NCBI GenBank assembly: GCA_041572575.1
Contig: JBFFSH010000036.1
Span: 1-25,491 of the forward strand
DNA length: 25,491 bases
Reading direction: 5' to 3'
Source: Thermodesulfobacteriota bacterium
GTDB lineage: Bacteria > Desulfobacterota_D > UBA1144 > Nemesobacterales > N074bin48
The position numbers were made by a program, and so were the translations under genes. Shown here piece after piece: positions 1 through 25,491 of the stretch; the stretch's first letter is position 1; each line of letters opens with the position of its first letter. Below the pieces are notes generated by a model. That model saw nothing but the letters and a program-made list of their open reading frames with translations, ran no database searches and was not told where the DNA came from.

Positions 1-240
1 GTACTGACTGATTAAAAACCTGTACTTCTGTATATAGTTTTTCTTAAGTTTTAAATCACTCCTGTTTATTCGCATCTTAACAAAATACCCCCTCTACTTA
101 ATTACTTATGTATTTTGTCTGCGAATTATGTGACATCTACAGCAATGACAGTTGTGGTTAGTTTATCTTAACTCAGACTTCTTCCTGCAACGAGCAGAGT
201 CGAAGGAACTGGGCTCAGTGTGTTAGGAAAACACACAAAC

Positions 241-360
241 GTCATGCTGAACGAATGTGAAGCATCTAGTTTTTAGATTCTTCAGCTACTATGATTTTTA
301 TAAATATTTAAGGTCTTACGAACTTCTTTTATTCAAAAAAGCCCCGTCCTCAAGAATGAC
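241..360. repeat. Degenerate palindromic (REP/RPE-like) intergenic element
   Basis: Nested inverted repeats, each with one mismatch: GTCATGCT (241-248) with AGAATGAC (353-360), and TGAAGCATCTA (258-268) with TAGATTCTTCA (274-284). It resembles the widespread 'GTCATGCTGAAC..GTGAAGCATCT..AGATTCTTC..AGAATGAC' repeat type. Confidence 0.55.
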
Positions 361-445
361 AGAATTGCAAGTACGATGACCGTTGTGGTGGATAGAACGC
401 ACCAATACTGTCTGATTGAATATGGAAATTATGGGAGAATACGAC

Positions 446-1840
446 CTACCCTTCTTTAAGAGCCTTGACCATGCCGTCTACCATTCCCTTTGCATCACCA
501 AAGAGCATAAGAGAATTATCGAGAGCAAACAGCGGGTTTGGAATACCTGCAAAACCCGGGCTTAGACTTCTTTTTATGATTACAACCGTCTTTGAGTAGT
601 CTACGTCCAGAATAGGCATTCCGGCGATTGGACTCTGTGGGTCGGTTCTTGCAACGGGGTTAACCACGTCGTTTGCACCGATTACGATTGAGAGATCAAC
701 CTGATTAAACATGGGGTTCATCTCGTCCATCTCTTTTAGGTTATCATAGGGAATATCGGCCTCGGCAAGGAGCACGTTCATATGCCCGGGCATCCTTCCT
801 GCCACGGGATGAATACCAAAAAGTACTTCAACCCCTCTGTCTTCAAGCAGATTTGTAAGGTCCCTTACCGCATGCTGCGCCTGAGCAACTGCAAGCCCGT
901 AACCTGGCACAATGCACACTCTCTTACAGCCTTCAAGCAGCATTGCTACCTCTTCGGCAGATGTGGCCTTAACTTTACCTTCGTAAACATCGTCTGCACT
1001 CGGCCCGCTTGTGACCTCTGCGCCAAAGCCTCCGAAGAGCACATTTGTAAGAGAACGGTTCATGGCCTTACACATAATTCTTGTAAGAATAATTCCCGAA
1101 GCTCCGACTAGCGTTCCTGCGATAACAAGGATTGTGTTGTTTATAATAAACCCGGTTGCTGATGCGGCAAGACCGGAATAAGAGTTTAAAAGTGCTATTA
1201 CAACCGGCATGTCCGCTCCGCCTATGGCTATAACAAGGAGCACTCCAAGTACCGATGCAACCACTACAAGACCCCAGAATACAATTGTGTTTTCCGGATT
1301 AGTAACAAGCAGGTAAGAAAGAGCAAGCACAATTACTGCCAGCACTACTTTTACAATCTGCTCACCGGAGTATATAAACGGGGCGTCACCAAGAATGCCC
1401 TTTAGTTTTCCAAACGCCACGAGGCTTCCAAAAAGCGTAACTGCTCCAATAAGACCCGAAGCCGCTATAGCCACTGTGGCCTGAGTGGCAGGGTCTATGC
1501 TTGTGATGGCAATAACTTCATAGAGCGCCGCTCCCGCTACAAACACCGAAGCCGCTCCGCCAAAACCGTTATAAAGCGCCACAAGCTCCGGCATCTCTGT
1601 CATCTCTACCTTAATTGCAAATACTGCTCCTATTACGGCTCCTACTGCAAGCCCCGCAATAATGTACTGATAACCGATTATGTTTTTATCCATAAGTGTA
1701 ACGACAATGGCTATGAGCATACCAATTGCGCCAAGCATGTTTCCACGCACTGCGGTCCTTGGATGCGAAAGGCCTTTCAGGCCCATTATAAATAGTGCTG
1801 CTGCTACTAGATAAGCTAAGTTGACTAATGTTGGTGACAC
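446..1840 (-). CDS. pntB: NAD(P)+ transhydrogenase beta subunit
   Basis: Multiple TM helices; motifs MPELVALYNGFGG, IGGADMPVVIALLNSYSG, VPGYGLAVAQAQ, IHPVAGRMPGHMNVLLAEA and GANDVVNP. Confidence 0.98.
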   Translation of the reverse strand: MSPTLVNLAYLVAAALFIMGLKGLSHPRTAVRGNMLGAIGMLIAIVVTLMDKNIIGYQYIIAGLAVGAVIGAVFAIKVEMTEMPELVALYNGFGGAASVFVAGAALYEVIAITSIDPATQATVAIAASGLIGAVTLFGSLVAFGKLKGILGDAPFIYSGEQIVKVVLAVIVLALSYLLVTNPENTIVFWGLVVVASVLGVLLVIAIGGADMPVVIALLNSYSGLAASATGFIINNTILVIAGTLVGASGIILTRIMCKAMNRSLTNVLFGGFGAEVTSGPSADDVYEGKVKATSAEEVAMLLEGCKRVCIVPGYGLAVAQAQHAVRDLTNLLEDRGVEVLFGIHPVAGRMPGHMNVLLAEADIPYDNLKEMDEMNPMFNQVDLSIVIGANDVVNPVARTDPQSPIAGMPILDVDYSKTVVIIKRSLSPGFAGIPNPLFALDNSLMLFGDAKGMVDGMVKALKEG

Positions 1841-1846
1841 TTGGTA

Positions 1847-2125
1847 TTACTCCTTTTTCTTAAACATTTCTAACATTCTGTTTGTAACCATAAAACCACC
1901 CACTACGTTTATGGTGGCAAATATCACTGCCAGAGTCCCTAAAATAGTGGTTATCGTTGACTGCTGCATTCCTGCTGAAAGAAGCGCTCCAATAATTGCA
2001 ATACCCGAGATTGCGTTTGAGCCTGACATTAGAGGAGTATGCAGGGTTGGGGGCACTTTTGTAATAACCTCAAAACCCACAAAAGTGGCAAGAACAAATA
2101 TTGTAAATACTATTGCAAAGTCCAT
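1847..2125 (-). CDS. pntA: NAD(P)+ transhydrogenase alpha subunit part 2 (membrane part, PntAB)
   Basis: LHTPLMSGSNAISG and NVVGGFMVTNRMLEMFKK; lies between the alpha-1 and beta genes. Confidence 0.97.
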   Translation of the reverse strand: MDFAIVFTIFVLATFVGFEVITKVPPTLHTPLMSGSNAISGIAIIGALLSAGMQQSTITTILGTLAVIFATINVVGGFMVTNRMLEMFKKKE

Positions 2126-2150
2126 ATTGCTATCCTCTGTAAATTATTTT

Positions 2151-3299
2151 TTACCCTATAGCCTGTTTTACGGTTTCATGAACCACGGCACCGCCGTCTG
2201 TAACAAGTGCGCCGCTTATGACTTCATCTTCTTTATTAATTTCAAATTTTCCTTCTTTGTCTACCATCAATCCCAGGAAATTGGCAAGGTTTTTAGAGTA
2301 CATCTGGCTTGCATGAAACGGCACCATGGATGGTACGTTCTTGGGACCTATTACGGTTACCCCGCCCACATCAATCGTTTCGCCTGGTTTGGTAACTTCG
2401 CAGTTTCCGCCCGATTCTGCAGCAAGGTCAACTATTACAGAGCCGTGCTTCATTGCCGAGACCATATCACTTGTAACAAGTATCGGGGCCTTTTTTCCCG
2501 GAATAGCGGCTGTGGTGATTACCACATCATGCTCGGCTATTACGTCTCTCATCATCTGCTGCTGCTTTTTATAAAATGCATCGTCCATTTCCTTGGCGTA
2601 TCCGCCCTTGTCCTCAGACTCGCCTGTGTCCAGATCAAACTCTACAAATTTTGCCCCAAGGCTCTGCACCTGTTCTTTTACGGCAGGGCGAATGTCATAT
2701 GAGCTTACTATAGCGCCAAGCCTGTTGCATGTGGCAATGGCCTGAAGCCCTGCTACACCAGCGCCTATTATAAACACCCTTGCAGGAGTGGCCGTACCCG
2801 CCGAGGTCATCATCATCGGGAACATCTTTGGCAGGGAGTCTGCTGCTATTAGCGCCGCCTTGTATCCTGCTATATTTGCCTGAGACGACAGTACGTCCAT
2901 ACTCTGTGCCCTTGTGATCCTTGGAATAAGCTCCATGGCAAAGGCCTGAACGCCGTTTGAGGCAAGTGATTTTACAACTTCAGGATTATTAAAAGGATCG
3001 AGTAGTCCTATGAGTATCTTATTTTTTAGTTTTTGGGTGTAGCCTGCGTTTGGGTCGTTTGAGGTGCCAAGGCCTCTTACATGAAGAATGATTTCAGATC
3101 CCGAGATAAGTTCATCCTGATTGCTGATGATCTTCACACCCTCGTCTTCGTACATCTTGTCGGTAAAACCTGCCGAAAGCCCTGCACCTGCTTCTATGTG
3201 TACAATAAAACCCAGTTTTTGAAGCGAAGGCACATGACTTGGAGCAAGAGCTACCCTTTTTTCACCTTCTAGAATCTCGTTTGGAATACCTATTATCAT
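2151..3299 (-). CDS. pntA: NAD(P)+ transhydrogenase alpha subunit part 1 (NAD-binding domain I, PntAA)
   Basis: EKRVAL, PRITRAQSMDVLSSQANIAGYKA, GAGVAGLQA, GGYAKEM and VDLAAESGGNCE. Confidence 0.97.
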   Translation of the reverse strand: MIIGIPNEILEGEKRVALAPSHVPSLQKLGFIVHIEAGAGLSAGFTDKMYEDEGVKIISNQDELISGSEIILHVRGLGTSNDPNAGYTQKLKNKILIGLLDPFNNPEVVKSLASNGVQAFAMELIPRITRAQSMDVLSSQANIAGYKAALIAADSLPKMFPMMMTSAGTATPARVFIIGAGVAGLQAIATCNRLGAIVSSYDIRPAVKEQVQSLGAKFVEFDLDTGESEDKGGYAKEMDDAFYKKQQQMMRDVIAEHDVVITTAAIPGKKAPILVTSDMVSAMKHGSVIVDLAAESGGNCEVTKPGETIDVGGVTVIGPKNVPSMVPFHASQMYSKNLANFLGLMVDKEGKFEINKEDEVISGALVTDGGAVVHETVKQAIG

Positions 3300-3553
3300 A
3301 ATTTTTTAAGTTGTTGATTAATTAAATTATTAGTATTTTACAAAGATTTATCGCCGGTCCTACCTCTGTTTTTACTACTTTTTGCCCACCCCTTAGAAAT
3401 AAATCATATAAAATTGGTTGTATTTATACCATTAATGAGAATATTTGGCAATGGAGAAATTTAATTAATGTTCTTGGAAGTTTGAGAATTGGATATTTAC
3501 GGAATATTAATATGTAATAGTTGTAATTTGATAGTTGTATTTTACTATCTAAC

Positions 3554-4273
3554 CTATTTCCCCCGCCTCTCATTCTCCTTCCAATAAACATCTGCTCTTT
3601 TATCATCAGGAAGGAGACCAAGGTTATTTAAAAACCAGAGTTTTGTATCGTTTAGCAGGACTTTGTATATTCCACCGTCTATGAATCTTCGTGGAGAAGT
3701 CAGGGCGTGTTTTTTAATAAGTTTGAGGTTTCCGTATTTCCTAAGCCTTTTGCAAAGCTCCGAGGTTTCAAACAGTCGTCTCTTGGGAAACATTCCTGAA
3801 TTAAAAAATTTATCGCTTGTAACGAAAACACCCTGATCACCGTAGAAGCTGTGTCGGATCCGGTATCTAACCCTGTTTATAAGCTCCACTACCCTAAGTC
3901 CAAACTCTTTTCCATCAAGACTAAACTCAAAAGCCCCGCCTATTATGTTCTTATCAGACAAAGCAGTCTCTATGTGTTTATCATAGTCTTTTGGAACAAT
4001 CGTATCGGCATCGAGAAAAAGCAGAACTTCCCCCGTGCTTGCCTCGGCTCCGGTATTCAAAGCCTCCCACTTTCCGCTTGCCTTAATTTCCAATTCTATA
4101 ACCTTATCTACTATTGGTTTAGCTAATTCAACAGTCTTATCAAAAGAACCGCTATCTACCAGAATAATTTCAGGCTTGTTTTCATAACACCTGTTATCCA
4201 GTACTGAGTTTAGAGTTTTTGTGATATACCCGGCCTCGTTTAGAGCGGGGATGATTATGGATAATTCAATCAC
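3554..4273 (-). CDS. Family 2 glycosyltransferase (TIGR04283-like)
   Basis: SIIIPALNEA, VDSGSFDKT, LLFLDAD (DxD), YGDQGVFV and TSPRRF, which are typical of this GT2 subgroup; GTG start. Confidence 0.85.
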   Translation of the reverse strand: MIELSIIIPALNEAGYITKTLNSVLDNRCYENKPEIILVDSGSFDKTVELAKPIVDKVIELEIKASGKWEALNTGAEASTGEVLLFLDADTIVPKDYDKHIETALSDKNIIGGAFEFSLDGKEFGLRVVELINRVRYRIRHSFYGDQGVFVTSDKFFNSGMFPKRRLFETSELCKRLRKYGNLKLIKKHALTSPRRFIDGGIYKVLLNDTKLWFLNNLGLLPDDKRADVYWKENERRGK

Positions 4274-4285
4274 AGTTATAGAAAA

Positions 4286-5128
4286 TCAGTTCCACTTGCC
4301 GTTAATAGACCAGTCGTAGGGGATATATTTAATTTTAAGACTATCTTTATTTGCCTTAATCTGAGCTTCTGATCTGGTATCTATATAATGCAGGGGATAA
4401 TCCAGCACCCCTTTTTCATCCACAGCAAAGTCGTGCCTGAACCAGTCCAGTAGTTCAGAAAGGAACACTGTATTTTTTTCTTCATCCCACCTGAAATTTA
4501 TGGGTTGAGAGAAGAAATGCAGTGCCTGATCGTTTAGCTGAAAAGCAAGATCCTTGCCAATATATGGTTCATTCCGCAGCTTTGGACAGCTCTTTGATGC
4601 ACAAACAAGGGCAAAGTGAACAAGCGGTTCGCCGTACTGCTTTCTAAGCACATCATGCTCTATTTCATTCAGGCTATAAACAGCATCTCCAATCCGCCAC
4701 CTCTTGTCATCCCACCTTTTGGAGGAGCTTATATCCTTTATGGAATCAATACCCGGATATTCGGTTATAAGTTTTAGTGTAAACGCATTATAGGCATTTA
4801 CCATAAGGGCAAAGTGTTCAAACCTCGAAAGGCTCTTTACATCAGCATTTGCAAGCTTTTTTATATATTCATCAAGGCTATGGGGGTTATTGGATATTGC
4901 TATATAATCTACGTATCCATCATCGTTTACGGCCATTTTTAGTACCGAATTATAGGCCAAATGGTCAAATTTACCGCCTTTAGTATCATTTCCAAGCCCT
5001 TTTCTTTCATAAACCTCCGGATAGAAGATATTTCTTAATAAATCAATTTTTCTAACGATATCAGTGAGTCCAAATGCAAACATAAAGAAGGTTAGCAAAA
5101 GTAGGATAAATAAATTTAATTTTTTCAT
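4286..5128 (-). CDS. DUF547-domain exported protein
   Basis: N-terminal hydrophobic signal; VDY, NAYNAFT, SLNEIEH, HFALVCASKSCPKL and YDWSIN motifs. Confidence 0.88.
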   Translation of the reverse strand: MKKLNLFILLLLTFFMFAFGLTDIVRKIDLLRNIFYPEVYERKGLGNDTKGGKFDHLAYNSVLKMAVNDDGYVDYIAISNNPHSLDEYIKKLANADVKSLSRFEHFALMVNAYNAFTLKLITEYPGIDSIKDISSSKRWDDKRWRIGDAVYSLNEIEHDVLRKQYGEPLVHFALVCASKSCPKLRNEPYIGKDLAFQLNDQALHFFSQPINFRWDEEKNTVFLSELLDWFRHDFAVDEKGVLDYPLHYIDTRSEAQIKANKDSLKIKYIPYDWSINGKWN

Positions 5129-5274
5129 ATTTTACCTATTATTTTATTTATATATGATGTTATACTAATCAAAACTGATTCATAAATTGCTTTTCATAGA
5201 GTCTCTTTACAAAAGTTTATAAGTGATTAGTTTACAGTATTACAAGGCATAAATACTAAAGTAGGAGGTTAGAT

Positions 5275-5505
5275 ATGGACAATAAGTTCGAATATATCGC
5301 TACTCAGACAGACGACGGCTTTGTTGTAAATTTAAAAAATGCTGTAAACGACACGATTGAGATAAAAAATGAAGATATAGAGATTTTTGCAAAGACTCTA
5401 AGTGATAAACTTGTAACAGACAGAGACATTATACTCACCGAAAAAGAGGAAATTCTGTTCAATATCTGGCAGATGCTCCTTGTTCCTGAAAATATAGTCC
5501 ACTAA
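5275..5505 (+). CDS. Small acidic hypothetical protein (76 aa)
   Basis: Strong RBS (AGGAGG) before the ATG. The ORF fills the gap up to the convergent recG stop. No family recognised. Confidence 0.7.
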   Translation: MDNKFEYIATQTDDGFVVNLKNAVNDTIEIKNEDIEIFAKTLSDKLVTDRDIILTEKEEILFNIWQMLLVPENIVH

Positions 5506-5507
5506 CT

Positions 5508-7979
5508 CTAAGATACAGAGGCAAACTCCAGGCTCTCTCCCCATTTTTCCTGTAACATTTTGGTATAGTTTTTAAGCTGCTCTTCTGACTCACAATTATC
5601 TATTAACTCAAATGCGTCCATTTTGGCAAGCCTAAGAATTGCTGTATCTCTTATGATATTGGCAAACTTAAGCTCAGGGATTCCCGACTGCCTTGTGCCA
5701 ATAAACTCCCCGGGTCCTCTGATGAGGAGATCAGTTTCTGCAATTTTAAACCCGTCATTTGTCTGTTCCAGCACTGAGAGCCTTTTGCCGGCAAGCTCTG
5801 ACCTCTTGTAGCTTGAGACAAGGAGACATTTTGACTGGAACTCTCCCCTGCCAACCCTTCCCCGCAGCTGATGCAGCTGTGAAAGGCCGAATCTTTCTGC
5901 ATTTTCAATGACTATGACGCTTGCATTTGGAACGTCTATTCCTACTTCTATTACTGAGGTTGCCACAAGCACATCTATCTGCTTACCAAGAAATGAAGTC
6001 ATAATTTCATCTTTCTGTTCGCTCTTCATCTGCCCGTGCAAAGCTTCTAGCTTAAATCCGCTCAGATACCCCTCACTCAACTCGTCTGCCAGATCATTTA
6101 CATATTTAAGGTGCTTAAAATCGGTGTTTTCAGACTCCTCGATCATCGGAGCCACAATATAGGCCTGCCTTCCCGCTTTAAGCTCGGCAGCAACTACATC
6201 ATATGCTCTCTGCCTGTTCTTTTCATCATTGTAATACACCTTTGTTGCTATCTTTTTCCTGTCCTTTGGCATCTCATCAATTACCGATATATCGAGGTCA
6301 CCAAAATATGCCATCGAAAGAGTCCTTGGGATCGGCGTGGCTGTCATTATCAGTACATCCGGTGTGAGCCCCTTTTTTATTAGATCAGATCTCTGGGCTA
6401 CTCCAAACCTGTGCTGCTCGTCAATAACTACAAGTCCTAGCTTCTTATAGTCCACGTCCTTTTGAAACACGGCATGGGTGCCTATTATTATATTTGCGCT
6501 CCCATCTTTTATGGATTCCAATACTTCGGTTCTTGCAGCCCTTGTTATTGCACTCTTTAGCAAGACAATATTAAGATCAAAATCCTTAAGGTAAGAAGTA
6601 AGATTCTTATAGTGCTGCTCGGAAAGTATTTCTGTTGGAGCCATGAACACGGCCTGATAGCCTGATTCAATAACTTTGAGTATAGATAACAGGGCTACAA
6701 TTGTTTTGCCGCTCCCTACATCACCCTGCAGCAGCCTGTTCATCTGCTTTTCTGAATCGAGGTCTTTATATATTTCCTTAATCACCCTTTTTTGAGCGCC
6801 GGTGAGTGCAAATTTGAGGTTACCGAGAAGTTCTCTTGGCATATTGTTATCATTTTTAAATGAAATGCCGTCTACCTCGTCCAGTTTTTTTCTTTTAAGC
6901 GCAAGCCCGAGCTGAAGCATGAACAGTTCAAAATAGGCCACGGTAAAATGCGGCCTGGATTTTTGTATATGCTCCCCATTTTCCAGATCCACAACAGTAT
7001 CTTCAGCAAGTGGGAAGTGCACCCGGCTCATGGCGTCTTTAAGGCCCAGCAGACTATGCTTATCTCTCACACTGGATGGAATGGGGTCTGAAATATCAAA
7101 ATCCTGATCCAGGACGTTTCTTACTATATTTCTTATTCTCTTTTGCTTGAGGCCTTCTGTAAGATGATATACCGGCACTATCCTGTTAAAATTGGTACTG
7201 TCCTGCTCAAGCTCTTCTTTGGTTTCGACCACTTCAATGTCTTCAGGTTTTGGATGAATGAGCTGGAAGGCACCCGAGTATTTATCATAAGTAAACACCC
7301 CGCTCACTACGGCATAGAGACCCTTTTTATACAGTTTACTCAGATAGCTTTTATGAAACTGAAACCATATGAGGTTTGCAAACCCGGTTCCATCGGAGAT
7401 CACGATTTTATAGATACTCCTGGTCCTTATTTTTACCACCCCGGATAGTTCTATCTTTCCTATCACCGTAGTGGGTTCGTCCTGAGAAATATCTGAAATG
7501 GTATTCAGGTTTCTTCTGTCTTCATATCTTCTTGGGAAGTAATAGAGGATATCATTTACCGAGCTTATCCCCTTTCGCTCAAGCATCTGGGATATTTTTG
7601 GACCTACACCCTTTATATACTGCACGGGAGAATCGCTCTTGATATTGGACTGAACCTTAGCAGGTTGTTCTTTCTTGGTGACTGCCGGATCTGGTTTACT
7701 GACAATATTTTCTTTTAGGTCATTTATAAGCTTCAAAGAAGAAGAGACTATTTCTTTTTGCTCACCTTTGCTCTTTGATTCAAACTGATTGAAACTGCTT
7801 TCAATTTCTGACAATACTTTTTCGGTTTTATTGTCCACTTTGAGGCTTATAGCCTTAATCCTCATCTGAGCAATGTATTGAGCAGTACCAGTGAGCTTGC
7901 CTATATTTTTAAAATCGTTTTTAGCGGCAAAGAGTAGAGGTCTTTCTATGTCACTTAAGATTTTGGAAATCTTATTCAT
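5508..7979 (-). CDS. recG: ATP-dependent DNA helicase RecG (with N-terminal extension)
   Basis: LLQGDVGSGKT, MAPTEIL, IDEQHRFG, MTATPIPRTL, RFGLSQLHQLRGRVGRG and the TRG motif (DLLIRGPGE). Confidence 0.98.
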   Translation of the reverse strand: MNKISKILSDIERPLLFAAKNDFKNIGKLTGTAQYIAQMRIKAISLKVDNKTEKVLSEIESSFNQFESKSKGEQKEIVSSSLKLINDLKENIVSKPDPAVTKKEQPAKVQSNIKSDSPVQYIKGVGPKISQMLERKGISSVNDILYYFPRRYEDRRNLNTISDISQDEPTTVIGKIELSGVVKIRTRSIYKIVISDGTGFANLIWFQFHKSYLSKLYKKGLYAVVSGVFTYDKYSGAFQLIHPKPEDIEVVETKEELEQDSTNFNRIVPVYHLTEGLKQKRIRNIVRNVLDQDFDISDPIPSSVRDKHSLLGLKDAMSRVHFPLAEDTVVDLENGEHIQKSRPHFTVAYFELFMLQLGLALKRKKLDEVDGISFKNDNNMPRELLGNLKFALTGAQKRVIKEIYKDLDSEKQMNRLLQGDVGSGKTIVALLSILKVIESGYQAVFMAPTEILSEQHYKNLTSYLKDFDLNIVLLKSAITRAARTEVLESIKDGSANIIIGTHAVFQKDVDYKKLGLVVIDEQHRFGVAQRSDLIKKGLTPDVLIMTATPIPRTLSMAYFGDLDISVIDEMPKDRKKIATKVYYNDEKNRQRAYDVVAAELKAGRQAYIVAPMIEESENTDFKHLKYVNDLADELSEGYLSGFKLEALHGQMKSEQKDEIMTSFLGKQIDVLVATSVIEVGIDVPNASVIVIENAERFGLSQLHQLRGRVGRGEFQSKCLLVSSYKRSELAGKRLSVLEQTNDGFKIAETDLLIRGPGEFIGTRQSGIPELKFANIIRDTAILRLAKMDAFELIDNCESEEQLKNYTKMLQEKWGESLEFASVS

Positions 7980-8077
7980 GTGAATATTTTAATATGTTTA
8001 TCTTAAGACCAGATAAGATGGTAAGACTGCTAATCTTATAGAATAATTATATCCGCAACTGCCGGATGGACATAATC

Positions 8078-10189
8078 TTAAGTACTTACGGTGATAACCT
8101 TGCGTTTGTTCTTGGACTTGCTTTCTTCAGCATCGTCGTCCTGAGCTTCTTTTTTTTCCGATGCTTTTTCTTTTTGCATCCGCTTTATGTTTTTACACTC
8201 AGGGTATCCGCTGCATCCATAAAACTTGCCGTAGCGGCTCTGTCTTATGACCATGGGCTTTCCGCATTTATCGCACTCTATATCACTTACTTCAGGCTCG
8301 ACTTTTTCTACTACCTTTACGTTTCCGTCTTCATCATAATGAAACGGTTTTGCATTTTTACACTCGGGGTACTTGGAGCATGATAGGAATTCCCCTCTTT
8401 TTCCCCATCTAATAATCATAGGCACTCCGCATTCGTTACAGTCAATCCCAGCGGGAACTCCGTCCCTTCTGAGACTTCTCATCTTTTCATCGGCTACAGA
8501 GAGGCGCTCTGAAAAACCCTTGTAGAAGTTCTTCATAAGCTCAACCCAATTGATGTCACCATCTTCTACCTTATCGAGCCTGTCTTCCATGTCGGCAGTA
8601 AACTTAATGTCCATGATTTCAGGAAAACCGTCTATGAGCATATCATTCACTGACTTTCCGAGCACCGTGGGTTTTAGCTTTCTCTGCTCGCGCTTAACAT
8701 ACTCTCTGTCCTGGATTGTTGAAATAATACTGGAATAAGTAGATGGTCTTCCTATTCCCTTTTCTTCAAGTTCTTTTACTAGCGAGCTTTCAGAAAACCT
8801 TGGAGGGGGCTGTGTGAAGTGCTGCTCCATTTTAAGGTCTTTTAGGTTTACGTCCTGATCTTTTTTGATATCGGGAAGTTTTTTATCTTCATCATCGCTC
8901 TGTTCTTCCTCTTCCTCTTTTCCCTCGGTATATACCTTGGAAAACCCTTCAAATTTTATTACAGAGCCTGTTGTTCTGAATGTTGCCTTGTCCGATGAAA
9001 TCTCTATTGAAGTCTGATCGTAAACAATAGGAGTCATCTGAGAAGCTAAGAACCTCTGCCATATAAGCTTGTAGAGCTCAAACTCATCATCTGCAAGATG
9101 GGCCTTTACTTTTTCAGGACTGTATTCAAATGATGTGGGCCTTATGGCTTCGTGCGCATCCTGAGCAGATTTCTTTACCTTATACTGGTTTGGTTTTTCT
9201 GGCAGAAACTTGTCGCCGTATTTATCCTTTATCAGGCTTCTTGATTCTGCAAGAGCCTGATCCGAGATACGCACAGAGTCGGTTCTCATATAAGTAATCA
9301 GCCCCATGGGTCCATCTGCACCAAGCTCAATTCCTTCGTAGAGCTTCTGTGCTATTGCCATCGTCTTTTTAACCGGATACCTCAGTTTCCTCGAAGCCTC
9401 CTGCTGAAGCGTGCTTGTAATAAATGGGGGCTGAGCCTTTCTTGTGCGCTCTTTTTTTTCTATGGATGATACTTTATAGTCGTTGTTTTTAATCTGGTTT
9501 GCAATTGATTGTGCCTGATCTTCTGTTCCTATCTCGATTTTGTCGCCATCGAACCGGACCAGGTTTGCTGAAAATGCAGATTTTCCATTTTGCTCAGCAA
9601 TAAAGTCTCCTTCTATACTCCAGTATTCCTTTGTTACAAACTTTTCAATCTCTCTTTCTCTTTCAACCACTATCCTAAGCGCCACACTCTGCACCCTGCC
9701 TGCACTAAGGCCCCTTCTCACTTTTTTCCACAGCAGCGGGCTTACCTGATATCCTACAAGCCTGTCGAGCACCCTTCTTGCCTGCTGGGCATCAAACCTG
9801 TCCATGCTAAGAGTGGTAGGGGAGTTAATTGATTCCTTGATAGCTTTTTCTGTTATTTCGTGAATCAGAATACGATATGATTTATCCTGAATTCCAAGCT
9901 GATCGGCAATATGCCACGCAATTGCTTCACCCTCTCTGTCTGGGTCTGAGGCAAGATACACGCTGTCGGCTTTTTGAGCGGCTTTTTGCAGTTTGGTTAA
10001 ATATTTCTTTTTATTCTTAATTACTTCATACTGGGGCTGGAAGTCATTTTCAATATCGACTCCAAGCTTACTCTTTGGAAGATCAATCAGATGACCGGAG
10101 GAAGCTTCTACGGTAAAATCCTTTCCAAGATAGTTCTTTATGGTCTTGGCCTTTGCCGGTGATTCTACTATTACAAGTGATTTAGGCAT
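8078..10189 (-). CDS. topA: DNA topoisomerase I with two C-terminal zinc ribbons
   Basis: LVIVESPAKAKTI, DPDREGEAIAWH, SAGRVQS, LITYMRTDS and AQDAHEAIRPT; C4 zinc-finger repeats. Confidence 0.98.
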   Translation of the reverse strand: MPKSLVIVESPAKAKTIKNYLGKDFTVEASSGHLIDLPKSKLGVDIENDFQPQYEVIKNKKKYLTKLQKAAQKADSVYLASDPDREGEAIAWHIADQLGIQDKSYRILIHEITEKAIKESINSPTTLSMDRFDAQQARRVLDRLVGYQVSPLLWKKVRRGLSAGRVQSVALRIVVEREREIEKFVTKEYWSIEGDFIAEQNGKSAFSANLVRFDGDKIEIGTEDQAQSIANQIKNNDYKVSSIEKKERTRKAQPPFITSTLQQEASRKLRYPVKKTMAIAQKLYEGIELGADGPMGLITYMRTDSVRISDQALAESRSLIKDKYGDKFLPEKPNQYKVKKSAQDAHEAIRPTSFEYSPEKVKAHLADDEFELYKLIWQRFLASQMTPIVYDQTSIEISSDKATFRTTGSVIKFEGFSKVYTEGKEEEEEQSDDEDKKLPDIKKDQDVNLKDLKMEQHFTQPPPRFSESSLVKELEEKGIGRPSTYSSIISTIQDREYVKREQRKLKPTVLGKSVNDMLIDGFPEIMDIKFTADMEDRLDKVEDGDINWVELMKNFYKGFSERLSVADEKMRSLRRDGVPAGIDCNECGVPMIIRWGKRGEFLSCSKYPECKNAKPFHYDEDGNVKVVEKVEPEVSDIECDKCGKPMVIRQSRYGKFYGCSGYPECKNIKRMQKEKASEKKEAQDDDAEESKSKNKRKVITVST

Positions 10190-10426
10190 ATTTATCTTCT
10201 GACACTAATTTCAAATGATAATAACCACATATTTATTAAAATTACAAATTAATAATGTTTAAATAAGGTAAACAAAGATTATTTAAATCAAAATATTATT
10301 TTTAAAACAGGTATAAAACAAGAGCAAGTATACGCTTGGTAGCAATGAGGAAAAATCTATAAAACTGTTAGGGTTTTTTATATTATCTATAACCCGGACA
10401 AGATATAAAAGCTTTTAGAAGTGGTA

Positions 10427-11110
10427 TCAAATAAGCTTATTTTTAAAACAGTAAAGAATAAGCTCTGATCTGTTTTTTACCTTTAATTTCTTAAATGTCT
10501 TATAGAGGTGAAATTTTACGGTTTTTTCGCTCAGATAAAGATGATCGGCAATTGCCCTGTTGCTAAGCCCCTGTAAAACCAGTTTTACTATTCTGGACTC
10601 AGCCTCTGTAAGCTCTACAATTGTGCTGTCTACTTTTTCAGTATCTGCCTTATTTTCATTTATTACGTCTTTTACCACTCTTGAGAGGATTCTTCTTTCT
10701 ACCCAGAGCTCATTCTGGCAGACTCCCTTTACCGCTTTTCTCAAGTGACTTGAATCAGAACCAGTCAGCACATAACCGCTTGCACCAGCTCTAATTGTTT
10801 TTACTAGTACTTCGTCTTCATATTCTTTATTAAGAAGCACAAGTATTTTAATATTGCTGTTTTTATTAATTAAATTTTTTATTTTAGATACTTCAAACCC
10901 AGGCAGTTCATACTCTATAACAAACACATCTACCGAAGTGTTTTTATAGTGTTCAAAAACATCCAGAAGGCTTGTAATTTTCTGAACCACTTTTAAATCA
11001 GCGTCTTCTTCTATAAGTTTTTTTATTCCCTCACCCAGTATTGATGAACTGCATCCAAGAAGAATCTGAATGCTGTCCGTACTTTCCTCAGCGCTTGCGG
11101 TTTTGTTCAT
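10427..11110 (-). CDS. NarL/LuxR-family response regulator with atypical receiver domain
   Basis: C-terminal LuxR HTH (LTEAE..GLSNRAIADHLYLSEKTVKFH..KKLKVKNRSEL); N-terminal receiver-like fold (AGASGYVL). Confidence 0.88.
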   Translation of the reverse strand: MNKTASAEESTDSIQILLGCSSSILGEGIKKLIEEDADLKVVQKITSLLDVFEHYKNTSVDVFVIEYELPGFEVSKIKNLINKNSNIKILVLLNKEYEDEVLVKTIRAGASGYVLTGSDSSHLRKAVKGVCQNELWVERRILSRVVKDVINENKADTEKVDSTIVELTEAESRIVKLVLQGLSNRAIADHLYLSEKTVKFHLYKTFKKLKVKNRSELILYCFKNKLI

Positions 11111-11228
11111 TTAAACACCTTCATCATGTATTTTTACTACTAACCAGCATTTTATTACAAATTATATTTATTATAAACCAATTTGAGCAAAATTATAACC
11201 GTTTATCTGATTATTCTATAAATATTTA

Positions 11229-12335
11229 TCAAACAAGCTCAAAATACTTGCCCGGAAGCTGAGAGACTATGCCTTTTATCTCCAGATTTAATAGATCAGT
11301 GAGAACCCGGGAGCTGTCAAGCCCGGTGTTTTTTATTATTTGATCAACGTGATGCTGGCCTTCCTTAAGAACCTTATAAATAATTTTTTCCGAATTTTCC
11401 AGACTCTCAATGTCCACTTCATTTCTTCGTGGAAGCTCTTTTCTTACCCCCGTAATACCCTCTATCTCTTCCAGGATATCATCAACTGTGTTTACAAGTT
11501 TTGCTCCTTTTTTAATAAGCCTGTTTGTTCCCCTGCTAAGATTGCTTCCTATGTTTCCGGGAATTGCGAATACTTCCCTGTTTTGCTCAAGCGCAAACTC
11601 CGCTGTAATAAGGGAGCCGCTTTTTTGTGCTGCCTGAACAACAAGCACTCCCACCGAGAGGCCGCTAATAATCCTGTTTCTTCTTGGAAAGTTTACTGCA
11701 ACAGGCCCCGTTCCAATGGCAAACTCAGAAATCACAGCTCCGTTACTCTCAATTTCTTTATATAATGTAGCGTTTTCTGAGGGATAGACCACATCAATGC
11801 CTGAGCCAAGTACTGCAATAGTTCTGCCTCCTGCCTTTAGGCATGCCTTGTGAGCTATTGTATCTATACCCCGGGCAAAACCGCTTACAACCGTATAGCC
11901 ATTCACTGCAAGCTCACCCGCAATCTGCTCGGTCACTTTTTTACCATATGTATCCGAGAGTCTGCTCCCTACGATTCCTATTGACCTGTGATCCTGCTCC
12001 ACTATATTTCCTCTCATATAAAAATAAGGCGGAGGGTTATAAATGTTCTTAAGATTATCGGGATAGGCAGGGTCTGACATTACCATTAGCCGCAGATTTA
12101 GTTTTTTTATTTTTTGAAGCTCTTTTTCTACAGATTCCCAGTCATCAAACGACTTAATGAGTTTAACCGTATCGGGACTGATACCCTCAATCTGTAAAAA
12201 CTCTTTTGGACCGGCTTCGAATACTTCTTTTGGAGAAGAAAAATGAGAAAGGAGTCTTTTATATAAAACCTCTCCGATTCCTTTTACATTTTTAAGAGCT
12301 ATCCAGTGCAGATATTCATCCATAGCAATTTGCAA
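11229..12335 (-). CDS. dprA: DNA processing protein DprA (Smf)
   Basis: IVGSR, VSGFARGIDTIAH, FPRRNRIISGLS and SGSLITA; C-terminal winged helix; upstream of topA as commonly seen. Confidence 0.97.
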   Translation of the reverse strand: MQIAMDEYLHWIALKNVKGIGEVLYKRLLSHFSSPKEVFEAGPKEFLQIEGISPDTVKLIKSFDDWESVEKELQKIKKLNLRLMVMSDPAYPDNLKNIYNPPPYFYMRGNIVEQDHRSIGIVGSRLSDTYGKKVTEQIAGELAVNGYTVVSGFARGIDTIAHKACLKAGGRTIAVLGSGIDVVYPSENATLYKEIESNGAVISEFAIGTGPVAVNFPRRNRIISGLSVGVLVVQAAQKSGSLITAEFALEQNREVFAIPGNIGSNLSRGTNRLIKKGAKLVNTVDDILEEIEGITGVRKELPRRNEVDIESLENSEKIIYKVLKEGQHHVDQIIKNTGLDSSRVLTDLLNLEIKGIVSQLPGKYFELV

Positions 12336-12339
12336 TTAA

Positions 12340-13251
12340 TTAAGAACTATAAAATTTCCCCTGATAGGTGTCTTGCTTTAGCAGCTCTGCATCTATACCT
12401 CTTAGGACCTCCAAGTGGTTTTTTGGCCATATAGGAGCTATGAGTAATTGATGAGGCGTATCGGTAAACAATCTTTCGATAACAACGTCAGGAGATACCC
12501 TTTCTATAAACCTTGTGATAAAAGACAAATACTCTTCGTAGCTGAACAGATGAAACGGGTTTTCAGCATACATTCTGGCAAGCGGGGTGTTTTTTACGAC
12601 ATGAAGGTTGTGTACTTTTAGTACGTCTATTCCAAGACCTGAGACCTCGTTTGCCATGGCAAGCATCTGCTCTTCAGTCTCTGTAGGAAAACCAACAATT
12701 ATATGTACTCCCAAATGAAGCCCCCTTCCCTTTGAAAGCTCTATGGCTTTCAGTACAGACTCATAGTCATGTCCTCTGTTCATATAATCGAGCGTTTTGT
12801 CATAAATAGATTCAATACCATACTCAAGCGAGACATACACTTCCTCTGAAAGCCTCTCAATCATATCCAGTTTTTCTTCATCAATACAGTCACTACGTGT
12901 TCCAATCGCAAGCCCAATTACATCTTCATAACCCAGAGCCTGCCTGTATAAATCTTCCAGTTCCTTAACCGTGGAGTATGTGTTTGTATAGGCCTGAAAG
13001 TAGACAATAAACTTCTTGGCCTTAAACCGTGCCCTCAGATACTTCATCCCGTTTGTCATCTGCTGATCAAGCGTATATCTCGACCGTGCATAGGGTGGAA
13101 CAAAAGTATCGTTATTACAGTATATACAGCCTCCGATTGCCTTGGAGCCGTCTCTATTGGGACAGGTAAAACCCAGATCAAGTGAGATCTTGTTTACCTT
13201 GCATCCAAAAGTTTCTAATAAATATCTGCTGTATGAGTTATATCTCTGCAT
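12340..13251 (-). CDS. Radical SAM protein, YhcC/TIGR01212-like family
   Basis: GFTCPNRDG..GGCIYC, YFQAYTNTY and IGTRSDC motifs. Confidence 0.9.
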   Translation of the reverse strand: MQRYNSYSRYLLETFGCKVNKISLDLGFTCPNRDGSKAIGGCIYCNNDTFVPPYARSRYTLDQQMTNGMKYLRARFKAKKFIVYFQAYTNTYSTVKELEDLYRQALGYEDVIGLAIGTRSDCIDEEKLDMIERLSEEVYVSLEYGIESIYDKTLDYMNRGHDYESVLKAIELSKGRGLHLGVHIIVGFPTETEEQMLAMANEVSGLGIDVLKVHNLHVVKNTPLARMYAENPFHLFSYEEYLSFITRFIERVSPDVVIERLFTDTPHQLLIAPIWPKNHLEVLRGIDAELLKQDTYQGKFYSS

Positions 13252-13258
13252 GATATTT

Positions 13259-13912
13259 TCAAAGCCTGGCAGCCGGGCACAGATGATTTAATTTGCATAT
13301 TCCGCACTTTGGTTTTTGTGAGCTGCATACGGTCCTTCCGTGGTCTCCAAGGGCATTTGAAAAATAAGCCCATTTTTTCTTTGGTACTATTTCCATTAGA
13401 TCAAACTCTATTTTGGTCGGATCCTTGTGGCTTGTAAGCCCAAGTCTCGTGCTTAGCCTATTTATATGAGTATCCACTATTATACCGGGGATTTCATATG
13501 CGTTTGCCAAAATTACATTTGCAGTTTTTCTTCCAACCCCGCAAAGGGTAGTAAGCTCATCCATTGTTTTGGGCACTTTGCCACCGAAATCCTTCTGTAG
13601 TCCTTTAGCACAGCCAATTATGGATTTGGCTTTATTTCTGAAAAATCCAGCAGAATGGATATCTTTTTCAAGTTCTTTTTGTTTAGCCACAGAAAAACCG
13701 GCTGGATTTTTATATTTAGCAAACAAGTTAGGGGTTATCTGGTTTACCCTTTTATCAGTACACTGGGCCGATAATATACATCCTATAAGCAGCTCAAATG
13801 GATTTTTAAAGTCCAGATGACACTTTGGGTCTGGATATTCTTTTTTGAAAATTTTAAGTATTTCACCAAGCCGTTTTTTCTTCTCTTTAATGTCAGTGGT
13901 TTCCATAGCCAA
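13259..13912 (-). CDS. nth: Endonuclease III
   Basis: LSAQCTDKRVN, HhH GVGRKTANV, VDTH and a C-x6-C-x2-C-x5-C FeS motif. The start may instead be the ATG at 13906. Confidence 0.96.
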   Translation of the reverse strand: MAMETTDIKEKKKRLGEILKIFKKEYPDPKCHLDFKNPFELLIGCILSAQCTDKRVNQITPNLFAKYKNPAGFSVAKQKELEKDIHSAGFFRNKAKSIIGCAKGLQKDFGGKVPKTMDELTTLCGVGRKTANVILANAYEIPGIIVDTHINRLSTRLGLTSHKDPTKIEFDLMEIVPKKKWAYFSNALGDHGRTVCSSQKPKCGICKLNHLCPAARL

Positions 13913-13918
13913 AATAGC

Positions 13919-13951
13919 AAAAAAAAAGGGATATGCTTTAGCATATCCCTT
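13919..13951 (-). terminator. Rho-independent terminator after ferredoxin
   Basis: Perfect 11-bp inverted repeat AAGGGATATGC / GCATATCCCTT with a 9-nt A run (13919-13927) giving the minus-strand U tract. Confidence 0.85.
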
Positions 13952-13985
13952 GTGTTAAATCATTTGTTTTCGTGTTTTAACAAGA

Positions 13986-14252
13986 TCAATCTTTTCTTGC
14001 AGGCTCCAGGTCTGATTTGCCTTCAAAGAAATCTTTATTTAAGTCTATGAACTTCTGCCATTTATCAGGGAGTTCATCTTCATGGTAAATAGCATCCACA
14101 GGACAGGGATCAACACAAGCGCCGCAATCAATACACTCTTCAGGGTGTATCACAAGCTGATCATCAGCTTCATAGATACAATCTACAGGACATGCCTCTA
14201 CACAGGCCTTATCTTTAACGTCGATACATGGTTCAGCTATTATGTAAGCCAT
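13986..14252 (-). CDS. 7Fe ([3Fe-4S][4Fe-4S]) ferredoxin, FdxA type
   Basis: [59 protein letters not shown]. Confidence 0.92.
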
Positions 14253-14329
14253 TAAAAAAACCTCCTAGAAATAAGTAGAATAACTAATATACTGCACAAG
14301 GGTTTGAATTCAAGAGAGTAAAAATAAAC

Positions 14330-14791
14330 CTATTCGGTTTGTTTTTCAGTCTTGCTCTGTTCAGGTATTTCTTTTAGTTTCATTCCATCATCACTATTTT
14401 CTACAGGCTTGTCAGCAGGTTGTGTTTCTACAGTTTCTGTTACTTCTTGCTGCACATCGTCAAGCGAACCAATAAGATCAGAATCCGTACCAAACGTTTC
14501 TTCAAATCCTGAGGTAGATGCGCCAACGCCTTTTAAAACCGATGATGAATTATCTTTAATCGCAAAATATCCAAGAAAAAGTGAAGTCGCAAAAAAGACT
14601 ACGCCTAAGACCCGGGTAAGTTTTGCAAGAAAAGGTACTGCACCGCTTGATCCGAAGATTGACTCAGAGGTACCGCCTCCAAACATAGAGCCAAGGTCTC
14701 CACTTTTGCCGGGTTGCAGCAGCACGGCAACAATAATTATTAAACAAACTATAATATGTAAAAATGTGATTAGTGTTTCAACTATTTCCAC
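14330..14791 (-). CDS. secG: Preprotein translocase subunit SecG with long acidic tail
   Basis: Two TM segments, VLLQPGKSGDLGSMFGGG and FLAKLT; directly downstream of tpiA. Confidence 0.93.
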   Translation of the reverse strand: MEIVETLITFLHIIVCLIIIVAVLLQPGKSGDLGSMFGGGTSESIFGSSGAVPFLAKLTRVLGVVFFATSLFLGYFAIKDNSSSVLKGVGASTSGFEETFGTDSDLIGSLDDVQQEVTETVETQPADKPVENSDDGMKLKEIPEQSKTEKQTE

Positions 14792-14807
14792 TTCTTTATA
14801 CTCCTGT

Positions 14808-15569
14808 CTAACTTGCTGATGATTTTATTATCTCTATAAATGAATCTTTATCCAAACTTGCTCCCCCAACCAGTACTCCGTCTATGTTGGGTTGGGAGAT
14901 TAAACTATTTATATTACCTGATTTTACGCTTCCGCCATACAGTACTTGAATTTTAGGTAATATACAATCAAATCTGTCACTTACAAACTCTTTTATGGTA
15001 AGGTGTACTATGTCTGCCTGCTCAGGTTCGGCTGTAATACCAGATCCGATTGCCCATACAGGCTCATAGGCAAAAATAATATCATCCAGATGCCCCGCAT
15101 CAACACCATTTAGCCCTATCTCCAACTGCTTTTTTATAACACTAAGAGTCCGGCCTCTTGTTTTTTCCTCAATTCTTTCACCAATACAGAATATTACTTT
15201 AAGCCCTTTTTTGAGTGAGAAAATAATTTTGTCATTTATCATGGAGTTGGTCTCACCCAGAATATTCCTTCTCTCCGAATGACCAATAATCACCCATTTG
15301 CAGCCAAGTTCCATGAGCATATCAGCAGAAATTTCTCCGGTGTATGCACCCGCATCTTCCCAGAATACATTTTGAGCGCAGAGCTCTATACCAGAGCCTT
15401 CTAGAATTTGACCAACAGGCTGCAGACAAGTATATGGAGGAGCCAGTATTACATCTACTTTTTTGAGGGCTGATTGTGAGACATTTGATACGATATGATT
15501 TACAAGCTCCCTAGCCTCATCCTGCAGTAGGTTCATCTTCCAATTTGCAATTACAGTTTTTTTACCCAT
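14808..15569 (-). CDS. tpiA: Triosephosphate isomerase
   Basis: NWKMN, GAYTGEIS, IGHSERR, AYEPVWAIG, LYGGSV and LVGGASL are all present. Confidence 0.97.
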   Translation of the reverse strand: MGKKTVIANWKMNLLQDEARELVNHIVSNVSQSALKKVDVILAPPYTCLQPVGQILEGSGIELCAQNVFWEDAGAYTGEISADMLMELGCKWVIIGHSERRNILGETNSMINDKIIFSLKKGLKVIFCIGERIEEKTRGRTLSVIKKQLEIGLNGVDAGHLDDIIFAYEPVWAIGSGITAEPEQADIVHLTIKEFVSDRFDCILPKIQVLYGGSVKSGNINSLISQPNIDGVLVGGASLDKDSFIEIIKSSAS

Positions 15570-15587
15570 TTTTGTTACTCAGTGCTT

Positions 15588-16793
15588 TTAGTTATTTTCT
15601 AAAGCTTGCAGCCCTGGCAGATTTTCTCCCTTTAAATAAGAATATGCACAATCAATATTATATGAAATCTGCAAATTTTCATTATCATTATTAAAATATC
15701 TGGAAGTATTATAGTCACAAATTATTTTTAGTTTCTCATTATTATTGATTAACTCTGCTGTTATGGGATCAGTCTTACAATCTTTATCCCCTTTATCTTT
15801 TTTAAATTTTCTATACATATCAGTAAAACAATTACCACCATCCCAAAGAATAATACTTGCCTCATTTATATATTTTATAAATGATTGCTGTGTTTTATTT
15901 CCGACGCCGGTTATCTGGAAATTTTCTTTTAATTTTGAAAGCTCATCTATATAAAAGCCCTCTGATTTTTCGTGTTTAATATTAATCATAAAATCCTCAG
16001 GCAGTACCACTTTTTTGTTCCTTGCAATTAGTGACTTATAAAGCTTATTTATCCTGTATACAGACTCCTTATCGTAATACCCATCTGATATTTCATAACC
16101 AATTGATTTTAGAAGCGTATTTGCAAATACCCCACCCAGCATAAGCACATCAATATTTTCTTTCATATCTTCTAAGAACTCTAGTTTTGCATATACATCG
16201 TCTCCATTGTAAAAAACAACAAAAGGCTTTTGCTTACATGTTTTAATCTCACCCAGAAGCATTAATTCATCAGAGAATGAAAACCCTGCGCATTTTTCAT
16301 TTACATATTCGAGCATTGACGAATTTGAACTATATGACTTATTAACCAACCCAAATGCCTCACTTACATATATATCTAAATTTTCAGAAAGCTTTCGCGA
16401 AAAAGCAGATTCATTTTTTATCTCATCCTTATAGAACATAAGATTTTCCAGGAGCATTACATCACCCTGGTTCATGTCCTGCTTTATCTTTTTTACTGCA
16501 TCCCCAATACAGTCATCAGGAAAATAGATATTGGTGTTTAGTCTTTCGCTGAGGATATCTCCCACAAACCCCAGGGAATATTGCGGGTCATATTTATGTT
16601 CTTTTACTGTCCTGTGAGAAGCAATTATAAGCTTTGCTCCGTTTTCTATGGCGTACTGTATTGTATAAAGTGAAGAGTTTATCTTGAAGTCTATTTCAGC
16701 AGCATCAGTGTCAGAGGCAAAGTCATAATCTGTCCTTATGAATAAAAGCTTGTTTTCAATATCGAGTTGTTCAATAGATTTAATATTCATCAA
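15588..16793 (-). CDS. pgk: Phosphoglycerate kinase-like protein, catalytically degenerate
   Basis: PGK length and framework (GAKLIIASH, DDCIGDAV, GDVMLLENL.F, AFG, GGVFANTLL, VVLPEDF, GENLPGL) and its position before tpiA-secG; many active-site motifs are substituted. Confidence 0.85.
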   Translation of the reverse strand: MMNIKSIEQLDIENKLLFIRTDYDFASDTDAAEIDFKINSSLYTIQYAIENGAKLIIASHRTVKEHKYDPQYSLGFVGDILSERLNTNIYFPDDCIGDAVKKIKQDMNQGDVMLLENLMFYKDEIKNESAFSRKLSENLDIYVSEAFGLVNKSYSSNSSMLEYVNEKCAGFSFSDELMLLGEIKTCKQKPFVVFYNGDDVYAKLEFLEDMKENIDVLMLGGVFANTLLKSIGYEISDGYYDKESVYRINKLYKSLIARNKKVVLPEDFMINIKHEKSEGFYIDELSKLKENFQITGVGNKTQQSFIKYINEASIILWDGGNCFTDMYRKFKKDKGDKDCKTDPITAELINNNEKLKIICDYNTSRYFNNDNENLQISYNIDCAYSYLKGENLPGLQALENN

Positions 16794-16802
16794 CGTACAA
16801 TA

Positions 16803-17933
16803 CTATAAATATTTTTTAAGCCTGGATATTCCTTCATTTATATTGGTTATAGAGTTTGCATATGAAAATCTCATATATCCCTGCCCACCTTTTCCAAAAT
16901 CGATCCCCGGAGTTAAAGCCACATGGGCATTTTCTAAAAGATCAAATGCCAGATCATAGGAGTTGGTACTTATTTTTTTCGTATTTACAAAAAAATAAAA
17001 TGCCCCATCGGGTACTCTTTGTATTTTAAATCCAAGACTTTTGAGACCAGTTAACATTGCATCCCTTCTTTTTTTATACTTCTGTACAATACTGTTTATT
17101 TGAGAATCACTCATCTTTAGAGCTTCAATACCCGCACGCTGTACAAATGAGTTTGCCGAGATAAAAAGATTTTGCTGCAGTTTTTGTATGGGCCTTACGT
17201 AGTCATCAGGAACAATGAGATAACCAAGCCTCCATCCGGTCATGGAGTATAACTTTGAAAACCCGCTTACAACGATAGCATCTTTTGTAAACTCAAGGAT
17301 TGACTGCTCCCTGCCTTCATATACAAGACCGTGATATATCTCATCGGATATGATGGGAATTCCTAACTTTGAAAGCTGCTGCATAATATCACTGTTTACA
17401 AGCATTCCGGTGGGATTTGATGGTGAATTTATTAATATTGCTCTGGTTTTTTTTGAAATCTTCTTTTTTAGCCTTTTTATATCAATCTGAAAATCTTCTT
17501 TTTCATATATCCTTACAAATTTTGGTACTCCTCCTGCAATTCTAATAATCTGAGGATAGCAGGCGTAATGAGGGTCTGTAAGGATTATTTCATCTCCCGG
17601 GTTTAGAACCGAGCAAAAAGCCAAAAACAGTGCGGGAGAGCTTCCGTTGGTGACTATGATATTTTCTGCAGAAATACTAACACCGTATTTTTTCTTATAA
17701 TACAAGCAAAGCTGCTCTCTTAAATCTGATATCCCAAGACTGTGAGTATATTTAGTATCTCCTGCATTGATCGCCGTGATTGCTTCTTTGCATATTTTAT
17801 CATCAGTATTATGATCTGGTTCGCCTATTTCTAAGTGAATTATGTCGGTGCCTTGTTTTTCAAGCTTTTGTGCGCGTTCGAGCACTTCCATCACATAAAA
17901 GGGTGAAATAGAATTTGCTAGTTTAGAGATCAT
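16803..17933 (-). CDS. Class I/II PLP-dependent aminotransferase (aspartate aminotransferase-like)
   Basis: LEIGEPD, INSPSNPTG, SDEIYHGL, GFSKLYSMTGWRLG (PLP lysine) and RFSYA. Confidence 0.93.
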   Translation of the reverse strand: MISKLANSISPFYVMEVLERAQKLEKQGTDIIHLEIGEPDHNTDDKICKEAITAINAGDTKYTHSLGISDLREQLCLYYKKKYGVSISAENIIVTNGSSPALFLAFCSVLNPGDEIILTDPHYACYPQIIRIAGGVPKFVRIYEKEDFQIDIKRLKKKISKKTRAILINSPSNPTGMLVNSDIMQQLSKLGIPIISDEIYHGLVYEGREQSILEFTKDAIVVSGFSKLYSMTGWRLGYLIVPDDYVRPIQKLQQNLFISANSFVQRAGIEALKMSDSQINSIVQKYKKRRDAMLTGLKSLGFKIQRVPDGAFYFFVNTKKISTNSYDLAFDLLENAHVALTPGIDFGKGGQGYMRFSYANSITNINEGISRLKKYL

Positions 17934-18000
17934 AGAATTTGTATTCTATTAAAAACATTGTCTTTGTCTAGGAAATTTAATTAATAAAATAATAAACATA

Positions 18001-18029
18001 TTGAAATAGATAAAAGCAAAGGGTATATT
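18001..18029 (+). promoter_or_regulatory. Putative sigma70 promoter of rpmB
   Basis: TTGAAA-N17-TATATT upstream of rpmB. Confidence 0.6.
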
Positions 18030-18061
18030 GAGTTTTTTAATTTTAGGAAGGATAAGAAAAA

Positions 18062-18256
18062 ATGGCTCAAGTTTGTGATATATGTGGAAAAAAGCCGATG
18101 TTTGGCAACAATGTTAGTCATGCTAACAACAAAACAAGAAGGCGCTGGAATATAAACCTAAGAAGCGTAAAAGCTGCACTTGATAGCGGTGGTACAAAAA
18201 AGATGAAAGTTTGTACCAGATGCATCCGTTCGGGAAAAGTGAAAAAAGCTGCCTAA
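18062..18256 (+). CDS. rpmB: 50S ribosomal protein L28 (zinc-binding C+ form)
   Basis: [34 protein letters not shown]. Confidence 0.98.
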
Positions 18257-18264
18257 ATTCATTT

Positions 18265-18768
18265 TTAGGAATAAGCTTTTTTTATTTTACTCTTAATTAG
18301 CTCTCTTTTAAGTCTACTCAGCCTGTCTATAAACAATATTCCATCAAGGTGGTCAATTTCATGTTGTAGTACGCGTGAAAGAAGATCTGCTGCCTCAATT
18401 TCTATTATTTTTCCGCTCCTATTTAAACCCTTTACTGCAACCTCTGCTTTTCTCTTAACATAAGCCCTAAACCCCGGGATACTGAGACACGCTTCTTCAC
18501 CTTTTATACTTCCGTATGATTCTATGATTTCAGGATTTATAAGCTCTATGAGATTTTTGTCACCCTCCTTATTATGCTCCACATCTACCACAATTACTCT
18601 TATATTGTGACCTACCTGAGGTGCAGCAAGACCAACCCCCGGGGCTTCATACATAGTTTCAGCCATCCCGTCCAGAAGGTTCAAGATGGTTTTATCAATT
18701 TTTTTTACTTCAGTTGAGAGTTTTTTAAGCTTGGGGTTTGGGTATTTGAGTATTTCCAGTACTGGCAT
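18265..18768 (-). CDS. def: Peptide deformylase
   Basis: GVGLAAPQVG, EACLSIP and QHEIDHLDG motifs. Confidence 0.97.
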   Translation of the reverse strand: MPVLEILKYPNPKLKKLSTEVKKIDKTILNLLDGMAETMYEAPGVGLAAPQVGHNIRVIVVDVEHNKEGDKNLIELINPEIIESYGSIKGEEACLSIPGFRAYVKRKAEVAVKGLNRSGKIIEIEAADLLSRVLQHEIDHLDGILFIDRLSRLKRELIKSKIKKAYS

Positions 18769-18820
18769 CTATATTTTATTGATCCGGAAGTTACAAAGGC
18801 TATTACTAAGTAATGACAGA

Positions 18821-19099
18821 TTATTCATCATTTAATTTGCTTAGAAGCTCCTTGCTGGGTCTGAAATGAGGAAGCTTCTTCGGGGACACATGTACAGTTT
18901 CACCGGTTCTGGGGTTTCTGCCGTTATAGGACTTGTAGTCTTTTGTAAAGAAACTACCAAAACCCCTGATCTCGATTCTGTCGCCTGTTTGCAGTACCTC
19001 GGTCATATAGTCAATAATTGTGTCCAGTATGTGTTCGCATTGATTTGGCTGTAAATTAAACTCTTGAGCCAACTCTTTTTCGAGCTCAGATCTTTTCAT
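18821..19099 (-). CDS. ihfB: Integration host factor beta / HU-family DNA-binding protein
   Basis: RIEIRGFGSF, GRNPRTGE and PHFRPSKEL. The start is moved to the ATG at 19099, which has an RBS (GGGAG); the upstream TTG is part of a -35 box. Confidence 0.85.
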   Translation of the reverse strand: MKRSELEKELAQEFNLQPNQCEHILDTIIDYMTEVLQTGDRIEIRGFGSFFTKDYKSYNGRNPRTGETVHVSPKKLPHFRPSKELLSKLNDE

Positions 19100-19133
19100 T
19101 CTGTCTCCCCTTTGGTGTATATCGGTAAGTTCC

Positions 19134-19162
19134 AATGTAGTTAATTTGTAAGTTTTTGTCAA
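19134..19162 (-). promoter_or_regulatory. Putative sigma70 promoter of ihfB
   Basis: Minus-strand TTGACA-N17-TACATT. Confidence 0.7.
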
Positions 19163-19253
19163 GTATATTTTTCATTTAAGTAGTTAAAATCATTGAAATA
19201 TTTCACTTTTCAGAGTATTTTATACTAAGACACTAAATATTTACTCAATTTAT

Positions 19254-19282
19254 TTGACAATTATTCTCAAAATAACTAATCT
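19254..19282 (+). promoter_or_regulatory. Putative sigma70 promoter of the TPR gene (divergent from ihfB)
   Basis: TTGACA-N17-TAATCT. Confidence 0.6.
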
Positions 19283-19321
19283 TCTAATATAATATTGATG
19301 GAAAACTATGGGGAGAACTGA

Positions 19322-20185
19322 ATGGGACGAATCGAAAGAATCCTTAGCAAAGTAGATTCATTTAATGAAACAGGCAGATTTGAAGAGGCTATAAAAGAAC
19401 TCAATAAGGCAATAGACATTGCCCCGGACGACCCCGATGTGCTGTTATCCTTTGCACTTACATATGATGCAATGAACGATCTGGATACTTCGGTTACATA
19501 TTTTCACAAAGCTATTGAACAATGCCCCGAAGATGCCTACCTCTGGACACAGTATGGCATAACACTCTCAAGAAACAATAAACATCATAAGGCTATTAAA
19601 ATTTTTCAGCATGCTCTAATTCTCGACCCAATTTACTCAATTGCCAAATGGAACCTTGGCCTTACATACAGATCCATTGGGCACTATGAAGATGCCGTGA
19701 GAGAGTTTAAGGAGTGTTTGGAAATAGAGCCTGACTCTGAATACTTTAAAGATGAAATACATTATCACCTGGGGCTTTGTTATTTTGATATGGGATGGAC
19801 CACTGAGGCTATATCAGAGTTCAGAAAGCACACTGAGATATATCCTGATGATATGTTTTCTCATTTATCCCTTGGCAACTGCTTTTTTGACCTTGGCTGG
19901 ATAGACGAGTCTGTAGACAGGTTTAGATTCATAATTGAGAAAAGCCCTGCATTTATTCCGGCCTATAATTCTCTTGCCTTATCATATGCCGAAAAAGGGT
20001 GGTACGATGAAGCGCTTGAAACACTTCGTGAAGCCCTGGAAATCGCACCCGATGATGAATCGGTAAAAGAAAATATAGATTATATCGAGGGCCTTAAAGA
20101 CAACGAAGACGGCCTGCGCTCATTTATAATGTATCTTCTTCTTAAAAACAAACTAGGTATCGATTCCTTCTCAGAATCAAACTAA
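19322..20185 (+). CDS. Tetratricopeptide repeat protein
   Basis: About seven 34-aa-spaced repeats with LG..Y...G...EA...F......P patterns; RBS GGGGAG. Confidence 0.9.
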   Translation: MGRIERILSKVDSFNETGRFEEAIKELNKAIDIAPDDPDVLLSFALTYDAMNDLDTSVTYFHKAIEQCPEDAYLWTQYGITLSRNNKHHKAIKIFQHALILDPIYSIAKWNLGLTYRSIGHYEDAVREFKECLEIEPDSEYFKDEIHYHLGLCYFDMGWTTEAISEFRKHTEIYPDDMFSHLSLGNCFFDLGWIDESVDRFRFIIEKSPAFIPAYNSLALSYAEKGWYDEALETLREALEIAPDDESVKENIDYIEGLKDNEDGLRSFIMYLLLKNKLGIDSFSESN

Positions 20186-20216
20186 CATAAAACAATTTTT
20201 CTTACCCCACAAACAA

Positions 20217-20255
20217 GTCCCCGTAGCTCAGCAGGATAGAGCGCAGGATTCCTAA
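20217..20255 (+). tRNA. tRNA-Arg(CCT), 5' half only (ends at the anticodon loop)
   Basis: GTCCCCG-TA-GCTC-AGCAGGATA-GAGC-G-CAGGA-TTCCTAA gives the acceptor 5' strand, D arm, anticodon 5' stem and a 7-nt loop with CCT. The expected TCCTG, T arm and CGGGGAC do not follow. Confidence 0.88.
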
Positions 20256-20395
20256 ACCATCCAAGGATCAATGCAGGCAAATCTATACTAAGCTATACTA
20301 AACCTAAACCACTGTAATTATTGAATAAGTCAACATATGTAAAATATAGCCAAACATAGCAAATCAATACTAAATGGACACCTATTTGGACACCT
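20256..20395. repeat. att-arm-like direct repeats at the island boundary
   Basis: CTATACTAA twice (20283, 20293), TGGACACCT twice (20375, 20387) and degenerate 10-bp-period copies at about 20345-20373. Confidence 0.65.
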
Positions 20396-20616
20396 TTCTA
20401 AATAATATTTATTTTTAAAATAAATTTATCTGAAACTAAGGTTAAATAATACTCAATAATGTATATAACAATAGATATTCTTAGACACAGTAACTAAAAC
20501 ATAACTCTCACTTTTAATAGAGTGACTCTTTAGTATCTTTACATCATTTTATTAATTCAATATTATTAGCACAAAACAGATTGATGATATAACATTTAAT
20601 ATACAATCCAATTATT

Positions 20617-21176
20617 ATGGAATCAGAAATACATTTATATAGAATAGATGATACTGATGCAAATTATATATCATGGGCTCCTGTCGAATGTGCAATAAAG
20701 TTAGTGAATACCCAAGGCCAAAACAATCCTATTAATGTCAAGTTAAAAAACAAAAGCGCTAATCATGGTGGCAAGTAGTTTTTTACAATAAAATGCCAAG
20801 TGAACCACTAAATGAGTTAGAACTTACATTACCTGTAGATGGATCTCCCATGCTCTTTCATATGTCAGGCGAATTCGGCAAACCTAGCATAGAAGACAAA
20901 GATGCAATTGTATTAACCATTAATCAAACTACAGGAAATATAATTGGTGAAACCAAACTAATGGTTCGCATAAGAAAAAATGCCAATAATCTTAGTTCCG
21001 CTGAGCGAGACCGATTTATATCTGCTCTGGCAACATTAAATGATCGTGGTATGGGTAAATATAGCGATTTTAGAAATATTCATACGGATGCTGGTGAAGA
21101 TGAAGCACACGGACGTCCTGGATTTTTACCTTGGCACAGGGCTTTTATACTAGATTTGGAGAGAAAACAAAACTAA
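20617..21176 (+). pseudogene. Tyrosinase-family protein, frameshifted and truncated
   Basis: ATG 20617 gives MESEIHLY..ANYISWAPV..GGK*, shifting near 20770 to QVVFYNKMPSE..RKNANNLSSAERDRFISAL..IH..EAHGRPGFLPWHRAFILDLER. This is the CuA motif; CuB is absent. Confidence 0.8.
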
Positions 21177-22478
21177 CCCTCTCCACTCTCCCCCCCTAAA
21201 AGCTCCACTTCCTTTTCATAATCAAGCCCAAACTTGGAGTTAAATGTAGAGTCTGACATCGTGCCGGTCTGTTCTACGAGTGACTAGGAGCGGGCTTCGG
21301 CCTCAATGTCGCGGATGTTAAATGATGGGAATGCGAAGGAGCATTTTACAGATGCGTCACGTGGGAGTTTTCCTCTTGCTACAGCATGATTGATCACACG
21401 GCCGTAAATCCTGCAAAACTCTTCTTCTAATAACACCTGCTTTTCCTCAATGCTCTTTGCAAGAGTAATCATGCGGTAGTCTATTTCGGCTTCGGATGAG
21501 CCCAGGTTGGGACTCTTAAACTCAATCTCGCTCTCTGCATCGATGCTCATATGAGTTCCGGCCGTGGGGAGTTTTTTTTTATTAGTTCTTGATCCCCTGT
21601 GCGACTTGTTCTTGTCGACAACTCCCTGAAGCTCGGATGAACCCCCGCGTTTTTTATGCACTATCACTACAGAAGAGCATATCTTGTTGAGCATCACACG
21701 GTATTTTCTGAAGTCCTGAAGTTCTTTTAGGTCATAAAGAACAGGCTCAAGCTTATAGCGGCCTCTTTTTTTCATTTTCATCCACATTAATCTTTATATG
21801 CTGTATCTCGGCGGGGTCTATGATCTCTTCAGAATCTGTATGAGGGTTTTGTATTCTGTAGTTTCTGCCCCTCGATATATCGCTTGTCTCTATCTCAATG
21901 CTGTGAGAAATGTCTGGATTATCAGAATCTATCCAGTCAGGCTCTATAAAATGGAAACGGAGAGTGGATTCATTTAAAAAGCGCAGAATACTCTCACCGT
22001 CCCTGAATGTCCGGCGGGCAATCTCAAGCTGTTTTTTTCTCCAGTTGTTCTCCATACAGAAGTTTTCCCATATTTTGGTATGAGCCTGTTTCTGCTTTTC
22101 ATCAAGAGACGGGTCTAATATTAAATTCGCCCCAGAGCCTATTGTAAGCTGAACAAGGGCTTTTATTATCCCCCTTGCATGCGGGTTTGTGTAGTATGCA
22201 AGATAATCCGCGGATCTGATCTCCTTTTACTCGAGCCTAGGAAGCTCCTTTTCCACCTTGCCGCCTACCCTGAATGTATCTCCACCCATAAGAGTCCAAG
22301 AAGACTCATCAATATCGGCAATCCTGCCGCCTGTTCGGGAAAGGGATGTACTCTGAGCGTCATTTAAATTGTTGCTTAGAACCGCGGACACAGTCCTTCC
22401 ATAAAAAGTTTTTCTATTATGTTTATATTTTCGTTAAAGTGATTTCAGGTTTTGAGATTATTTGGGGAAATTAGCCAT
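21173..22478 (-). pseudogene. Phage portal protein remnant
   Basis: Reading through stops gives YYTNPHARGIIKALVQLTIGSG..WENF..RRTFRDGESILRF..IQHIKINVDENEK / RGRYKLEPVL..FAFPSF..KFGLDYEKE. It has several in-frame stops and a frameshift in an A7 run near 21766-21772. Confidence 0.72.
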
Positions 22479-22520
22479 AAAAAAGCCCCTGAAAGACTTT
22501 CCACTGCCAGGAGCTTTTTT
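22479..22520 (-). terminator. Terminator-like hairpin immediately 5' of the portal remnant
   Basis: Minus strand AAAAAAGCTCCTG..CAGGGGCTTTTTT (one G-U pair); A and T tracts on both sides, so possibly bidirectional. Confidence 0.65.
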
Positions 22521-22619
22521 GTGAGGGTTTTAAATACGGTGTGGTAATTTCCACCTTACCGGACACCGAATTAAAAGACCTATGCGAGATTGCTTTAGAT
22601 ACAATTTCGCGTGAGTATC

Positions 22620-22647
22620 AATTTACCAAATCCAGCATATTTGTCAA
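22620..22647 (-). promoter_or_regulatory. Putative sigma70 promoter driving the structured leader
   Basis: TTGACA-N16-TAAATT with an extended -10 TG. Confidence 0.5.
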
Positions 22648-22916
22648 GCACATTTTGTGGACGATTTTACTAATTACACCATATCTTGTATTATTACAGA
22701 GAGTTACATCGGTTTTCGAATTTTAGAAATTTTGTAGATTTTACAAAAATATTTCAAAAAATTTACGTTTTTTTGTAAAAACGTGGTTTTTAGGAAAGAA
22801 TCTTGCATATTTTATCCGACCATTACATCAAAAAAATTAATGCAATTAACTGCACTAATTGAATGTATAATTATAATTATATAAAAAAATAATAGCAGTG
22901 TTAAGGAGACCACAGC

Positions 22917-23747
22917 ATGACAGAAGGCAAACAAGTATCAGAACATTATTCCCATGGAAACCTGCTCGAGGCCATCGAGGACGCTCTTTCCAAGCTCGGT
23001 AAGTCACCCAAAAATGTGACAATACATGACCTTGCACCCGTGGATGAATTCCATATAGGCGGAAGGCAGGCTACTGAGAGGTTTTTAAAACAGCTCGAAT
23101 TTCCGCAAAAAGGGCACATACTGGACGTAGGCTGCGGTCTTGGCGGAGCGGCGAGGTTTGTGGCTGATATGTTTGACCATCTTGTCTCGGGTATAGACCT
23201 TACAAAAGAATACATAGACACAGGAAATGCGCTCTGCGCGTGGGTGGGGCTTGATAACCACATAACCCTTCATGAGGGAAGCGCCCTCTCCATGCCCTTT
23301 GAGAGCGAGACGTTTGACGGCGCGTACATGATGCATGTGGGAATGAACATAAAAGATAAGGAAGGACTTTTTAAAGAGGTGTACAGGGTGCTAAAGCCTG
23401 GGGCCGTGTTTGGGGTGTATGATGTGATGCGCGACTCTGCGGGAGAGCTTGCCTACCCCGTACCGTGGGCTACGGACAGCTCCACAAGCCACCTAGGCAC
23501 CCCTTCTGAGTACTCACAGGCTCTGGGTGAAATGGGGTTTGAGGTGCTTGAGATAAATAACCGTATAGATTTTGCCATGGAATTTTTCCGTCAGTTAAAA
23601 GAAAAAACGGAAGATGCCGAAAGCACTCCGCCCCTTGGTCTTCATACCCTTATGCAAAAGACTACAGCCGAGAAGGTAAAGAATATGATAGACAATATCG
23701 CAAATGGAATAATCGCCCCAGTTGAGATTGTTGCTAAGAAGGTGTGA
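22917..23747 (+). CDS. Class I SAM-dependent methyltransferase (sarcosine/dimethylglycine N-methyltransferase-like)
   Basis: DLAPVDEFHIGG, ILDVGCGLGG (motif I), GIDLT, MPFESETFD, RVLKPG and YPVPWA; RBS AAGGAG. Substrate is uncertain. Confidence 0.88.
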   Translation: MTEGKQVSEHYSHGNLLEAIEDALSKLGKSPKNVTIHDLAPVDEFHIGGRQATERFLKQLEFPQKGHILDVGCGLGGAARFVADMFDHLVSGIDLTKEYIDTGNALCAWVGLDNHITLHEGSALSMPFESETFDGAYMMHVGMNIKDKEGLFKEVYRVLKPGAVFGVYDVMRDSAGELAYPVPWATDSSTSHLGTPSEYSQALGEMGFEVLEINNRIDFAMEFFRQLKEKTEDAESTPPLGLHTLMQKTTAEKVKNMIDNIANGIIAPVEIVAKKV

Positions 23748-24051
23748 CAGCCTCTTTGGTTAGTATTTATCAAACGCATTGAGAACAGTCGAAATCGTAA
23801 CAAACCTCACACTTCGACCCTTCTTTGTGTGTCGGGGGTGTGGGAAGATTACAGCGGTTTAGGATAAACGATTAATCTTTAGCAATTCTTATTCAGTCGG
23901 TGATTTTTGTATTTTGGTTTCATCTACTCTTGTGCAAACTATCAGGTACTAGATTCCTATCCTGACCGACCGTAATTTTTTCTAATCGAAAAAACCCGTT
24001 TATTCATCAAGGAAAAGTACATAGTGGTTTTTAGTTGAGGTACACGTCAGA

Positions 24052-24094
24052 AATAAAAATCCCCCGCTCCCAAATCTAAATCTCAAGAGCAGGG
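24052..24094 (-). terminator. Rho-independent terminator of the secreted-protein cluster
   Basis: Minus strand CCCTGCTCTTGAG-loop-TTTGGGAGCGGGG (several G-U pairs) followed by GATTTTTATT. Confidence 0.65.
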
Positions 24095-24127
24095 TTTAAA
24101 ATTAATTATTTTCGATTTTCCAATCTG

Positions 24128-24475
24128 TTATTCTTCACTGGTAGAACACTCAAACGGAATAATAAGCGCGTTTTGTGCTACATAGACCACTGCGCCTGTA
24201 TCACAATAGCGCGGGCTTGTGGTAAAACCGAGAGTAAAAACATCAAACTGGCAGTTGTTGTTGCTTATGCATACATACTTTGCCGAGTCTGAATTTATGC
24301 GTTCAAGCTCCCACTGTCCGTTTGGAAAAGTGGCCCCGGCAATATCTACAAGCGAGAGCGCCTGAGAATCAGCAGGCGTGTCTGGACTGAAGCCACCGCC
24401 CCCGTATGACAGAGAAGGAGCAAAAGTAAGGGCGAAAAACCCTATAAACAAGCTTAATATTATTTTTTTATACAT
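24128..24475 (-). CDS. Small secreted Cys-containing hypothetical protein, paralogue 3
   Basis: Signal peptide MYKKIILSLFIGFFALTFA; four Cys; RBS AGGAGG; similar to its two neighbours. Confidence 0.85.
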   Translation of the reverse strand: MYKKIILSLFIGFFALTFAPSLSYGGGGFSPDTPADSQALSLVDIAGATFPNGQWELERINSDSAKYVCISNNNCQFDVFTLGFTTSPRYCDTGAVVYVAQNALIIPFECSTSEE

Positions 24476-24492
24476 TTTTATATTTTCCTCCT

Positions 24493-24819
24493 TTAGTCAT
24501 CTCCACACTCTTTTGGAATGTGAATTGCGTTTTGAGATATTGCCACCACTGCACCCTCAGGGCAGCCATAGAAAGCGGAGTTGTTAAAGTTTCTGTTGGA
24601 AACATTAAAACTACATGTTTCTTCGCCGCATTCATACTGCACTGAATTAGAGTTAACGATATCTATGGTCCAGCCATCACTATGATCAAAAAACGCTCCG
24701 CCGATGGATGTGAGTGATATCACCTTGGGAAATATCGTACTACCTGCATTGGCATTCGAGCTAAGACCTGCATAGCCCATAACGCTTAACATCAATATTA
24801 GTATTAATTTTTTTATCAT
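24493..24819 (-). CDS. Small secreted Cys-containing hypothetical protein, paralogue 2
   Basis: Start moved to ATG 24819 (RBS AAGGAGG); signal peptide ending ANA; four Cys. Confidence 0.85.
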   Translation of the reverse strand: MIKKLILILMLSVMGYAGLSSNANAGSTIFPKVISLTSIGGAFFDHSDGWTIDIVNSNSVQYECGEETCSFNVSNRNFNNSAFYGCPEGAVVAISQNAIHIPKECGDD

Positions 24820-24842
24820 TGTTATATTATCCTCCTTAAAGA

Positions 24843-25211
24843 TTATGGATCCTCGCATTCAAAAGGAATGATTATTGAGTGCTGTGAAACGGACACCTTG
24901 GCATTCCTGCTGAAGTTGCGTGCGCTCCTGCCGCTGTTGTCGGGAAACTGGCTGAAAATAATGTCAAAGCTGCACCCGCTTCTGTCTGTACAAGTATACA
25001 CAGCCGCATGGTCGCTCAGTCTCTGCAGCTTCCATTCATCGGGCGGAAACTCCGCGCCCTGTATCGGGGTCTGCCCATTGTTTCTTATAGCAGATAGCGA
25101 AAGCACCTGTGAATCGCCCGATATCGCAGCCCCTGCTTCTGCCGTGCCTGTGTCAGCGAAAATAAAAAGTCCCGCAGCCAAAAGCACTGTTAGTAAACAT
25201 CTTGTTACCAT
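24843..25211 (-). CDS. Small secreted Cys-containing hypothetical protein, paralogue 1
   Basis: Signal peptide ending AEA; RBS AAGGAG; three Cys in the mature part; shares motifs with its neighbours. Confidence 0.85.
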   Translation of the reverse strand: MVTRCLLTVLLAAGLFIFADTGTAEAGAAISGDSQVLSLSAIRNNGQTPIQGAEFPPDEWKLQRLSDHAAVYTCTDRSGCSFDIIFSQFPDNSGRSARNFSRNAKVSVSQHSIIIPFECEDP

Positions 25212-25297
25212 ATCTCCTTATCTCCTATGATTTAATAAGCTAATTTTACTCTGCCATGTTTTTTAATTTAATTTATTTAAATAATTAAGTTATAAAC

Positions 25298-25364
25298 TGC
25301 CCTGTTATTCCGAGGCGAAGCCGAAGTACTCGAGCATGACATAATAGTTGTGTCATTTCGGGCA
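25298..25364. repeat. Short palindromic REP/RPE-like element
   Basis: TGCCC / GGGCA outer arms, ATGACATAA / TTGTGTCAT hairpin and a GC-rich TGTTATTCCGAGGCGAAGCCGAAG core in an AT-rich spacer. Confidence 0.45.
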
Positions 25365-25491
25365 TAATTGCAAAAAATGTGTGCTAATTTGAGTCAGATT
25401 TGCTTTAAAAAGGTGTACCATTTGAAGTAATTAATTCTCTTGTGTTTAGCCAGTCCTCTATGGTTTCTGTAAGCCCATTTCACTCTAGAGA

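Follow-up and report, generated by a model that had tools for sequence, protein, structure and literature searches.

An element in which the orientation of the target gene is reversed was reportedly described by Zhao and Williams in 2002 (J Bacteriol 184:859). Where tyrosine integrases target tRNA genes, it is usually the 3′ half of the gene that is replaced, as the initial annotation of the locus discussed here had rightly assumed, and replacement of the 5′ half represents a documented minority; of the 3919 islands counted in Islander, 159 have a 5′ fragment and 2083 an anticodon-centered site (Hudson et al. 2015, PMC4383910). A paper citing Zhao and Williams 2002 describes recombination at the 5′ part of a tRNA gene as being considerably rarer than recombination at the 3′ part (PMC6563490). 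As characterized by that citing paper, the Zhao and Williams element shares with the present locus replacement of the 5′ part of a tRNA gene (PMC6563490) and differs from it in that one arm-motif family shows both polarities here.

The locus analyzed in this study shares with the 5′-fragment islands of Islander a tRNA end fragment in a probably upstream position, what appears to be a restored gene elsewhere, an apparently anticodon-centered (A-site) crossover and a tyrosine integrase, the last of these in complete relatives. It is unlike them in that its island is split over contigs and its cognate-clade integrase is missing from the assembly, and in that ends belonging to two arm-motif clades are present at the site. 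We propose, with considerable confidence, that the tRNA fragment is the displaced host half of an att site, left by a 5′-type tyrosine-integrase island which entered tRNA-Arg(CCT), and that a second, continuous copy of the gene is represented by contig C125 of the same genome.

The tRNA fragment and probable island end in the window

The window, i.e., the whole 25,491-nucleotide stretch that was analyzed, is the entire contig C36 of genome G000, an assembly of 2.6 Mb in 137 contigs, and its features are collected in Table 1. The 39-nt 5′ half previously noted 31 nt past the stop codon of the TPR gene (position 20185) was confirmed, its final nucleotide being also that of the 7-nt loop. It starts at tRNA position 1, thus representing an end fragment rather than an internal one, and matches, at 39 of 39 nt, the intact tRNA-Arg(CCT) genes called by ARAGORN in loci L058, L087, and L231 to L233, while a single D-loop difference separates it from the C125 copy. 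The reported absence of a 3′ half was borne out by searches of the window, in which ARAGORN called no tRNA; Rfam called nothing at the 5′ half. The crossover is placed in the anticodon loop on the grounds that a 3′ fragment on contig C5 begins one base before the loop and that, in other genomes, fragments adjoining the arm motif have a terminus in the vicinity of the loop.

No tyrosine integrase was found in the window between positions 20256 and 25491, ten PF00589 matches being present genome-wide, and the GC contents of the island part (0.405) and the host part (0.394) of the window are equal. As C36 breaks within the repeat at its right end, the far end of the island cannot be followed.

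Table 1. Features assigned to the window around the tRNA-Arg(CCT) site
Feature	Positions	Strand	Basis
Host gene for a TPR-repeat protein of 287 aa, flanking the tRNA-Arg(CCT) site on the left	19322..20185	+	Pfam TPR; intact tRNA-Arg(CCT) next in L231-L233
tRNA-Arg(CCT) 5′ half, probable displaced host copy (acceptor 5′ strand, D arm, anticodon 5′ stem and loop)	20217..20255	+	39/39 nt versus relatives' intact genes
Anticodon loop, putative 7-bp crossover (overlap) region; anticodon at 20251-20253	20249..20255	+	tRNA identity stops here
Island end (integrase-distal), A+T-rich spacer from core to arm repeat	20256..20375	+	77% over 94 nt versus motif-bearing end of G001 (L047); same start in L228
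Direct repeat GGACACC-N5-GGACACC, putative integrase arm-type binding pair (P2-type)	20376..20394	+	Sequence and position
Cargo: tyrosinase-like ORF, truncated	20793..21176	+	Pfam PF00264, only profile positions 3-43 of 214
Cargo: portal-like reading frames, broken	21284..22430	-	Weak PF05136 match at 21753-22055, E 0.00087, under cut-off; no PHROG match
Probable cargo: SAM-dependent methyltransferase	22917..23747	+	Pfam PF08241; island membership suggested by position
Repeated end sequence, likely IS terminus, contig break	25348..25491	.	98-100% identical to ends of C22, C77, C54, C26, C98, C25, C8

Group I introns occur in tRNA-Arg(CCU) of alphaproteobacteria. Such an intron was rejected as an explanation of the split gene, there being no Rfam intron family in the window up to an E value of 1 and no 3′ exon in the window. 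Also rejected was an intron-containing "tRNA-Arg(tct)" called by ARAGORN on contig C3, which looks like coding sequence.

A second, continuous tRNA-Arg(CCT) copy on C125

The fragment is real, and the headline under which it was first described, namely, that the tRNA was not restored, is wrong. At C125:3188-3226, a further 5′ half, preceded by a different sequence, reads directly into 11 nt of the 3′ half up to the contig end (C125:3188-3237). Among the 43 tRNA calls made by ARAGORN in this genome there is no full tRNA-Arg(CCT), because C125 ends inside the gene; a tRNA-Arg(TCT) is itself truncated by the end of contig C84. The proposed search for other Arg-CCT/TCT genes yielded this truncated TCT gene and no full CCT gene, and that for the missing 3′ half detected no intact Arg(CCT) 3′ half by pattern in the assembly, the copy on C5 having emerged via an end overlap.

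Contigs of two sequencing runs carry the C125 gene further. A 2997-nt contig of run X6 extends the C125-type half by 41 nt, which span the core through the acceptor 3′ strand short of the last acceptor bases and the discriminator, with a depth of 15.6 compared to 15.4 for a chromosome contig, and its 3′ part differs by one letter from the C5 copy. In run X7, a 1980-nt contig carries the C125 half to 22 nt past the loop, and a two-record consensus of the loose end displays a canonical T loop. Since both runs are possibly the source of this DNA, they extend the assembly rather than provide independent support. The C125 end and the run contigs together thus contain the full-length cognate tRNA in the same genome, short of the last acceptor bases.

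The upstream flank of the C125 gene harbors a reversed TCTAACC-like arm pair with its spacer and resembles the end that follows tRNA-Leu(GAG) on contig C65; its arm is of the C65/C84 clade type and not of the P2-type observed in the window. A P2-type arm and cognate integrase were not found upstream of the C125 gene, and the integrase of C125 itself is a short remnant only, with 81% identity over 37 amino acids to the C65 integrase. Just before this remnant, a 73-nt stretch (L037 2450-2522) has matches of 85 to 89% at three places in G001.

Because C36 ends in a repeat and C125 begins in an IS3-like frame, the linkage and relative orientation of the two contigs are unproven. No contig links them, contig-end overlaps having stopped at repeats with only C108-C125 and C103-C10 joined. 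When the right flank was sought by synteny, the genes found downstream of the tRNA in relatives mapped to C59, C6, and C5, with no tRNA piece beside those on C59, and the flank was not located in this way. A consensus scan for a promoter upstream of the C125 gene, with 0 found and 1.1 expected, was uninformative, as was a looser scan (4+4 of 12). A 26-nt pattern from C125 had no matches in the metagenome collection, which may exclude this genome's own records.

The tRNA-Arg(CCT) site in relatives

Comparison of the TPR-tRNA locus, as initially recommended, revealed the site in unbroken, split, and tRNA-less forms. Among the 80 loci listed in a search with the TPR protein, seven showed at least 84% identity, of which three (L231 to L233) have an intact tRNA at the site, one (L228) has the fragment, one (L230) has no tRNA, and two stop short of it. 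In L228, which is a contig from a metagenome and encodes a TPR protein of 98% identity, both the break and the 11 bases after it are those of the window, while G001, a genome of the same genus, carries a 5′ fragment 4 nt longer behind the same TPR gene. Over 2440 nt reaching to the anticodon arm, L231 to L233 share 99.7 to 99.96% identity with G001; past this point, the former continue as an intact tRNA and the latter as an arm-bearing end. On these alignments, the sister species occurs both unbroken and split at this site; an unbroken site was thus found in the sister species and not in the window's own species.

The 5′-half pattern was matched in 47 of the 61 genomes searched and occurred twice in five of them (G000, G004, G009, G035, and G055), the last four each having one fragment and one intact tRNA-Arg(CCT). 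The full layout is present on the single 3.1-Mb contig of G055, where a 5′ fragment is followed by an arm repeat, approximately 18 kb of sequence, an integrase, a further arm repeat, and the intact tRNA-Arg(CCT). The integrase, of 367 amino acids, is 47% identical to the enzyme encoded on contig C10 of G000 and points at the intact gene. A fragment situated upstream of, and co-oriented with, an intact gene at a distance of 2 to 200 kb was found in G055 (18 kb) and G009 (10.5 kb), and a tyrosine integrase is present in the counterpart islands of G055 and G035. G009 displays the same 5′ polarity with an integrase of the other clade (C65/C84) beside the element-side 5′ half. Such pairs of fragment and intact gene in G055, G009, G004, and G035, coupled with C125 and the run contigs which extend it, support the first of the three options originally offered, i.e., that the element rebuilds the tRNA with a 5′ half of its own.

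Two further observations concern these relatives. In the G009 island (L086 2989 and 13512), approximately 85 nt upstream of the tRNA are duplicated, a stretch which is probably the host promoter, and a second integrase directly follows the intact gene. In G004, the intact tRNA-Arg(CCT) (L094 4943-5019) bears two D-arm substitutions compared to the stranded host half.

The same comparisons bear on the possibility that the tRNA was destroyed and dispensable, or that the break is an assembly or binning artefact. The missing ARAGORN call would fit such a loss, as would G001, which is 74% complete and shows only the fragment, and L230, where the site is without a tRNA. The missing call is, however, explained by the end of contig C125; the junction recurs in L228, an independent contig, and behind the TPR gene in G001, contradicting a misassembly at position 20255; and the 5′-half pattern is widespread among the genomes searched. 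The continuous gene in run X6 largely refutes destruction and artefact alike, leaving them very unlikely, and for this genome the reading of a destroyed tRNA lacks support.

The orphan 3′ half on C5 and the possible excision switch

An orphan 3′ half of tRNA-Arg(CCT), starting at the loop, is located on the minus strand of contig C5 (C5:41068-41109) and is considered real because a single 38-kb contig of run X6 spans the locus. It bears two substitutions, in the T loop and the acceptor, relative to the intact genes of relatives, and the adjoining end (L036 11068-11250 minus; C5 at approximately 41068-41250) contains two kinds of arm-like repeats, namely, a TCTAACC pair and TTGCAC repeats. The surroundings are host-like, with a TPR gene and cytochrome c maturation-like genes at approximately 370 nt, and no integrase was found near this 3′ half. 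In a separate observation, short contigs carrying the variant 3′ half (L036 11069-11109) have roughly twice the chromosome depth (49.9 versus 24.4 in X7; 17 versus 8 in X15), which weakly hints at another 3′ half missing from the assembly, although depth does not equate to copy number.

Excision-controlled genes constitute what is termed regulated gene integrity. With such systems the present locus shares a gene piece cut at the att core; it differs in that the target gene is whole while the element is integrated, and excision is thus not needed to make it. A switch of this kind had been raised for the window; in the version considered here, the window half and the C5 3′ half would be the two ends of one element whose excision rebuilds the only AGG-reading tRNA. 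It could draw on the C5 half itself, real in X6 and beginning at the loop, and on the use of AGG, which is common in this genome: AGG accounts for 72 of the 187 Arg codons in the 12 host genes of the window and for 5914 of 20660 in long open frames of the genome, and the two AGG codons earlier pointed out in the recG segment QLRGRVGRG were read correctly. In run X15, moreover, two paths leave the TPR-side contig at the loop, one being the island end and the other a 37-nt contig that combines a window-type half with 7 unseen letters, just as many as a merger with the C125 path would require; this weak hint may reflect an unbroken allele or a tRNA from a different organism. Although filed as RNA, X15 has a flat, DNA-like depth and thus gives no information on expression.

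Such a switch requires a broken gene and matched ends, neither of which holds. A continuous gene already exists at chromosome depth in X6, and the two ends differ in their arm motifs, being of the P2-type in the window (C36) and comprising the TCTAACC pair and TTGCAC repeats on C5, where the half is, in addition, substituted. No rejoining joint was listed for the window (X11, X7, X15, and X17) or for C5 (X7, X6, X15, and X12), in a search confined to contigs, which drop rare forms, with X7 and X11 lacking coverage of the window's own sequence. The tRNA-Arg(TCT) on C84 may also be relevant, given that the E. coli UCU tRNA also reads AGG and thereby renders the CCU tRNA dispensable (PMC4652775). 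Excision of the island would leave the tRNA whole both before and after. A translational switch is therefore unlikely, and the particular pairing of the window half with the C5 half is exceedingly so.

Proposed history of the site

The preferred reading is that of a 5′-type island. A tyrosine-integrase island would have crossed over within the anticodon loop of tRNA-Arg(CCT), bringing its own 5′ half and thereby stranding the host 5′ half behind the TPR gene. Transcription of the restored gene, which would contain the element-supplied 5′ half and is now on C125, may start at a promoter carried by the element or depend on read-through. More than one integration probably took place at the site, as the C125 flank and the C5 orphan half bear an arm motif belonging to a second integrase clade. 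The integrase of the first island seems to have been lost or left unassembled; repeated use of the site, followed by deletion or IS-driven rearrangement, would be the simplest reading. What stands against it is that the partner end of the window island, comprising an integrase, a P2-type arm, and a 5′ half, is not in the assembly.

A variant in which the island arrived in this manner and the intact gene was subsequently inverted relative to the fragment, e.g., across a 7-bp acceptor-stem repeat or between IS copies, appears rather unlikely; the C125 flank would then be a former 3′-side end, and the island would no longer be able to excise. This variant is suggested by the G001-like contig L230 (1692-2252), in which the C125 flank, at 71% over 520 nt and including the arm motif and a PilZ-like gene, lies reversed directly behind the TPR gene, a configuration possibly reflecting precise loss or inversion of the tRNA. 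It is also consistent with the resemblance of the reversed flank to the sequence after tRNA-Leu(GAG) and with the many G000 contig ends that are shared repeats. Against it, the C65/C84-clade integrase beside the element-side 5′ half in G009 indicates that a second 5′-type integration could produce such a flank without inversion, and C36 and C125 are not joined by any contig.

The arm-repeat family and its polarity

Based on its position and fixed spacing, the GGACACC repeat is predicted to represent an integrase arm-binding site. Allowing up to two mismatches, the 18-nt motif occurs at four sites in G000 (twice on C10, and on C36 and C71), each at a tRNA or tRNA fragment, and a looser form was absent from five base-shuffled genomes. 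Its core letters are shared with the P2-type arm consensus given in PMC3448106, where the P2-type phage integrases are placed mostly outside tRNA genes, whereas the arm family described here targets tRNA anticodon loops. The integrase proteins of this arm family have a general match to phrog_1.

Paired repeats on both sides of the core are present in the C10 island and in G055; for the window island, one side is seen. The 11-kb C10 island at tRNA-Pro(CGG) comprises a fragment (8-50), a motif at 170, the integrase gene (10069-11154), a second motif at 11073, and the intact gene (11169-11244), i.e., the same 5′-type layout as that deduced for the window. This island (L038, 8-11244), with arm repeats at both ends, encodes a 361-amino-acid integrase whose 3′ end is overlapped by the motif. 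On C71, the motif lies between the integrase and the 3′ end of tRNA-Asp, representing the usual polarity.

Other mobile elements were also apparent in G000. Islands or scars of the 3′ type occur at Arg(CCG), Asn(GTT), Arg(TCT), and Leu(GAG) on C52, C61/C68, C84/C37, and C65, respectively, with clade-specific paired repeats (TCTAACC, GCTACAG), and three of four Arg tRNAs are targeted. Contig C83 (11231 nt), whose ends overlap by 141 nt in a circular manner and which harbors ParA-like, replication-like, and short tyrosine-recombinase genes, is likely a small plasmid.

The exact motif was found at no fewer than 118 loci of the genome collection (approximately 280 estimated) and at 5 of the viral collection, these loci including kin and possibly repeating genomes counted among the relatives above. 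None of the viral loci has an intact tRNA and one has a 3′ fragment. Among the 123 loci listed, 94 have a tRNA or tRNA piece within approximately 300 nt. The motif faces the 3′ end of an intact tRNA in 33 cases and follows a 3′ fragment in 29; it precedes the 5′ end of an intact tRNA in 11, the far-end layout matching that of the window, and follows a 5′ fragment, as in the window itself, in 10, with 11 other tRNA layouts and 29 unclassified loci making up the remainder. The 5′ type therefore accounts for 21 of the 83 cleanly classed ends among the matches listed. From these matches, the arm repeat appears to mark tRNA att ends across many phyla.

The distance between motif and anticodon at far ends has a median of 108.5 nt for the 5′ type (n = 14) and 107 nt for the 3′ type (n = 35), and at fragment ends it has a median of 124 nt (n = 14, window included) and 135.5 nt (n = 28, 10 of them at 122 to 128 nt), respectively; the window motif, at 124 nt, coincides with the 5′-type median. 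Such spacing supports a fixed geometry in which the crossover occurs in the loop. As the two ends of the gene lie at approximately equal distances from the anticodon loop, either half could be carried with the core-to-arm spacing unchanged.

A phylogenetic tree was built from 16 integrase C-terminal parts and three outgroups, 33 of the 49 far ends having been left off as the stretches analyzed contained no integrase segment of at least 110 amino acids for them. On this tree, which is small and has eight open branches and two long rows, polarity requires four changes, three of them forced by well-supported branches, and a single clade for the 5′ type was rejected (p-AU of 1.5e-8; 8 versus 11 rows). 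The tRNA-Pro(CGG) integrases of G000 (5′ type) and G001 (3′ type, L049) are sisters with support of 99/96, are 61% identical over the compared part, and lie in opposite polarity at 132 and 131 nt. That the window island belongs to a widespread integrase family which switches polarity at its tRNA targets, the "rare" 5′ class being a recurring flip within that family, is a proposition for which we consider the odds to be even. A literature search that was thin on subscription papers, including the two most relevant ones, yielded no account of switching polarity inside a single arm-site family.

Implications

The window locus is likely the ordinary scar of a mobile island inserted the less common way round. 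It would add a new member to an already known minority class, and as a single locus the island matters little; a possible new point is the repeated change of polarity within one arm-site family. For draft genomes, a missing tRNA call is no evidence of loss, the partner here being hidden by the fragmented assembly. If the proposed switching is correct, repeated flips of polarity at a fixed geometry would explain the origin of 5′-replacing islands, and the two tRNA-Pro integrases would constitute a matched natural pair for the direction of integration and for the source of the promoter of the restored tRNA.
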